In this document: in pieces, positions 1 to 64,000 of the stretch | How positions within the stretch are numbered: position 1 is the first letter of the stretch | How the letters are laid out: the number at the start of each line of letters is the position of its first letter | Assembly (NCBI GenBank): GCA_964476585.1 | Contig: CAYZBF010000002.1 | Location: forward strand, 66,354-130,353 | Reading direction: 5' to 3' | DNA length: 64,000 bases | Origin: an uncultured bacterium | GTDB taxonomy: Bacteria; Hydrothermota; UBA3072 | Notes under the pieces: model-generated | What the model saw: only the letters and a program-made list of their open reading frames with translations | Told to the model about the DNA's origin: nothing | Databases searched by the model: none | Translations under genes and position numbers: made by a program

Positions 1-1597
<1,597 letters not shown>

Positions 1598-1606
1598 TCA
1601 TTCCTT

Positions 1607-2701
1607 CTAATCCAATTGCTTACGCAGGAATGTCGGGACATCCAGATCATCAATCTCAGTGTCTATATCACTTATTTCTCTGAAACTATGTTGAATTGGC
1701 GGTGCTTGTCGAAAACCTCGGAATTCTATCTTATCCAATTCGTCCTTCTCAGGCTCACCGATTCCTGTAGCAATAAGGGTTATTTCAGCTTTATAAAAAT
1801 TATCCTCGAATATAACTCCCATAAATACCTCTTTATTATCTCCCATCGCTTCACTTATCGTATCCATCGCTTCCTTCATATCTTTGAGTGTGAAGTTTTC
1901 CCTATCCACTGTTAGATTAATCAACGCCGCTTTTGCCTGGGAAATATCTGTATTATCCAAAAGAGGTGAATTCACAGCACCATGTGCTGCTTCTAGAGCT
2001 TTATTTTCTCCCTCTCCTACTCCTATTCCCATAATAGCTTTACCACGCTTTAACATCACCGATTTTACATCCGCAAAATCCATATTAATATAACCATTCT
2101 TAAGCACAAGATTACTGATACCGTGAACAGCCTTTAAAAGGACATCCATTGATTCTCTGCTAAGTGCATCTGCTAGGCTCACATTTCCCAAGCTCAAGAG
2201 TCTATCATTTGGAACAACAAGTAATGTATCTACAACTGGAGAAAGTTCTTTTATCCCTTGCTTTGAAGTTTCAATCCTCTGCGCCTCATATGAAAATGGT
2301 GTGGTAACGACTCCAACAGTAAGAACACCTTTCTCTTTGGCAAGCGAGGCTATAACCGGTGAAGCGCCCGTCCCAGTTCCACCTCCCATACCAGCAGCTA
2401 TAAACAACATATCAATACCTTGGACTAATCCCTGCAACTTCTCCAGATCTTCCTCCGCTGCTCTCTTACCGAGAATCGGATCTCCACCTGTTCCTCTACC
2501 ATCAGTTAATTCTCTCCCTATTTGTATTCTATCACTTGTTGACACCTGATTCATATCCTGAACATCAGTGTTGACAGCCCAGAACTCAATCCCCTTCATC
2601 CCTGAATCAACCATAGTAGTAACTGCATTACCACCACATCCTCCAACACCTACAACTCTTATTTTCGCTGGGCAATTATTCTTTCCTTTTGTTTTAAACA
2701 T
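1607..2701 (-). CDS. ftsZ: cell division GTPase FtsZ
   Basis: GGGTGTG tubulin signature (AAGMGGGTGTGASPVIA). I prefer the ATG at 2701, which is preceded by AAGGAGGG; the track's longer ORF uses a TTG at 2731. Confidence 0.95.
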   Translation of the reverse strand: MFKTKGKNNCPAKIRVVGVGGCGGNAVTTMVDSGMKGIEFWAVNTDVQDMNQVSTSDRIQIGRELTDGRGTGGDPILGKRAAEEDLEKLQGLVQGIDMLFIAAGMGGGTGTGASPVIASLAKEKGVLTVGVVTTPFSYEAQRIETSKQGIKELSPVVDTLLVVPNDRLLSLGNVSLADALSRESMDVLLKAVHGISNLVLKNGYINMDFADVKSVMLKRGKAIMGIGVGEGENKALEAAHGAVNSPLLDNTDISQAKAALINLTVDRENFTLKDMKEAMDTISEAMGDNKEVFMGVIFEDNFYKAEITLIATGIGEPEKDELDKIEFRGFRQAPPIQHSFREISDIDTEIDDLDVPTFLRKQLD

Positions 2702-2714
2702 TTTTCCCTCCTTA

Positions 2715-3953
2715 TTAAAAGAATTCTTCAAACCATTGCTTCATACGTTTTAATACTATGTCAAACATGCTTTTCCCTTTAAGTTCTTCGAGTTTCCCTC
2801 CGGTATGTAAAGCGCCATATTTTATAAGGCCTACAGCTGTAGCAAATGAAGGATCAGAGACCGTTTCTTTAAGACCGGTAATATGCTCTGATGGAATTCC
2901 TATCCTTACAGGCAGAGTGAATATATCCTCCGCTAACCCTGCTATACCATCTAACATAGCAGTACCGCCTGTCAGTATTACACCGGCACTCAACATATTA
3001 TAAAGTGAATCTTCAGAAAGTTCTCTGTGTGCTAGTGTCAGTATCTCTTCAATCCTAGGTTTAACTATCTGCTGTAACAACTCACGGGACACCTGCTTAT
3101 TACCTCTTCCCGAAAGACCTGGAACTGTTATCATGTCATTTCTATCCTTCTCAAGGATTTCCTTCACTGTAGCATATTCAAGTTTAATCCTCTCAGCTTC
3201 CTTAGGAGAAGTCCTGAGTCCCACTCCGATATCATTAGTCACATTTTCCCCCCCAAGACCAAATACCGAGGTTTTCCTGAGGCTTCCATTGTAAAAAATT
3301 GCCATATCAGTAGTTCCACCACCTATATCTACAAGGATAGCTCCCACTTCCTTTTCTTCCTCTGAAAGAATAGAGTAAGAAGAAGCAAGGGGTTGTAGGA
3401 CGATATCGCTAACTTCATAGCCTGCTTTATTCACACACTTACATATATTCTTTGCTGAAGTTACAGCTCCTGTCACAATAACAACATTAGCTTCTAGACG
3501 TTGCGAGAACATTCCTAACGGATCTCTAATCCCACCCTGTCCATCAAGTATGAATTCAGTCGGTATAATATGGATCACCTCTCTATCTACAGGAAGCGCC
3601 ATGGATTTTGCACTCTCCAGTACGCGATCAACATCTTCCCGAGTAACTTCATTGTCTACTCCAGTAACTGCGACTACACCACGGCCCTGTATATTTCTAA
3701 TGTGGTCCCCTGCAATACCTGTATAAACCCCTTTGGCCTCCTTGCCGGCCATCATCTCCGCCTCTCTCATCGCTTTGAGGATGGATTGCACCGTCTTGTC
3801 TATATTTATAACTACCCCTTTACGAAGACCCTCCGAAGGGTATTTACCCACTCCCATAATATTAGCCCCCTCATCATCAACCTCGGCTACCACAGCTGCT
3901 ATTTTAGTGGTACCAAGATCTAACCCCACCACAATATCCTTATCATCATTCAC
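2715..3953 (-). CDS. ftsA: cell division protein FtsA (actin-like ATPase)
   Basis: N-terminal VVGLDLGTTKIA and actin-fold motifs. GTG start with AAGGAGGT 5 nt upstream. Confidence 0.9.
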   Translation of the reverse strand: MNDDKDIVVGLDLGTTKIAAVVAEVDDEGANIMGVGKYPSEGLRKGVVINIDKTVQSILKAMREAEMMAGKEAKGVYTGIAGDHIRNIQGRGVVAVTGVDNEVTREDVDRVLESAKSMALPVDREVIHIIPTEFILDGQGGIRDPLGMFSQRLEANVVIVTGAVTSAKNICKCVNKAGYEVSDIVLQPLASSYSILSEEEKEVGAILVDIGGGTTDMAIFYNGSLRKTSVFGLGGENVTNDIGVGLRTSPKEAERIKLEYATVKEILEKDRNDMITVPGLSGRGNKQVSRELLQQIVKPRIEEILTLAHRELSEDSLYNMLSAGVILTGGTAMLDGIAGLAEDIFTLPVRIGIPSEHITGLKETVSDPSFATAVGLIKYGALHTGGKLEELKGKSMFDIVLKRMKQWFEEFF

Positions 3954-3956
3954 TTA

Positions 3957-4601
3957 TTACCTCCTTAAAACAACTTGATCATCAAACCTGAAATCCAATC
4001 TCCCAGACGAAACAATCCCTGTTTTATAAATTTTTTTCAAGAGTTTGTACTTCTCTGGATAACTATCCTTCCCCCAAAGAACCTTTATATTCCCAATCCT
4101 ACTCTCCAATCCATAGGATATGACTTTTACTTCCTCTACACGCACATCTCTTGTAATTTTCAGTATTTGTACTGCTTCCTGTAGTCCTTCGAGCAGCGAA
4201 TCGTCCTTAACTTTAATTATTGGGAGTGTATCTATACCCTCTGCTTTGAATAATACTCCTTCTTCATCTACACAAATTCCTTTCATATTAGAAATCCTGG
4301 CAATAGGTACTCTAGGTTGTATAAGAATTGAGACTACTCCTCTTATATTTTTATGCCATTTGACATTCTTTACCCAATCGAGTCCAATAATGTCCGATCT
4401 TACTGGCTGGATAGACTTTGGAAGCGGCTCTGATATTAGCTTCCTTACCTCCAATATTCTCTCATCCTGCACAGGTTGGGACCATTTTATTAAGTAACCC
4501 TTTATAGGCATAAATGCTTTCCATCCCTCATACACAAAGAAGAGGAGCATTAGTAATAGGAAATATCTCGCCCTAAATCTGGGTTTCTTCTTCTTTCCCA
4601 A
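3957..4601 (-). CDS. ftsQ: cell division protein FtsQ/DivIB (POTRA domain)
   Basis: Position between murB and ftsA; N-terminal TM helix followed by a POTRA-like region. Confidence 0.75.
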   Translation of the reverse strand: MGKKKKPRFRARYFLLLMLLFFVYEGWKAFMPIKGYLIKWSQPVQDERILEVRKLISEPLPKSIQPVRSDIIGLDWVKNVKWHKNIRGVVSILIQPRVPIARISNMKGICVDEEGVLFKAEGIDTLPIIKVKDDSLLEGLQEAVQILKITRDVRVEEVKVISYGLESRIGNIKVLWGKDSYPEKYKLLKKIYKTGIVSSGRLDFRFDDQVVLRR

Positions 4602-5466
4602 TTATCACCACCTCTGTTTCCAGAATAACGCCAAATTTCTTCTCCACTTCATCCCTCACACGCCGGATCAATTCAATAACATCCTCTGATGTGGCAGATG
4701 GATCGGTAAGTATGTAATTCGCATGGTCCATGGAAATCAGAGCTCCTCCAACCCTCCTTCCTTTAAGTCCTGCCTGTTCTATCAGATTACCAGCATGTCC
4801 TCCTTCTGGATTCTTAAAAACCGAACCGCAGGTTCCAATATGACTCGGTATCTTTGGTAGCCTACTCCTTCTCTTTTTAGAAATCTCCTCCATTCTGTTC
4901 TCAATTTCCTTTCTATTTCCTTTCTCTAACAAGAGATTTACATCAAGCACAATCTCTCTTTTAAGGGTGGAGTACCTATATCCAAATTGGAATTCCTCCA
5001 AATGTGATATTTCACTTCCGCGTAGGACAGAAATAGAAGAAACAAACTCTCCAATTTCTGTTCCATAGGCACCTGCATTCATAACGACTGCACCTCCAAT
5101 AGTTCCAGGAACACCAGTTAACGATTCAAACCCTGAAAGACAGGCATCTTTGCAACACTTAATAATCTCTAACAGAGAAGCACCGGCCTCTGCCCGAATC
5201 ATATCCTCTTCAAGTAAGATTCTATTCATCCTCTTTGTTGTCATAACAAGGCCTTTGAATCCTTCATCTAAAAAGAGGACATTTGAGCCATTACCTATTA
5301 TATAGTACGGAATTCCCTTTCCCTCACAGAACTCTATAGACTTTCTCATATCATCCATACTGGCAACGTACAAGAAATAACGAGCTTCTCCACCTACACG
5401 GAGATATGTATGGCTGGATAGGGGCTCTTTTCTCTTTAACTCACCTTTTATTTCTAATCCCTTCAA
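4573..5466 (-). CDS. murB: UDP-N-acetylenolpyruvoylglucosamine reductase MurB
   Basis: FAD-binding MurB family features (GGEARYF, GNGSN) and dcw context. Confidence 0.85.
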   Translation of the reverse strand: MKGLEIKGELKRKEPLSSHTYLRVGGEARYFLYVASMDDMRKSIEFCEGKGIPYYIIGNGSNVLFLDEGFKGLVMTTKRMNRILLEEDMIRAEAGASLLEIIKCCKDACLSGFESLTGVPGTIGGAVVMNAGAYGTEIGEFVSSISVLRGSEISHLEEFQFGYRYSTLKREIVLDVNLLLEKGNRKEIENRMEEISKKRRSRLPKIPSHIGTCGSVFKNPEGGHAGNLIEQAGLKGRRVGGALISMDHANYILTDPSATSEDVIELIRRVRDEVEKKFGVILETEVVIIGKEEETQI

Positions 5467-6820
5467 GAAGGTCCTCCGCTATCTTATAGATATTCCCCGC
5501 CCCAAGGAGAAGAATCATATCTCCCTCCCTTAACTCTGGGAGAAGATATTCTGGTACTTCTCTCATATTCTCTATATAAAGAACATCCTTATGACCAAAA
5601 TCTCTGCATTGATCCCTTATTATTGCTCCGCTGACCCCGGGTATCTCTTCCTCCCTTGCAGGGTAAATATCCGTTATTATCACCTTATCAGCCTGAAAGA
5701 ATGCTTTTCCAAACTCTTTTTTCAATAAGATTGTCCTTGAATAGAGATGAGGCTGAAACACTGCAATTATTCTTCCATTCCAGCTATCCCTGGCTGATTT
5801 AAGGGTAGATTCAATCTCCGTTGGATGATGAGCGTAATCATCTACAATAAGGATCCCGTTCACAAACCCTTTCCTTTCAAATCTCCTTGTAACTCCTTCA
5901 CATCCTTCAATACCCTTTTTTATCTTATCAAATTCTATGCCTAATTCCAGACAAACGCCACAGGCTGCAACCGCATTAATTACATTATGAACTCCAGGAA
6001 GAGAAAGTTTGATACGTCCTAATCTATCACCATTTGCGACAAGGGCAAAGGAATAGGTAAAATCCTTTTTATTTATTGCTAAACCTTTTATATCTGCGTT
6101 CGGAGAAAGACCAAACGTTATTACCCTTTTATCAATATCAGAACGTATTGATAGAGAATTAGGGTCATCCATACAGAGGTAGACACTTCCATAGAAAGGA
6201 ACAGAGTTAGCAAACTTCGTAAAGGCCTGCTTAATATCATCCAGGTCCCTATAGAAATCGAGATGCTCACGGTCTATATTAGTTATCACTGCAATTGTTG
6301 GAAAAAGCTTGAGGAAGGAGCGATCGCTTTCATCCGCCTCCGCAACTAAATACTCACTCTCTCCCAGCTTTGCGTTATTGCCGGAACCTTTCAACCTTCC
6401 ACCTAAAACGAGTGTTGGATCGAGAGCACCCTTAGAGAGTATTGAACCGATGAGGGATGCGGTAGTTGACTTTCCATGACTTCCTGCAACTGCAATAGAG
6501 AATTTCATACGCATTAGTTCTGCCAACATTTCAGCACGTGGTATAACAGGAATCTTTCGGAGAAAGGCTTCCTGCAATTCAACATTCTCCTCAAAGTTAA
6601 GAGCTGAGGTATAAACCACTACATCTGCATCTCCGAGATTCTCCTTTGAATGCGAAAGGTAAACCTCTATACCGAGTTCCTGAAGCCTCTTTGTATTCTC
6701 GGATTCCTTTATATCGGAACCTGTTATAATATATCCCATATTATGAAGTAGCTCAGCAATGCCACTCATACCTATACCACCTATACCAACAAAATGAATC
6801 TTTTCAATTCTTCCAAACAT
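5441..6820 (-). CDS. murC: UDP-N-acetylmuramate--L-alanine ligase MurC
   Basis: Mur ligase motifs (GIGGIGMSG, GSHGKSTT). Confidence 0.9.
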   Translation of the reverse strand: MFGRIEKIHFVGIGGIGMSGIAELLHNMGYIITGSDIKESENTKRLQELGIEVYLSHSKENLGDADVVVYTSALNFEENVELQEAFLRKIPVIPRAEMLAELMRMKFSIAVAGSHGKSTTASLIGSILSKGALDPTLVLGGRLKGSGNNAKLGESEYLVAEADESDRSFLKLFPTIAVITNIDREHLDFYRDLDDIKQAFTKFANSVPFYGSVYLCMDDPNSLSIRSDIDKRVITFGLSPNADIKGLAINKKDFTYSFALVANGDRLGRIKLSLPGVHNVINAVAACGVCLELGIEFDKIKKGIEGCEGVTRRFERKGFVNGILIVDDYAHHPTEIESTLKSARDSWNGRIIAVFQPHLYSRTILLKKEFGKAFFQADKVIITDIYPAREEEIPGVSGAIIRDQCRDFGHKDVLYIENMREVPEYLLPELREGDMILLLGAGNIYKIAEDLLEGIRNKR

Positions 6821-7853
6821 ATCCTTCCATCCTTTTTATTATCCTTTCTGTTGCATCCTCCTCCCTTTCAACACTTAATCTTTTACCAACCAACTGATTT
6901 ATTACCACAATCAGTCTATCTATATCTATGTCCTCTTCTCGTATCACCTTCACATTATTCCGCCTCGCGGCAGCCATTTTTGCATTATGGAATTGATGGT
7001 CCTTTGCGGCATAGGGATAAGGAATAAACACAGTTGGAATACCAGTCTTCTCGATCTCTGCAGTAACAAGCGCACCCGAACGAGAAATAATTATATCAGC
7101 TAAGGCATAAGCAAGACCCATCCTTTCAATGAAACTCAACTTTTTAATACTTTCACCATTAATTTGCAATCTATGTTTTCCTGTCTGTATGATAAATTGC
7201 CAATCCTTTGGATTTAGCTTTGGAATCAACTGCTCTGCAAGACCTACAAGGGTTTTTGCTCCTCTACTCCCACCTAATACAAGGAGTGTTTTCTTATCCC
7301 TGTCCAAGGAAAAATATTTTATTGCCTCATTTTTATCTGCAGAAAGTATCTCCTCTCTTACAGGAATTCCCGTCACTGTTTTCTTTAGAGATCGAATGGA
7401 AGGGAAAACACTATCAAAGGGTAAGAAAACCTCTTCTGAGTAGCGAGAAAAAACCCGTACTGCAAGACCAGGCTCGGAATCCAGTATAAGTGTAAAGATA
7501 GGCATTCGGTAAATGATTCCTGCAATTCCCACAGGGACAGAGGCAAATCCGCCTGTTAAAAGTATAGCCTTGGGTCTATACCGTAGAAGAATAAACAATG
7601 ACGAAAAGAAGGATGGAATGAACCTTAGTATAAACTCAACTTTTCCGAAAGTATTCCTGTCTACCCACCCTATAATAGGCAAAAGATACATCCACTCTCT
7701 TCGAGCTATTCTCTTTTCAATGCCCGAATTGCTTCCAATATAAATTGTCCTAACTCCCTTTCTTTCTAGACCGTCAGCTATGGAGAGTGCCGGGAATATA
7801 TGACCCCCGGTTCCTCCTCCTGATATCACCACCGTTTTTTGCGATAGAGACAA
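6804..7853 (-). CDS. murG: UDP-GlcNAc:lipid I GlcNAc transferase MurG
   Basis: ISGGGTGGHIFPAL N-terminal motif. The 5' end overlaps ftsW out of frame by ~60-80 nt. Confidence 0.9.
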   Translation of the reverse strand: MSLSQKTVVISGGGTGGHIFPALSIADGLERKGVRTIYIGSNSGIEKRIARREWMYLLPIIGWVDRNTFGKVEFILRFIPSFFSSLFILLRYRPKAILLTGGFASVPVGIAGIIYRMPIFTLILDSEPGLAVRVFSRYSEEVFLPFDSVFPSIRSLKKTVTGIPVREEILSADKNEAIKYFSLDRDKKTLLVLGGSRGAKTLVGLAEQLIPKLNPKDWQFIIQTGKHRLQINGESIKKLSFIERMGLAYALADIIISRSGALVTAEIEKTGIPTVFIPYPYAAKDHQFHNAKMAAARRNNVKVIREEDIDIDRLIVVINQLVGKRLSVEREEDATERIIKRMEGYVWKN

Positions 7854-8853
7854 TAATACCTCCAGCTATATAATTTACTACCAGAGCTGTTCCGCCACTC
7901 GATATAAATGGGAGTGGTACCCCTGTCACAGGAATACTCCCTAAAGCTACAAAGATGTGAATCAAAGCATTTATGAATATCATAGAAATAAGTCCGAGTC
8001 CCAAAACACCAGCATATTTATTTCGAGCTCGTAAACTAAATCTCGAAGCAGATATCAAATAAACAAGAAATGACCCGAGAACAAGAAAAGCTCCAGTAAA
8101 ACCTAATTCTTCTCCAACTATTGAGAATATAAAGTCAGAATCAGGAAGTGGTATATAGAAGAATTTTCTCATCCCACTCCCCAGGCCTAATCCTTTCCAA
8201 CCACCAGTAGCTATAGCCTTCACTGTATTACTTATAGAATCAGAACTAATATAGTCTGTTATCCTTTCTAATGCATACCCTCGACTGACTATATAACCAG
8301 TACCTGCAAGTATTAATATAGCCAAGAATAAAGCAACCTTCCAGAGATCTGTCCCATTAAGATACATCATAATACCACCAAGAGACGCAGTCACCAGGGC
8401 AGTTGATATATCCGGCTGGAATAAAATCAAAACTGTTGTAAGAGAAATGACCAAAACAGATATTCCAAAATCTCTCTTCTTTGCCAAGAAAGCAATAAAC
8501 GCGATCTGCGCAAAAATAGAAGGTTGGAAAGAAATTCGACCTATATATAACCACCTCTTTGCATAATTTATTCTTGTTCCGAAGACGTATGTAAGAGTAA
8601 GAAGAATAATTGCAAGGATAAAGAGATTACCGTTCAATCTTTCCCATACATCTAACTTTATCTTTGAAAATGTAAAGAACAACATGATAGCAAGAATAAA
8701 TACGATTAGCTGTTTTATAAATGAAATGGGTACTACTCTTTCGTAAACTGATATACCTGATGCGGCAGAAAATACCATAACAAGTCCCAATGCTCCCAGG
8801 AAAAGAGGTAGTATTTCTACTATTGATACTCTGAGTTTTTTCTCATTTACCAT
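7774..8853 (-). CDS. ftsW: peptidoglycan glycosyltransferase FtsW (SEDS family)
   Basis: Polytopic membrane protein of the SEDS family, between murD and murG. Confidence 0.85.
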   Translation of the reverse strand: MVNEKKLRVSIVEILPLFLGALGLVMVFSAASGISVYERVVPISFIKQLIVFILAIMLFFTFSKIKLDVWERLNGNLFILAIILLTLTYVFGTRINYAKRWLYIGRISFQPSIFAQIAFIAFLAKKRDFGISVLVISLTTVLILFQPDISTALVTASLGGIMMYLNGTDLWKVALFLAILILAGTGYIVSRGYALERITDYISSDSISNTVKAIATGGWKGLGLGSGMRKFFYIPLPDSDFIFSIVGEELGFTGAFLVLGSFLVYLISASRFSLRARNKYAGVLGLGLISMIFINALIHIFVALGSIPVTGVPLPFISSGGTALVVNYIAGGIIVSIAKNGGDIRRRNRGSYIPGTLHS

Positions 8854-10138
8854 AGATATCCCTTACTGCTCTCTTAAAATCCTCTCCCCTTTCAGCAAAA
8901 TTTTCATAAAGGTCAAAACTTGCGCCACCGGGGGAAAGCATAACCTTATTAATTCCGAAATCCTTGGTAAGCCTAACAGCATCTATTATTGAGGAAGCTA
9001 TTTTGTATCGATTAAATCCAGCGTCTTTTAAAATTCTCTCTATGGGAGCGCTGGATTCCCCAAGTAGAATAACTTGGGCTGCCCACTTCTGAATCGCCTC
9101 TATTATTGGAGCAGTATTTTCCACCTTCATCCTACCCCCCACTATCACGCAAGAGTCTGGAAATGCCTCAAGGGATTTTGCAAAAGCTATGGGATTCGTA
9201 CACATTGAGTTATTGATTATATGCAAGTTTTCGTTCTTTAAAACTGTTTCCATCCGGTGTTCCATCCCTTCAAACGAACGAATTCCCGATTGCACCTCTT
9301 CTCTGGACAGTCCCAAGACATTGCCTATAAGAGATGCAACCATTCCATCCTCAACAAATATATCTCCAGGAATGAATAGATCAGTTAAGGAAAAGACTAC
9401 TATACCCTCTTTGTCTCTTACCTCTTCCCCGATATAGTAGATATCTGCTTTTCTCCTCATTGAAAAAAATAGAATTTTAGAGTGTGTATCTATAGAAGAC
9501 AAACTCTCATCATCCATATTTAGGATGGAATAATCAGAATATGTTTGATTGGCTAAAATATTCAGCTTTGCATTCCTGTAATCCTCAAAGTTCTTATACC
9601 GGTCTAGATGATCCGGGCTTATATTTATAATCGCGGAGATTTTGGGGTGAAAATCAAGAATTCTCTCAAGTTGAAAGGAACTAACCTCTAACACTGTTAC
9701 GGTAGATTCATCACTCATCAGAACAAGTTCGCTTAATGGAACACCAGGATATATATTACCTCCCAGCAAGACCTTTTTGAACTTTTTAGATTGAGACAGA
9801 ATATGCGAAGTAAGTGCAGCCGTTGTGGTCTTTCCGTTAGTTCCTGTGATGGCAATCATCTTGCCTTTTAAGTGCCGGGAAGCAAATTCCAATTCTCCCA
9901 TAATTGGGATACCTCCTTCCCGTGCTTTTTCCAATATTGGAATGGAGAGAGGTACACCAGGAGATACAATGAGAAGATCCATTTTAAGCAACTCTTGCGA
10001 ATGATCGCCAACTTCATTTGGATAAGGGATATTTGAAAGAAATTCATTCTTCTCACTAATAAAAGGAGTTTCACCTAACCTATCTATTAGTCCGGCAACT
10101 GCCTTCCCACTTCTACCATATCCAATAACTCCTATCAT
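8843..10138 (-). CDS. murD: UDP-N-acetylmuramoylalanine--D-glutamate ligase MurD
   Basis: Mur ligase family protein (GTNGKTTT), between mraY and ftsW. Confidence 0.9.
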   Translation of the reverse strand: MIGVIGYGRSGKAVAGLIDRLGETPFISEKNEFLSNIPYPNEVGDHSQELLKMDLLIVSPGVPLSIPILEKAREGGIPIMGELEFASRHLKGKMIAITGTNGKTTTAALTSHILSQSKKFKKVLLGGNIYPGVPLSELVLMSDESTVTVLEVSSFQLERILDFHPKISAIINISPDHLDRYKNFEDYRNAKLNILANQTYSDYSILNMDDESLSSIDTHSKILFFSMRRKADIYYIGEEVRDKEGIVVFSLTDLFIPGDIFVEDGMVASLIGNVLGLSREEVQSGIRSFEGMEHRMETVLKNENLHIINNSMCTNPIAFAKSLEAFPDSCVIVGGRMKVENTAPIIEAIQKWAAQVILLGESSAPIERILKDAGFNRYKIASSIIDAVRLTKDFGINKVMLSPGGASFDLYENFAERGEDFKRAVRDIYGK

Positions 10139-10148
10139 TTTCTCCTCA

Positions 10149-11225
10149 CTATCGAATCTTAAGTGTACTCAGGCCCAGGAGAGCAAATAAGATGCCCCAG
10201 ATCCAGAATCTCACAACTACTTTGGATTCCTCCCAACCAAGAAGATGGAAATGGTAGTGTATCGGGGCCATTTTAAGCACCCTTTTGCCTCTAATTTTAA
10301 AAGAGCCAACCTGTAAGAACACAGATAAAGTTTCGATCACAAAGACTCCACCTATCACTAAAAGTAATATTTCCTGTTTAAGAAGCACAGCCACGAGACC
10401 CAGAATGCCTCCAATTGCAAGGGAGCCTGTATCTCCCATAAACACCTCAGCAGGATAACTATTAAACCACAAGAATCCTATGGCTGAACCCAGGAAAGCT
10501 GTACAGAAGATAGTGATCTCTCCAGCACCATCAATAAATAATATATTGAGATAACTTGAAAACTTTACGTTCCCAACCACATAAGCAACCACTGCAAAGG
10601 CAGATGCTACTATACCTGAAAGACCTATAGCTAGACCATCCATTCCATCAGTAAGATTTACCGCATTAGTAGTTCCTATAATCACAAGCATAAGGAATGG
10701 TATATAAAAATACCCCAAGTTTAAAAATATATTCTTGAGAAAGAGAGAACTTGTCATGGTTTCATATCCAGTTCGAAGAGGAAAATATAAAAGTAGAGTT
10801 CCTATGACGAGAGCAGGAATAACCTGTATAACTAATTTCTGCCACACACGGAACCCTTCTCCATTTTTAACCTTGAACCAATCATCTATAATCCCAAACC
10901 CAGCCATCCATAACGTTATCGAAACAAGATATAGAATAAGCCTGTTTGTCAAGTCACACCAGAGAAGAACCGAGATCAGGAGTGAGAAAAGTATAATAAT
11001 GCCACCCATTGTAGGGGTACCTTGTTTGTGTCCGTGGCTATCCTCAATATACTTTGATATAGGTTCTCTAATATTTTTCTGTGTTAGCCATCCAATTATT
11101 TTCCTGCCAAGAATTAAGGATATGAGTAATGAAGTAATGGAGGCATAAGCAGAACGGAATGTAATATATCTCAGAAGATTGAAGATTGTAAAATGCTCTC
11201 TTAAAGGGTATAAGAAATAGAACAT
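10149..11225 (-). CDS. mraY: phospho-N-acetylmuramoyl-pentapeptide transferase MraY
   Basis: Polytopic membrane protein with MraY motifs (NAVNLTDGMDGLA). Confidence 0.9.
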   Translation of the reverse strand: MFYFLYPLREHFTIFNLLRYITFRSAYASITSLLISLILGRKIIGWLTQKNIREPISKYIEDSHGHKQGTPTMGGIIILFSLLISVLLWCDLTNRLILYLVSITLWMAGFGIIDDWFKVKNGEGFRVWQKLVIQVIPALVIGTLLLYFPLRTGYETMTSSLFLKNIFLNLGYFYIPFLMLVIIGTTNAVNLTDGMDGLAIGLSGIVASAFAVVAYVVGNVKFSSYLNILFIDGAGEITIFCTAFLGSAIGFLWFNSYPAEVFMGDTGSLAIGGILGLVAVLLKQEILLLVIGGVFVIETLSVFLQVGSFKIRGKRVLKMAPIHYHFHLLGWEESKVVVRFWIWGILFALLGLSTLKIR

Positions 11226-12559
11226 ACATCCTCCGCTAAGACCGAAACCATTGTTTCAAGATGAAGAAGGTGAGAAGATTTAAACAATATTATATCACCT
11301 TCTCTTAGGATAGATTTCAACTCCTTTAAGGCTTCACCCTTATTCCTAACAAGTATACCATTTCCAAACCCCTCTATGAAGCCATTCGCCTCTTCTCCTA
11401 TAACAATCAATTCATCAATTTTACCTCGAATCCGTTCTCCAGATTCACGATGGAGTTCAAAGCTCTTGCTCCCTAGCTCTAACATAGGACCAAGAACTGC
11501 TACCTTTCTCCCAGGCATCCACTCAACAACCGAAACACTATTTAAAAGTGAATCGGGATTACTGTTATATGTATCATCTACGATTGTTATACTGCCTTTC
11601 CTCTTTATTTCCAATCTGTGAGGAATAGGTTTCACAGATGCTAATCCCATTCGGATGACATGGAATGGAATCCCATAATGGATAGCAACAGCAGTTGCAA
11701 TAGTTGCACTCCTTAAAGCACCCATACCTGGTAGATGAATGTAGAATTCTTCCTTCGCTACACCAAACATACTTCCATCAATAGACTCCTGTAGTATCCT
11801 AAATGAATAGTCGTTATCTTTATTGAATCCTACGCTAATCAACTCATTGTATTCGATTGAAGATAATAAATCATCATCGCCATTGATAAATAGTGGACCT
11901 TTTAACCCTGAAATAATGCTCTTTTTTTCTTCCAGCACACCTTGCCTGTCTTTGAACGCTTCAAGATGAGAACGACCAACACCGGTTATAAGAGCAAGGT
12001 CTGGTTTCACTATCTCGGTTAGTTTCTTTATTTCACCTCTCTCATTAGTTGCCAATTCAAGTATTGCAAATTTTTCATCCTTCAATCGGAATATGTTGAG
12101 CGGAACACCAACACGATTATTGTAATTCTTGAATGAAACAAGAGTGGGCTCTACTGAACGAAATATCGGCCCCAGAAATTCTTTGGTGGTGGTCTTCCCA
12201 ACAGAACCGGTAATCGCGATTACCAATGGATTCACAGTTTCCCGGTAATAACAGGCAAGAGCACCCAGAGCTTCTAAGGAGTCCCGGACTAGGATAAGAT
12301 TCTCATCTCTCGCTTTTTTCTCTGATACGATAGGAAGGCCGGATTTTTCGATTGCTTCATCTGAAAAATCATGGCCGTCAAAATTCTCACCCTTAAGCGC
12401 AAAGAACAATTCACCTTTCTTTATAGTTCTTGAATCCACACTGACACCGGTTATCACCTTCTTATCCAACCGATTCCCACCTATAGCCTTACCCTTTATT
12501 GCCTCGATTACCGTCTTAATCTCTAATGCTCTCATCTCTCGAAATACTCCTTCACACAT
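11201..12559 (-). CDS. murF: UDP-MurNAc-tripeptide--D-alanyl-D-alanine ligase MurF
   Basis: Mur ligase family protein (ITGSVGKTTTKE), in dcw order. Confidence 0.85.
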   Translation of the reverse strand: MCEGVFREMRALEIKTVIEAIKGKAIGGNRLDKKVITGVSVDSRTIKKGELFFALKGENFDGHDFSDEAIEKSGLPIVSEKKARDENLILVRDSLEALGALACYYRETVNPLVIAITGSVGKTTTKEFLGPIFRSVEPTLVSFKNYNNRVGVPLNIFRLKDEKFAILELATNERGEIKKLTEIVKPDLALITGVGRSHLEAFKDRQGVLEEKKSIISGLKGPLFINGDDDLLSSIEYNELISVGFNKDNDYSFRILQESIDGSMFGVAKEEFYIHLPGMGALRSATIATAVAIHYGIPFHVIRMGLASVKPIPHRLEIKRKGSITIVDDTYNSNPDSLLNSVSVVEWMPGRKVAVLGPMLELGSKSFELHRESGERIRGKIDELIVIGEEANGFIEGFGNGILVRNKGEALKELKSILREGDIILFKSSHLLHLETMVSVLAEDVCSISYTL

Positions 12560-13953
12560 TCTCTATCAGAAAAAGGAATCTTCTTCCCCATTATCTCCTG
12601 ATACTCTTCATGTCCTTTGCCGGCTATCAGAACCAAATCACCCTCACGAGCAAGATCTAAAGCTTTAAAGATAGCCTTTTTTCTATCGGATATACGGTAC
12701 ACTTCACCATCCTCAATTCCATCAAAGATATCATCGATTATACCCTCTGGATCTTCACTCCTTGGATTATCAGAAGTGACTATAGCGATATTAGAAAGTT
12801 TCGAGGATACCATTCCCATAATTGCTCTTTTACCCTTATCCCGTTCACCTCCAGCTCCAAATACTGTTATCACTTTATTTTGATTTAATTCCTTAAGGGA
12901 GGAAATCACGTTACTCAAAGCCTCAGGAGTATGTGCATAATCCACAATCACAGAAATGGGTCTGGGAACATTAATCTTTTCCGTTCGCCCCGGAAGAGAA
13001 TGAACATCCCAAATCCCTTCGATAATTCGGGTATCTTCTAATCCATCCATAATTGCAACAGACGTTGCAGCTAGGATATTGTACGCATTATAAGTGCCAA
13101 TAAGTGAACTCCTGACCTCTAAGCTTCTTCCCACACCCTCTATGCTCAAAACAAGATTTTCAAAAGTATTCTCAATAATGTGTCCTTGAATATTTCCTTT
13201 CCTAAATCCATAAGTAATCACCTTCGAGTCTGTGTTTTTTATAAAGTAAGGGGCATCCTGGTCATCTACATTAATCAACGCCATCTTATCCCGATGTAAG
13301 GCCTTAAAGAATCTCGATTTAACTTCTCTATAGGACTCAAAAGTTTTGTGGTAGTCAAGATGATCCCTGGAGATATTTGTAAATACACCATAATCAAAAT
13401 CTATAGAAAAAATCCTATCCTGAGCTATAGCATGAGAGGAAACTTCAATTACAGCAGTTTTAAACCCTTTATTTAAGGCATTATGAAGTTCTCTTTGGAG
13501 AATAAGGGGGCTCGGTGTAGTATTTATTGCCTTCATTTCACTATCAGGAGTGAAGTATTTGATCGTGCTGAAACAAATGGAATCTAAATAGATCGAAGAA
13601 AGTAGAAAAGCTGTCGTAGTTTTCCCATCGGTTCCAGTAACTCCGATGATCTTCATCTTTTCGGAAGGATTTCCATAAAAGTTAGATACAACTTGAGCAA
13701 AGGCTTTCCTTGAATTCGGAACTTTAATATTGGCTATATCGACTGAAATATCCTCTTCTACAATAAGGGCTACTGCTCCATTCCCAATAGCTTCCTTTAT
13801 GAATTTATGTCCATCTTCTACCTCACCTCTCAAAGCGGCAAATAGATAACCGTGCTCAACCTCCCTGGAATCATCAGTAACTCCAGTGATATCATTCACT
13901 TCTCCTTCACTTTTTACTATATCAACCCCTTTCAGTAGATCATCCAGCTTCAT
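12532..13953 (-). CDS. murE: UDP-MurNAc-L-Ala-D-Glu--2,6-diaminopimelate (or Lys) ligase MurE
   Basis: Mur ligase family protein (GVTGTDGKTTT), in dcw order. Confidence 0.85.
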   Translation of the reverse strand: MKLDDLLKGVDIVKSEGEVNDITGVTDDSREVEHGYLFAALRGEVEDGHKFIKEAIGNGAVALIVEEDISVDIANIKVPNSRKAFAQVVSNFYGNPSEKMKIIGVTGTDGKTTTAFLLSSIYLDSICFSTIKYFTPDSEMKAINTTPSPLILQRELHNALNKGFKTAVIEVSSHAIAQDRIFSIDFDYGVFTNISRDHLDYHKTFESYREVKSRFFKALHRDKMALINVDDQDAPYFIKNTDSKVITYGFRKGNIQGHIIENTFENLVLSIEGVGRSLEVRSSLIGTYNAYNILAATSVAIMDGLEDTRIIEGIWDVHSLPGRTEKINVPRPISVIVDYAHTPEALSNVISSLKELNQNKVITVFGAGGERDKGKRAIMGMVSSKLSNIAIVTSDNPRSEDPEGIIDDIFDGIEDGEVYRISDRKKAIFKALDLAREGDLVLIAGKGHEEYQEIMGKKIPFSDRECVKEYFER

Positions 13954-13959
13954 ATTCTA

Positions 13960-15618
13960 TTATAAGAACCTTTTTCTATAATCTTTAAGAAGGACAATCC
14001 GTTTTGCTGACTCACGAAAAGCAGGACATACAGTAACAGATGAGTAATAAGAGCTCTTTGGATTATCAACGAATATACCAATAACCAACTCCGGATCAGG
14101 ATAAGGAAGAATCCCTACGAATGATGATACATATTCACCCTCTCTGTATCTACCCTCTCCGTACTTCCATGCTGTCCCTGTCTTTCCAGCAATAGGGAGT
14201 ATTGAAAGAGAGGCTAACGCGCCTGTTCCCTTTTCCACTGTTTTGTGTAGGATCTGAAGAAGCATCTCAGCACTCTTATGGTCACCGATCTTCCTAGTAA
14301 CTTCGGGCTTGCTTCTCACTATAACCCTACCTTCCTTTCGTATCTCCTTCATCACTCTGGGTCTTAGCAATATGCCATCGTTTGCTATTGCTTGATATGC
14401 CATAACAATCTGGAGCGGTGTGGTATTAACCCCCTGGCCGAAACTCACCGTAGCTAACCTGATATCCCTCATTCGCTCAAGGATGGGTAATTTACCTGGA
14501 TATTCAACAGGAAGATCAATACCTGTTCTACATCCTATACCGAAAAAGCGTGCACAGCGATAAAGTTCCCTTTTTCCGATCTTTCTCCCTATATTAACAA
14601 ATGCTGCATTGGAGGAATAAACAACCGCGTCAGTGAAGGTATAGGCTGGATGTGAATGTGGGTCTTTGAAAATCTTTCCACCAAAATTAGTGAAGCCAGA
14701 AGAATCCACCACTATCTCGGTAAGAGAAAACCCCTTGCTAATCCATGCAAACGCTGGAATCAACTTGAAGACTGAGCCGGGTTCAAATTGCCAGGCAACG
14801 CATCCATTATTTCTCCATCCTTCGTCTGGAACAAATTCTGGAATGTTAACCATTGCAAGGATTTCTCCTGTTCTGATATCCACACAGAGTCCAAAAACCT
14901 GATCCGCTTTTGTATCTTCCTTTAACTTATGCAACTCATCTTCCAGGATATACTGAATATCAAGGTCGACAGTTAGATATACATCCTTACCTGGAACAGG
15001 GTCCTTATATCCTTCTTCACATCGTTTCAGAAGTTTTATTCCTGAATATCTCGGCACCTCAAGGTAATGCGCCCATCCATTTGAACCAGAGAGAAACTCA
15101 TTATACTCACGCTCAATCCCACTTATCCCTTTTCTCTCCCAATTAAGAGAACCTATGACTGTTCTACCAATCCTACCAGACGGATAATATCGGAACCATT
15201 CCCTTACAGCATACACTCCTTCAAGGTCAAGCTCTCTCACAACAGAATCATTTACACCTCGTGTGATTTTAATAAGTTCAAAATCTTGTTGGAGAAGTGA
15301 TTCCAGTTTCCGAACATTTCCCAATCCATAACCTGCAAGCTTAGCAGCAGTTTCTTTCGGATCAGAAATTCGATCCTTCTCCGCATAAAGTGTAAAAAGT
15401 TTAAGGTCCGTTGAAAGCACCTTACCATTCCTGTCAAGTATTTCACCTCTCCTAGCTTCTGTTTCAAGGTAACGCATCTCTTCAGCTTTGCCAATGTTCC
15501 CAATATTTCGGGATTGTAAGATCTGAAGATAAAACAATCGTCCAAAAGCAATAATCCAGAGAGAAACTAATAAAAGTATGAGAGAAATTGCTTTCAAGCG
15601 AAAAACTCTGCTTCCCAT
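13960..15618 (-). CDS. ftsI: penicillin-binding protein 3 / FtsI transpeptidase
   Basis: N-terminal TM helix and a transpeptidase domain (SVFK, SSN, KTG motifs present). Confidence 0.85.
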   Translation of the reverse strand: MGSRVFRLKAISLILLLVSLWIIAFGRLFYLQILQSRNIGNIGKAEEMRYLETEARRGEILDRNGKVLSTDLKLFTLYAEKDRISDPKETAAKLAGYGLGNVRKLESLLQQDFELIKITRGVNDSVVRELDLEGVYAVREWFRYYPSGRIGRTVIGSLNWERKGISGIEREYNEFLSGSNGWAHYLEVPRYSGIKLLKRCEEGYKDPVPGKDVYLTVDLDIQYILEDELHKLKEDTKADQVFGLCVDIRTGEILAMVNIPEFVPDEGWRNNGCVAWQFEPGSVFKLIPAFAWISKGFSLTEIVVDSSGFTNFGGKIFKDPHSHPAYTFTDAVVYSSNAAFVNIGRKIGKRELYRCARFFGIGCRTGIDLPVEYPGKLPILERMRDIRLATVSFGQGVNTTPLQIVMAYQAIANDGILLRPRVMKEIRKEGRVIVRSKPEVTRKIGDHKSAEMLLQILHKTVEKGTGALASLSILPIAGKTGTAWKYGEGRYREGEYVSSFVGILPYPDPELVIGIFVDNPKSSYYSSVTVCPAFRESAKRIVLLKDYRKRFL

Positions 15619-15620
15619 TC

Positions 15621-15902
15621 TTACCTCCTTATCTTGGAGGGCGCTCTCAAGTCTATTATTTCTCGCTTGCGTGGATATCTCATATTTAATTCTTCTCGTG
15701 CTCTTTTCTCAATCATAGGTACACTAGTAGCCTCTCTGTATCTGGATCGGAGCCTAACGACTTTATTCCATTCGATGCCAATTTCTTTCTTCAGGGCTTC
15801 AACTCTTAAGTTCAGATTAATAACCACATTCTTTCTCCAGATATGAAGAAGAAACGGAGAAATAATGATGAGAATTATCGCAAGCAGCTTTAATATTCTC
15901 AT
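15621..15902 (-). CDS. ftsL: cell division protein FtsL
   Basis: Small single-TM coiled-coil protein between rsmH and ftsI. Confidence 0.6.
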   Translation of the reverse strand: MRILKLLAIILIIISPFLLHIWRKNVVINLNLRVEALKKEIGIEWNKVVRLRSRYREATSVPMIEKRAREELNMRYPRKREIIDLRAPSKIRR

Positions 15903-16738
15903 TTTTCAAATGCCCTGAGATGTGCACTTCTGCACCTTGGGTTGTGGCTAAATTCCAAGTTTTTCGGAGTAATTGGTTTATTCGTAAGAGTTGAAAGTCC
16001 CTCCTTGTTCATAGTGTTAAGTATTAATTTCTCTTCACCAGAATGATAGGTAATAACTACCAGCCTCCCCTTGTTTTTCAGTATCCGAGAGGCTCCTATA
16101 ATACCTTCCGTAATATTTTCCATTTCTTTATTAACTACTATTCGGAATGCTTGAAATACCCTGCCAAGATGTTTATGTCCCGTTTTCCTCGGAACTGATT
16201 TTCTCACCAGTAAGGCAAGTTCATGAGTAGTTTTGGGTCTTTCATTCTTGATTTTCTTCGCAATGCTTCTAGAATGCCGCTCTCCCCCATATTGATAAAG
16301 AATATCTGCAATCTCTTCTTCATCCCTTTCTTCAATGAGATCATACGCCGTCATACCTTTCTTTCCATATCTCATATCAAGAGGTCCATCCAGACGATAT
16401 GAGAAACCTCTTTTCGGATCATCAAGTTGATATGAGGAATAACCAAGATCAAAGAGGACTCCATCTAAGGATTTCCCTATAAAGCAATCAATGAATCGGA
16501 AATTACTATTAACGAGTAAGAATCTATTCTCAAAATCAGAGAGCCTTTCTTTTGCCAATTTTAACTGCCTTCTATCAAGATCAACACCTATAATAGAGGC
16601 TTCGGTCCTTTGGAGAATAGCAAGAGAGTGCCCACCACAACCAAGGGTGGCATCAAGATAGAATCCACCCCTCTTTACTACTAATAAGTGAATTACCTCA
16701 TCCACCATCACGGGATGATGTATTACTGCATTCCCCAC
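15899..16738 (-). CDS. rsmH: 16S rRNA m4C1402 methyltransferase RsmH (MraW)
   Basis: HxPVM N-terminus (MGNAVIHHPVMVDEV) and a SAM-binding fold. Confidence 0.9.
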   Translation of the reverse strand: MGNAVIHHPVMVDEVIHLLVVKRGGFYLDATLGCGGHSLAILQRTEASIIGVDLDRRQLKLAKERLSDFENRFLLVNSNFRFIDCFIGKSLDGVLFDLGYSSYQLDDPKRGFSYRLDGPLDMRYGKKGMTAYDLIEERDEEEIADILYQYGGERHSRSIAKKIKNERPKTTHELALLVRKSVPRKTGHKHLGRVFQAFRIVVNKEMENITEGIIGASRILKNKGRLVVITYHSGEEKLILNTMNKEGLSTLTNKPITPKNLEFSHNPRCRSAHLRAFEK

Positions 16739-16747
16739 TTTTCCCCT

Positions 16748-17182
16748 CTAAAGCTCCAGCATTGAAAATAGTTCATTGGTATCCCCCTTATCTTTCGAGT
16801 ACTCTTCGTATACGGAGGGTGCCCATAATTCCACTTTATCAATGGCACCAAGGAAAAATACACCATCCTCAATCTTAGCATATTCTCGAAGTTCCTTTGG
16901 AAGGACAACTCGACCCTGGCTATCCATAGAAAGACGCTCGGCTCCATACGAAAAAGCCCTTATAGCATCCCTTATCCTCTTTTGGGAGTACTTCTTTTCC
17001 GAAAGTTTCTCAATAAATTTATTCCACTTGCTTAAGGGGAACAAAAGCAATGAAGCTTCAAATCCTTTGGTTATATAAAAACTGCTCTCATCCTGCTCAG
17101 TCAAAACCCCTCTGAATTTGGCAGGGATGAAGACCCTCCCTTTATGGTCTACAGAGTAAATATCATTTCCTATAAAATACAT
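16748..17182 (-). CDS. mraZ: transcriptional regulator MraZ
   Basis: Duplicated DxxxR-type MraZ motifs (VDHKGRVFIP, MDSQGRVVLP). Confidence 0.9.
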   Translation of the reverse strand: MYFIGNDIYSVDHKGRVFIPAKFRGVLTEQDESSFYITKGFEASLLLFPLSKWNKFIEKLSEKKYSQKRIRDAIRAFSYGAERLSMDSQGRVVLPKELREYAKIEDGVFFLGAIDKVELWAPSVYEEYSKDKGDTNELFSMLEL

Positions 17183-17940
17183 TTATCAACCCCCTGATAA
17201 TGGCTGGCTAACAATATATCCTCCACTTCTCCCCACTTATCCCCACAATTTTAGAGCAAAAATACAGTTTTGTCAAGGGGTAAAGTGATTTTTTTCTCTT
17301 TTAAAGGACAAAAAAGTTAAGAAGAAATCGAGAATCGTCCCACTTCATTAAAAAAAATATATTTAAAAATATAGGTTCATTCGATTTATAGCTGGATTTT
17401 AAACCTACTGATTCTTTACCAGTGCATTTAATAAACAAAACATATTTTATATCTTTGTTATGAATTAAGTATCGACAACGATTTTCGATACTTCAAATAA
17501 CTTGTAATCCTACAAATAAGAAGTAAGTACAAAGCGTGAGCCAGTTCTCTAACGTCTAATCAAAAACGTCTACAGTCAGAGCATTTTTAAGGACGTTCTA
17601 CTTGGCGTATTTCAAGGCATAGTTAAACATTACAACCATTTCCCCATTCATTTCTTCTCTATTTTAGGTATTTGAAAATATCCTCACGCAAGCACTTGAC
17701 TTTTCTTATATTTACTTTAAATTCAAGTTGATGTTAGGCCGTGTAAAAAAGAGTGTTAAAAGGGTTTAGCAGAGGAATAAGTTATTTGGAAATAGGTGCA
17801 TACCATCTGGATTTAGCAATTATCACGAAATATCGGATATAAAAAGCAATGCGCCAAAAAATGTTAAATTGTTTGATTTCCGACTGTATTCGGTTCCAAG
17901 CTGAAGGACAGTATGGAGATTACACAAGGAGGTTAGAGTA

Positions 17941-18222
17941 ATGACAAAGGAAATCTACGTTGGGAACTTACCCTTTAGTGCATCAGAAGAAGATATTTCT
18001 AAACTGTTTTCACAGCATGGAACCGTACATTCAGTAAAGTTGGTCACTGATCGTGATACCGGAAGGCCTCGTGGTTTTGGTTTTGTGGAGATGGATCAGG
18101 ACGAAGCCGATGCAGCCATTCAGGCGCTTAACGGTACTGAACTTGATGGGCGCAGTTTACGCATTAATGAGGCCAGAAAACGCGATTCTCGTAATTCTCG
18201 TCCTCAACGACGCAGGTATTAA
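17941..18222 (+). CDS. RRM-domain RNA-binding protein (bacterial Rbp-like)
   Basis: RNP2 (IYVGNL) and RNP1 (RGFGFVEM) motifs. Visibly GC-richer than its neighbours; long 5' leader. Confidence 0.85.
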   Translation: MTKEIYVGNLPFSASEEDISKLFSQHGTVHSVKLVTDRDTGRPRGFGFVEMDQDEADAAIQALNGTELDGRSLRINEARKRDSRNSRPQRRRY

Positions 18223-18322
18223 GATAAATGCTAAATATCGAAGCGCCATAAAGATCATAGCTCTTTTAGAGTCTGATTAGGATTCCTTCTATACCCTCGT
18301 ACTTGATTAAAAATGGCAAATA

Positions 18323-18514
18323 ACCTGGGTTATATGCTGGGAGGTTCACGCCTCCCAGCATTAGGGTCATTGGTTGCGCGCCAAAAGTCAAGAGTCAGGG
18401 TTTAACAGCAGTTTATAGCCTTTAGAGAAGCGATCCGGTGGTTCGCTGGGCCTTCTGTCTCCGGTTTACGGTTATACTATGGTTCAACATTCACGGACGC
18501 CATAAATCCCAGGG
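18323..18514. ncRNA. candidate structured RNA of unknown class (~190 nt, GC-rich, 13-bp closing helix)
   Basis: CCTGGGTTATATG (18323) pairs with CATAAATCCCAGG (18502), 11 of 13 positions. There is an internal perfect hairpin CTGGGAGG-ttcacg-CCTCCCAG (18337-18358). No ORF, and local GC is clearly above flanks. Confidence 0.3.
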
Positions 18515-18540
18515 AATATTAGCCGAATAGAATATGTTTT

Positions 18541-19464
18541 TTAACCGACGGAGTCAACCATCTTTCTTATAGCTCTGATGTGCTTTGGTGTTGTTCCACA
18601 GCAACCTCCAATGATTGACACACCTAAAGAAACTAATTCTTTTGCTTTTTCTGCCATAAACTCTGGTGTCTCGGGATAAACAACAGTATTTCCTTTTATC
18701 TCTGGAATACCTGCGTTAGATTGAATGATAATTGGAAGATGGCTAAATTCCCTGAATTCCCTGGCTATCTTTATCATGTTATCTATACCGTTTCCACAGT
18801 TCGAACCTATGATATCGGCTCCTGCATTTGTAAGTCCTTTTACAGCTTCTTCTATATTTATACCCATCACAGTATAAAAACCTCTGGGGATGGGATCAAA
18901 TGTCATTGTTGCAATAACAGGGGTTGACGACGAAACAGTTTTCGCCGCTTTAACGGCAATTGTTGCCTCTCTCAAATCGGTCATTGTCTCTACGCATATA
19001 ATGTCAACGTCTGCACTGATGAGTGCCTTCATCTGTCTTTCAAAACTATCGTACATTTCGGAATCTGATGTATCCCCATAAGGCTCCAGGAGTTTTCCAC
19101 TTGGGCCGCAGGAACCAGAGATATAAGCGCATTCTCCTACGATTTTTCTTACAGCAAGGACAGCATTTCTGTTTATTTCCTCTGTTTTATCCGCAAGCGA
19201 ATAAAACGAAAGCTTCAAGGGAGACGCTCCAAAGGTATTGGTCTGAACTATATCAGCCCCTGCCTCAAGATAAAGACTGGCAATCTCATGAAGGATCGGG
19301 AGACGTGTAAGGTTAAAAGATTCCGGAGGTTCCCCTGCCCCAAGACCACGTTCCATAAGCATTGTTCCCATTGCTCCATCAGAAACAAGTATCTCGCCAT
19401 TCTTCAATCGCTTGAGAAGTCCTTCCACCCTACCTCCCATTTTTAAAAGTAACCGCAGATACAC
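18541..19464 (-). CDS. homocysteine-binding (MetH N-terminal-like, PF02574) methyltransferase module with intact Zn-site cysteines
   Basis: ILVSDGAMGTM, EAGADIVQTNTF, SNCGNG and IIGGCCGTTPKHI align with the MetH Hcy domain, including the three Zn-ligand Cys. The ATG at 19440 is the probable start. Confidence 0.8.
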   Translation of the reverse strand: MYLRLLLKMGGRVEGLLKRLKNGEILVSDGAMGTMLMERGLGAGEPPESFNLTRLPILHEIASLYLEAGADIVQTNTFGASPLKLSFYSLADKTEEINRNAVLAVRKIVGECAYISGSCGPSGKLLEPYGDTSDSEMYDSFERQMKALISADVDIICVETMTDLREATIAVKAAKTVSSSTPVIATMTFDPIPRGFYTVMGINIEEAVKGLTNAGADIIGSNCGNGIDNMIKIAREFREFSHLPIIIQSNAGIPEIKGNTVVYPETPEFMAEKAKELVSLGVSIIGGCCGTTPKHIRAIRKMVDSVG

Positions 19465-19536
19465 ACAGATGTTCGCAAATACAATTACTTCTAAAATTCA
19501 TTTAATCTGTGTCTATTTGTGTTCATCTGCGGTTAC
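19450..19536. repeat. palindromic intergenic element (TAACCGCAGAT ... ATCTGCGGTTA) between corrinoid-protein and Hcy-module genes; carries dispersed motif TGTGTTCATCTGCGG
   Basis: 10-bp perfect arms 19451-19460 and 19526-19535; the 14-mer is shared with 44949. Confidence 0.6.
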
Positions 19537-20183
19537 ACAAATTTTTTTGAGTTTTTTATAAGTTCTTTCACAGTTTCCACCGCGTTAACGCTATCATAGC
19601 CGTATGCATCAGCTCCTATCTCTTTTGCATATTCTTCTGAGACAGGAGCTCCACCAATTATTATTTTTATTTTTCCTATAAGACCCTCTTCCCTTAAAAG
19701 ATCCATAACATTCTTCATAACAGGCATCGTTGTTGTAAGAAGTGCAGACATACCTATAACCGTAGCATTTTCTTTCTTTGCGGTTTGGATGAACTTCAAG
19801 GGCGAAACATTGTTGCCAAGGTTTATAACTTCAAAGCCAGCACCCTTAAGCATAATACCTACAAGGTTCTTTCCTATATCATGTAAATCCCCTTGAACCG
19901 TCCCGATGACCACCTTTCCAATAATTGGTATCCCTTCTTGTATAAACATCGGTCTAAGTAGGTCCATTCCTGCATACATTGCTGTGGCAGCAAGAAGCAC
20001 ATCTGGAAGGAAGATTTCATGAGCCTTGTACTTTTTTCCTATTATGTCCATGCCATAAATCAGACCCTCATCAAGTATCTCCTTGGGGGTTATTCTCTCT
20101 TCTATCGCTTCTTTCGTTAATGCTCTTACCTTTTCATCATTGCCCGACTGTAAGCTCTCTCGTATCTTGTTTAATATATCCAT
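19533..20183 (-). CDS. cobalamin-binding corrinoid protein (B12 cap + Rossmann, DxHxxG)
   Basis: GDLHDIGKN motif and the MtmC/MtbC/MetH B12-binding domain architecture. Confidence 0.85.
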   Translation of the reverse strand: MDILNKIRESLQSGNDEKVRALTKEAIEERITPKEILDEGLIYGMDIIGKKYKAHEIFLPDVLLAATAMYAGMDLLRPMFIQEGIPIIGKVVIGTVQGDLHDIGKNLVGIMLKGAGFEVINLGNNVSPLKFIQTAKKENATVIGMSALLTTTMPVMKNVMDLLREEGLIGKIKIIIGGAPVSEEYAKEIGADAYGYDSVNAVETVKELIKNSKKFV

Positions 20184-20926
20184 TATGCTATAACTTCCTT
20201 GTTGTTATGTCCTGATTCTCTAAACAACCCCCTTATCCTATCTCTGCAGGAGTGTGTTTTGCATTGACTGCAGAAAGGATAAGAGTCTTCAAAGTTATGA
20301 ATCTCTTTCTCCCCGGAAACTATTACACCCGATATTGATTTTAATGGTTTCATTAGATAACTACCCAGGAGTGTGATACCAATATCCTCTGGATGCAGAA
20401 ATTCAAATAGTTTTTTTTGCCCGCTCATATGCCAACCGCAATAACCTGGACTATATCTTAAAATCCCTGTTGATGCATTAATCTCACCCTTTTTTGAGAG
20501 CAACTTTAAAAAATGGTATTCAACAATGTCGGCCGCCTTTTCAACTCCATCTGATGCAACAGAATCTAACATACTTCCGAGAGCCAACTCATTTGCTTTG
20601 AAGAGTTCATCTATCTTTTGACTCAACCTATCCCCAAGTGTGACGGCGAAAATAGCAAGATTTCCTGCCTCCCTGAAGATATCATCAAGGGGAGTCCTCT
20701 TTTCATTCAATCCTTCACCGGTGTAGATAGATTCAAACTCGGGTATGGATATTTCTGAAATGATACCTTTCGGATGAGAAAATTCAATAAAAAGTTCCAT
20801 TGCCCTGTTAAAGAGTGCTTCAATTTTCCGAGGTAACTCTCTGTCAATAGTGATACCTTGAGTTTTTAAGACGGTAACTCTACTCGGTTTAACATCATAG
20901 ATAGGGATCTCGATAATTTCTCTCAT
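20183..20926 (-). CDS. MetH activation (AdoMet-binding reactivation) domain-like protein, stand-alone
   Basis: Size and motifs (RYSPGYCGW) resemble PF02965, Met_synt_B12. Confidence 0.55.
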   Translation of the reverse strand: MREIIEIPIYDVKPSRVTVLKTQGITIDRELPRKIEALFNRAMELFIEFSHPKGIISEISIPEFESIYTGEGLNEKRTPLDDIFREAGNLAIFAVTLGDRLSQKIDELFKANELALGSMLDSVASDGVEKAADIVEYHFLKLLSKKGEINASTGILRYSPGYCGWHMSGQKKLFEFLHPEDIGITLLGSYLMKPLKSISGVIVSGEKEIHNFEDSYPFCSQCKTHSCRDRIRGLFRESGHNNKEVIA

Positions 20927-22383
20927 AAAGTTATCTCCGGGAGACTCTCCATTCCATAACGATGCGCCTCAAGTTTCATAAGTTTTATCAACTCTTTTTT
21001 TGTACTATCCGGAAGTCTTGAGGGTTCATAATCTTTAATTAGTTTCTCTACCTCACTATGAGCCCTTTCTAAAAGTGCTAAACCACCTTCCTCTTGCCAT
21101 CTCGCCCTATTTGCCCTGTCAATTACAGGCCCTGGGAAATAAAATTCTTCATGTAAATACCGACGCGTATGTTCTGATATTAAGAGGTGCTGTTCCCTTA
21201 AGAGTTCTTGGAATCTCGGGAGCGATGGAAAGTCCTCTTTGGGTTCAATTCCCTTTATCAGACGGAGTGCCATTCCACATATCTCATTATCAAGAACAAG
21301 CTTTTCAAGACTCTGGCAACTTTCGAAATCAAGCATCCCAGGCCCTGAAATGTTATTTATACCAGATAGAGTAGCAAGCACAGCACCCATTCCCGATTCA
21401 AGACCTGCCTGTGCATCAAGCTGCTTCGCATCGCTCAGCGATATATAGCCCTGAGTGGGGATACCCAGATATTTCCCGATCTCATTATATGCACAGTCTA
21501 TCATCTGTGTTTCTACAGCCCCCATTGGAGTCGTCTCATATCGGACATCAAATATTGCCGGTGAGCCGCCATAAAGGATAGGTGTTCCTGGATTTATAAA
21601 CTGGCTGATTACTATACCACTCAGAGTCTCAGCTGTATGCTGCACCAATGTCCCGACAAGGGTGACCGGTGCCATAAATCCCGATAATGGCATGGAAACA
21701 AATTCTACGGGGATTGAGTAGAGTGCACAGTCAACAACATTCTGGGATGTAACATCACTCCATTTAAGAGGTGACGTTGGGCAGCAGGAGAATATCGTAA
21801 GAGGTTTTAGTGCAAGTTCCTCTTTTGTCCCACGTACACCAATCTGAAAATCCTTCATTACATTGAATGATTCAATGGTAAAGGCTCCTGTGACAACAGG
21901 TTTTTCACAGTATAGAAGGCTTAAGAACAGCCTATAACTGTCTGAAATTTTTTCATTAATATCTGCTGGTATAAATGCTGTGCTCTGTGAAGCAATGTTA
22001 TTAAGCTGACTTATAACTTTTGTATGTCTGATATAATCCTCTGTATTTGGCTTACGAATCTTCTTAGTTTCACAGTCAAGGATATTTAATGCAGCTGAAC
22101 CAGGCGTAAAATATACATTATAATCCGAAAAGTGATGTGTTTCATTACCAAGAACATCATAGAGTTTAAATGAGCGCGGGACTGTTTCCAAAGCTTTATC
22201 AATAATTTCATCCTTTAGAATAACATGATAGTTCTCCATTTCCACATTTGCACCAAAATCCCCCAGCATAGAAAGGATATCCTCATTGTGAATCTCCACG
22301 CCAAGTTTACAAAGAACTTCCCTCGCTTCCCTTATTATCTTTTCTATAAGCTCATCGCTCAGAAATCTTAAAACAGGCCTCAT
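20923..22383 (-). CDS. MttB-superfamily methyltransferase (non-pyrrolysine; quaternary-amine:corrinoid methyltransferase type)
   Basis: A 486-aa uninterrupted ORF with no in-frame TAG. TIM-barrel MttB family similarity throughout. Confidence 0.8.
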   Translation of the reverse strand: MRPVLRFLSDELIEKIIREAREVLCKLGVEIHNEDILSMLGDFGANVEMENYHVILKDEIIDKALETVPRSFKLYDVLGNETHHFSDYNVYFTPGSAALNILDCETKKIRKPNTEDYIRHTKVISQLNNIASQSTAFIPADINEKISDSYRLFLSLLYCEKPVVTGAFTIESFNVMKDFQIGVRGTKEELALKPLTIFSCCPTSPLKWSDVTSQNVVDCALYSIPVEFVSMPLSGFMAPVTLVGTLVQHTAETLSGIVISQFINPGTPILYGGSPAIFDVRYETTPMGAVETQMIDCAYNEIGKYLGIPTQGYISLSDAKQLDAQAGLESGMGAVLATLSGINNISGPGMLDFESCQSLEKLVLDNEICGMALRLIKGIEPKEDFPSLPRFQELLREQHLLISEHTRRYLHEEFYFPGPVIDRANRARWQEEGGLALLERAHSEVEKLIKDYEPSRLPDSTKKELIKLMKLEAHRYGMESLPEITL

Positions 22384-22472
22384 TATCTACTCCTTTTAAA
22401 TTCATAATAATTTGCTTAATCATACATAAAATCTCCAAATATTGCAAGGAATTTTTTAAATACAAATGTCAC

Positions 22473-22502
22473 TTGACTTTTTTCTTTCTCCGCTATTATA
22501 AT
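22473..22502 (+). promoter_or_regulatory. sigma70-type promoter for the TetR gene (TTGACT-N17-TATAAT)
   Basis: TTGACT at 22473 and TATAAT at 22497. The -10 overlaps the left operator arm. Confidence 0.5.
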
Positions 22503-22532
22503 AATGACTGACCGTTCGGCCATTATTATAAT
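22495..22532. promoter_or_regulatory. perfect 12-bp inverted repeat ATTATAATAATG-N14-CATTATTATAAT (putative TetR operator)
   Basis: Seen directly. It sits in the divergent region between mttB-like (minus) and tetR (plus). Confidence 0.55.
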
Positions 22533-22568
22533 GAAAGTAAATCAAGGAAATTTTAAAGGAGTATTTCA

Positions 22569-23210
22569 GTGCCAAAGATTGTAAATAAAGAACAGCGTAA
22601 AAAAGAAATAGCTCTTGCTGCATTGGATATATTTGCAGAAAAGGGTTTTGAGGCAGCCACTATAAATGAAATAACCAGGTTTGCAGGAATAGGCAAAGGT
22701 ACCATCTATGAGTATTTCAAATCAAAGGATGACCTGATTTTCAACTCAATAAAGGTGTGGCTCGAACTTATAGAGAAAAAAACTAAAGATCAGATTGTTG
22801 AAATTAATGATCCTGCCCAGCGCCTTCGTACATTTGTACAGGCTTCAATGGAGGCTTTTATATCGGATGAACACGCTATGAAGCTTTCAATTGCTTTAAT
22901 GCAAATAACATTAAGTGAAACAAAGCCTTACATAGAAAAAAAAGTTTTTTTTGAGACACTTATGAATATGTCCAAAATTATTGTGGACATTCTTCAAGAT
23001 GGAGTATCTAAGGGGGTATTCAAACCGGAAGTATCAAAAAATGCCGAAAAGATAGCTGTTAACTTATTAGCATACCTTGATGGCATAAGCGCATATTATT
23101 GTATAAACAAAGCTCACATTAATCTCAAGAAACAGATTGATATCTTCCTCAAGCAGCTTATGGCAAGTATAATGATGCCCCAATCTACCCAAAAAAAAAG
23201 GAGAGTATGA
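22569..23210 (+). CDS. TetR/AcrR family transcriptional regulator
   Basis: N-terminal HTH (ATINEITRFAGIGKGTIYEYFKSKDDL). Confidence 0.9.
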   Translation: MPKIVNKEQRKKEIALAALDIFAEKGFEAATINEITRFAGIGKGTIYEYFKSKDDLIFNSIKVWLELIEKKTKDQIVEINDPAQRLRTFVQASMEAFISDEHAMKLSIALMQITLSETKPYIEKKVFFETLMNMSKIIVDILQDGVSKGVFKPEVSKNAEKIAVNLLAYLDGISAYYCINKAHINLKKQIDIFLKQLMASIMMPQSTQKKRRV

Positions 23211-23242
23211 TTATGGTGGGGGCAGAAGCTCGCTCTCACTAA

Positions 23243-23276
23243 TGGAAAAGTCATGCTTTTCCCCCAATATTTTTTC
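23243..23276 (+). terminator. putative intrinsic terminator after tetR (GGAAAAG-tcatg-CTTTTCC + T-run)
   Basis: 7-bp stem and T-rich tail, seen directly. It overlaps the start of a dispersed-repeat copy. Confidence 0.35.
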
Positions 23277-23340
23277 TCTGTGCTCTCTGCCTACCCCGTA
23301 GGGAGGAACCGACCGTATCGAGGTATCTCTGTGGCAAAAA
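23275..23340. repeat. dispersed element copy (CTCTGTGCTCTCTGCCTACCCCGTAGGGAGGAACCGACCGTATCGAGGTATCTCTGTGGCAAAAAG)
   Basis: The 27-bp core is identical (reverse-complemented) to 59809-59838. The 3' part resembles the reverse complement of 44701-44722. Confidence 0.65.
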
Positions 23341-23379
23341 GTCAACTTGCAAAATGGAATTTTAACAATATATTGGACT

Positions 23380-23772
23380 ATGGTGCGCTGGATAGGTCTT
23401 GATATCGGAAGTAAATGGACTGGGATTGCAATGACCGATGAGTTGAACATTATAGAGCCCAGGGATACGATAAAAACTGAAGACTTAATCAAGGAACTGA
23501 AGAGATACAAGCAGGAATATGAGATAGAAGGTTTGGTAGTGGGATTTCCTTTGACGACAAAGGGAAAGGTAGGAGAGAGAGCAAAAATGGTGGAGAGGAT
23601 AAAAGAGGAGATACAGATCGAATTAAACCTTCCTGTCCATCTCCATGATGAACGCTTTACAACAAAAGAAGCGATGGAAATAGCTTTGGAAATAGGTAAA
23701 GCAAAGGATAAGCGACTACTCGATAGAATAAGTGCAACGTTAATCCTAAAGAGGTTCTTTGAAGAGAATTAA
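23380..23772 (+). CDS. ruvX: Holliday junction resolvase-like RuvX/YqgF
   Basis: MVRWIGLDIGSKWTGIA N-terminus; RNase H-like YqgF family. Confidence 0.8.
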   Translation: MVRWIGLDIGSKWTGIAMTDELNIIEPRDTIKTEDLIKELKRYKQEYEIEGLVVGFPLTTKGKVGERAKMVERIKEEIQIELNLPVHLHDERFTTKEAMEIALEIGKAKDKRLLDRISATLILKRFFEEN

Positions 23773-24745
23773 GATTTTCTGTATTCCCTTAATTATTGCT
23801 CTCCTTTTATCCCCAATAGCCTTTTCCAAATTAAAGAACGAAGAAATAGCTGTAAAGATTGAAAAGGGGAAGAATGTCAATGAGATTGCTTCACTCTTAG
23901 CTCAAGGGCGAATAATTGAGGATAGATACGGATTTCGAATATTGTGTACCCTTAGCGGGAAAGCAAATAAGCTCTCCTACGGGTGGTACAAACTGAGAAC
24001 TTACCAGGAGCCTCGTTCCGTTCTAACTATTCTATCAAAGGGTCAAAGAATGACTGTCTGTGTAACTATACCAGAGGGATTAACTGTGGAGCAGACGATA
24101 AATCTTTTAGCATTGAAGACTGATATCGACGTAGAAGGCCTGGATTCTTTATCCCATGATGCGGAATTTATACACAGTTTAGGAATAAATGTTAACTCCC
24201 TGGAGGGTTTTCTCTTTCCTGATACATATATCTTTTATAGAAGTGAAGACCCGGGGAAGGTTATAAAAAATATGGTTTTTAACCTATTTTCCATATTAAA
24301 ACCCGCTTCCAGAATCAGTGATTCCAGAATTGTGATTCATTCAATGGAATTTAACCCATATGAGATACTAACGATAGCATCCCTTGTTGAGAAGGAAGCA
24401 ATGGTGGATAGAGAAAAACCAATTATAGCTTCTGTCATCTATAACAGATTAAAGAAAAGAATTAGACTTCAAATCGATGCAACAGTGCTTTATGCTTTAG
24501 GATATCATAAGCCGCGCGTTTATTACAAAGATCTCAAAATAGACTCACCGTATAACACGTATAAAAACAAGGGTCTTCCTCCAGGACCAATCGCCAATCC
24601 CGGATACCAAGCAATAATTGCTGCAATGCATCCAGCAAAAACTGATTATCTTTATTATGTGGCCACTGGTAAAGGAGACCACATCTTTACAAAAACCCTT
24701 AGTGAACACAATAGGGCAAAATTTGAGGTAAAGAGAAACCAGTAG
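23759..24745 (+). CDS. mltG: endolytic murein transglycosylase MltG (YceG family)
   Basis: N-terminal TM anchor and a YceG-like domain; classic ruvX-mltG pairing. Confidence 0.8.
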   Translation: MKRIKIFCIPLIIALLLSPIAFSKLKNEEIAVKIEKGKNVNEIASLLAQGRIIEDRYGFRILCTLSGKANKLSYGWYKLRTYQEPRSVLTILSKGQRMTVCVTIPEGLTVEQTINLLALKTDIDVEGLDSLSHDAEFIHSLGINVNSLEGFLFPDTYIFYRSEDPGKVIKNMVFNLFSILKPASRISDSRIVIHSMEFNPYEILTIASLVEKEAMVDREKPIIASVIYNRLKKRIRLQIDATVLYALGYHKPRVYYKDLKIDSPYNTYKNKGLPPGPIANPGYQAIIAAMHPAKTDYLYYVATGKGDHIFTKTLSEHNRAKFEVKRNQ

Positions 24746-24850
24746 TCGCTACACCCCATTGAAAAAGTATTTGGACGCAGATTAACGCAGAAAAATGGGT
24801 TAATAGGAAAATGAGTAAATGGGTGAATGAGGTGGTCTATTTAAACAATT

Positions 24851-24888
24851 ATCGAGGATCGAGCATCTAGCATCGAGAATCCAGTATC
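24851..24888. repeat. 5.4 x 7-bp tandem repeat ATCGAGN
   Basis: ATCGAGG ATCGAGC ATCTAGC ATCGAGA ATCCAGT ATC, seen directly. Confidence 0.7.
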
Positions 24889-24959
24889 TTTCACTGAAAC
24901 CTAAAGTTGTATTTTTTATCTGTATAGATCAGTGTCTAAAATTGGGGTTGGGAATTTTG

Positions 24960-25736
24960 TTATTTCTTTAATGCTTGAATCAATCCGGAAATTGTATATT
25001 CCATAGGAACATTAATGCCATTTTCTCTAAGTTTTTTGGACACAGAAATTGCATAAGGAATATCACAACCAGCTTCAAATACCACATCCCAATCCACTTC
25101 CCTCGGTGGGCAAGAGCACACAATCTTACCATCAACGATTAGAGTAAGTTGGTCTACGCATTCAATAATATCATTCGAGTGATGAGCAATCAATATGACC
25201 CCAACCTCACCCTTTAGTGATTCAATAATAGTTACCATCCTTTTCCTCGTCTCCCAGTCAAGCCCGCTAAAAGGTTCGTCAAGGATTATCCATGATGGTT
25301 CCCAAACTAGTATTGAAGCAAGGGCCACTAATCTCTTTTCACCCTCAGAAAGAGTAAAAGGGGATCCCGAAAGGATCTCATCTCTCAACCCAACCAATTC
25401 AACTACACGCGAAACTTGTTCATCTATGCGTTCCAAATGGTGTTTCCTGGCACCATAAGCAATCTCTTCATAAACACTCTCCTTAAAGAAAAGATCTTCC
25501 GGAAACTGAAAGAGAAATCCCATCTCCTTACGAACACCTTGAATTTTTCCCCTGGGAAATACTACCCTCCCACTTCGAGGCTTCATTAGATGTGCAATTA
25601 GGAGAGCAAGAGTAGTCTTACCTGCAGCAGTGGGACCTACGATAAGATGAACTTCACCGGATTCAAATCTAAGAGAACAATTCTTTAATACTAAGGAATC
25701 GCCATATCCAAAGCTTACATTCTTTAAGAGTACCAT
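24960..25736 (-). CDS. ABC ATPase, ECF-transporter EcfA-type
   Basis: Walker A (GPTAAGKTT), ABC signature, EcfA-like Q-loop region. Confidence 0.75.
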   Translation of the reverse strand: MVLLKNVSFGYGDSLVLKNCSLRFESGEVHLIVGPTAAGKTTLALLIAHLMKPRSGRVVFPRGKIQGVRKEMGFLFQFPEDLFFKESVYEEIAYGARKHHLERIDEQVSRVVELVGLRDEILSGSPFTLSEGEKRLVALASILVWEPSWIILDEPFSGLDWETRKRMVTIIESLKGEVGVILIAHHSNDIIECVDQLTLIVDGKIVCSCPPREVDWDVVFEAGCDIPYAISVSKKLRENGINVPMEYTISGLIQALKK

Positions 25737-26491
25737 CAGAGAATTTCCAGAATCTCCTCAAATTTCGGAATATCGCTCTTATTTTCTTTAAGCAGTTTTT
25801 TAAACAAAGCCTTCTGCGTAGGAATGATATCCTTCTCCATTAGACTTTGGATCGAGGATTCGAAATTTACCTCCCCATTCTCAAGTAAAATCACTCTGTC
25901 CCCCCATCTTATTTCTTCAAAATCCTGCGTTATTATAAGTAGTGACGAGGAACACTCATCCCACAATCTATAAATCCTCTCTCGTGTTCTCCTGTCCAGA
26001 AATGAAGTTACTTCGTCAAAAATAAGGTAATCAGGAGACATTGCGTAGATACTAGCTATAGCTACGAGTTGCTTCTCTCCTCCTGAAAGTTCAGCGGGAT
26101 CTCGATTGAGCATATCCTTCAAATCCAATTCGTCAATAATGGAATCTATCCTTCCTCGAATTTTCTCGTGGTTCTCTTCAATATTACTCAAACCAAATGC
26201 TATCTCCCGCTCTACATCAGTTGTAACAAACTGGGTTTCTGGATCTTGAAAAACAATACCTATCTTCTGTCTAAGGGAGGTAAGACCATAAGCAGAAACC
26301 GGTCTGGAATCAATAATTATATCTCCTGAAGCAGGTTTAAGAATACCTGAGAGTGATAATGCTAAGGTAGTTTTACCAGCACCATTTGGTCCTAAAAGAA
26401 TTAAATTTTCTCCTTTATGCCATGAGAAAGAAACATTCCGGATGACAACTTTTTCTCCCCTCTCAATGGTTAAGGAATCGACTCTTATCAC
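25736..26491 (-). CDS. ABC ATPase, ECF-transporter EcfA-type
   Basis: Walker A (GPNGAGKTT), LSGGEKQ signature, FQDPETQF EcfA motif. Confidence 0.75.
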   Translation of the reverse strand: MIRVDSLTIERGEKVVIRNVSFSWHKGENLILLGPNGAGKTTLALSLSGILKPASGDIIIDSRPVSAYGLTSLRQKIGIVFQDPETQFVTTDVEREIAFGLSNIEENHEKIRGRIDSIIDELDLKDMLNRDPAELSGGEKQLVAIASIYAMSPDYLIFDEVTSFLDRRTRERIYRLWDECSSSLLIITQDFEEIRWGDRVILLENGEVNFESSIQSLMEKDIIPTQKALFKKLLKENKSDIPKFEEILEIL

Positions 26492-26500
26492 ATGTAGAGA

Positions 26501-27406
26501 TTAGTAAGTATTCTTATAAGTATCTAAATAGTCATAAGGATTTATAGGTTGACCTAGAACCCTTACCTCGTAATGTAGATGTGGACCTGTAACCCTACCT
26601 GATGATCCGATACAACCAACCCTTTTACCCCTTTTAACCTTCTGTCCTTCCACCACATAGATCTTTTTCAGGTGAGCATATCTTGTCTCAAAGCCAAATC
26701 CATGTTTTATCTTCACTGTGTTACCATATCCAGGTCTCAATTTGGTTGAAGTGACAATACCATCAGCAGCAGCTACAACAGGAGTCCCGGGATAATTTGC
26801 TATGTCAAGACCCTCATGAAATTGACGCTTGTGGGTTATAGGATGTGTTCTCCATCCAAAGCCATCAGTAAGCCAACCGTATGTAGGCCAGATAGAAGGG
26901 GTATGAGAGAGACACCTTTCGAGTTTAGTGAGTTTATCTTCTGAATCCTCTAAAGATTTCCTCTCAAGACCTATTAAATTCTGTATTCTATTAATATGAC
27001 TTTCCACCTGTTTGACACTAATGTCAATCGCATCAGAATAGAATTCTTTCCTCTCAGGAAATCCACCTACACCCATCTGCTTCACAGATTTGCTAATCGG
27101 ACTCAATTCACTGGCAAGCAGGAGTAAAGTATTATTCTGCCCTACTTTTTCCAGGCTTCCATCAAGAAGGGAAACTTCGTTACTTATTATCTCGAGCTTC
27201 CTGAAATATTGCTCATTTTCCTTTTTGAGTTCTGCATACTCTCTAAGAAGTGCTTTATTCTTATTCCCTTCAACTACAATATAACTAAATGCTCCACTCA
27301 ATATACCTAAAATTATGATAAGGGAACATACTAATTTTTCAGAAAAAGTAAAACCCCATACCTTTTCCCTGGTATTGAATATTATACTCCATTTATGCAG
27401 AAACAT
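26501..27406 (-). CDS. M23 family metallopeptidase with N-terminal coiled coil (EnvC-like)
   Basis: HxxxD and HLHYE M23 motifs, with a coiled-coil segment after an N-terminal TM helix. Confidence 0.8.
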   Translation of the reverse strand: MFLHKWSIIFNTREKVWGFTFSEKLVCSLIIILGILSGAFSYIVVEGNKNKALLREYAELKKENEQYFRKLEIISNEVSLLDGSLEKVGQNNTLLLLASELSPISKSVKQMGVGGFPERKEFYSDAIDISVKQVESHINRIQNLIGLERKSLEDSEDKLTKLERCLSHTPSIWPTYGWLTDGFGWRTHPITHKRQFHEGLDIANYPGTPVVAAADGIVTSTKLRPGYGNTVKIKHGFGFETRYAHLKKIYVVEGQKVKRGKRVGCIGSSGRVTGPHLHYEVRVLGQPINPYDYLDTYKNTY

Positions 27407-27700
27407 AATATATCTCTATAATGATTTATATTAAAATGTCAAGTGTTTTTTTTTAAAAAATTAGTATTTTTTTATATTTAAAATCCCAAAATAATCCGAA
27501 AATTTTAATAATTTATCTCAAGGCATTTAGAGATTAAAACCGAATATGTAATATTTTATGCAAATGAATATTACAAAACCCAAGGAGGAAATTATCACTT
27601 TTATTTTCAACCATGGATAAACGCGGATTTATAAATGTTTCTATCTAAATATTGTTATAAACGAATTGAGGGGCTAATGTGTGTGAACTACTTAAATTAA

Positions 27701-28285
27701 TTAACCAATTAACTGATCAACTAATCCACTATTTTTATAAAGGCCATGTTTTTTAATATAATCAAACACTCTATATGGTAAATAATAATCCACAGGTTCT
27801 TTGTCACTTATAGCATTCCTGATCTCTGTAGATGAAATTTCTATGATCTTTGATTGTAATGGATTTAAATAAGGAGGGTATTCCTTTGGGGATTTACTCC
27901 TTCTAAGAACGTATACTTCAGCTATTTCAATAATCTCGTTCCATCTATGCCAGGAAGCAAATTCTTCTGCCTGATCTTCCCCTATGAGTAGGCAAAGCTC
28001 GCTCTCTTTCTCTTTAAGTTCCTTCAGGGTATCATAGGTATACGAAATACCCTTTCTCCTTCCTTCTATACCAAGGACCTCGAAGAAAGGATTATTCTCG
28101 GTAGCAAGGCATAACATTTCGAATCGATGATGGAAAGGTGTGGTTTTAATATCTTTCTTAAAAGGGGAGATCCAGGTAGGAACAAAGAGAACCTTTTCGA
28201 GGCCCAAAATTCGAACGGCATCTATAGCTACTATTAAATGCCCGATATGAACGGGATCGAAATTACCTCCGAAGACTCCCTTCAC
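27701..28285 (-). CDS. nadD: nicotinate-nucleotide adenylyltransferase NadD
   Basis: GGNFDPVHIGH N-terminal motif. Confidence 0.9.
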   Translation of the reverse strand: MKGVFGGNFDPVHIGHLIVAIDAVRILGLEKVLFVPTWISPFKKDIKTTPFHHRFEMLCLATENNPFFEVLGIEGRRKGISYTYDTLKELKEKESELCLLIGEDQAEEFASWHRWNEIIEIAEVYVLRRSKSPKEYPPYLNPLQSKIIEISSTEIRNAISDKEPVDYYLPYRVFDYIKKHGLYKNSGLVDQLIG

Positions 28286-28995
28286 TGAATTTGATCTAAC
28301 CTTTCTTTTGCTTCCCCCCCAAAATCTCCACCCACCTTGCTATAATAAAAGATTGCAAGAGAATCATTACCAGCACTATGGTAAATGTCTCCGAGAAGTA
28401 GGTAAGCCTTATCATCCCACTTATCGCTCTTTTTGATTACTCCTTTGAGGTATACCTTAGCTGCCTCATACCTACCCATTTTCATATAGATCTCCGCTAT
28501 ATCAAGGAGCTTTTGGTTACGTTTCTCATACACTCTATCCTTTCCTTCTTTTGCCTCTTCTAAATAGCTTGAGTAGGGATATCTAACAATAAACTCTTCA
28601 TACACTGTAAGAGCTTCTTTTGCCATCGTCTGATCGCGTTGAGCTATCGGAGACAAATTCTCAAGACACTCTGCCTTTCGTAGCAGTGCCTTCTCTGCAT
28701 ACTCAGAACTTGGAAAATTGGCTATCAAGAATTGAAACTCTGGAAGGGCTTCTTCGTATTCTCTAATCTTGTAGTAAGACTCTGCATAGTAGAACTGTGC
28801 ATCATCTACCCACTCACTACCTGGATACCTGTTGAAGAAAAACTTAAAATACTCTATACTTTTTCTATAATCTCCCTTTTCAAAATATCCATAGGCTCTT
28901 TGGTATTCTTCATCTGATGATAAAAGGGTTGGCTTTATGTCATGAATACATGTAGTAAAAGTAAGACATAAGACTGCTATAATAAGTTTTTTCAA
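28282..28995 (-). CDS. BamD/YfiO-like TPR lipoprotein
   Basis: TPR repeats and a lipoprotein signal (LKKLIIAVLCLTFTTC). I place the start at TTG 28995, which has GGAGG 5 nt upstream and overlaps the upstream stop. The track's longer ORF to 29097 would overlap the upstream gene by 106 nt. Confidence 0.6.
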   Translation of the reverse strand: MKKLIIAVLCLTFTTCIHDIKPTLLSSDEEYQRAYGYFEKGDYRKSIEYFKFFFNRYPGSEWVDDAQFYYAESYYKIREYEEALPEFQFLIANFPSSEYAEKALLRKAECLENLSPIAQRDQTMAKEALTVYEEFIVRYPYSSYLEEAKEGKDRVYEKRNQKLLDIAEIYMKMGRYEAAKVYLKGVIKKSDKWDDKAYLLLGDIYHSAGNDSLAIFYYSKVGGDFGGEAKERLDQIQ

Positions 28996-29867
28996 GATCC
29001 CTCCTCCATACTTCCTACGACTCTGAGTCTCTCTTTCGCGTCCCTTACAATCCTTGGTTTTGCAAATTGATTTATGCTCAGGACCTTCTTGTAGCACGAT
29101 TCCGCTTCCTTATATTTCTCCTGTGCGAACCTAATGTCCCCTAAAAGAAAATAGGCATCGTCTAGGAGCACCTTGGGAAGACCTAGAGAGATAACTTGAG
29201 CAAGATACAATTCAGAAGAGGAATAATTTCTCTCTTCAAACCTTTTCTTTGCAAGCATGAAGGACACCTTTCCTAACCAGTATTTAACCCTCCAATGCTT
29301 ATGAATCTCTACCCCCTCCTTCAGTTCCTGATAAGCAGACAATAGCTCACCATCATGTATATAGCACTGTGCCAATTGGAATCTGGCATCCATATTTAAA
29401 CTATCATACCCAATTCCAACCTTATAGAAATCAATAGCCTTATCATAGTTCATGGAATCAAAGTACCAATCGCCCATAAAGAAATTCCTTGCTCCCAGAT
29501 CAAATCCTGGATCATATTCGAGTATCTTCTCCAGCATTAAATGAGCAGTGAAATCCATACCTCTTGTTATCGCATTATCAGCTGCCTTCTCTAGATCCAA
29601 AAGGACATTTGGCTTCCATGAAGGGTTAAGATCCAGTAGTCTATCAAAAGCTCTTATTGCCCTGCGCGGGTCATTCAGACGCAAATAAATATCTCCCTCC
29701 AGATATATTTCCCTTGGAACATTTGAATTTTTTAAAAGAAGCAATGCTTGTGTGGCCTTCATCGAATTGTAATACTCCATTGCTTTCTCATAATTACTCC
29801 GCCTACTGCAATTTTGAGAAAACAGGAGAGCCAAGATAAGGATTGTTAACTTACAAACGTTCGACAA
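28992..29867 (-). CDS. TPR-repeat lipoprotein
   Basis: Signal peptide plus lipobox-like LFSQNC, then multiple TPR repeats. Confidence 0.6.
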   Translation of the reverse strand: MSNVCKLTILILALLFSQNCSRRSNYEKAMEYYNSMKATQALLLLKNSNVPREIYLEGDIYLRLNDPRRAIRAFDRLLDLNPSWKPNVLLDLEKAADNAITRGMDFTAHLMLEKILEYDPGFDLGARNFFMGDWYFDSMNYDKAIDFYKVGIGYDSLNMDARFQLAQCYIHDGELLSAYQELKEGVEIHKHWRVKYWLGKVSFMLAKKRFEERNYSSSELYLAQVISLGLPKVLLDDAYFLLGDIRFAQEKYKEAESCYKKVLSINQFAKPRIVRDAKERLRVVGSMEEGS

Positions 29868-30690
29868 TGTTAACTACTAACCTTGACAATTTTGGGGCAG
29901 CTTCCCCTGCAGCCTTTAGGACCAGTTCATGATTTATCGGCAGAAGTGCGTCAGGGAGACCCAAATCGCTTATAATGGAAAGACCAAGAACTTTAGAACC
30001 CATCCATCTTGCAACAATCACCTCAGGCACAGTTGACATCCCAACAGCATCAGCTCCTAGTGTCCTTATCATTCTGTATTCGGCTGCAGTTTCAAAAGTG
30101 GGTCCCTGAAGCCCAAAATAGACCCCCTTTCTTACCTTTATGCCTATATCTAAAGCTGTATCTTCAGCAAGTTTCACTAGATCTTTATCATATGTATTGC
30201 ACATATCAGGAAATCTTTGTCCCAATCTCTCATCATTTGGACCTCTCAAGGGATGTTCTGGAAAGAAGTTTATATGATCAGTTATTATCATTATATCGCC
30301 TCTTACAAATTGAGGGTTCAATCCTCCTGCAGCATTTGAGGCTATAAATGTTTCAATCCCTAGAAAGCACAGTAACTTTGCTCCGTACGTAACCTTCCCC
30401 ATATCATACCCTTCATAATAATGAAATCTTCCCTTCATTGCACAAACATTCTTCCCCGAAAGTTTACCTCCAATCAGCATTCCTTCGTGCCCTTTTACTG
30501 TAGAAATCGGGAAATTTGGGATATCCTCATAGGGAATTCCTACCGGATTTTCTATTTTATCTGCCACTCCCCCAAGGCCTGATCCAAGTATAATCCCAAC
30601 ATCAGGCTTATCAAAACTTAAATGCTCAAGAACAGATTCTTTACTCCTGGACAGTCTTTCATATTCCAAGTCTTTCTCTTTTACTTCCAT
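29851..30690 (-). CDS. punA: purine nucleoside phosphorylase (PNP family I, PunA-type)
   Basis: Family motifs (GSGLGG, ASNAAGGLN, GMSTVPE). Confidence 0.8.
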   Translation of the reverse strand: MEVKEKDLEYERLSRSKESVLEHLSFDKPDVGIILGSGLGGVADKIENPVGIPYEDIPNFPISTVKGHEGMLIGGKLSGKNVCAMKGRFHYYEGYDMGKVTYGAKLLCFLGIETFIASNAAGGLNPQFVRGDIMIITDHINFFPEHPLRGPNDERLGQRFPDMCNTYDKDLVKLAEDTALDIGIKVRKGVYFGLQGPTFETAAEYRMIRTLGADAVGMSTVPEVIVARWMGSKVLGLSIISDLGLPDALLPINHELVLKAAGEAAPKLSRLVVNIVERL

Positions 30691-30699
30691 TCTAACTCC

Positions 30700-31236
30700 T
30701 TATTCTTCAAACAGATCACCTACTTTTTTACTCGATTTTGGGGAGACTGAGCCCTCCTTAACCCCTCTTTCTTTCACTTCATATACCTTTATTCTTTCCA
30801 TCTCATCAAGCATCTTTAACTGTGATGAAAGGAACCCTCGAAGTTGCGCTATGAAACCATCCCTTTGACTCTTTAAGGCGCTTATTTGATTCTTCAGATC
30901 ACGAACCCGGGCTGTCACATCTTCTAAAATCTCCCTCGCTTGCATTTTAGCCCTTTTCACTATCATCTCTGCTTCTTTTCGAGCGTTCCTTCGGATCTCG
31001 TCTGTGGTTTTTTGCGCTGATGTAAGGGTATCCTGAAGAGTTTTTTCCATCCTTTTGTAATCCTCAATCTTTATATCCAACTCCCGGAGTTGCTCCTGTA
31101 AACTTTTGTTTTCTCGAACTAGATTTTCCATATCTTTTGCTGTCATCTCAAGAAAAATATCTACTTCATTCTTGTCGTAACCTTTAAATGATTTTTTAAA
31201 CTCTTGCTTTCTAATATCTAATGGTGTGATTTTCAT
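30700..31236 (-). CDS. divIVA: DivIVA domain protein
   Basis: MKITPLDIRKQEFKKSFKGYDKNEVDIFLE N-terminus and a coiled coil. ATG at 31236 with GGAGGT upstream. Confidence 0.8.
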   Translation of the reverse strand: MKITPLDIRKQEFKKSFKGYDKNEVDIFLEMTAKDMENLVRENKSLQEQLRELDIKIEDYKRMEKTLQDTLTSAQKTTDEIRRNARKEAEMIVKRAKMQAREILEDVTARVRDLKNQISALKSQRDGFIAQLRGFLSSQLKMLDEMERIKVYEVKERGVKEGSVSPKSSKKVGDLFEE

Positions 31237-31264
31237 AATTACCTCCACGGTCTTGGAAGTTTTA

Positions 31265-31614
31265 TGGTGGAGGCGGCGGGAATCGAACCCGCGTCCGAAA
31301 TGGCTGTTTGAAAGCGTCTACATGCTTAGTGGTTGTTTTTCTCTCGCCTTCCCAACACCCAACCACAGGACTAAGAAAGGCTATGCCAGTAATTTTTCAT
31401 CCACAATCCCCTGGCAATGATTGCAGACTATTCTCCTTCTATGACACCCTACAAGAGAGTAGGAGAAGAACTCTCTCGCGGACGGGCAGCTAAATTAAGC
31501 TGCCAGAGCGTAATTAACGTTGCCGTTTATATTTATGACCACAGTTTTTCGAGTTATGGCAGCTCGGCATGCAACTTTCAATCCAATTCACTCCGTCGAG
31601 ACCTTTTCGCCCCC
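31265..31614 (-). ncRNA. ssrA: tmRNA (ssrA)
   Basis: The minus strand begins GGGGGCGAAAAGGTCTCGACGG and ends GGTTCGATTCCCGCCGCCTCCACCA, a tRNA-Ala-like T-arm and acceptor. The internal tag reading frame is ...GGC AAC GTT AAT TAC GCT CTG GCA GCT TAA (GNVNYALAA*). Confidence 0.9.
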
Positions 31615-31657
31615 GCTCCTTTTAATATTTTAATGCTTTATATTGAATAGTCAAGGG

Positions 31658-31771
31658 GGAGACAATAGTCTTCAGTCTTTAGTCATAAGTCCTAAGTTAT
31701 TTTTTCTAAAACTTACAATAAATTTTTAAATTTGACTACTGACTATCGACTATAGACTGAAGACTATCTCC
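31658..31771. repeat. long imperfect palindrome (GGAGACAATAGTCTTCAGTCT ... AGACTGAAGACTATCTCC) built from inverted arrays of 7-bp GACTNNN units
   Basis: Arms at 31658-31678 and 31754-31771. Heptads AGTCTTC AGTCTTT AGTCATA AGTCCTA on the left; GACTACT GACTATC GACTATA GACTGAA GACTATC on the right. Confidence 0.75.
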
Positions 31772-31877
31772 TGCATTTATGCAGGAAATAAGGGGTTGAC
31801 AAACCCTACTTAGATATAAATGATATAGAAAATCTAATATCTCAAAGTTAAAATTAAATGCTTAATGAGGAGGTAGT

Positions 31878-33512
31878 ATGGGAAATTCTTTATACAAAAT
31901 AGATAAACCGTCAAATGAACCTATTTATCCTTATGGCCCCGGAAGTTTAGAGAAAAAGGAATTAAGAGAAAAAATAAAAGAACTTAAAGGTAAAGAGCTC
32001 GAGATTCCACTTATTATAGGTGGTGAAGAGATAATGACAGGAGATATTGGAGAATGTGTTATACCACATGAAAACGATAAGATTCTGGGCAAGTATCACA
32101 AGGCTGGAAAGGATGAAGTGGAGATGGCAATAAATGCAGCACTAAAAGCAAGGAAAAAGTGGTCAGAGACACCATGGGAACATCGTGCTTCTATCTTTAA
32201 GAGAGCAGCGGAACTACTGTCCGGGCCTTGGAGAAGCACCTTGAATGCAGCCTGCATGCTATGTCAGAGTAAGACGGTTTTTCAGGCCGAAATTGATTCT
32301 GCATGCGAACTAATAGATTTCTTCCGCTTTAATTCCTACTATATGACAGAGATTTACACCGAGCAGCCAAACTCACCAGGAGCAGTTTATAATAGATTGG
32401 AACATAGACCCCTTGAAGGATTTGTATTCGCTGTAACGCCATTCAACTTTGCTTCAATAGCAGGGAATCTTCCCACTTCACCCATTCTTATGGGTAATGT
32501 AACTGTCTGGAAACCAGCGTCTTCTGCAGTATATACGGCTTATTGGATAATGAAGTTATTACAGGAAGCAGGTGTTCCTGATGGAGTAATAAATTTTGTC
32601 CCTGGATCAGGTGGACAGGTTGGGCAACCTGCTCTCACCAATCTAAACCTTGCCGGTATCCATTTCACCGGTTCAACTGCAACATTCCAGTATATGTGGA
32701 AAACAATTGGGGAAAACATCATGAACTATAAGACCTATCCAAGAATCGTAGGAGAAACTGGTGGTAAAAACTTTATCTTCGTTCACGAAAGCGCTAACAT
32801 GAAAGAAGTGCTTACCGCACTTATAAGAGGAGCCTTTGAATATCAGGGACAGAAATGTTCTGCAGCTTCGCGTGCTTATATTCCTCTCACCATGTGGAAG
32901 AGTGGATTAAAAGAGGAACTTATCCAAACAACTGAAGAACTAAAAATGGGGTCTCCTGAGGATTTTAGAAACTTCCTGACTGCAGTAATAGATAAGGCTG
33001 CATTCAATTCAATAGTGAAATATATCGACGATGCAAAAGAATCTTCTGATGCTCTGGTAATTACCGGTGGAGAATATGACGATTCAAAAGGATACTTTAT
33101 AAAACCAACAATAATCCTGACGACAAACCCAAGTTATAAATCAATGAAAGAAGAGATCTTTGGTCCAGTCCTCACCATCTATGTCTACAAAGACGATGAA
33201 TATGAAGAAACGTTAGAAATCTGTGATAAGACCTCTCCCTACGCCCTAACTGGTTCTATATTCGCAAAAAACCGCAATGCAATTATAAAGGCTGAAAAAC
33301 TCCTCACACATGCTGCCGGTAACTTTTATATAAACGATAAACCTACAGGAGCAGTAGTGGGACAGCAACCATTTGGAGGGAGCCGGGCATCAGGGACAAA
33401 TGATAAAGCAGGAAGTAAGTTGAACCTCCTTAGATGGGTCACTCCAAGAACAATAAAAGAAAACTTAGCTCCTCCAACTGACTACCGTTATCTATTTATG
33501 CAGGATAAGTAA
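31878..33512 (+). CDS. aldehyde dehydrogenase family protein, delta-1-pyrroline-5-carboxylate dehydrogenase-like (~540-aa form)
   Basis: ALDH catalytic region (FEYQGQKCSA, ETGGKN) and overall similarity to the Thermus/Bacillus-type P5CDH. Confidence 0.75.
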   Translation: MGNSLYKIDKPSNEPIYPYGPGSLEKKELREKIKELKGKELEIPLIIGGEEIMTGDIGECVIPHENDKILGKYHKAGKDEVEMAINAALKARKKWSETPWEHRASIFKRAAELLSGPWRSTLNAACMLCQSKTVFQAEIDSACELIDFFRFNSYYMTEIYTEQPNSPGAVYNRLEHRPLEGFVFAVTPFNFASIAGNLPTSPILMGNVTVWKPASSAVYTAYWIMKLLQEAGVPDGVINFVPGSGGQVGQPALTNLNLAGIHFTGSTATFQYMWKTIGENIMNYKTYPRIVGETGGKNFIFVHESANMKEVLTALIRGAFEYQGQKCSAASRAYIPLTMWKSGLKEELIQTTEELKMGSPEDFRNFLTAVIDKAAFNSIVKYIDDAKESSDALVITGGEYDDSKGYFIKPTIILTTNPSYKSMKEEIFGPVLTIYVYKDDEYEETLEICDKTSPYALTGSIFAKNRNAIIKAEKLLTHAAGNFYINDKPTGAVVGQQPFGGSRASGTNDKAGSKLNLLRWVTPRTIKENLAPPTDYRYLFMQDK

Positions 33513-33514
33513 AA

Positions 33515-34726
33515 ATGAAAAAAGCAACTGTTGGCACTTTAGGGGAAGAGAAAAGAGTAGATTGTAATATACATCTTGAGTTAAAAAACACCGGTGGTAT
33601 CAATCTTGATCTTAGTTCCAAGGTCGAGGTTATGTATGGTAATTCCATACGTGAGATTGTCCACAGAGAGTTATCATTCTTTGGGATAGAAAATACCAAG
33701 ATAGTGATTGAGGATTACGGAGCGTATCCCTTCGTACTGCAAGCAAGACTGGAAACCGTTGTAAAGAGGGCCCTTCCTGATATAGGTAAGGAATTCCTGC
33801 CAGAGTTTTCAGAAAAGTGTCTCTATAAATCTTCAAGAGATAGATTTCGAAGGACTCGTCTGTATCTACCCGGGAATTCCCCCAACTTTATGATTAATGC
33901 CGGGCTACATAAGCCTGATGGAATTATACTGGATTTAGAGGATTCTGTTGCACCATTCGAAAAAGATGCTGCAAGGGCTTTGGTGCGGAATGCCCTCAGG
34001 GTTGTCAACTTTCACAATGCAGAACGTATGGTTAGAATTAACCAGTTCCCAATGGGACTTCTGGACCTCGAGTGCGTAATCCCGCACAACACCCATCTCA
34101 TACTCATTCCTAAATGTGAATCCAAAGAGACAGTCCATAAGGTAGATGAAAAAATAAAGGAAATCAAGAAAAAAAATAATATTGAACAGGAGATATTCTT
34201 AATGCCTATTATCGAGAGTGCATTGGGTGTAATTAGTGCATATGAGATAGCCTCAGCATCTCCCAATGTAGTCGCTCTCACTATTGGTCTTGAAGACTAT
34301 ACAGCTGACATAAGTACTCATCGGACTAAGGAAGGCAGAGAGAGTTTCCTTGCGCGTGGAAGTTTAGTAAACGCTGCACGCGCAGCAGGGGTACAACCCA
34401 TTGACACAGTATTCACAGATGTAGATGATGCTGAAGGGTTAAGGGAGGTAACCCTTGAAGCAAAATCCCTTGGATTTGTAGGAAAGGGCTGTATCCATCC
34501 TCGCCAGATAGAAGTAATACACGAGGCATTTGCACCAACAGAGGAAGAGATTGAAAAGGCAAAGAAAATAGTTAGGGCTTTTGAAGAAGCTAAATTACAC
34601 AATCTCTCTGTAGTCTCACTTGGCAGCAAGATGATAGATCCTCCAGTTGTAAAAAGGTCAGAGCAGACAGTCAAACTTGCAATCAAAACAGGAAATTTAG
34701 ATGAGAATTGGAGGGATAATGAATGA
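33515..34726 (+). CDS. citE: fused citrate-lyase gamma-like (CitD) + beta (CitE, citryl-ACP/CoA-ester lyase) protein
   Basis: Residues ~1-90 resemble CitD (VGTL..., ...ARLETVVKRAL). The remainder is CitE-like (LYLPGNSPNFM, ILDLEDSV, LTIGLEDY, GCIHPRQI). Confidence 0.8.
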   Translation: MKKATVGTLGEEKRVDCNIHLELKNTGGINLDLSSKVEVMYGNSIREIVHRELSFFGIENTKIVIEDYGAYPFVLQARLETVVKRALPDIGKEFLPEFSEKCLYKSSRDRFRRTRLYLPGNSPNFMINAGLHKPDGIILDLEDSVAPFEKDAARALVRNALRVVNFHNAERMVRINQFPMGLLDLECVIPHNTHLILIPKCESKETVHKVDEKIKEIKKKNNIEQEIFLMPIIESALGVISAYEIASASPNVVALTIGLEDYTADISTHRTKEGRESFLARGSLVNAARAAGVQPIDTVFTDVDDAEGLREVTLEAKSLGFVGKGCIHPRQIEVIHEAFAPTEEEIEKAKKIVRAFEEAKLHNLSVVSLGSKMIDPPVVKRSEQTVKLAIKTGNLDENWRDNE

Positions 34727-36287
34727 AGATTATAAGTTGAAGAAGAATGCAGCAGGGAGATTGATCCCTACTATAATAAACGGTAAAATTTCTATCCCCT
34801 ATCAGGGGATAGGCAAATACAAACCAACAGGCAAAAAGGCTGCACCCCCCATAGCAAGTTGCGCGGATTATCCTGCCAATGGAAATAAGGTAGTAAAGGA
34901 TCTTAAAACAGCATTAACTGAGACAGGAATAAAAGACGGTATGACTATCTCAACCCACCACCACTTCAGGAATGGAGATTATGTTGCAAACGCCGTCTTT
35001 GAGGCAGCTGCAGAAATAGGGGTAAAAAACCTATGCTGGTTTCCCTCAGCATCCTTTCCCTGTCATGCTCCCATAATTGAACATCTAAAATCAGGTATGG
35101 TTCATCACATTGAAGGCAGTATGAATGGACCTTTAGGAGAGTTTGCCTCCAGAGGAGGAATGAAGGGTATGGGGGTCCTGCGCTCCCATGGTGGTCGATA
35201 TCAAGCTGTGCAGGATGGAGAAGTCCATATAGATATTGCAGTCATTGCTGCTCCGACTGCAGATTCCTTCGGTAATGCTAATGGCCTTTTAGGGGAATCA
35301 GCCTGCGGATTACTCGGTTTCGCACTAGCTGATTCCCAATATGCTGATAAGGTTATTGTTGTAACAGATAATCTGATTGACTTCCCCTGCCACCCATGGC
35401 AGATACAGGGTAACCACGTGGATTATGTGGTAGTAATGGATAAGATTGGCGACCCCGAGAAGATAGTATCGGGAACCACAAGGATAACAAAAAGCCCTGA
35501 TAGGCATCGTATTGCAAGAATGGCAGCACAGTTCTTAAGAGATACTGGTATAATGAGGAATGGATTTTCCTTCCAGGCAGGGGCAGGTGGCACATCACTT
35601 GCCTTTGTTGATTACCTTTCCGGATATATGCGGGAAGCAGGAGTAACAGCACGATTTATAAGGGGTGGAAGTACTAAATTCCTGGTAGATATGTTGGAAG
35701 AAGGGCTTACTGATTACATACTTGATGGACAGACATTTGACCTTAAAGGCGTCCAGTCAATGAGGGAGCATCCAAACCATGCGGATACCAGCCCCTTCAC
35801 AAGTTACAACTATCACGGGAAAGGGATGTTTGCGACGATGGTCGATGCAGCAATCCTGGGTGCAACAGAGGTAGATATCAATTTTAACGGGAATGTGGTT
35901 ACTCATTCAGATGGGATGTTACTTCATGGGATAGGAGGATGGCAGAATACACTATTCTCCAAATGCACCATACTCACCGTTCCTACCTTTAGAAACAGGA
36001 TTCCCATTATTGTAGACGAGGTTACAACTCTAGTAGGACCCGGCGAACTCATTGACGTAGTAGTCACAGAGAGGGGAATTGCAATAAATCCCAGAAGGAA
36101 AGACCTTTTATGTTCAGTGAAGGATTCAAATCTCCCAATACGTTCCATAGAAGAGTTGAAAGAAGAAGCAGATGAGATATGTGGTGGTAAACCCCAAAAG
36201 CCAAAATTAGGAGATAGAATAATCGCCGCAATCAAATGGGTCGATGGCACAGTGATTGATGCAGTAAAAATAGTCGAGGGTCCATAG
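34701..36287 (+). CDS. citF: citrate lyase alpha subunit (citrate CoA-transferase) CitF
   Basis: GMTISTHHHFRNGD, FPCHAPIIEHL, FGNANG and a C-terminal DRIIAAIKWVDGTVIDAV match E. coli CitF blocks. Confidence 0.85.
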   Translation: MRIGGIMNEDYKLKKNAAGRLIPTIINGKISIPYQGIGKYKPTGKKAAPPIASCADYPANGNKVVKDLKTALTETGIKDGMTISTHHHFRNGDYVANAVFEAAAEIGVKNLCWFPSASFPCHAPIIEHLKSGMVHHIEGSMNGPLGEFASRGGMKGMGVLRSHGGRYQAVQDGEVHIDIAVIAAPTADSFGNANGLLGESACGLLGFALADSQYADKVIVVTDNLIDFPCHPWQIQGNHVDYVVVMDKIGDPEKIVSGTTRITKSPDRHRIARMAAQFLRDTGIMRNGFSFQAGAGGTSLAFVDYLSGYMREAGVTARFIRGGSTKFLVDMLEEGLTDYILDGQTFDLKGVQSMREHPNHADTSPFTSYNYHGKGMFATMVDAAILGATEVDINFNGNVVTHSDGMLLHGIGGWQNTLFSKCTILTVPTFRNRIPIIVDEVTTLVGPGELIDVVVTERGIAINPRRKDLLCSVKDSNLPIRSIEELKEEADEICGGKPQKPKLGDRIIAAIKWVDGTVIDAVKIVEGP

Positions 36288-36341
36288 ATTCTAACTTTTC
36301 TTTAACTTTTAAAGCTTCCGACTTTTTATTCTTCAACTAAT

Positions 36342-36369
36342 GACATTCGACTACTGACTAATGACTCAT
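36342..36369. repeat. 7-bp tandem repeat array GACATTC GACTACT GACTAAT GACTCAT
   Basis: Seen directly; shares GACTACTGACTA with the array at 31734. Confidence 0.65.
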
Positions 36370-36657
36370 TATTGCTCATCCACTCATTTACCCATCTCCC
36401 ACCTTGACTTATTAAATTTTTTAATAGGGTTTTATGAATGAGAAGATGAAAAATGATTTACAAAAACTATGCGATTCAGAAAAAGGAGGAGGTTTTGATG
36501 AATTATTTAGAAAAGTTTATCCCTTCAATTTCTGTTCTTTTGGTACCTTTGGAATGCGCCAGGGGAAATGCATCATGGGATAATACATAAGGTGTGTAGC
36601 TATCAAAAATACTATCACAGATGGATAGAGTACCCCCAGCGACCTGTATGCAATAAA

Positions 36658-37251
36658 TTATTTTTGAATCCGATCTCTTATTACAAACGGTTCCTTCATT
36701 TCTTCGGGTTTAAGTATTTTCCTCGGTTTATAGCCTAAAATAAAGTATTTCGTTCCTATCAAATTCAATAAATCAACGTCTTTAAAGAATGTCCATATCA
36801 GAGCACCAACTTCTGCCAGACCCCACATAAAGAGTTCTGTGGTTACTGGCTTTGTTGGATTGGTAAAATTAATATATGTCCTTTTACATGTTCCCTTGGT
36901 CACGTCGTAACCCGTATGAAAACTCATAATAAATTTCTCCGAATCTAAGATCTCTGCCAGAGACCACTTATAGCCTTGATTTAAAAATATACGGCTTCTT
37001 CTATCAGATTCATCTACAATAAAGAGACCATCATCTACAAGTATTTGACTGACCGAATAGAAGAGTCTGACGATATCCCATGGATTGAAATGCGGTGTAG
37101 AAAGTCCATAAATTAATGCAATATCAAACTTTTCTTTTAGTTCGTGTACTTCTCTTGCATCTATAGTCAAAATCCTTACATCTTTATCGAGAATCTCACT
37201 TCCCCACTCTTTACCCATATTCAAGGCATCTTTTCTTAAATCTGTTATCAT
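36658..37251 (-). CDS. hypothetical protein
   Basis: ORF track only; no confident family assignment. Confidence 0.4.
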   Translation of the reverse strand: MITDLRKDALNMGKEWGSEILDKDVRILTIDAREVHELKEKFDIALIYGLSTPHFNPWDIVRLFYSVSQILVDDGLFIVDESDRRSRIFLNQGYKWSLAEILDSEKFIMSFHTGYDVTKGTCKRTYINFTNPTKPVTTELFMWGLAEVGALIWTFFKDVDLLNLIGTKYFILGYKPRKILKPEEMKEPFVIRDRIQK

Positions 37252-37361
37252 CGGAAAGTTCTATCTTTTCCTTCTTATCTCTCATATCAACACCCCCTTA
37301 AATCTCTACATTATTGACTGTCATATAAAACCGGAGACCAAACTTATAGTATTAAATAAAG

Positions 37362-38018
37362 TTAACACTCAACTATTTTTCCTGCTGTTATATTTCTTTC
37401 TTTATCGCCTCTTCTATTAGAATAAAATGCATCTGATGAATATGTGTCTTCAGGAAAGGTATAAACGGTTCTCACTCCCATCTCCTCCATTTCCCTCACA
37501 TTTGCTTCCTTAAGATCAAGAAAATAACGAGCCTTTTCAATGTGAACACCAGGGATTCCTTCAATTTTAAACAAATCATATATCTCAACTCCAACCTCAT
37601 AGTTTTCTCTTCTAATGGAGGGTCCAAAGGCCACAATCCAGTCAGAGATGTCCAATTTCAAATCATTTTTCATTTTTAGAAAAAACTTTCTTGTGATTCG
37701 GAGCAATGTTCCCCTCCATCCTGCATGCAAGATTGCTAAAATTTTCTTCCCGGTGTGGTAAAGTACGACAGGGAGACAATCCGCTGTTTTTACGTATATG
37801 ATAATATCTTTCTCGTCTGTAAAAATTCCATCTCCGACCAGTTTAACTCCTGGGTAAGCTCTGTGAATTACTGAAGAATGAATCTGTCCAAGTCCACACG
37901 GCCTCCCTTGGATCTCCTTCAGTGGATCAAAGGATTTTGTCCCCTGCAAAACCAGAGCGTCCGAATCAAAGCTTAACTCATACCAGATTTTGCCTTCTCT
38001 TTCTTTCCTTTCCCACAT
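37362..38018 (-). CDS. pgeF: peptidoglycan editing factor PgeF (YfiH/DUF152, polyphenol-oxidase-like)
   Basis: ILHAGWRGT motif and family size. Confidence 0.75.
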   Translation of the reverse strand: MWERKEREGKIWYELSFDSDALVLQGTKSFDPLKEIQGRPCGLGQIHSSVIHRAYPGVKLVGDGIFTDEKDIIIYVKTADCLPVVLYHTGKKILAILHAGWRGTLLRITRKFFLKMKNDLKLDISDWIVAFGPSIRRENYEVGVEIYDLFKIEGIPGVHIEKARYFLDLKEANVREMEEMGVRTVYTFPEDTYSSDAFYSNRRGDKERNITAGKIVEC

Positions 38019-38036
38019 CCCCTTACTCCTACTTCA

Positions 38037-40625
38037 TCACTTTATTACTGGTGCGAAATAGCCTTGAGATTCACTTACACTCCAATTATTATCGAAGAAG
38101 CCTGCCGCAAGAAAATCTCCCGAGATCTCAGTCTGCCTGTTATAAATCAGGTAATCCGGTATACCTGCACCTGCATAAAGCGTATTTATTGAACCCGTCA
38201 AATATAGACCTCCTTGATCAGTACCCTCATTAACAACGACAAATTTCTGTTGATTCAGAGGATTGGGATATAAAAATTTTACTGCAATACCACCACCTTT
38301 AAAGGTATGTTTTCCAATTTTGACCCGGTTGCCATTGAGGGTAATGGGCAGATCTCTATTGATTCTATTCGTCACAGAATTAACCTCAGGGCCTCCAAAG
38401 AGAATCAGATTATAATTCCGGATGATCTCTTCAGTCACTGCGGTATCTGGGATTATACACACGTAGCCATTTGCTCTACGCCACCATTGTTGCGCCTCTA
38501 TTCTTGCCAGGTTCAGACTTATCTTTTGCATCTCATTCTCATTCTTGGTTCCGTAAATCAACACAAATGGGGTAAAGTAAGCTGCCTTAATCGGGCCATA
38601 CATATCTGGTGTTTTTTTCAAGTCCTTCCTGCACACCTCTCCTAAGGCAAATTTCCCCTCTAGCGTCCGATGAATCTTAACTTCTCCGTACTTATCCAAT
38701 TCAGTTGTTATCTTGGTCCCATTCACTACAATTTCTAATTTACCCAGCTCTACTAAGCCCTTTTTCAGATAAAGCGTAAACTCGTTGACATTGGCAACAT
38801 TTACTCCTATGGACTGAACGCCAGTAACTTGAGCTTCTATCATGGACTCACTGAAAACCTCATTCTGTCTCTCAATGCTTACCCAATAAGCCCTGTTATT
38901 CAAGCCCAGGTCCATAGTTTTATACACCACGTGTTTTGGTAATGGATTCCTCACTTTCTCCCTCAGGAATTTCATAAGTTCAGGGTGGTTTACACAGGCT
39001 GTGCCTGGGATACCTTCTTCTCTCCACCAGTACCCCTTTCCAGGCACCTCATTGTATTTCACCTCATAGCCCAGCCTACGCAGAGTTTTCACTGCCCGGC
39101 GCGGATGAGTAGGAGGTACTGATTCATCATCACTTCCTTGTAAAACATATATCGGTAGGTCAAGTGCATTCTCCATAAGCACTAATGAGCGATTAGCTCG
39201 CCTTACTCGCTCAAATATGGTTCGTTGTTTCGGGGAAGCAAAAGTGTGGTCTTTACGAAGAAAGAAAGGAATATAAAGTTCAAAGCTGTTCCAACCAGCA
39301 CTTGGAGCAATAGCAGCAAATTGATCGGGGTGCTGAAGTCCTATATTCCACACTCCGTGACCTCCCATAGAATGGCCTGTCAGGTAGATTCTGTTCTCAT
39401 CTATGTCAAAACGCTTTACCGCTTCTTCCAAAGTATTTAAGGCATTGAGGCGTCCCCAATCCTGCCAATCGAAACCATAACGACGCCTGTTGGTAGGTGC
39501 AACTACATAGGCCCAGTCCTTTTTTGTATAGGCATTGACCTGTCCTTCGCATCTAACCCCCGCTCCATGAACAGTTAGAATCAGACCATAGGACTTAGTC
39601 GAATCAAAGTCCTCTGGAGGGAGAACTGAAAAGCATTGAACTGAGTTATCAAGTGATAATAGGAAGGTGGTTGTATAAGCCATTCCTCTGGCTTTGGTTA
39701 TGAGAGCAATCTTGCTCTCGCCTTTCCATCCAGTGGTAGAAACTTCTATAGGAATTTGCACCTTATCTTCCTCAACTTCACTTTTTGACAGGGGTCTCTT
39801 TCCAATAAGTTGAATGGGAACCTTCTGGATAGAAAGCGGAGCCAGGTACTCAATCATCTTTGTAATCTTACAAAATCGTTCATCTCCTCCCAGAGTAAGT
39901 TTCACATCCAACGTCTTAGTCGTGGTATTTATCACTGGCACTCCTATCCAACTATTTATGGTTTGACCATAAACAACATCAGGTGCAGTTACATCTTTAA
40001 CCTGCAACATAACAGGCCCTTCAACGGGAAGAATCCGGAAAGTAAAACTCAGCGCTTCATAACCACTTAGTTTTATTAGCAATCGGTTTATACCATCCTT
40101 TAATACCACGGGTATATGGACAAAGCCATGTCCATAAGGACCTCCTAAATGGGGAGTCCCGTTAAGCCAAAACCGACTTGCCTTTTCTGCCAGGATTAAA
40201 GCACGCTTCCATCCTTTATTCTCGAATTCCGTATATCCATAGCTCATATTCTGAAGTGCAGGCCAGCCCTGATTCTTCTGCAGTGACTCCCAACCCACTC
40301 CTTTATATGCAATGTCAACCTTGCCCTTCTCGTCAGCTTTAGTTTCCTGCCACTCTATGATGCCACCTTCTGCCATGCTGCTGGAATGTTTCATACCCTT
40401 CTTCGGTGTGATATTTAGTTGGCCACCCTGTTCGTATAGTGGGTCTATATAGCCTTCTCGTGTACCAGCGGAGAAGGGACCCACTGTTAACCAATCTGTT
40501 ATCATCCGTTCTTCTGCTTGAGCAGGTAAGAAATCCTCAGAGCCTGACACAGCGATTGACAACAAGAGAATAACCAAAAAAATTACTGAGCATTTTAGTT
40601 TACTAAGAAACATACTTACCTCCAT
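38037..40625 (-). CDS. secreted 862-aa protein with alpha/beta-hydrolase (S9 peptidase/esterase-like) domain
   Basis: N-terminal signal peptide and a GHSMGG nucleophile elbow in the central region. Confidence 0.5.
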   Translation of the reverse strand: MEVSMFLSKLKCSVIFLVILLLSIAVSGSEDFLPAQAEERMITDWLTVGPFSAGTREGYIDPLYEQGGQLNITPKKGMKHSSSMAEGGIIEWQETKADEKGKVDIAYKGVGWESLQKNQGWPALQNMSYGYTEFENKGWKRALILAEKASRFWLNGTPHLGGPYGHGFVHIPVVLKDGINRLLIKLSGYEALSFTFRILPVEGPVMLQVKDVTAPDVVYGQTINSWIGVPVINTTTKTLDVKLTLGGDERFCKITKMIEYLAPLSIQKVPIQLIGKRPLSKSEVEEDKVQIPIEVSTTGWKGESKIALITKARGMAYTTTFLLSLDNSVQCFSVLPPEDFDSTKSYGLILTVHGAGVRCEGQVNAYTKKDWAYVVAPTNRRRYGFDWQDWGRLNALNTLEEAVKRFDIDENRIYLTGHSMGGHGVWNIGLQHPDQFAAIAPSAGWNSFELYIPFFLRKDHTFASPKQRTIFERVRRANRSLVLMENALDLPIYVLQGSDDESVPPTHPRRAVKTLRRLGYEVKYNEVPGKGYWWREEGIPGTACVNHPELMKFLREKVRNPLPKHVVYKTMDLGLNNRAYWVSIERQNEVFSESMIEAQVTGVQSIGVNVANVNEFTLYLKKGLVELGKLEIVVNGTKITTELDKYGEVKIHRTLEGKFALGEVCRKDLKKTPDMYGPIKAAYFTPFVLIYGTKNENEMQKISLNLARIEAQQWWRRANGYVCIIPDTAVTEEIIRNYNLILFGGPEVNSVTNRINRDLPITLNGNRVKIGKHTFKGGGIAVKFLYPNPLNQQKFVVVNEGTDQGGLYLTGSINTLYAGAGIPDYLIYNRQTEISGDFLAAGFFDNNWSVSESQGYFAPVIK

Positions 40626-40764
40626 CCCTGCTCTATAATCGCAAACAATATAATTATAAACTCATCGTCTATCTCCGGTTTTCCATCCTCGGCCATCCTT
40701 ATCCCCCACCTATTTATCGTAGGTAATTGACTAAATAGAATCAAGAGTAAGGAGCAAAAGATGT

Positions 40765-41847
40765 TTAAAATCGGTGAGAAAACATTAAAAATGCACGACT
40801 GCGAGGGTCTTGCAGCATATTGGAAAGAGGCCACTCTAGTTCAATCACTTCTCGAATAGCAATATATGTCTTCTTCTTAAACCGGAATTCTATGCTTAGG
40901 CCACCCCTCAACTCCGAACTTTCCTCCCCGATTAATCTACTCCATGATTTTTGAATCCCAACCAGAAGAGTTAGCCAGTCACGAAACTGATAATTATAAA
41001 GAAGGGTAATCCCAATCCCTTTTCTTTCGTAGTCGAGTGTATCCCTGGATATCCTCTTATAATTCATTGGAAAACCTATATGTAGATTGTCCCTTCCTAA
41101 TAAACAAATCTCTAAAAACGGCTCAGCAAACAAGTGTTCCCATTGCCAATTGAAATCCTCTTCGGTATTGAATGAAACATAAGATGAATCTCTCTCTAAA
41201 TAACTGAGCCTTAATCCACCCGATAAATTTTTCATCAGGCGATAATGGGAACTTATAGATAATGCCTTACCACCTTGTTCTCCCCTGCCAATAACCTCAT
41301 CAAACAGAAAAAAATCTTTTTTACCTGGAAGTGTGAAACGATAATAATAAGAAAGATTCGCCCAATTATTTCGGATTCTCCCCTCCAGTTCCATCCTTAT
41401 GGGAAATCGACTGTAGCGATTGTAATGATGGAAATCTTCTACAATTAGATAAAGAGAGTGATTATTCGCCAGATTCCTCCAGTACCCAAAACCCAAACCT
41501 ATCATACTGTACCTTTTCTGGTATGCAGGCGCAACCACAAAGGAATAAACCCATGGAGGAAGAGTGTTTTCCCTTGGAATCCAGTTGAGTTCAAATCGGT
41601 GCAGCTCTTCTTGTAAATCATAACTATTCTCTTTATAAAAACGATAGTAAAAAGAAAGCTCCGAGAATAGCGGTATCTCAAATTTAGCCTCATATCTCTG
41701 CTTTAATCCATCAATATCAGAAAATCCCTGAACTATCCTGATGGCTCTCCTGCTTCCTATAAATAGAGTTTCCTCATTCGTTGGGAACCACGTAAAACTC
41801 TCGTCCAATAAATAGGTAGAAGGGAGTAAAAATAAGAGAATAATCAC
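40765..41847 (-). CDS. putative outer-membrane beta-barrel protein
   Basis: Hydrophobic N-terminus, alternating amphipathic pattern, C-terminal ...FSHRF. Confidence 0.4.
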   Translation of the reverse strand: MIILLFLLPSTYLLDESFTWFPTNEETLFIGSRRAIRIVQGFSDIDGLKQRYEAKFEIPLFSELSFYYRFYKENSYDLQEELHRFELNWIPRENTLPPWVYSFVVAPAYQKRYSMIGLGFGYWRNLANNHSLYLIVEDFHHYNRYSRFPIRMELEGRIRNNWANLSYYYRFTLPGKKDFFLFDEVIGRGEQGGKALSISSHYRLMKNLSGGLRLSYLERDSSYVSFNTEEDFNWQWEHLFAEPFLEICLLGRDNLHIGFPMNYKRISRDTLDYERKGIGITLLYNYQFRDWLTLLVGIQKSWSRLIGEESSELRGGLSIEFRFKKKTYIAIREVIELEWPLSNMLQDPRSRAFLMFSHRF

Positions 41848-42671
41848 TCTATAATTAGAGACATATCAATTGATGGATATGAATGTGTAAGAACCCCGAT
41901 AGAGATAAAATCAACGCCTGTTTCTGCAATCTCCCTAACGTTTGAGAGGGTTATTCCTCCTGAGGCTTCAAGAGTTATATTCCTGTCCTTTGTAATAGTA
42001 ACTACCTCCCTCAATTCCTGAATATTCATATTATCAAGAAGTAAATGCGTTGCTCCATTTTCAATCGCCTCCTTCATTTCCTGAAGGTTTCTAACCTCTA
42101 TCTCTCCCCTGATTTTAGAAAGCGCCTCTCTTATCCCACCAGCGATACTTATATGGTTCTCTTTTATGAGGACCTCATCATAAAGTCCCATTCGATGGTT
42201 AACCCCTCCTCCAACCCTTACCGCATACTTTTCTAAATATCGAAAGGTCGGAGTGGTCTTTCTTGTATCAAGGATTTTGGCACCAGTACCTTCTATTGCA
42301 TCAACGAATCTCTTTGTATAAGTTGAAATTCCAGAAAGCCTCTGGATGAAATTAAGAGCAACTCTCTCCCCCATAAGAATCGCCCTGGCGTCACCCTTAA
42401 GGGAAATGATATCAATCAGGTTGTGACCTTGAGGATCCAGCCAGACTCCCTCGCCAACAAGGACTTTCATCTCTATTTCTTCCAGTTCCTCAAATACCCA
42501 TCCTGTTATCTCTAATCCGGAAAGCACAGCCTTTTCCTTTAACTGTATCTTACCGGAAGTTGTATAGCACTCTGGAACTAAGTGCAGAGTAGTGATATCT
42601 CCTTTACCGATATCCTCTCTCAATGCCCTTCTTATTATAAGAAGCACCTTTTCTTTCTCTAATCTGTTCAT
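41844..42671 (-). CDS. nadC: nicotinate-nucleotide pyrophosphorylase (quinolinate phosphoribosyltransferase) NadC
   Basis: ALREDIGKGDITT N-terminal motif; QPRTase family. Confidence 0.85.
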   Translation of the reverse strand: MNRLEKEKVLLIIRRALREDIGKGDITTLHLVPECYTTSGKIQLKEKAVLSGLEITGWVFEELEEIEMKVLVGEGVWLDPQGHNLIDIISLKGDARAILMGERVALNFIQRLSGISTYTKRFVDAIEGTGAKILDTRKTTPTFRYLEKYAVRVGGGVNHRMGLYDEVLIKENHISIAGGIREALSKIRGEIEVRNLQEMKEAIENGATHLLLDNMNIQELREVVTITKDRNITLEASGGITLSNVREIAETGVDFISIGVLTHSYPSIDMSLIIE

Positions 42672-44655
42672 TCATTATCCTCCTTATCTCATCCCGTAGT
42701 TTTGCAGCTCTTTCAAACTCCAGTAATTCTGCATGTTCTTTCATTTTTCTCGTTAGGTTTTCTATTGCTTCCATTCTTTCCATCTCTGAGGAAAATTCCT
42801 CGGGGATGTCAAACTGAACCTTAATATCTGTGCTCTCCTCTTTCTTGGCTCCAGCAACAGCAGTAGTCCTAAGGATTTCCTCCCTGGACTTTTCAATACT
42901 CTTAGGAGTAACATTGTGCTTTATGTTATATTCTAACTGAACATTCCTACGTCTATCAATCTCTTCCAATGCTCGCCTGATAGCCTCTGTCTCTTTATCT
43001 GCATAAAGAATTACCTTGCCCTCTATATTCCTTGCAGCTCGACCAGACGTCTGGATGAGTGAAGTCTCGGAACGTAAGAATCCCGCTTTATCAGCATCCA
43101 GTATTGCAACAAGGGAAACCTCAGGAAGGTCAAGACCTTCCCGGAGGAGGTTGATACCTACCAAACAATCAAAATCGCCCAGTCTGAGTCCCCTTAAAAG
43201 ATCAACCCGTTCAACAGAATCTATCTCGGAATGTAAATATCGGACATTCAAACCCACATCTATTAAATATTCAGTTAATTCTTCAGACATCCTTTTTGTG
43301 AGGGTTGTAACAAGGACTCTTCCACCAGATTCAACAACCCTTCTTATCTCCTCGATAAGGTCGTCTATCTGATTTTGGACAGGGCGAATTTCCATATCAG
43401 GGTCTATAAGCCCAGTCGGTCTTATTAGTTGCTCTACTACTCCCCCAGATTCTTTGATCTCCCACTTATCAGGTGTTGCAGAAACATAGATAACTTTATC
43501 CACTTTTCCGAGGAATTCCCTAAAATTTAACGGTCTATTATCAAGGGCAGAAGGGAGTCTAAATCCATACTCAACAAGGGTTTCCTTTCTTGAACGATCT
43601 CCACGGAACATACCTCTTATCTGAGGAACCGTTCGATGAGACTCATCTATTATCGTGAGAAACTCATCTGGAAAGAAATCGATTAGAGTATAAGGAGGCT
43701 GTCCTTCCTCTCTTAAAGAGAGATAGCGGGAATAATTCTCAATGCCAGAACAATAACCTATTTCTCTTAGGAATTCGATATCATATCTCGTTCTACTCTC
43801 AAGTCTTTGTGCTTCTACGTATTTTTCTTTATCAAGAAGATATTTAACCCTCTCCTCCAGTTCCCTCTCTATTTGTTCTATTGTGAACGTAATCCTGTCT
43901 TTGGGGAGGACAAAATGATGCGCAGGATAAATATGAAAGGCCTCTAATTCTTCTATTTTCTTGCCACTGACCGGATCTATTCGGTAAATACTATCGATCT
44001 CATCGCCAAAGAATTCTACCCGCAACCCTTTAAATTCATACGATGGGTAGATATCCACCACATCACCCTTTACCCTGAAATTGCCCTGCACAAATTCTAT
44101 ATCATTCCTCCGATACTGATTATTTACCAGGTTCCTGAGCAATCCTTCTCTGGAAATCTCCATCCCCTTATTGATCTCGATTACCAGTGCTTTAAAATCA
44201 GCAGGTGAGCCGAGACCATAGATACAGGATACAGATGCAATAACAATTACATCTCTTCTTTCAAGTAGAGATGTTGTGGCTTTCATCCTGAGCCTCTCAA
44301 TCTCTTCATTAATTGAGGCATCCTTCCCTATATAAGTATCGGTCTCAGGGACATAGGCTTCTGGTTGATAGTAATCATAATATGATACAAAATATTCAAC
44401 TGCACTATCCGGGAAAAACTGTTTGAATTCGCCATATAACTGTGCTGCAAGGGTCTTATTATGTGACATTACAAGGGTTGGCAACCCTGCCCTCTCAATA
44501 ACATTAGCCATAGTAAAGGTTTTTCCGGAACCCGTTACTCCAAGGAGGGTCTGATGTCTCTTTCCTTTCTTTAACCCCAATGATAGTTTATCTATAACCT
44601 GAGGCTGATCCCCAGTTGGTTTGAAACTCGATTGTAGTTTGAATTCACCATGCAT
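42604..44655 (-). CDS. uvrB: excinuclease ABC subunit B UvrB
   Basis: Helicase motifs (GVTGSGKT) and a UvrC-binding C-terminal coiled coil (AAKLRDEIRRI). Confidence 0.95.
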   Translation of the reverse strand: MHGEFKLQSSFKPTGDQPQVIDKLSLGLKKGKRHQTLLGVTGSGKTFTMANVIERAGLPTLVMSHNKTLAAQLYGEFKQFFPDSAVEYFVSYYDYYQPEAYVPETDTYIGKDASINEEIERLRMKATTSLLERRDVIVIASVSCIYGLGSPADFKALVIEINKGMEISREGLLRNLVNNQYRRNDIEFVQGNFRVKGDVVDIYPSYEFKGLRVEFFGDEIDSIYRIDPVSGKKIEELEAFHIYPAHHFVLPKDRITFTIEQIERELEERVKYLLDKEKYVEAQRLESRTRYDIEFLREIGYCSGIENYSRYLSLREEGQPPYTLIDFFPDEFLTIIDESHRTVPQIRGMFRGDRSRKETLVEYGFRLPSALDNRPLNFREFLGKVDKVIYVSATPDKWEIKESGGVVEQLIRPTGLIDPDMEIRPVQNQIDDLIEEIRRVVESGGRVLVTTLTKRMSEELTEYLIDVGLNVRYLHSEIDSVERVDLLRGLRLGDFDCLVGINLLREGLDLPEVSLVAILDADKAGFLRSETSLIQTSGRAARNIEGKVILYADKETEAIRRALEEIDRRRNVQLEYNIKHNVTPKSIEKSREEILRTTAVAGAKKEESTDIKVQFDIPEEFSSEMERMEAIENLTRKMKEHAELLEFERAAKLRDEIRRIMNEQIRERKGASYNKKGIERGYR

Positions 44656-44707
44656 ATTAAAAAATAGGGGCCTTGTGCCCTTTTCGCAAGGTGTCTCTTT
44701 TTTATTG

Positions 44708-44962
44708 CCACAGAGACACGGAGGGTAGAGAGAAGAAATTTTTTAAGCCGCGATCCCTGCACGGTTCAATATAAATATTTATTAATTAAAGGGTTCAAGC
44801 GTATATATGACCGGAGACAGAGGTTGGGTTTTAGGTATGGAGTCCTAGGTCTTTGGGTTTAGAAGGTTGTGAAATAGGCGGATTTAGTGTGGAGAACTAA
44901 GACCTAAAATCTAACACCTTCCAGAGTGTCTTTGTGGTGAATTTTATCTGTGTTCATCTGCG
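44708..44962. repeat. dispersed element copy with termini CCACAGAGACAC ... GTGTCTTTGTGG, plus TCTGTGTTCATCTGCG tail
   Basis: Termini are inverted repeats with 1 mismatch. The 16-mer GTGTCTTTGTGGTGAA also occurs at 60085, and TGTGTTCATCTGCG also at 19518. The interior holds phased 7-bp units (TTTTAGG TATGGAG TCCTAGG TCTTTGG). Confidence 0.6.
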
Positions 44963-44967
44963 TCCTA

Positions 44968-45651
44968 TTAATGTGTCCTTTCTCCAAATATCAATGACCC
45001 AATCCTGACCATATTAGACCCCTCCTCAATGGCAACCGTATAAGAATTGCTCATACCCATAGATAGTATCTCCATCCTGGAGTTTTTCGTATTAACCTCT
45101 TTCAACTTTCCGAAGAGTTCCCTTGTAATCCTGAAGTAAGGACGTGCGATCTCTAGATCTCCAAATCGAGGTCCCATTGTCATAAGACCTTTTATCCTTA
45201 TATGCTTTAATTCCTCCACCTTTATAATCGCCTCTTTAATCGTGGAAAAATCTGGAGGGAACCCTGACTTTGCGGCTTCTCGCCCACTGTTTATCTCCAG
45301 TAAAACAGGGATAACGGATTTGCCCGCCTTCTCTGCACGTTTATCAATCTCTCTTGCATTACGTGAAGAATCAACTGTCTGGATGAGACCGAATATTGGA
45401 AGTGCTTTATTTATCTTGTTCTTTTGTAAAGGGCCTATGAGATGCCATTTGACAGTTCTCGCTATCTCTCCTAATGATTGATATTTATTGAAAGCCTCCG
45501 GATATACATAATTCTCACCTATATCTGTTGCACCTGCTTGTATTACTTCCTCGATCTCATCAGGTGTTCTTGTCTTTGATGCAACAACGATGGCTACATA
45601 ATCTGGAATTGTATCGCGAAGCCTCTTATAATTCTCTTCAATCTTCCCCAT
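44968..45651 (-). CDS. yggS: YggS family pyridoxal-phosphate homeostasis protein
   Basis: Alanine-racemase-N-like fold; the PLP Lys is in AIVVASKTR. Confidence 0.85.
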   Translation of the reverse strand: MGKIEENYKRLRDTIPDYVAIVVASKTRTPDEIEEVIQAGATDIGENYVYPEAFNKYQSLGEIARTVKWHLIGPLQKNKINKALPIFGLIQTVDSSRNAREIDKRAEKAGKSVIPVLLEINSGREAAKSGFPPDFSTIKEAIIKVEELKHIRIKGLMTMGPRFGDLEIARPYFRITRELFGKLKEVNTKNSRMEILSMGMSNSYTVAIEEGSNMVRIGSLIFGERTH

Positions 45652-45744
45652 TATTAGTCCTTTTCAGGATTCTTTTCTGTGGTTTTAGAGTCTGTCCTTC
45701 ATCCGCTTGGAGAGAAACCATAAAAATATTAACCACTAACCCCA

Positions 45745-45813
45745 AAATCCTAAATCCCAATCCCTAAATTTCGCATTCTACTAATGACTATAGACCTCAG
45801 ACTTCGGACTACA
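45745..45813. repeat. 7-bp phased repeats (AAATCCT AAATCCC AATCCCT ... GACTATA GACCTCA GACTTCG GACTACA)
   Basis: Seen directly. Confidence 0.6.
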
Positions 45814-45825
45814 AACAAACCCATT

Positions 45826-46782
45826 TTACCTCTTTCTTCCCTTATGGACTCTTATAAAGAACCTGTTACCACCATATCTGGTATCAATAATCTCGTTATT
45901 CTCTATCATGCGAGATACAACTGACCAGTCTTCTCCTGTCTTTGCAAGCATTTCTCTAACGGCTTCCTCCTTCATCGGATGAACCGCTGTTATATCAAGG
46001 ATATCGTTCCGAACGTTACCACTGGAGGCAAATTTATTCCCTTCATAACCGATAAGGAGTTCTACCTGATCAATCTTCTCACGAAACACATTGTAGGCAA
46101 TATTTATCATTTCCTCTCGCGGAGGTTTTACCCACTTGTACAGAGGAGGACGCGTAGGAATTGCAATATAAGCCTTTTTAGGCCCAAGCCGTTTGATGAA
46201 ATCCGCAATCCTCTTCATTTCCTCTTCATCAGCATTTATTCCATCAATAAGCATCGTTTCAGTATTGAGTTCTCCTTCGTATTTCTTGCTGAACGCTATC
46301 ATTCCAGAAAGCACATCAGAGAGGATAATTTCAGGATGTGGACGATTCACTCTTCTCCATACTTCTTCAGTGAGGGCATCAATCTTTAAGGATACCCAAT
46401 CCGCTTTCCCTAACTCTTTCCTTGCTTGGGGAGACGTCATAAATGTACCGTTGCTAATCACGGCAATAGGAATACCTAAGTCTTTTAATAAAACTATCTC
46501 TTTCCCTAAATTTATATCCAGTGTGGGTTCCCCATCAGGGACAAAACTCAGGTAATCTATCCTTTCTCCTTTTTCTTTTAATCCTCCTACCTTCTCCTCA
46601 AGCTGAATCTTAATCTCATCTGGCTTATAAAAGAACTCCCTCTTATTGGTTAGCCTTAATGTCTTTCCCACCTGACAGTAAACGCAGGAATAGGTACATA
46701 TCTTAGGTGGGATGTGATTTATTCCAAGGCTACGGCCCAGTCTTCTTGACGGGATTGGGCCGAATGGAATCCTATTCTTCAT
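45826..46782 (-). CDS. radical SAM domain protein (CxxxCxxC near N-terminus)
   Basis: CTYSCVYCQ cluster at residues 30-38. Confidence 0.7.
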   Translation of the reverse strand: MKNRIPFGPIPSRRLGRSLGINHIPPKICTYSCVYCQVGKTLRLTNKREFFYKPDEIKIQLEEKVGGLKEKGERIDYLSFVPDGEPTLDINLGKEIVLLKDLGIPIAVISNGTFMTSPQARKELGKADWVSLKIDALTEEVWRRVNRPHPEIILSDVLSGMIAFSKKYEGELNTETMLIDGINADEEEMKRIADFIKRLGPKKAYIAIPTRPPLYKWVKPPREEMINIAYNVFREKIDQVELLIGYEGNKFASSGNVRNDILDITAVHPMKEEAVREMLAKTGEDWSVVSRMIENNEIIDTRYGGNRFFIRVHKGRKR

Positions 46783-47752
46783 CTGCTTCCAGTCTCAAAT
46801 ATTTCCTGCCCCTTTTTTTTAATTTCTTCAATAATTCATTCTCGTATATCTCTGCAAAATAACATCCTACAGTTTTACTTAAATAGCTAATCGCTACGAC
46901 CTCAGCAATAGTGGAAATATTCTTTCCCGACATAACTGGAATATCAACACAGGGAATTGAAACTCCCAGAATACTCACCTCTTGAGTTTCCAGTCCTGTC
47001 CGTGTATAATCTTTGCCTTTCTCCCATTCAACCAGTTTCATCTGTAATTCAACCCTTTTATGCAATCTTATACCTTTAATACCAAAGATAACAGCCACAT
47101 TTAGTATACCCACACCTCGAATCTCGATATTATGGCGAAGCACATCCTCCTTCTCCAACTCTTCACCTATTAACACATCTTTTTTCCTCTTCACAATAAC
47201 AACATCGTCGGCCACCAAACGGTGTCCTCGTTCAACGAGATCAAGGGCTAATTCACTCTTACCTATTCCACTCTCTCCCGTAATCAGCAATCCAACTCCA
47301 TACACATCTACCAGATCCCCATGAATGCTAAATAATTCAGCCAACTGGTCTTCGAGGTAAGATTGAATTGTAACACTAACTTTCCAGCTTGGCGCTCTGG
47401 AGCTCATAAGGGGTATCTCTAATTCCTTACATCCCTTAACCAATTCGGGTAAAGGTTTATGCCCACAACTAATTATTATGGCAGGGGGATTGAGGGAAAG
47501 GAGCCGAGAGATCACCTTGACCCTCTCTCTTTTGGTTAAATGAGAAAGAAAACCAAAATCTCGATTACCCAACAATTGAACAGAGTCAGCAGGAAAATCC
47601 TTAAGGTATCCAGCAAATATATATCCAGGTCTATTTGCAAACTTTTCTTTAATAAGTCTTTTTAGTCCTACTTCACCCGCCAGAAGTTCAACATCAATAT
47701 ATTCCTTAAGATCGTTTAGTAGATCTTTAACTGTTACTTTAGTGGTTGCCAT
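46772..47752 (-). CDS. hprK: HPr kinase/phosphorylase
   Basis: P-loop GESGIGKSELALDL, characteristic of HprK. Confidence 0.85.
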   Translation of the reverse strand: MATTKVTVKDLLNDLKEYIDVELLAGEVGLKRLIKEKFANRPGYIFAGYLKDFPADSVQLLGNRDFGFLSHLTKRERVKVISRLLSLNPPAIIISCGHKPLPELVKGCKELEIPLMSSRAPSWKVSVTIQSYLEDQLAELFSIHGDLVDVYGVGLLITGESGIGKSELALDLVERGHRLVADDVVIVKRKKDVLIGEELEKEDVLRHNIEIRGVGILNVAVIFGIKGIRLHKRVELQMKLVEWEKGKDYTRTGLETQEVSILGVSIPCVDIPVMSGKNISTIAEVVAISYLSKTVGCYFAEIYENELLKKLKKRGRKYLRLEADEE

Positions 47753-48038
47753 GATGGTCAGTAACCTTGCTTTCGAATTCCTTTACCTGCCTCTCGATCT
47801 TTGAGAGAGCTGTGATAAAGGTATTATATGCATCTCTTCCTTCAGCTTCTGCGTTAATGTTCTTATGTTCCAGATACGCATTGATCTCAGTGCTCCTTCT
47901 ATCCCCTTCTCCCTTTATAATAACCTCAACATCTTTTATCCATTTATTAAATTTTCTCAATCTCTTCATCTTTTTATCTATTTGTCTCTGTAACTCCTTA
48001 GATACATCAAAATGCCGTGTGATAAGCTTATAGTTCAT
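47739..48038 (-). CDS. hpf: ribosome hibernation promoting factor (short HPF/RaiA)
   Basis: ~99-aa S30AE family protein with typical N-terminus. Confidence 0.75.
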   Translation of the reverse strand: MNYKLITRHFDVSKELQRQIDKKMKRLRKFNKWIKDVEVIIKGEGDRRSTEINAYLEHKNINAEAEGRDAYNTFITALSKIERQVKEFESKVTDHHGNH

Positions 48039-49615
48039 TATACCTCCTTCCTTATCACTGTGTGTTTCTTGTAACTTTCATTCTCATCTGGATGATCCTT
48101 GTTATAATGCAATCCACGTGATTCCTTCCTTGAGATAGCTGACCGTGTAATGAGATAGGCTACCGTAATAAGCGATCGGAGTTCTATAATATCCTGCGAA
48201 AGGTAACTATTTTTGTAGAGCTCTTCAATCTCTTCGAGATACAGTTCAAATCTTCTCTGGGCACGGTTGAGCAAATAATCCCTTCTTACGATACCCACAT
48301 AATCCCACATTGTCTGCTTTATTTCCTTCCTCGTATGGACAGCCAGAACACTCTCCTCAATAGTAGATCTTCTTTTCATTGAGGGTAAAAGGTCTTCTGG
48401 AGGAGGTCCTTGTATCATCCAATCCATTGCTACTTTTCCAGCCCTTGCCGAAAAGACAAGAGCTTCAAGAAGAGAATTGCTGGCCAATCGATTAGCGCCA
48501 TGGACTCCTGTAAAGGCAACTTCCCCGGCTGCCAATAAACCCCTTATATCTGTTTTTCCAAAAAGGTCGGTATAAACCCCCCCACACATATAATGTGCTG
48601 CAGGAACTACTGGTATTGGCTCTTTTGCTATATTAATTGAATACTTCAAACACTCCCTGTAAATATTCGGGAACTTTCTCTTTATCTCATCTTCATCTTC
48701 ATGAGATATATCAAGATAGACAAAATCTTCTCCCCTCTTCTTCAACACAGAATCACATGCCCTCGCCACTACATCTCGAGGGGCAAGCTCCATCTTTGGG
48801 TGAAATCCCTCCATAAATCTATTTCCTTCCTGGTCATATAACCGCCCACCTTCACCCCTGAGGGCTTCTGAGATGAGAAACTGTCTCTCCTGAGGTTCCG
48901 GAGTGTATAATGTGGTTGGGTGAAATTGGAAGAACTCCATATCTGCTATCTTACATCCAGCATTATAGGCCACAGCCACACCATCTCCTGTAGCAACACT
49001 TGGATTTGAAGTGTGCTGATAAACCTGTCCTGCTCCACCTGTAGCTAGAAGAGTCAATCTGGAAATAACCTGAATTATCTCTCCAGTGGATACATCAAGT
49101 GCATACGCCCCGTAGCAGGAATTATCTGCTATGATAAGTTCATAAGCAAGATGATGCTCGAATATCCGGATATTTGAATAGCTTTTTATGGCGGAAATAA
49201 GGGCCTTCTCAACCTCTCGTCCTGTAAAATCGCCAGAATGAACAATCCTTTTGTGAGAATGTCCACCTTCTTTCCATAATTCAAGTGCGGAAGATTCATC
49301 CCTGGTAAATTCTACTCCCCAGTTGATAATATCTTTTACCCTTGAGGGGCCTTCTCTAACCATTACATCAACGGCTTCCTCTTCAGATAATCCCTTCCCC
49401 ACCCGCAATGTATCTTCCTTATGACTTTCAAAGGAGTCTTCACTGTTAAAAACAGATGCTATACCACCTTGAGCATAATTGGTGTTTGCATCCGTCCTTT
49501 TCTTTTTGGTCAGTATAAGGATCTTACCTTTATCTATAACATGAAGTGCAAAGTTCAAAGCAGCGATTCCACTACCTATCAAGAGAAAATCAGTTTCTAT
49601 TCTTTTAATCTCCAA
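48038..49615 (-). CDS. nadB: L-aspartate oxidase NadB
   Basis: FAD-binding N-terminus (DFLLIGSGIAAL) and a fumarate-reductase-like fold. Confidence 0.85.
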   Translation of the reverse strand: MEIKRIETDFLLIGSGIAALNFALHVIDKGKILILTKKKRTDANTNYAQGGIASVFNSEDSFESHKEDTLRVGKGLSEEEAVDVMVREGPSRVKDIINWGVEFTRDESSALELWKEGGHSHKRIVHSGDFTGREVEKALISAIKSYSNIRIFEHHLAYELIIADNSCYGAYALDVSTGEIIQVISRLTLLATGGAGQVYQHTSNPSVATGDGVAVAYNAGCKIADMEFFQFHPTTLYTPEPQERQFLISEALRGEGGRLYDQEGNRFMEGFHPKMELAPRDVVARACDSVLKKRGEDFVYLDISHEDEDEIKRKFPNIYRECLKYSINIAKEPIPVVPAAHYMCGGVYTDLFGKTDIRGLLAAGEVAFTGVHGANRLASNSLLEALVFSARAGKVAMDWMIQGPPPEDLLPSMKRRSTIEESVLAVHTRKEIKQTMWDYVGIVRRDYLLNRAQRRFELYLEEIEELYKNSYLSQDIIELRSLITVAYLITRSAISRKESRGLHYNKDHPDENESYKKHTVIRKEV

Positions 49616-50859
49616 ATAGCAGCTCCTAACGTGGCTAACCTCGTTTCTATACTCTCATAACCTCTATCTATGTGATAAATCCTTGATATCTCTGTCGTCC
49701 CCTCTGCAGCAAGTCCAGCAATTAACAGTGCAGCAGAAGCACGAAGATCCGATGCCATAACCTGAGCTCCGCTTAGACATGGGACACCTTTGATAATTAC
49801 ATAGTCAACCTCACGCTTGAGATTTGCTCCCATCCTAACTAATTCTGGAACATGCATGAAGCGTTCTTCGAAGATTGAGTCCTTGACAACCGAAACACCA
49901 TTTGATAAGGAAAGGAGGCTGGTAAATTGGGCCTGCATATCAGTAGGAAAACCTGGATATGGTGCTGTTTCAATATCTATGGGCATTATATCTCCATCCA
50001 TTCTAACTCCAACACAGTCTTCTTCCAATGAAATAGTAGCCCCAATTTCCTTTAACTTGGAGAGAATCGATCCAATATAATTGCAGCTAACATCTCTAAG
50101 ATATATGTCTCCTCCGGTTATAGTAGCTGCTACAGCAAATGTTCCAGCCTCGATTCGATCAGGGATTACCCTGTATTTGCATCCCGAGAGTTTCTTGACT
50201 CCCCTGATCTCAATCTTACGAGTGCCTTCACCCTGAATATCGGCTCCACACCTCTTCAGAAAGTTTACAACATCTACAACCTCTGGCTCCATGGCTGCAC
50301 CTTCAATCATTGTAACCCCATCGGCTTTTACTGCTGCCATCATTGTATTGATGGTTGCACCAACTGAAGGACCGTTTGGTCCAAGAAGTAGGATCTTAGA
50401 ACCTTTCAATCTTTCCCCGTAGCCTTCAATATATCCATGAACCACTGAGATATCCGCCCCAAGTGCTTTAAGGCCTTTTATATGGAGATCAATGGGTCTG
50501 GGGCCAATAGCACACCCTCCAGGTAAAGAAACCCTTGTTCTACCCAACCTTGAAAGAAGAGGACCCAGGACGTAATAACTCGCCCTCATTTGTTTAACCA
50601 AATTATAAGGGGCCTCAAATCCAACCGCTCCTCTCGTATCAATATAAATGGTATCATCTTCTAGAGAGATAGAAACTCCAAGGGTTTCCAATACCCTCTT
50701 CATGGTAAAAATATCCCTGACCCTTGGGATATTTTCTATAATAAATTCATCCTCTGCTAAAAGAGTAGCAGCAAGAATAGGAAGCGTAGAATTCTTAGCA
50801 CCTTTAACACTAACGTCCCCAACTAATCTCTTCCCGCCTTCAATGACAAACTTATCCAT
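49597..50859 (-). CDS. murA: UDP-N-acetylglucosamine 1-carboxyvinyltransferase MurA
   Basis: EPSP-synthase fold with the MurA active-site Cys region (PGGCAIGPRPID). Confidence 0.9.
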   Translation of the reverse strand: MDKFVIEGGKRLVGDVSVKGAKNSTLPILAATLLAEDEFIIENIPRVRDIFTMKRVLETLGVSISLEDDTIYIDTRGAVGFEAPYNLVKQMRASYYVLGPLLSRLGRTRVSLPGGCAIGPRPIDLHIKGLKALGADISVVHGYIEGYGERLKGSKILLLGPNGPSVGATINTMMAAVKADGVTMIEGAAMEPEVVDVVNFLKRCGADIQGEGTRKIEIRGVKKLSGCKYRVIPDRIEAGTFAVAATITGGDIYLRDVSCNYIGSILSKLKEIGATISLEEDCVGVRMDGDIMPIDIETAPYPGFPTDMQAQFTSLLSLSNGVSVVKDSIFEERFMHVPELVRMGANLKREVDYVIIKGVPCLSGAQVMASDLRASAALLIAGLAAEGTTEISRIYHIDRGYESIETRLATLGAAIWRLKE

Positions 50860-52570
50860 TTCTTTTAATTACTTTTAGAAGAGCATTGAGATCCAGGGTA
50901 TTTATTATTGCATCGGCTGGTATCCATGCCCTTCTGGCAATACCAACTCCAAGTACCATCCAATCAAACATCCGTAGATCATGAGCATCGGTATTTATAC
51001 AAAGTTTAATTCCTTTTTTATAAGCTTTTCTTGCATTATGTAAATTGAGATCTAATCTATCATAGTAAGAGTTTATTTCAAGGACCTTCCCTTCTGTACT
51101 GGCCTTCTCCATTACCCTTTCCAGGTTAACATCATACCCTTTTCTACCTGATATGAGACGCCCTGTTGGGTGAGCCAGGATTGTAAGATAGGGATTCTCC
51201 AGAGCTTTTTCCATCCTCTCTGTGACTTTCTTTTTAAAGTTAGAATGTATCGCCCCAATCACAAAATCAAGGGTCTTTAGAACATCATCATCATAGTCAA
51301 GGCTTCCATCCGGAAGGATATCGCATTCTATTCCTTTTAATATCTTAATTTTATCAAATTCTTCATTGAGTTTATCAATCTCTTCGGACTGTCTTTTAAG
51401 TTCGTCAACCGATAATCCATTGGCATAGATTGCAGTTCTTGAATGATCCGTGATACCAAGATATAAGTATCCCAATTCAAGAGCTCTTTTAGTAAGTTCT
51501 CTAATTGTATTCTCTCCATCTGAGTATTTACTATGAGTGTGGAGATTTCCTTTTATATCATCATACCCCACCAATTGTGGAAGTTTGCCTTCCATGGCTT
51601 TTTGAATCTCTCCTCTATTTTCCCGGATTTCAGGCGGTATAAACTGCAAATTCAGGAGCTTATAAATCTCCTCCTCAGTTTCACCTGCTACTTTTGTATT
51701 ATTCTTAAAAACACCGTATTCATTAACTTTTAACCCTTGCTTTAAAGCTAAGCTGCGAATACGCACGTTGTGGTCCTTTGAACCGGTAAAATACATGAGT
51801 GCTGCCCCATATGATTCCTTTGGGATAACACGAAGATCCATCTGTATATCTAAACCTTCTATCACTACAGAGGTCTTTGTCTCACCGGATTCAAGAATTT
51901 TCTTTATCTCAGGAAATGAAGTAAACTTCTTCATCACTCTTATGTTGTCATTTGATTCAACAAGAATGTCTATATCACCTACCGTCTCCTTCATTCTCCT
52001 ATAGGAGCCTGCAGGAGCTACCCGTGAAACTGAATCAACGCTTTTCAACTTACCTACAATCTGATCCACAGTTGCCATAACCTCTCCTATCCCGAAACGT
52101 CTTTTCCTTCCCATTCTTTCTTCGTATACCTTTATATTCTCCATAGTTTTCTCTGCTGTTCTTCCTCCCAACCCTTCTAATTTCTGAAAAGAACCATCTT
52201 TTATAACCCTCTTCAGGTCATCTAAATTCTTTATCCCTAATTCTCTATGGAGAGCCATAAGTGTCTTTGGACCAAGATCCCTTATCTCAAGAAGAGCAAG
52301 AAGGGATTTTGGTATATCCCGAGTAACCTCTTCATACTTAGACATTTTCCCGGTTTCCAAATATTCCTTAATCTTTTTAGCTATCCCTTCCCCTACACCA
52401 GGTATATCTGTAAGAGACCCATTTTTATTTATCTCCTCTATGTCCTCTGAAAGGTCTTTTATTGCCCGTGCAGCCCGTTCGTATGCTCTTATCTTAAAGA
52501 AATTTTCATTTTTTAGGGCTAAAGTTTTAGCGATCTTTGAAAAAATTTCAGCAACCTCGTAGTTCTTCAT
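50852..52570 (-). CDS. polX: DNA polymerase X family protein with C-terminal PHP domain
   Basis: Pol-beta-like N-terminal HhH/palm motifs and PHP histidines (HTHSKYSDG). Confidence 0.85.
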   Translation of the reverse strand: MKNYEVAEIFSKIAKTLALKNENFFKIRAYERAARAIKDLSEDIEEINKNGSLTDIPGVGEGIAKKIKEYLETGKMSKYEEVTRDIPKSLLALLEIRDLGPKTLMALHRELGIKNLDDLKRVIKDGSFQKLEGLGGRTAEKTMENIKVYEERMGRKRRFGIGEVMATVDQIVGKLKSVDSVSRVAPAGSYRRMKETVGDIDILVESNDNIRVMKKFTSFPEIKKILESGETKTSVVIEGLDIQMDLRVIPKESYGAALMYFTGSKDHNVRIRSLALKQGLKVNEYGVFKNNTKVAGETEEEIYKLLNLQFIPPEIRENRGEIQKAMEGKLPQLVGYDDIKGNLHTHSKYSDGENTIRELTKRALELGYLYLGITDHSRTAIYANGLSVDELKRQSEEIDKLNEEFDKIKILKGIECDILPDGSLDYDDDVLKTLDFVIGAIHSNFKKKVTERMEKALENPYLTILAHPTGRLISGRKGYDVNLERVMEKASTEGKVLEINSYYDRLDLNLHNARKAYKKGIKLCINTDAHDLRMFDWMVLGVGIARRAWIPADAIINTLDLNALLKVIKRNG

Positions 52571-52658
52571 TCCTTTTTATTATAATTTCAAAAATATAAA
52601 AAGTCAACCATCAAACCTCTAACATTCGAGCCAACCCTTTGAGATTTTACTCAAATTA

Positions 52659-52687
52659 TTGACTTTTACTTTCTAATGAGTTATTAT
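52659..52687 (+). promoter_or_regulatory. sigma70-type promoter TTGACT-N17-TATTAT
   Basis: Seen directly; ~100 nt upstream of the TPR gene. Confidence 0.4.
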
Positions 52688-52793
52688 AAATCTACATCAG
52701 TATAGTAGAGTTAGAAAATAACCACAGAGGCATAGAGAACACAAAGTAGGCTTCAATTGTATGCTATTCTTGGCATAAGAAAGGAGGTACATT

Positions 52794-53501
52794 ATGCAAT
52801 ATTTACTTTTATTTCTTTCGTTAACAATTCAGGAGAAATTACTTAGAGTCGATTATCTATATGAGAACCGTCACACAGAAGAAAATTCTCTTGAGGAGAG
52901 TAAACTTTTACTTAAAGAAGTGCTTAATGAAGATTCAAAAAATGAAGCAGCGCTGTGGAAATTTGCTCGATTTTACTACACCTATGGAGATCAATCAACC
53001 GACAAAGATGAAAAAATTGACTTTTACGAAAAAGGTAAGGAACTATCCGAAAAATTGATAAAAATCAACGATAATAATCCCGAAGGGCACTTCTGGCTTG
53101 GTGTAAATCACGGAAGGATAGGACAGCAAAGAGGAGTAATGAAATCTTTATCCCTTGTCCCTACTATAAGAAGAGAATTTGAAAAGACACTGGAGTTGAA
53201 CCCAGAATATACAGGCGCAATGGATGGCTTGGCTGTATTGTACTATGAACTCCCGGGCCTCTTTGGTGGAAATTTAGATAGGTCACTTGAATTTCTTAAT
53301 AAAGCACTTGATATAGACCCCAACTACTCAATCCTCTATATAGACCTTGCAAAAGTATATATAAAGAAAAGGGAATACAAAATTGCAGAGGATTACCTGA
53401 ATAAGATGTTGGAATTAACGAACCCCACCCATCCCGCAGATTTCTATCTTAAGGATAAAAAAGAAGCGGAAAAGCTGTTGGGAGAAATCGAAGGGAAATA
53501 A
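52794..53501 (+). CDS. TPR-repeat protein
   Basis: Multiple 34-aa TPR-like repeats. Confidence 0.55.
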   Translation: MQYLLLFLSLTIQEKLLRVDYLYENRHTEENSLEESKLLLKEVLNEDSKNEAALWKFARFYYTYGDQSTDKDEKIDFYEKGKELSEKLIKINDNNPEGHFWLGVNHGRIGQQRGVMKSLSLVPTIRREFEKTLELNPEYTGAMDGLAVLYYELPGLFGGNLDRSLEFLNKALDIDPNYSILYIDLAKVYIKKREYKIAEDYLNKMLELTNPTHPADFYLKDKKEAEKLLGEIEGK

Positions 53502-53515
53502 AAAGGGAGGACAGA

Positions 53516-53971
53516 ATGACCAGGTTAATCACTTTACTAATTGTTGGATCATTATTTTTCTGTAGTTCTACACAAGCACAGGAGAGTGGGTTTGGATTAG
53601 GAGTTGTTATTGGAGCCCCTACTGGAATCGGTGTTAAGGTATGGATGGGAAAGGAAAAAGCAATTTGTGGAATCGCCGGTTGGTCATTAGAAGAATGGAA
53701 ATATGTTCATCTCCAAGGGGATTACGTATTCCATAATTTCAACATCTTTAAATTAGAAGAGGGAAAACTCCCAGTATACTACGGAATCGGAGGAAGGATC
53801 GTTATCCAAGACAAAGTAAGATTAGGTATCCGAATCCCAGCAGGTATGGATTACTTACTTCCGAAGGCACCTTTAGATATATTCCTTGAACTCGCTCCCC
53901 TGCTCTATATAATGCCTGAAACTAAGTTCTATCTTAATGGCTCTATTGGTATAAGATTCTTCTTCGGGTAA
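53516..53971 (+). CDS. small secreted beta-rich hypothetical protein (possible small OM barrel)
   Basis: Signal peptide, Gly/aromatic alternation, C-terminal ...RFFFG. Confidence 0.4.
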   Translation: MTRLITLLIVGSLFFCSSTQAQESGFGLGVVIGAPTGIGVKVWMGKEKAICGIAGWSLEEWKYVHLQGDYVFHNFNIFKLEEGKLPVYYGIGGRIVIQDKVRLGIRIPAGMDYLLPKAPLDIFLELAPLLYIMPETKFYLNGSIGIRFFFG

Positions 53972-54024
53972 GTTATAGTCAGGTTAATAAAAATTAGAAT
54001 CAAAATAGCAGTAGGCAGCAGGGA

Positions 54025-54801
54025 ATGGTTAGCAACGATCATATAAAATTTTTAGGAACCGCTGGTGCACGATATGTTGTTGCAAAGCAACTTAGATACT
54101 CAGCAGGAACTTTTATCAGAATGAGCCACAAAAACATCATCCTAGATCCTGGGCCAGGAACTCTTCTAAGATGTGCAAAATCAAGACCACCTATAGAGGT
54201 AACTGACCTTGATGCGATTATATTTACTCACGCACACATTGACCATACAAACGATGCAAACATCCTTATAGATGCTATGACAGAAGGAGGCATAAAAAAG
54301 AGAGGAATCCTCTTTGCTCCTATTAGCTGCCTTGAGGGCGAAAACCGAGTTATCTTGAATTATTTGAAGGATCTTTTAGAGAACATAATAATTTTAGAGG
54401 AGAATAAAAAATATAACATAGGGGAACTTTCATTTAATACATCCATAAAACATAAGCATCCCGTTGAAACCTATGGTATAATTTTCAATTTAAATGGAAA
54501 GAAGATCTCATTCATGGTAGACACAGAATACTTTCCCGAATTAATTAAAAGCTATAAGGATTCTTACATATTAGTGTTAAACGTGGTAAGGTATAAACCT
54601 CATAAGAGCGGTAAAGTAATGCATCTTTCTATAAGTGATGCCAAAGAGATTATTCGGAAAATAAAACCTGACAGAGTAATTCTAACACATTTTGGTATGT
54701 CAATGCTAAGAGCCAAACCATGGGAAGTTGCGGAAAGATTAACTTCCGAGTTGGGGGTAGAAGTGCGGGCTGCTTCAGATGGGATGAAAGTAGAACTTTA
54801 A
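54025..54801 (+). CDS. MBL-fold metallo-hydrolase
   Basis: HAHIDH motif. Confidence 0.75.
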   Translation: MVSNDHIKFLGTAGARYVVAKQLRYSAGTFIRMSHKNIILDPGPGTLLRCAKSRPPIEVTDLDAIIFTHAHIDHTNDANILIDAMTEGGIKKRGILFAPISCLEGENRVILNYLKDLLENIIILEENKKYNIGELSFNTSIKHKHPVETYGIIFNLNGKKISFMVDTEYFPELIKSYKDSYILVLNVVRYKPHKSGKVMHLSISDAKEIIRKIKPDRVILTHFGMSMLRAKPWEVAERLTSELGVEVRAASDGMKVEL

Positions 54802-54845
54802 GGGTAATCTATTTCAACCATCCTCTCGGCAGGAAGGAGGAAGTT

Positions 54846-55808
54846 ATGAAAACAAGAAAATTAGGTTATACTGATTTAAATCTGACAACTATTGGCCTGG
54901 GAACATGGGCAATAGGAGGTGGTGGTTGGAAATTTGGATGGGGTCCACAGTATGATAAAGACTCGATAGACACCATTTTATATGCGCTAGAATTAGGAGT
55001 TAACTGGATCGATACAGCGCCGATTTATGGATTTGGCCATTCTGAAGAAATAATAGGTAAAGCTATGGAAGGATTAGACAAAAGACCTTTCATTTCAACC
55101 AAATGTGGTCGGAGATGGGATAAGGATGGTAATATTTTTGGAAGACTTAAAAGAGATAGTATCCGAAGAGAAGTTGAAGAAAGTCTAAAGAGACTAAAAG
55201 TTGATGTTATTGATCTTTATCAAATTCACTGGCCAATACCTGATGAGGATATTGAAGAGGCCTGGGAAACAATAGCAGATTTTATAGAAGAAGGTGTAAT
55301 CCATTATGGAGGAGTCTCAAACTTTTCTCTAGAACAAATGGACCGAGTCCATGCGATTCACCCTGTAGCATCTCTACAACCACCCTATAGTCTGCTCAAG
55401 CGTGAGGTGGAAGACAAACTTCTTCCTTATTGTAAAGAGAACAATATCGGAGTCATTGTATATAGCCCAATGCAAAAGGGTTTGCTAACGGGAAGGTTTA
55501 GCAAAGAGAGAATCCAAAACCTGCCTAAGGATGACCACCGCAGCAGAGATCCGGACTTTCTCGAACCGAAAATAACTTTCAATCTTAAACTGATTGAGGC
55601 CTTAGGTCCCATTGCAAAAAAGAATAATAAAACCTTAGCACAGTTAGCCATAGCATGGACCTTAAGAAAAGAAGAGGTGACTGCTGCCATTGTTGGCGTA
55701 AGAGTGGCGTTTCAAATTGAAGAAACTGCAGAGGCTTCCAACTGGAAGCTTTCAGAAGAAGATATTACAAAAGTAGATGAGATTCTAAAGGAAAAAGAAG
55801 TCAAATAG
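54846..55808 (+). CDS. aldo/keto reductase
   Basis: AKR family motifs (IDTAPIYG, LQPPYSLL); ATG at 54846 is preceded by GGAGG. Confidence 0.85.
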   Translation: MKTRKLGYTDLNLTTIGLGTWAIGGGGWKFGWGPQYDKDSIDTILYALELGVNWIDTAPIYGFGHSEEIIGKAMEGLDKRPFISTKCGRRWDKDGNIFGRLKRDSIRREVEESLKRLKVDVIDLYQIHWPIPDEDIEEAWETIADFIEEGVIHYGGVSNFSLEQMDRVHAIHPVASLQPPYSLLKREVEDKLLPYCKENNIGVIVYSPMQKGLLTGRFSKERIQNLPKDDHRSRDPDFLEPKITFNLKLIEALGPIAKKNNKTLAQLAIAWTLRKEEVTAAIVGVRVAFQIEETAEASNWKLSEEDITKVDEILKEKEVK

Positions 55809-55969
55809 TACTGGTGGTAATAAAGTAATCTTTGATCTTTTTCCTTCTCCCCAAAAGTCCCAATTCTATATAAAGAATAATCATCACTATACTACCTAAA
55901 TGTAACATTTCCATACAGAGATATGGGTAGGTATGTATGAGAAAGAATAACAAAAATGATAATAAATCC

Positions 55970-55998
55970 TTGACAAATTAAGAATTTTTCATTATAAG
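55970..55998 (+). promoter_or_regulatory. sigma70-type promoter TTGACA-N17-TATAAG, ~230 nt upstream of the GntP-family gene
   Basis: Seen directly. Confidence 0.45.
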
Positions 55999-56231
55999 CT
56001 GATTAAATGAGTCAAGTGTGCTTTTCTAAAAAAGTGGGAAAGTTCATGCACTTGGTGGTACAGTTAGAAAGTTAAAAATAATGTCAAAGGAAAGGACTAA
56101 ACAATTAAGGGTGGCTAAAATCCATAAAAAGTTCATAAAACTTTGTCATGTACATTTCAGTAATGAAAATTCAAACTCTTACAGAGTGATACGAAGGTCA
56201 ACATGGGCAAAGTCCTTTTAAAGGGGGTAAT

Positions 56232-57575
56232 ATGGTACAAGGACCAATGTTGATAGTTATATTAGTATGCAGTGTGTTATTCATAGTGGTGATGACTGCA
56301 AAGGTTAGATTGAATGCTTTCATCGTGCTGCTTTTAGCAGCTTTTGGGGTCGGACTATTTACCGGTCTGCCATTAGATAAAATTACTGGGGCGATAAGAA
56401 ACGGCTTTGGAGGAACCCTGGGCTATATTGGAATTGTAATTATTGCAGGGACTATTATTGGCACAATCTTAGAAAAGACAGGAGCAGCTCTCAGTATGGC
56501 TAACTGCATTTTAAGAATTGTGGGTAAGAAGCGAGCCGATTTAGCCGTGAGTATAGCAGGATATATCGTATCTATTCCTGTATTTTGTGATTCAGGTTTT
56601 GTCATACTAACGCCCTTAAATAAAGCACTTGCAGAAAGAACTAAGCGTTCCATGGCGGTTATGGGAACTGCGCTGGCAACAGGCCTTTATGCAACTCATG
56701 TGTTTGTGCCACCTACTCCCGGACCCATTGCTGCCGCAGGGCTCCTGGGAGCCGATTTAGGTAGGGTTATCCTATTGGGACTCATTGTTTCTGTCCCGGC
56801 TATGCTCATTGGTTGGGTTTGGGCCAGAAAAATTGGAGGAAAATTTGACATTGAAGCCAAGCCTGAATTCACATATGATGAATTAATAGCAAAATATGGC
56901 GGATTTCCAAATGCAGCTCACTCCTTTGCACCTCTGGTTATTCCAATATTACTGATAGCATTAAAATCAGTGGCAGCCTTTCCTACCCATCCTTTCGGGA
57001 CAGGAACTACATCATCAATCATTCAATTTATTGGTGACCCAGTAACAGCTCTTTTAATCGGTGTCTTTATAGCACTGTCGTTGGTTAAGAAATGGAATGA
57101 AGAAGTATTAAGGGGCTGGATAGGACATGGGATAGTCAATGCTGCTGTAATACTTGCTATCACCGGTGCTGGTGGGTCTTTCGGACAGATCATTAAAACC
57201 ACTCCAATTGGTGATTATCTGGGTAACATATTAGCACCTCTTGGACTTGGAATCTTCTTACCATTCATCATAGCCGCCGCATTAAAGACTGCCCAGGGTT
57301 CATCAACCGTGGCTATGATTACAACACCTGCAATCATTGGTTCATTACTGCCCATGTTAGGGTTAGCTGGTCCCTGGGGTAGAGTGCTTACAGTCCTTGC
57401 AATTGGTGCAGGAGCAATGACTGTTTCCCACGCAAATGATAGTTACTTCTGGGTTGTATCTCGCTTTTCGGGCATGGATGTTCCAACTGCTTATAAGGTT
57501 TATACTACAGCTACCTTGGTCCTCGGATTAGTCTCTATGGCAGTAATCGCTATAATGGCAGTGATCATTCTATAG
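56232..57575 (+). CDS. GntP family permease
   Basis: ~12-TM protein with GntP/DsdX family similarity. Confidence 0.8.
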   Translation: MVQGPMLIVILVCSVLFIVVMTAKVRLNAFIVLLLAAFGVGLFTGLPLDKITGAIRNGFGGTLGYIGIVIIAGTIIGTILEKTGAALSMANCILRIVGKKRADLAVSIAGYIVSIPVFCDSGFVILTPLNKALAERTKRSMAVMGTALATGLYATHVFVPPTPGPIAAAGLLGADLGRVILLGLIVSVPAMLIGWVWARKIGGKFDIEAKPEFTYDELIAKYGGFPNAAHSFAPLVIPILLIALKSVAAFPTHPFGTGTTSSIIQFIGDPVTALLIGVFIALSLVKKWNEEVLRGWIGHGIVNAAVILAITGAGGSFGQIIKTTPIGDYLGNILAPLGLGIFLPFIIAAALKTAQGSSTVAMITTPAIIGSLLPMLGLAGPWGRVLTVLAIGAGAMTVSHANDSYFWVVSRFSGMDVPTAYKVYTTATLVLGLVSMAVIAIMAVIIL

Positions 57576-57703
57576 AAAATGCATGATGGCACGAGTGGTA
57601 AGTAAAAATTTGGGATAAAAAGGGAGGTTTATCATGGACTTTCGCTAAAGCGGCCAACAATAAAGGTATCAGGGAATATTTTAACCTTAAAAAGGGAGGT
57701 AAA

Positions 57704-59224
57704 ATGGAAGGAAGTATCAAAAAATTAAGTGTCATAGCTTTAGTACTCATCCTTGGACTTAGCATATCAGGTCAGGCTTCCACGTATGAGCAACCTCCAG
57801 TCAGCTGTGACACATGGGTAGCTATGTCAGATGCTACTGCTCCAGGTGCAACAATCCTTGGTAAGAATAGTGACCGTCCGATCTACGACTGTCAACCCTT
57901 AATGTTTCATCCAGGAAAGAAATATCCAAATGGTACCACGTTGAACCTTGAGTATATAGACATTCCACAAGTGAAAGAGACATATACAACATTGGGCTCA
58001 AGTCCTTACTGGTGTTGGGGTTACGAAGAAGGTGTTAACGAATACGGCGTTGCTATTGGAAATGAAGCAATATTCACAAAAACATTCAAGGAAGCCGCCG
58101 AGGCATACAAAAAAGGCAAGGGACCCGAATTAGGGCTTCTTGGAATGGATCTTCTGAGACTCGGTCTCGAGAGAGGAAAAACAGCACAGGAAGCACTGGC
58201 TGTTATAACCAGTCTTCTTGAGAAGTACGGACAGTTTGGCTCAGGTGTCCCAACCGCTGACCATCCTGGGGGAGGATATGACAACTCATACATCATTGTT
58301 GACAGTAAAGAAGCATGGATTCTTGAGACTTGTGGGAAGCGTTGGGTAGCTAAGAAGGTCACAAAAGGGACAACTTCTATTTCCAACCAACCAAGCATCA
58401 GAACCGAATGGGATAAAGCTTGCTCAGATCTTGTCGAGTATGCAATTAATAAAGGTTGGTGGCCAAGAGATAAAAAAGCATCCTTTGACTTCGCCTGGGC
58501 ATATATCGATCCAGAGACTCCTCGTCATCTCTCCCACTGTAGAATGATGATAACACGCAAGCTCCTTAAAGAAAAAGTTGGTGTTTTCTCTAAGGTAGAC
58601 GTCCGTTGGATGATGAGGATAGCAAGGGATCATTATGAAGGGACTTTCCTGGGAGGTCCATACTTTAATCCGGCTTCTCCAGACTTTCTGACAATTGACA
58701 TGTATGCATCCCCAGCTGGATTTACCTGGGGTAACACTGCCAGTTCCTGTGTGGCGGTCCTACCCACCTCCGACAATGAATTACCTGTGTTCTGGTGGGC
58801 TCCTACTCCTCCTGGTAACAGCTGTTATGTCCCATTCTTTGTCCATGGTAGCAAGTTACCTGATATAGTCTCTACTGCTGGTACCTTTGGGAAGAGGGTT
58901 GTTGCACCGAATATAGCAACACAAGACAGCTTCTCTGAAAATTCATACTGGTGGTTATTCAGAAACCTTCTTGATAAAACCAGAGGTGCACCTGTTGGAA
59001 GTAAGCCAGGTTATTGGGAAACACGCCATCCTACAGTTCGTGCAAAGTTTGACGCTCTCGAAAAGAAATTTGAAGCCGGACTTCCGAAGGTCATAAAGGA
59101 AGCTGTGAGTCTCAGGAAAGCTGGCAAAGAGGATGAAGCAGCAAAAGTCCTCGATGATTATACCGCTAAATGTGTAAAAGAAGTGGTAGAAACGATTAAC
59201 GAGCTAAGAAAGAAATTTGATTGA
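57704..59224 (+). CDS. secreted C69-family dipeptidase-like (Ntn-hydrolase, Cys nucleophile after signal peptide)
   Basis: Signal peptide followed by CDTWVAMSDATAPGATILGKNSDRP, resembling the C69 N-terminal block. Confidence 0.55.
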   Translation: MEGSIKKLSVIALVLILGLSISGQASTYEQPPVSCDTWVAMSDATAPGATILGKNSDRPIYDCQPLMFHPGKKYPNGTTLNLEYIDIPQVKETYTTLGSSPYWCWGYEEGVNEYGVAIGNEAIFTKTFKEAAEAYKKGKGPELGLLGMDLLRLGLERGKTAQEALAVITSLLEKYGQFGSGVPTADHPGGGYDNSYIIVDSKEAWILETCGKRWVAKKVTKGTTSISNQPSIRTEWDKACSDLVEYAINKGWWPRDKKASFDFAWAYIDPETPRHLSHCRMMITRKLLKEKVGVFSKVDVRWMMRIARDHYEGTFLGGPYFNPASPDFLTIDMYASPAGFTWGNTASSCVAVLPTSDNELPVFWWAPTPPGNSCYVPFFVHGSKLPDIVSTAGTFGKRVVAPNIATQDSFSENSYWWLFRNLLDKTRGAPVGSKPGYWETRHPTVRAKFDALEKKFEAGLPKVIKEAVSLRKAGKEDEAAKVLDDYTAKCVKEVVETINELRKKFD

Positions 59225-59244
59225 GGCGGAAACTAAGTGATCTT

Positions 59245-59280
59245 GAAGAAGGGGGGAATTATCCCCCCTTCTTTTTTATA
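59245..59280 (+). terminator. intrinsic terminator (AAGAAGGGGGG-aattat-CCCCCCTTCTT + TTTTTAT)
   Basis: 11-bp GC-rich stem and T-tract, immediately after the dipeptidase stop. Confidence 0.8.
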
Positions 59281-59389
59281 TCAGAAAACTACATTTTACA
59301 CAAAATTTTAACCTCTTAGATGTATACAATTAGTCATTTCTGACTTTAGTTCTTGACAGATTAAGATTTTTTTTTATAATTATATTAAT

Positions 59390-59462
59390 GGTGAGATAGC
59401 TCAGTAGGTAGAGCACGGGACTGAAAATCCCGGTGTCGGCGGTTCGATTCCGTCTCTCACCA
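59390..59462 (+). tRNA. tRNA-Phe (anticodon GAA)
   Basis: Cloverleaf folded by hand: acceptor GGTGAGA/TCTCACC, D-arm GCTC/GAGC, anticodon loop CTGAAAA, T-arm GGCGG-TTCGATT-CCGTC. CCA is not encoded. Confidence 0.9.
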
Positions 59463-59481
59463 TTTCTTTTTGGAGGTCATA

Positions 59482-59787
59482 ATGAAATGGTTCATCTTTT
59501 TCGTTTGTCTTTTATTTCTTTCCGGGTGTAAAGAAGGCAAAGAAGCCGTCAAGGAAACAGATAAAATTGTGAAAGACTATTCAAAAGGGTTGATAGAAGC
59601 ACCAAAAAAGACAAAAATTTTAACAGAGATTGCAACCATCAGGCAGGCATTAGAGATATACAGAATTGAAAATGGTGAATATCCAGAGAGTCTAAGTGTT
59701 CTCCCTATTAAGATCAAAGAGATTGATAAATATCAATATGACAGTGAATCTGGTAAAGTAAAAAGCAAACATTATCCAAATCTATAA
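59482..59787 (+). CDS. small lipoprotein with pseudopilin (GspG)-like C-terminal motif
   Basis: LFLSGC lipobox. ...ALEIYRIENGEYPESLSVL resembles the GspG/ComGC YxxDNGxYP block, but there is no prepilin leader. Confidence 0.45.
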   Translation: MKWFIFFVCLLFLSGCKEGKEAVKETDKIVKDYSKGLIEAPKKTKILTEIATIRQALEIYRIENGEYPESLSVLPIKIKEIDKYQYDSESGKVKSKHYPNL

Positions 59788-59797
59788 GGGAAAAATT

Positions 59798-60098
59798 ACA
59801 CAGAGACACCCCGATACGGTCGGTTCCTCCCTACGGGGCAAGCAGAGGACACAGAGACAGAGAATACAGAGAAATATAAATGTTTAAAATTAAAAAATTC
59901 TATAAGAAGAACTTTGTGAACTCTGTGTCTTTGCGAGAGATCAAAATGATAGTAGGGTTTTTACATTTTTCATTTTACATTTTTAAATTTGCATTTTACA
60001 ATGAAGCTTAGATACTTTCTTTGTGACCTTTGCTTGCCCCGTGTAATAGAAACTATTTGGGGAATACTTATTATTACACAGGGGGTGTCTTTGTGGTG
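59798..60098. repeat. dispersed element copy (~300 bp) with termini ACACAGAGACACCCC ... GGGGTGTCTTTGTGG and a 27-bp core shared with 23293-23319
   Basis: CCCCGATACGGTCGGTTCCTCCCTACGGGG (59809-59838) is the reverse complement of the 27-mer CCCCGTAGGGAGGAACCGACCGTATCG at 23293. Termini match those at 44708/44926 with the same single mismatch. Confidence 0.65.
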
Positions 60099-60119
60099 AA
60101 AATATATTAAGGAGGGGAA

Positions 60120-61187
60120 ATGGTAAAAAGAGTTCTTGTTATAAATCCAGGTGCAACTTCTACAAAAATTGCTTTATTTGAATCAAATAAGGAAATAAAA
60201 AATAAAAAGATAGAATATTCGGCCGATGAACTAAAAGGATTTTCTAAATCCACTGACCAGATTGAGTTCCGATGGAAGGATATTAAAAAGACAATTCTGG
60301 AATGGGAGATAGATAAAGTTGATGGAGTCGTAGGAAGGGGAGGATTATTCCATCCACTTGAAAGCGGTATATACAGAGTTAATGATAAAATGGTTAGGGA
60401 CATAACAGATGGCAATATGGTAGCAGAGCATATCTCAAATATTGGAGCGATACTTGCGCGGAAAGCCGCAGAAGAGCTCTCCAGTGATGCATTTATAGTT
60501 GATCCGGTATCAGTGGATGAATTTGATGATGTTGCACGAATCTCTGGAATGCCTGAGATAGAAAGAAAAGCCCTTCAACATACTCTAAATATTAAACAGG
60601 TGGTGAGGAAGGCCTGCAAGGAATTGGAGATAGAAGAAAGCGAGGCAAACTTTGTAGTGGCACACTTAGGCAGCGGAATCTCTATATGTCCCATAAAGAA
60701 CGGACGTATTATTGATGCAAATAATGCTATCGAAGAAGGGCCATTTTCACCAGAAAGAAGCGGTGGACTCCCTGCAACTTCGTTCTTCAAATTATGCTTT
60801 TCAGGAAAATATGAGAAAGATTGGATAAAAAAAAGATTGAAAGGTAATGGTGGCTTAGTTGCATATCTTGGGACCAATGATCTCAGAAAAGTAGAAGAAA
60901 TGATCCATAACAATGATAAGAAAGCAGACCTTATATATAGAGCTATGGTGTATCAGACTGCAAAGGAGATAGGTGCAATGTCTGCTGCCCTGGGCATGAA
61001 ACCGAAAAGTATTATACTTACAGGGGGATTAGCCTATCAGAAACGTTTTGTAGAAGAGCTTTGCGAACGAATCGCATTCTTTACAGAAAAAATTCTCATT
61101 TATCCTGGAGAAGATGAACTCACCTCCATGGCTGATGCAGCATTCAGAGTTTTTAGTGGGAAAGAAAAAGTAAAGGAATACGAATAA
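60120..61187 (+). CDS. buk: butyrate kinase
   Basis: Acetate/butyrate kinase family with Buk-type N-terminus (VLVINPGATSTKIALF). Confidence 0.85.
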   Translation: MVKRVLVINPGATSTKIALFESNKEIKNKKIEYSADELKGFSKSTDQIEFRWKDIKKTILEWEIDKVDGVVGRGGLFHPLESGIYRVNDKMVRDITDGNMVAEHISNIGAILARKAAEELSSDAFIVDPVSVDEFDDVARISGMPEIERKALQHTLNIKQVVRKACKELEIEESEANFVVAHLGSGISICPIKNGRIIDANNAIEEGPFSPERSGGLPATSFFKLCFSGKYEKDWIKKRLKGNGGLVAYLGTNDLRKVEEMIHNNDKKADLIYRAMVYQTAKEIGAMSAALGMKPKSIILTGGLAYQKRFVEELCERIAFFTEKILIYPGEDELTSMADAAFRVFSGKEKVKEYE

Positions 61188-61260
61188 ATTAAGAGTTCAA
61201 GTTAAATTATTAAATTATCAACCGCAGATAGACGTAGATTAGTCGCTTCGCTCAAATGAA

Positions 61261-61366
61261 GACTTTGGACTTCGGACATCGGACTTTTTTATACAAACTC
61301 AATAAACCCAGAACTCCGAACCCAGAACTCAGTACTCCGAACTCAGATCCCAGCACTTACTCCTTA
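61261..61366. repeat. 7-bp tandem repeat arrays (GACTTTG GACTTCG GACATCG GACTTTT; then GAACTCC GAACCCA GAACTCA GTACTCC GAACTCA GATCCCA ...)
   Basis: Seen directly. Confidence 0.7.
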
Positions 61367-61394
61367 ATCCCTGCTATTCTTTATGTTTTCTCTT

Positions 61395-62540
61395 CTAATC
61401 CTTCTTCACGAAGTGCTCTGCCATTTCCAATCTCTCTCCCACTGGTGGATGGTTGTAATATAAGAGCTTTATCCAAAGGCTTGGATATGCATTAGATAGA
61501 TTGCGATTGGCAAGCCCTGCCATCGCTCCCTGGAAAGCTTTAGGGTCATGCAATAGTCTTAGGGCTTCTATATCCGCTTCTCTTTCGTATCGCCTTCCAA
61601 TCCAGTTTTGTATTATATTTAAAACGACTAAGTCAATTAATCCAAGGTAGAATAACAACATAGGGAGCAACGTCAGGTTTTCTCTGAATCCTGTAAGGAA
61701 TCCAGGGAATAAAACGGATATTATTTTATGTAGTAGAAAAAAGGCAACTATCTGAAGTAGGGTTCCTGTAGTAATATACTTCACCATATGCCTCTTCCTG
61801 TAGTGTCCTATCTCGTGAGCAAGAACCGCTTTTATCTCATCCCTTTCCATCTGCTTGATTATGTTGTCAGTAAGTATTACCCTTTTTGTAGTACCCATAC
61901 CAGCGAGCATTGCATTCTCTTTTGTGGTCTTTCTGCTCGTATCCTCTTTATAGAATCCTTCAATATTAATACCTGCTTTCTCTAAAACATCTGATAGACT
62001 ACTTTTTAGTTCTTCATTTTCGATTCTGTCGTAATGATGGAAGATTGGCATGATAAGCACAGGATATATAGTTGAAAGTATTACTGAAAAAAGGGCAATA
62101 AAACCACCTGCAATCAACCACCACAAGTTTGGAAACCTTTGAAAGAGTATTAATAAAACACCAAATACTATAATCCCAAAGATTAAGGATATCAGGAATC
62201 CTTTTATATGATCGTGGAACCACTGCCTTCTGGACTGTTTAGAAAAACCATATTTATGTTCATGGGAAAATCCGGAGAGATAAGAAATAGGTAGATTGAC
62301 GATATCCTGCAAGAGAGAATAGATAATCATAAAGATAATGAATACCCATATAAAAGAAGATAATATATTCCAGTTTGCGATAATAGATGATAAGCCGCTG
62401 AAATAAAAGCATAACTGAACTATTGCAGTCAACAGTAGCCCCCAGAAACCAAGAATTCTTTTTTCCCGCTCATAGATTTTTGCTTTCCCCTGCCTATCTT
62501 TATCTAATAGTGGATGTATTTTTTCTATTACCTTCTCCAT
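61395..62540 (-). CDS. M48 family zinc metallopeptidase (HtpX/Ste24-like)
   Basis: HEIGH motif and multiple N-terminal TM helices. Confidence 0.8.
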   Translation of the reverse strand: MEKVIEKIHPLLDKDRQGKAKIYEREKRILGFWGLLLTAIVQLCFYFSGLSSIIANWNILSSFIWVFIIFMIIYSLLQDIVNLPISYLSGFSHEHKYGFSKQSRRQWFHDHIKGFLISLIFGIIVFGVLLILFQRFPNLWWLIAGGFIALFSVILSTIYPVLIMPIFHHYDRIENEELKSSLSDVLEKAGINIEGFYKEDTSRKTTKENAMLAGMGTTKRVILTDNIIKQMERDEIKAVLAHEIGHYRKRHMVKYITTGTLLQIVAFFLLHKIISVLFPGFLTGFRENLTLLPMLLFYLGLIDLVVLNIIQNWIGRRYEREADIEALRLLHDPKAFQGAMAGLANRNLSNAYPSLWIKLLYYNHPPVGERLEMAEHFVKKD

Positions 62541-62641
62541 ACAGTATAAAATAACAATATTTGTAAAATTTCAAGGCCTCAAGCGTTTTAATATATTTTC
62601 TTATATTCTTAATTCTAAATGATCAGCTAAAAATTAACTCG

Positions 62642-62750
62642 GTACTCCGAACTCAGAACCCAAAACTAATCCTAAACTCCAAATCCGGACTCCTAATCAC
62701 TTACCCCTTAATCCTTGCTATTACTTATTTCTTCTCTCATAATCCTAACT
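62642..62750. repeat. imperfect direct repeat of 61338-61405 (GTACTCCGAACTCAGA...CTTAATCCYTGCTATT...TCTTCTNATAATCCT), also with 7-bp phasing
   Basis: A 16-mer is identical; downstream blocks are similar, with a ~27-bp insertion. Confidence 0.6.
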
Positions 62751-62772
62751 TCCGTCTCCGGTCCTATATCCG

Positions 62773-62800
62773 TTGACAAATCAGTGCTTTTGAATATTAT
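62773..62800 (+). promoter_or_regulatory. sigma70-type promoter TTGACA-N16-TATTAT for osmC
   Basis: Seen directly. Confidence 0.45.
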
Positions 62801-62806
62801 AAAAAC

Positions 62807-63235
62807 ATGAAAGTTGAAGTAAGACAGGTTGATGGTTTAACACTTTTAGCTAAAGGTAAATCCGGACACTGGATGATCCTTGATGGTTCAAAAGAATTCG
62901 GGGGAAGTGAGGCAGCCGCAAAGCCCATGGAACTTTTTCTTATTTCCCTTGCAGGATGCACTGGTATGGATGTAATCTCTCTCCTCAATAAAATGAGAGT
63001 TGAATTCCAAGATCTAAGGGTAAATGTCGAAGCAGAGAGAAAGGATGAACACCCAAGGGTTTTCACGTCTATAAAACTGGAATACATTGTCTATGGGGAT
63101 AATATAGACGAGGAGAAATTAAAAAAAGCGATTAATAAATCGCAGGAGAAATATTGTGCAGCTTCTGCTATGTTAAAAAAGTGTGTTCCTATCACCCATA
63201 CATATAAGGTGATACAAAGAATTAATAGCCACTAA
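62807..63235 (+). CDS. OsmC/Ohr family protein
   Basis: OsmC fold with the conserved Cys pair region (LAGCTGMD ... CAASAM). Confidence 0.8.
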
Positions 63236-63257
63236 GGCAGAGAGAACACAAAGAAAA

Positions 63258-64000
63258 ATGGACGAAGATAGATTTACAGAGAGAACAAAAGAAACTCTAA
63301 GTATTGCACAATCCTCTCTATCTAAGTTTAATCACACGGAACTTACGCCACTTCATCTTTTATATGGACTCTTGGGCAACCCAGAAGGTGTAGTTCCAAA
63401 TATCTTAAAGGATATGGGGATAAATCCAGATCAGGTGAAGAACAAAGTTATTGATGAACTTGACAAATTACCTAAAGCTTATGGGGGAACTCTTCAAGCC
63501 TACATATCTTCTGGAGCAAAAAGTATTCTAGATAATGCCTGGGAAGAAGCAAGAAGACTGAAAGATAAATACATAGGCACAGAACATATTCTTCTCGCTC
63601 TAACCGAGGATAGAGGAAAAGCAGGGGAAATCCTCTCTGCATTCGGTATCTCTGAAGAAAATATATATAACTCTCTTAAGAATGTGCGCGGAGAGAAAAG
63701 GATAGAAGAACCTGATGCTGAGAGTAAGTATAAAATCCTTGAAAAATACACTAGGGATCTTACAGAGTCAATAGGGGATCCTGTAATAAACAGAGAGAAA
63801 GAAATAAAGAGGGTAATGCAGATACTCATAAGAAAGACAAAGAACAACCCTGTTCTTGTTGGGGAAGCAGGTGTAGGGAAAACTGCGATTGTTGAAGGAC
63901 TCGCCCAGAGAATAGTGGGGGGTAAGGTTCCAGACTTATTGAAGGATAAAAGGATTCTGGCCCTTGATATCGGAGGACTCATTGCAGGAACCAAATTTAG
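63258..64000 (+). CDS. clpB: ClpB-type AAA+ chaperone, N-terminal part (continues beyond window)
   Basis: Clp N-domain repeats and the first Walker A ([17 protein letters not shown]). Not in the ORF track because there is no stop in the window. Confidence 0.85.

Follow-up and report, generated by a model that had tools for sequence, protein, structure and literature searches.

What is the sequence that fills the gap between a lipoprotein gene and buk in this bacterium, and what keeps or spreads it there? An earlier note, made from the letters of the 64-kb stretch of DNA analysed here (hereafter the window), had grouped positions 59798-60098 in this gap with positions 44708-44939 upstream of uvrB as two copies of one non-coding element, having common inverted termini and a 27-bp core that recurs at a distant locus. 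In this paper, we have dissected the repeat in the window, followed it in relatives and in other public contigs, and weighed several explanations of it. The reading that we favour, and on balance consider probable, is a mosaic repeat family, dispersed and non-coding, that is unstable or mobile and has no dedicated host function.

Anatomy of the repeat unit

The basic unit is polar and about 35 nt long, in the form (TTCAC)-CACRRAG x3, with 8-9 nt for each array repeat, i.e. (TTCAC)-CACRRAG-N1-2 x3; a sister array type, CRCAGAT, has a 10-nt period. Often, the second array repeat is interrupted by a hairpin module with a GC clamp, of the form CCCC-hairpin-GGGG-CARG. This module is 37-63 nt long, its insertion point within the second repeat is constant (ACA^CAGAG), and it is present or absent as an exact block, with no evident duplication at the junction. 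The window contains three module-bearing units (A, B and C), which a covariance model scored at 48-84 bits, and about five array-only copies, five of which scored 13-22 bits. An array is short, with 3-7 repeats, which are degenerate, and the sequence of a unit with a module is complex. No codon-like variation was suggested when the three frames of the core were read by eye. The CACRRAG motif occurs at 2.64/kb in intergenic versus 0.30/kb in coding DNA, and intergenic DNA shows a 7-nt periodicity (0.331 at lag 7, 0.318 at lag 14 and 0.309 at lag 21, over a background of ~0.28). Many unrelated heptamer arrays, also as inverted pairs, were seen in the source genome.

The TTCAC ends tend to face a gene boundary: the TTCAC side lies at a median of 64 nt from the nearest ORF (60 nt or less in 28 of 62 copies), and the inner side at a median of 267 nt (60 nt or less in 4 of 53). 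The units are found 8-64 nt past stop codons or immediately 5' of a ribosome binding site (RBS), in both orientations relative to transcription and in roughly equal proportion. Inverted pairs are frequent, at least 13 copies besides B and C having an inverted partner 106-362 nt away, and through such pairing a whole intergenic gap becomes a foldback. In the window, the genes adjoining units encode TetR, RuvX, UvrB, Buk, B12-binding and Hcy-MT proteins.

The lipoprotein-buk gap

The entire lipoprotein-buk gap is filled by a foldback of units B and C (59791-60103), recognised by inverted-repeat search and RNA folding. Unit B (59791-59859, + strand), detected by pattern match and by the covariance model (84.2 bits, E = 4.5e-17), starts 11 nt past the stop codon of a 105-aa gene and comprises three CACAGAG repeats as its array and a hairpin module of type 1, CCCCGATACGGTCGGTTCCTCCCTACGGGG-CAAG; additional CAGAG repeats continue to ~59875. 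Unit C (60016-60103, - strand), detected in the same two ways (47.7 bits by covariance model), joins a three-repeat CACAAAG array and TTCAC to a type-2 hairpin module, and ends 16 nt before the buk ATG (24 nt before it in the pattern match). Its 53-nt module (60032-60084, - strand; GCTTGCCCCGTGTAATAG...ATTACACAGGGG on the + strand) has a folding energy of -19 to -20 kcal/mol (z = -4.1). Between the two units lies array D (59910-59943, - strand; CGCAAAG-A-CACAGAG-TT-CACAAAG), which has no module, is oriented as C, scores 13.1 bits with the covariance model and base-pairs with the tail of B in the predicted fold. A promoter-like site, TTTACA-17-TACAAT (59974-60002, + strand), lies between D and C, agrees with the consensus at 10 of 12 positions and is kept in the relative L024. 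Since C is downstream of this putative promoter, it is probably within the buk 5' UTR.

The foldback has outer arms at 59799-59812/60085-60098 and second arms at 59833-59860/60015-60042, with an inverted repeat of 28 nt that is 86% complementary. Its RNA fold reaches -99.1 kcal/mol, against -64.05 +/- 5.05 for shuffles (z = -6.94), and both strands, folded separately, gave z of about -6.3 to -6.7. The B-C pair thus has the terminal inverted repeats of a MITE; B and C carry different module types, and the B-C interior is unique in the window.

Other copies in the window

Unit A (23273-23341, - strand, 83.8 bits) is a solitary array with a type-1 module between a TetR-family gene and ruvX, directly upstream of the -35 element of the ruvX promoter, which is conserved and apparently leaderless. 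The modules of A and B have 27 identical nucleotides within a similarity that spans 76 nt at 82% identity. This 27-mer, CCCCGTAGGGAGGAACCGACCGTATCG, is exact at 23294-23320(+) and 59812-59838(-), close to the 23293-23319 and 59809-59838 first given for it, and had no match in 100 shuffles. It is nevertheless not the core of a MITE, as had been proposed, but part of a separate hairpin module set inside an array.

At 44.7 kb, two array-only units face each other. The first (44701-44735, + strand; CACAGAGA-CACGGAGGG-TAGAGAG) lies 46 nt from the uvrB start codon and scores 18.7 bits (E = 0.048); the same 'empty' array form, TTCACCACAGAGACACGGAGTTCACAGAGG, is found in L015 at ~2469-2503. The second (44908-44962, - strand; TTCAC-CACAAAGACAC..., preceded by a CRCAGAT-type array, CGCAGATGAACACAGAT) begins 6 nt past the stop codon of an Ala_racemase_N-family gene and is marginal at 14.7 bits (E = 0.4). 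The arms of this pair are just 11-12 nt long, their covariance-model E values of 0.05 and 0.4 are marginal, and no folding above shuffles was seen (z = -1.1 to -1.9). The string matches reported between this pair and the B-C pair are real: the common 16-mer GTGTCTTTGTGGTGAA is exact at 44926 and 60085, and the arm CACAGAGACAC, at 44709 and 59799, differs in both pairs by the identical G/A mismatch from CACAAAGACAC, the reverse complement of the opposite arm. Nevertheless, we do not regard 44708-44939 and 59798-60098 as copies of one element: nothing but the arrays of ~12-35 nt is common to them, the interiors being unrelated, and what had been taken for termini are the outermost repeats of two array units that are inverted and independent of each other. 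A CCTTG...CAAGG hairpin had been placed within the 44708-44939 element; it exists, at 44671-44691, but just outside. It belongs to a GC-rich hairpin (44670-44692) with T-runs on both strands, terminator-like on the + strand, which abuts an AGAGACAC repeat directly upstream of uvrB.

Two further array-only units stand shortly before genes. The unit at 52715-52749 (+ strand; CCACAGAGG-CATAGAGAA-CACAAAG; 21.9 bits, E = 0.009) lies 45 nt before the ATG of a TPR gene, downstream of a conserved promoter-like stretch with TTGACT, and is 87% identical to 63224-63253. The latter belongs to a unit at 63222-63256 (+ strand, 20.2 bits), which overlaps the stop codon of OsmC and leaves just 2 nt up to the ATG of clpB. 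In L024, the ortholog of the 52715 site has a different array, and the equivalent of the 63222 site is an unrelated 123-nt gap. The palindrome at 19449-19536, which inverted-repeat search and folding resolve into two inverted CRCAGAT-type arrays of ~10-nt period, lies inside an apparent operon and, as described earlier, at a gene junction, where it begins at the B12-binding gene's stop codon and stops ~10 nt short of the RBS that serves the Hcy S-methyltransferase gene; its z was -4.8 in one folding test, and -5.6 and -7.6 in another. The minor strings that had been listed are likewise real: TGTGTTCATCTGCG at 19518 and 44949, AGAGAACACAAAG at 52734 and 63241 (given as 52741 and 63244), and ACAGAGACAGAGAATACAGAG at 59851 (given as 59865). 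The statement that most copies sit in 5' leaders is true of C and of the 52715 and 63222 units, but not of B, which follows a stop codon by 11 nt, nor of A, which is upstream of a promoter.

Turnover among relatives

The module of C is a clean 53-nt indel in pairwise alignment with the relatives L024 and L025, where the site reads CTTTGTGACCTTT|GTGTCTTTGTGG with the three-repeat array intact and both flanks about 90% identical; even without the module, this site in L024 (9949-9983) is given 31.6 bits by the covariance model. Hairpin-mediated deletion would give the same picture as insertion. Unit B has an ortholog in L024 at 6697-6765, in which a stretch that runs from the module across the 3' flank matches at 39 of 39 positions and Buk is just 81% identical. 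The repeats within the orthologs of array D are homogenised in both L024 and L026, reading CGCAAAG x3 in the latter. The lipoprotein-buk gap is missing altogether from L027, where the stop codon is followed by 8 nt and then the ATG; in L080 and L081, likewise, the 19.45-kb palindrome is missing and the stop-ATG spacing is 1 nt. Upstream of ruvX, the Stahlbacteria relative L080 has a module-less array, CTCTGTGCTCTCTGTGACAAAAA, and L081 and L082 have none. Overall, the sites are mostly not kept at orthologous gaps in these relatives, whose protein identity is 65-81%: the sequence of the unit is conserved across lineages and its positions are not. An R-M cassette sits in one and the same gap in two relatives.

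Distribution, and the case for a single MITE

We built a structured search pattern from the window copies A, B and C. It has three matches in the window and none in shuffles, a count that is circular because the pattern derives from these very copies; its support independent of the window comes from 73 further matches in public contigs, at 21 genome and 52 metagenome loci under the strict form. The metagenome-assembled genome (MAG) labels of the matching loci are WOR-3/Stahlbacteria, Desulfobacterales, Cloacimonadota and Armatimonadota, some of these phylum labels resting on short MAG contigs that may be subject to binning errors. There are 66 distinct copies with two main core types, the strict-pattern count per representative MAG is 3-4, and a 49-nt unit is more than 85% identical between distant lineages. 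In a Thermodesulfobacteriota MAG (L015/L021), many modules are chained, and one 71-nt module occurs in two left contexts. A phage or plasmid origin was rejected: viral contigs had no strict-pattern match, plasmids had no match to a query made of the B unit, and the same query found in phages a single weak partial match of 30 nt, at chance level. With indels among relatives and matches in further public contigs, it is very likely that this is a real dispersed family with indel turnover, and the earlier description of a dispersed, non-coding family, often in inverted pairs, holds good.

Among Desulfobacterales, array units form the ends of a ~266-nt MITE present at different loci. One element, with ends GTAATAGTTCAGCCACAAAG.../...GGCTGAACTTGTAC, is common to L029/L074, L076, L061 and L006; the L076 copy lies at another locus than that of L029/L074, has the internal sequence in common with it and bears GTCAATTG on both flanks. 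A flanking direct repeat is thus clear in L076, possible in L006 (ATAAAAT/ATAAAAC), and absent in L029 and L061. Could the window elements, then, be a classical MITE family, i.e. copies with terminal inverted repeats at 59798-60098 and 44708-44939, moved by a DDE transposase encoded elsewhere? The inverted ends with their identical G/A mismatch followed by TGAA, the strong B-C foldback, the absence of the entire gap from L027, and these Desulfobacterales elements, which have like ends and act as MITEs with a flanking direct repeat, all speak for this explanation. We nevertheless consider it unlikely, as no copies with a common interior occur in the window, where the 44.7-kb locus has the arrays alone in common with B-C, and the 44.7-kb arms are short, marginal in score and no better than shuffles in folding. 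Furthermore, the modules of B and C differ, no target-site duplication is clear at either element (resemblances between the AT-rich flanks are at chance level), and solitary or array-only units such as A, 52715 and 63222 do not fit a two-ended element.

Folding and covariation, and the case for a host function

In the type-2 hairpin, 98.9% of the cells at 13 pairs are paired, with double changes at four pairs, and none of 500 shuffles was as good; the type-2 stem shows compensatory changes. G-U pairs are nearly absent from it, and because nearly all pairs of the stems are of the Watson-Crick kind, one strand folds as well as the other. The type-1 core, on the other hand, is conserved in sequence and the pairs of its putative stem are mostly invariant, with double changes at one pair and an A-C mismatch at another in 12 of 18 sequences; this core may serve as a site for a protein and not as a hairpin. 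There is no G-U strand asymmetry in type 2, and type 1 slightly favours the CTCTGTG strand, its sequences being related. A conserved unpaired tetranucleotide, CARG/CYTG, adjoins the stem; GTAG was seen inside the type-1 stem region alone and is absent from type 2.

A first way in which the host might maintain the units is at the DNA level, the arrays being sites for a nucleoid-associated or global regulatory protein and the modules being secondary. Such a role would suit three tandem repeats per site in inverted pairs of variable spacing, some of which bracket promoter-like AT-rich DNA, as well as the ~10-nt period of the CRCAGAT type and the Watson-Crick stems with their equal folding of strands, which are consistent with recognition of DNA. 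It has a precedent, too, in the class 2 sites of Geobacter metallireducens, as captioned in PMC2700814, although that precedent is itself a prediction. We hold this explanation rather improbable: the orthologous gaps of relatives at 65-81% protein identity have no conserved sites, the neighbours are unrelated housekeeping genes, and some arrays overlap stop codons or sit between coupled genes.

Alternatively, the units might be cis-acting RNAs selected by the host, i.e. intercistronic stabiliser or processing hairpins, 5'-UTR regulators or factor-dependent terminators. Their places 8-64 nt past stops or just 5' of an RBS, the probable location of C in the buk 5' UTR, the palindrome inside an apparent operon, the compensatory changes in the type-2 stem and the slightly better folding of type 1 on the CUCUGUG strand would all agree with an RNA. 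Yet the orientations relative to transcription are about equal, type 2 is nearly devoid of G-U pairs, presence before the same genes varies among close relatives, Rfam has no match even at lax thresholds, and unit A is upstream of a promoter, outside any leader; we give a host-selected RNA a small chance. Finally, that the repeats are by-products of replication slippage, i.e. heptamer-biased simple-sequence repeats neither mobile nor functional, is highly improbable and for the module-bearing units contradicted, because slippage, for all that the 7-nt intergenic periodicity, the numerous unrelated heptamer arrays, the homogenisation within an array in L026 and the bacterial heptamer excess (Mrazek 2007, as reported in PMC4679880) favour it, cannot yield a complex 49-nt unit more than 85% identical in distant lineages and leaves both the fixed module insertion point and the MITE copies at different loci unexplained.

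Search for known families and a cognate enzyme

A known RNA family was rejected as the source of the units: at gathering thresholds, Rfam found only tmRNA and tRNA in the window, and when 59700-60200 and nine type-2 loci were scanned at lax thresholds, the matches were all at chance level. The core and flank strings were not found in a bacterial context in the literature searched. As the earlier note had stated, the units encode no transposase, and none lies nearby in the window. A Pfam scan of the neighbourhoods of copies, which took in 148 ORFs within 3 kb and left out 56 further ORFs, had no transposase among the 25 most frequent of 221 families. Judged by array positions, no inverted array pair with a spacing of 0.7-4 kb was an obvious candidate for the two ends of an autonomous element.

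A cognate enzyme of the IS200/IS605 type was not found either, the single RAYT in 80 loci adjoining a different repeat. This RAYT, in L059, was found by an HUH...Y regular expression, scores 81.3 bits with NF047646 (above the NCBIfam cut-off), combines Y1_Tnp and Bac_DnaA_C, and lies 195 nt from a module. Its family is flanked by GGGGTCAGGCTT/AAGCCTGACCCC: GGGGTCAGGCTT... stands near the RAYT gene in four of five loci (L059, L083, L084 and L086), mostly upstream, with no upstream copy in L087, and the gene ends in AAGCCTGACC(CC) in all five. The module grammar has no match in L083-L087. Since the family adjoins another repeat and the relatives lack the module, the L059 RAYT was rejected as the cognate enzyme.

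A possible mode of spread

Under the reading of a dispersed mosaic repeat family with no dedicated host function, non-autonomous repeats that are partly REP/BIME-like and partly MITE-like would colonise intergenic DNA. We infer that a trans-acting DNA enzyme recognising the array, the hairpin or both may spread the units and keep them uniform; such an enzyme would account for a sequence that is kept from lineage to lineage at positions that are not. Hairpin-dependent insertion free of duplication would resemble the single-strand chemistry of HUH/Y1 enzymes (RAYT or IS200-type), and we regard a spreading enzyme of this kind as a minority prospect. The inverted pairing of unrelated heptamer arrays, furthermore, is hard to reconcile with one sequence-specific enzyme. 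More speculatively, and with less than even confidence, we suggest that the 37-63-nt modules may be mobile 'micro-insertions', among the smallest known, which would home without target duplication into a fixed position of the CACRRAG array by means of a hairpin-recognising enzyme that WOR-3/Stahlbacteria, Desulfobacterales and other anaerobes would share through horizontal transfer. In such a two-layer parasitic system, the arrays would be landing pads and, when paired, the ends of foldback MITEs.

Effects on the host would be incidental. A co-transcribed pair would form a long RNA stem that loops out the gap, unit C would add a stable hairpin to the buk 5' UTR, and either of these could alter mRNA processing, stability or coupling. 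Such effects have been shown for REP and BIME sequences in E. coli.

Relation to known repeat systems

Known bacterial MITEs, i.e. Correia/NEMIS, ERIC, RUP and Nezha, are non-coding, 100-360 nt long and have inverted ends, and the foldback (FB) elements of Drosophila have inverted ends made of tandem short repeats. The present units resemble both in their intergenic insertion, in the long hairpins they would form when transcribed, in their FB-like tandem-repeat ends and in the one clear flanking direct repeat (L076). Unlike those elements, however, their interiors in the window are unique, their ends also occur alone or as arrays only, a second layer of insertion (the hairpin module) lies inside the end itself, and no parent IS was found.

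The REP/BIME sequences of Enterobacteria and Pseudomonas (REPINs, GTAG- or CGTC-tagged; PMC3733652, PMC3116915) are likewise short extragenic palindromes with GC stems and an unpaired end tetranucleotide, although the tag here is CYTG, 5' of CCCC on the CTCTGTG strand, and neither GTAG nor CGTC. In both systems, the palindromes form mosaics of alternating orientation able to fold into larger structures, lie between co-directional or convergent genes, often right after stop codons, and encode no gene. They differ in that REPs have no counterpart of the three-repeat direct array, inside which the palindrome here has a fixed place; the search for a flanking RAYT was negative here, the only one seen adjoining another repeat; one core type here is conserved in sequence rather than in pairing; and the present family extends across WOR-3/Stahlbacteria and Desulfobacterales rather than one genus.

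The 'class 2 predicted global regulator binding sites' of G. metallireducens (Aklujkar et al. 2009, PMC2700814, Additional file 8) consist, according to their caption, of three tandem TCTCCGTS(Y) repeats, the reverse complement being CACGGAGA, which are intergenic and form inverted pairs at variable distance; the authors read them as IHF/HU sites, which is a prediction, and treat them as a family of one genome. Judged against this caption, the array-only window copy that reads CACAGAGA-CACGGAG at 44709-44723 agrees in form, and the arrays of the present family likewise have CACRRAG (reverse complement CTYYGTG) three times over, with CACGGAG among the variants, and pair in inverted orientation at distances of 106-362 nt. 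The hairpin module that is present here is not mentioned in that caption (PMC2700814).

In cyanobacteria, the small dispersed repeats (SDR) of Nostoc, 21-27 nt long (Elhai et al. 2008, as cited in PMC3116915 and PMC5861425), and the STRR/TAACTGA heptamer repeats (PMC4679880) offer parallels in very small hairpin-capable insertions in specific short contexts, in heptamer-rich intergenic DNA and in suspected horizontal spread. Their sequences and host phyla are unlike those described here, in which the modules are 37-63 nt long within a three-repeat CACRRAG array, and the arrays are degenerate, in contrast to perfect tandem repeats of the STRR type.

Biological significance

If these units are only selfish filler, they make up another REP-like family of modest interest. 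If they are mobile, on the other hand, they would constitute a compact, sequence-defined repeat system common to poorly known anaerobic phyla, with an unusual nested design in which a module lies inside an array and arrays serve as element ends. They would also offer a handle on the enzyme that moves them, e.g. by matching the presence of modules to gene families across genomes. In MAGs of this kind, the units will be a source of confusion for assembly, for binning and for the prediction of ncRNAs. They mark hot spots of cassette entry, and through them long intergenic hairpins arise and disappear, both in 5' UTRs and in the gaps between coupled genes.

Results

Anatomy of the units

The earlier note proposed a MITE- or REP-like family with copies at 44708-44939 and 59798-60098, and all the strings it reported are found in the window, at positions off by 1-3 nt. 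The 27-mer matches exactly at 23294-23320 (+) and 59812-59838 (-) and was never matched in 100 shuffles, the shared 16-mer GTGTCTTTGTGGTGAA has exact copies at 44926 and 60085, the terminal string CACAGAGACAC occurs at 44709 and 59799, and three shorter strings lie within a few bases of where they were claimed. The flanking genes were also guessed correctly (a TetR-family gene and ruvX; uvrB; buk; a B12-binding gene adjoining a homocysteine S-methyltransferase gene). The likeness between the copy upstream of ruvX (unit A) and the first copy in the lipoprotein-buk gap (unit B) exceeds the noted core, extending over 76 nt at 82% identity when the window copies are aligned. From this alignment, and then from a third related stretch spotted in the window (unit C, in the same gap as B), we derived the unit grammar (TTCAC) CACAGAGACA-CCCC-hairpin-GGGG-CARG-CAGAG-(G)ACACAGAG. 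The corresponding pattern has three matches in the window, A at 23285-23333 (-), B at 59799-59847 (+) and C at 60028-60095 (-), and none in shuffles; since it was derived from these very copies, the argument is circular, and only the scans of public sequences put it to a real test. Excision of the module (CCCC...GGGGCARG) leaves an array of three tandem repeats, CACAGAGA-CACAGAGGA-CACAGAG, and module-less arrays of that form are also found in the window.

A covariance model trained on 18 type-1 copies (defined below) scored B at 84.2 bits (59791-59859, +), A at 83.8 bits (23273-23341, -) and C at 47.7 bits (60016-60103, -), followed by units consisting of an array only at 52715-52749 (21.9 bits), 63222-63256 (20.2 bits), 44701-44735 (18.7 bits), 44908-44944 (14.7 bits) and 59910-59943 (array D, 13.1 bits). 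By these scores, all the fragments listed in the earlier note belong to the family, but its 44.7-kb copy is two array-only units flanking unrelated DNA. A rival account, in which the window holds one classical MITE family, has the strings shared by the two proposed copies on its side; the supposed terminal inverted repeats of 59798-60098, however, are merely the outermost repeats of the separate units B and C, which lie in opposite orientations, one at each edge of the gap.

The density of CACRRAG repeats in the window is nine times higher in intergenic than in coding DNA. A sister repeat type, CRCAGAT, with a period of ~10 nt, makes up the palindrome at 19449-19536 and occurs again at 44946-44962. 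The three-repeat array at 63222-63258 overlaps the OsmC stop codon and stops 2 nt short of the clpB ATG, a start without a canonical Shine-Dalgarno sequence; in the relative's contig L024 this gap is an unrelated 123 nt.

Distribution and core types

The strict pattern was found at 21 loci in species-representative genomes and at 52 in metagenomes, and had no match in viral contigs; a BLAST search with unit B (59791-59870 of the window) gave no match in plasmids and a single, chance-level 30-nt match in phages. The carrier MAGs are labelled WOR-3, Stahlbacteria, Cloacimonadota, Desulfobacterales / Desulfatibia / Thermodesulfobacteriota and Armatimonadota, where several phylum labels come from short MAG contigs and the split between WOR-3/Stahlbacteria and Desulfobacterales is based on contigs of 24-52 kb.

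Among the 66 distinct copies there are two main core types. Type 1 (41 copies), CCCC-RRTAC-(12-14 nt)-YTAC-GGGG, shows sequence conservation, with variants specific to lineages, but support for its stem is weak. Type 2, CCCC-R-GTKRAAT-A-(small stem, frequently with a TTC loop)-ATTYMAC-GGGG, which includes unit C, shows clear compensatory changes (GTGAAAT/ATTTCAC, GTGGAAT/ATTCCAC, GTTGAAT/ATTCAAC and GTTAAAT/ATTTAAC); in an alignment of seven sequences 98.9% of cells are paired, double changes occur in 4 of 13 pairs, and none of 500 shuffles was as good. Longer variants carry a second hairpin nested inside the loop. The pattern itself imposes conservation on the flanks that it contains, but not on the TT(C)AC leader or on the ACACAGAG repeat that follows; these nonetheless recur among copies. 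The compensatory pairing of type 2 could be read as that of host RNA elements, a rival view; yet G-U pairs are nearly absent and the two strands fold equally well, which speaks for selection at the level of DNA, or of both strands, rather than on RNA of one strand.

One element of ~266 nt is present in Desulfobacterales data at one locus (L029 and L074) and at a different one (L076), with longer and shorter variants in L061 and L006. One end is a module-bearing array and the opposite one a three-repeat array in inverted orientation, the terminal sequences being GTAATAGTTCAGCC.../...GGCTGAACTTGTAC; the L076 element has GTCAATTG on either side, and that of L006 is bordered by ATAAAAT and ATAAAAC. 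In this lineage, an element with these ends is a true MITE. In a Thermodesulfobacteriota MAG (L015/L021), gaps are densely filled by chains of modules that follow the same grammar, and an 'empty' array, TTCACCACAGAGACACGGAGTTCACAGAGG, occurs as well.

Gain and loss against relatives

Relatives were gathered via Buk and MltG homologues, the closest named one being Candidatus Stahlbacteria (MltG 76% identical). At the site of unit C, two relatives' contigs (L024/L025, Buk 81% identical) read CTTTGTGACCTTT followed directly by GTGTCTTTGTGG, a three-repeat array unbroken, and the window has 53 additional nt (60032-60084) precisely at that junction, with ~90% identity on either side. Unit B is at the orthologous position in L024, identical at 39 of 39 nt from the module through the 3' flank despite diverged surroundings. 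In L027 (Buk 71% identical) the entire 330-nt gap is absent, leaving 8 nt between the stop codon and the buk ATG. Upstream of ruvX, L080 (Stahlbacteria E29_bin14) reads CTCTGTGCTCTCTGTGACAAAAA, and the window has that string split by the type-1 module of unit A; in L081 and L082 no array was found there. At the 19.45-kb palindrome, a single nucleotide separates the corrinoid stop from the methyltransferase ATG in L080 and L081 (TAAgATG, TGAgATG), whereas the window shows an 88-nt palindrome together with a GTG start and a new ribosome-binding site, GGGAGG. In other orthologous gaps, arrays are swapped for unrelated arrays in relatives. Any single indel could also be explained by hairpin-mediated deletion; across these comparisons, unit positions turn over fast while unit sequence is constant.

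Type-1 modules at L040 1517-1573 and L045 6101-6157 have a tandemly duplicated 3' boundary (...CTACGGGGCAAGC-GGGGCAGGC-AAAG), which hints at how module ends are processed. In two relatives a restriction-modification cassette (N6_N4 methyltransferase and HinfI-like gene; L024 7175-9548, L026 19-3163) occupies the lipoprotein-buk gap between the B and D arrays, orthologous to window ~59900, with the D-array region partly duplicated on either side; the arrays may be recombination hot spots. Downstream of the cassette, a non-coding stretch of ~250 nt (agcatatatgcttcgg...ttgctatcgcaaaacatc...) is conserved between L024 (~9590-9830) and L026 (~3190-3440), and is absent from the window.

Position relative to genes and folding

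Measured over 70 copies drawn from all loci, the distance from the TTCAC end to a gene boundary is short (median 64 nt; at most 60 nt in 28 of 62), and the opposite end points into the gap interior (median 267 nt; at most 60 nt in 4 of 53). The gene adjoining the TTCAC end terminates there in half of the cases and begins there in the other half, and at least 13 copies are paired with an inverted array at a distance of 106-362 nt.

The B-C gap folds as RNA at -99.1 kcal/mol (shuffles -64 +/- 5; z = -6.9), and either strand folds this strongly, as expected from DNA dyad symmetry. Comparable folding is seen in the 31.6-31.9-kb gap and in the one at 19.45 kb (z = -4.8 to -7.6), and not in the majority of other gaps. 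A promoter-like TTTACA-17-TACAAT between arrays D and C, conserved in L024, would probably place unit C within the 5' UTR of buk. Unit A lies directly upstream of the -35 of a promoter-like site of ruvX, TTGCAA-17-TATATT (23337-23383), kept in four genomes (the window, and L080, L081 and L082 around 3590-3630); the ATG lies 5 nt past the -10, a spacing that suggests a leaderless ruvX mRNA.

The window also encodes a tmRNA (31265-31614, -; tag GNVNYALAA) and a tRNA-Phe(GAA) (59389-59463, +), and the order tRNA-Phe, small gene, buk is conserved in L024 and L027. Two ORF-poor stretches, 17183-17940 (758 nt) and 18223-18540 (318 nt), have fold z of about -2 to -2.5, no ORF of at least 80 aa and no Rfam match.

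Search for a moving enzyme

No transposase family was among the 25 most frequent Pfam families, those listed, for 148 ORFs within 3 kb of copies. A motif scan of copy-bearing loci found one RAYT (L059 2528-3523), 195 nt from a type-2 module, scoring 81.3 bits against NF047646 (cut-off 80) and combining Y1_Tnp with a DnaA-type HTH domain. We examined five loci of its family (L059; L083 3001-3954; L084 566-1519; L086 2604-3593; L087 3001-3990). A repeat different from that of the module, GGGGTCAGGCTT..CTTATTG, lies near the gene in four (L059, L083, L084 and L086), the gene end or stop codon falls within AAGCCTGACC(CC) in all five, and no module was found at L083-L087. This RAYT was therefore rejected as the cognate enzyme; with its own repeat it is a REP-RAYT system separate from the array/module family. 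RAYT-like proteins of this build form a large family (>7000 homologues, mostly Desulfobacterales).

Discussion

Many unrelated, degenerate heptamer arrays (GACTANN, GAACYCA, ATCGAGN, AATGRGT, GGACTTY) also occupy the gaps between genes of the source genome, in the window at about 24795-24890 and at 31665-31704 / 31728-31767, 36320-36366, 45775-45796, 61255-61285, 61305-61357 and 62636-62667. Some are in inverted pairs (fold z about -6), none is conserved in the relative with Buk 81% identical, and intergenic DNA of the window has a 7-nt periodicity (lag 7 = 0.331 vs about 0.28). A single sequence-specific enzyme would not explain them. Earlier work already records intergenic DNA rich in heptamers, and paired sites made of three TCTCCGTS(Y) repeats (PMC2700814, PMC2996986, PMC4679880). 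That the units are host protein-binding sites, as put forward for G. metallireducens, is a rival account that can point to the paired arrays; against it, the sites turn over at orthologous gaps in relatives. That the arrays are pure slippage products would suit the periodicity, and would not explain the fixed insertion point of the modules.

There are good descriptions of tagged palindromes and of REPINs (PMC3733652, PMC3116915). Apparently undescribed, in the literature searched and in Rfam, are three features: a module-in-array design that includes a CYTG tag, orthologous sites that are cleanly filled or empty, and a near-identical 49-nt unit common to distant anaerobe lineages.

The family is best read as REP/BIME- and MITE-like mosaic repeats built in two layers: the arrays, and the hairpin modules that occupy a fixed point within them. 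Its anatomy, indels, polarity, covariation, distribution and MITE behaviour in one lineage are observed. A trans-acting DNA enzyme would keep the units uniform, and a hairpin-centred indel without duplication recalls, by analogy, HUH/Y1 chemistry. In E. coli, protection of upstream mRNA by REP/BIME elements is established; here, host effects would be those of incidental RNA or DNA hairpins.
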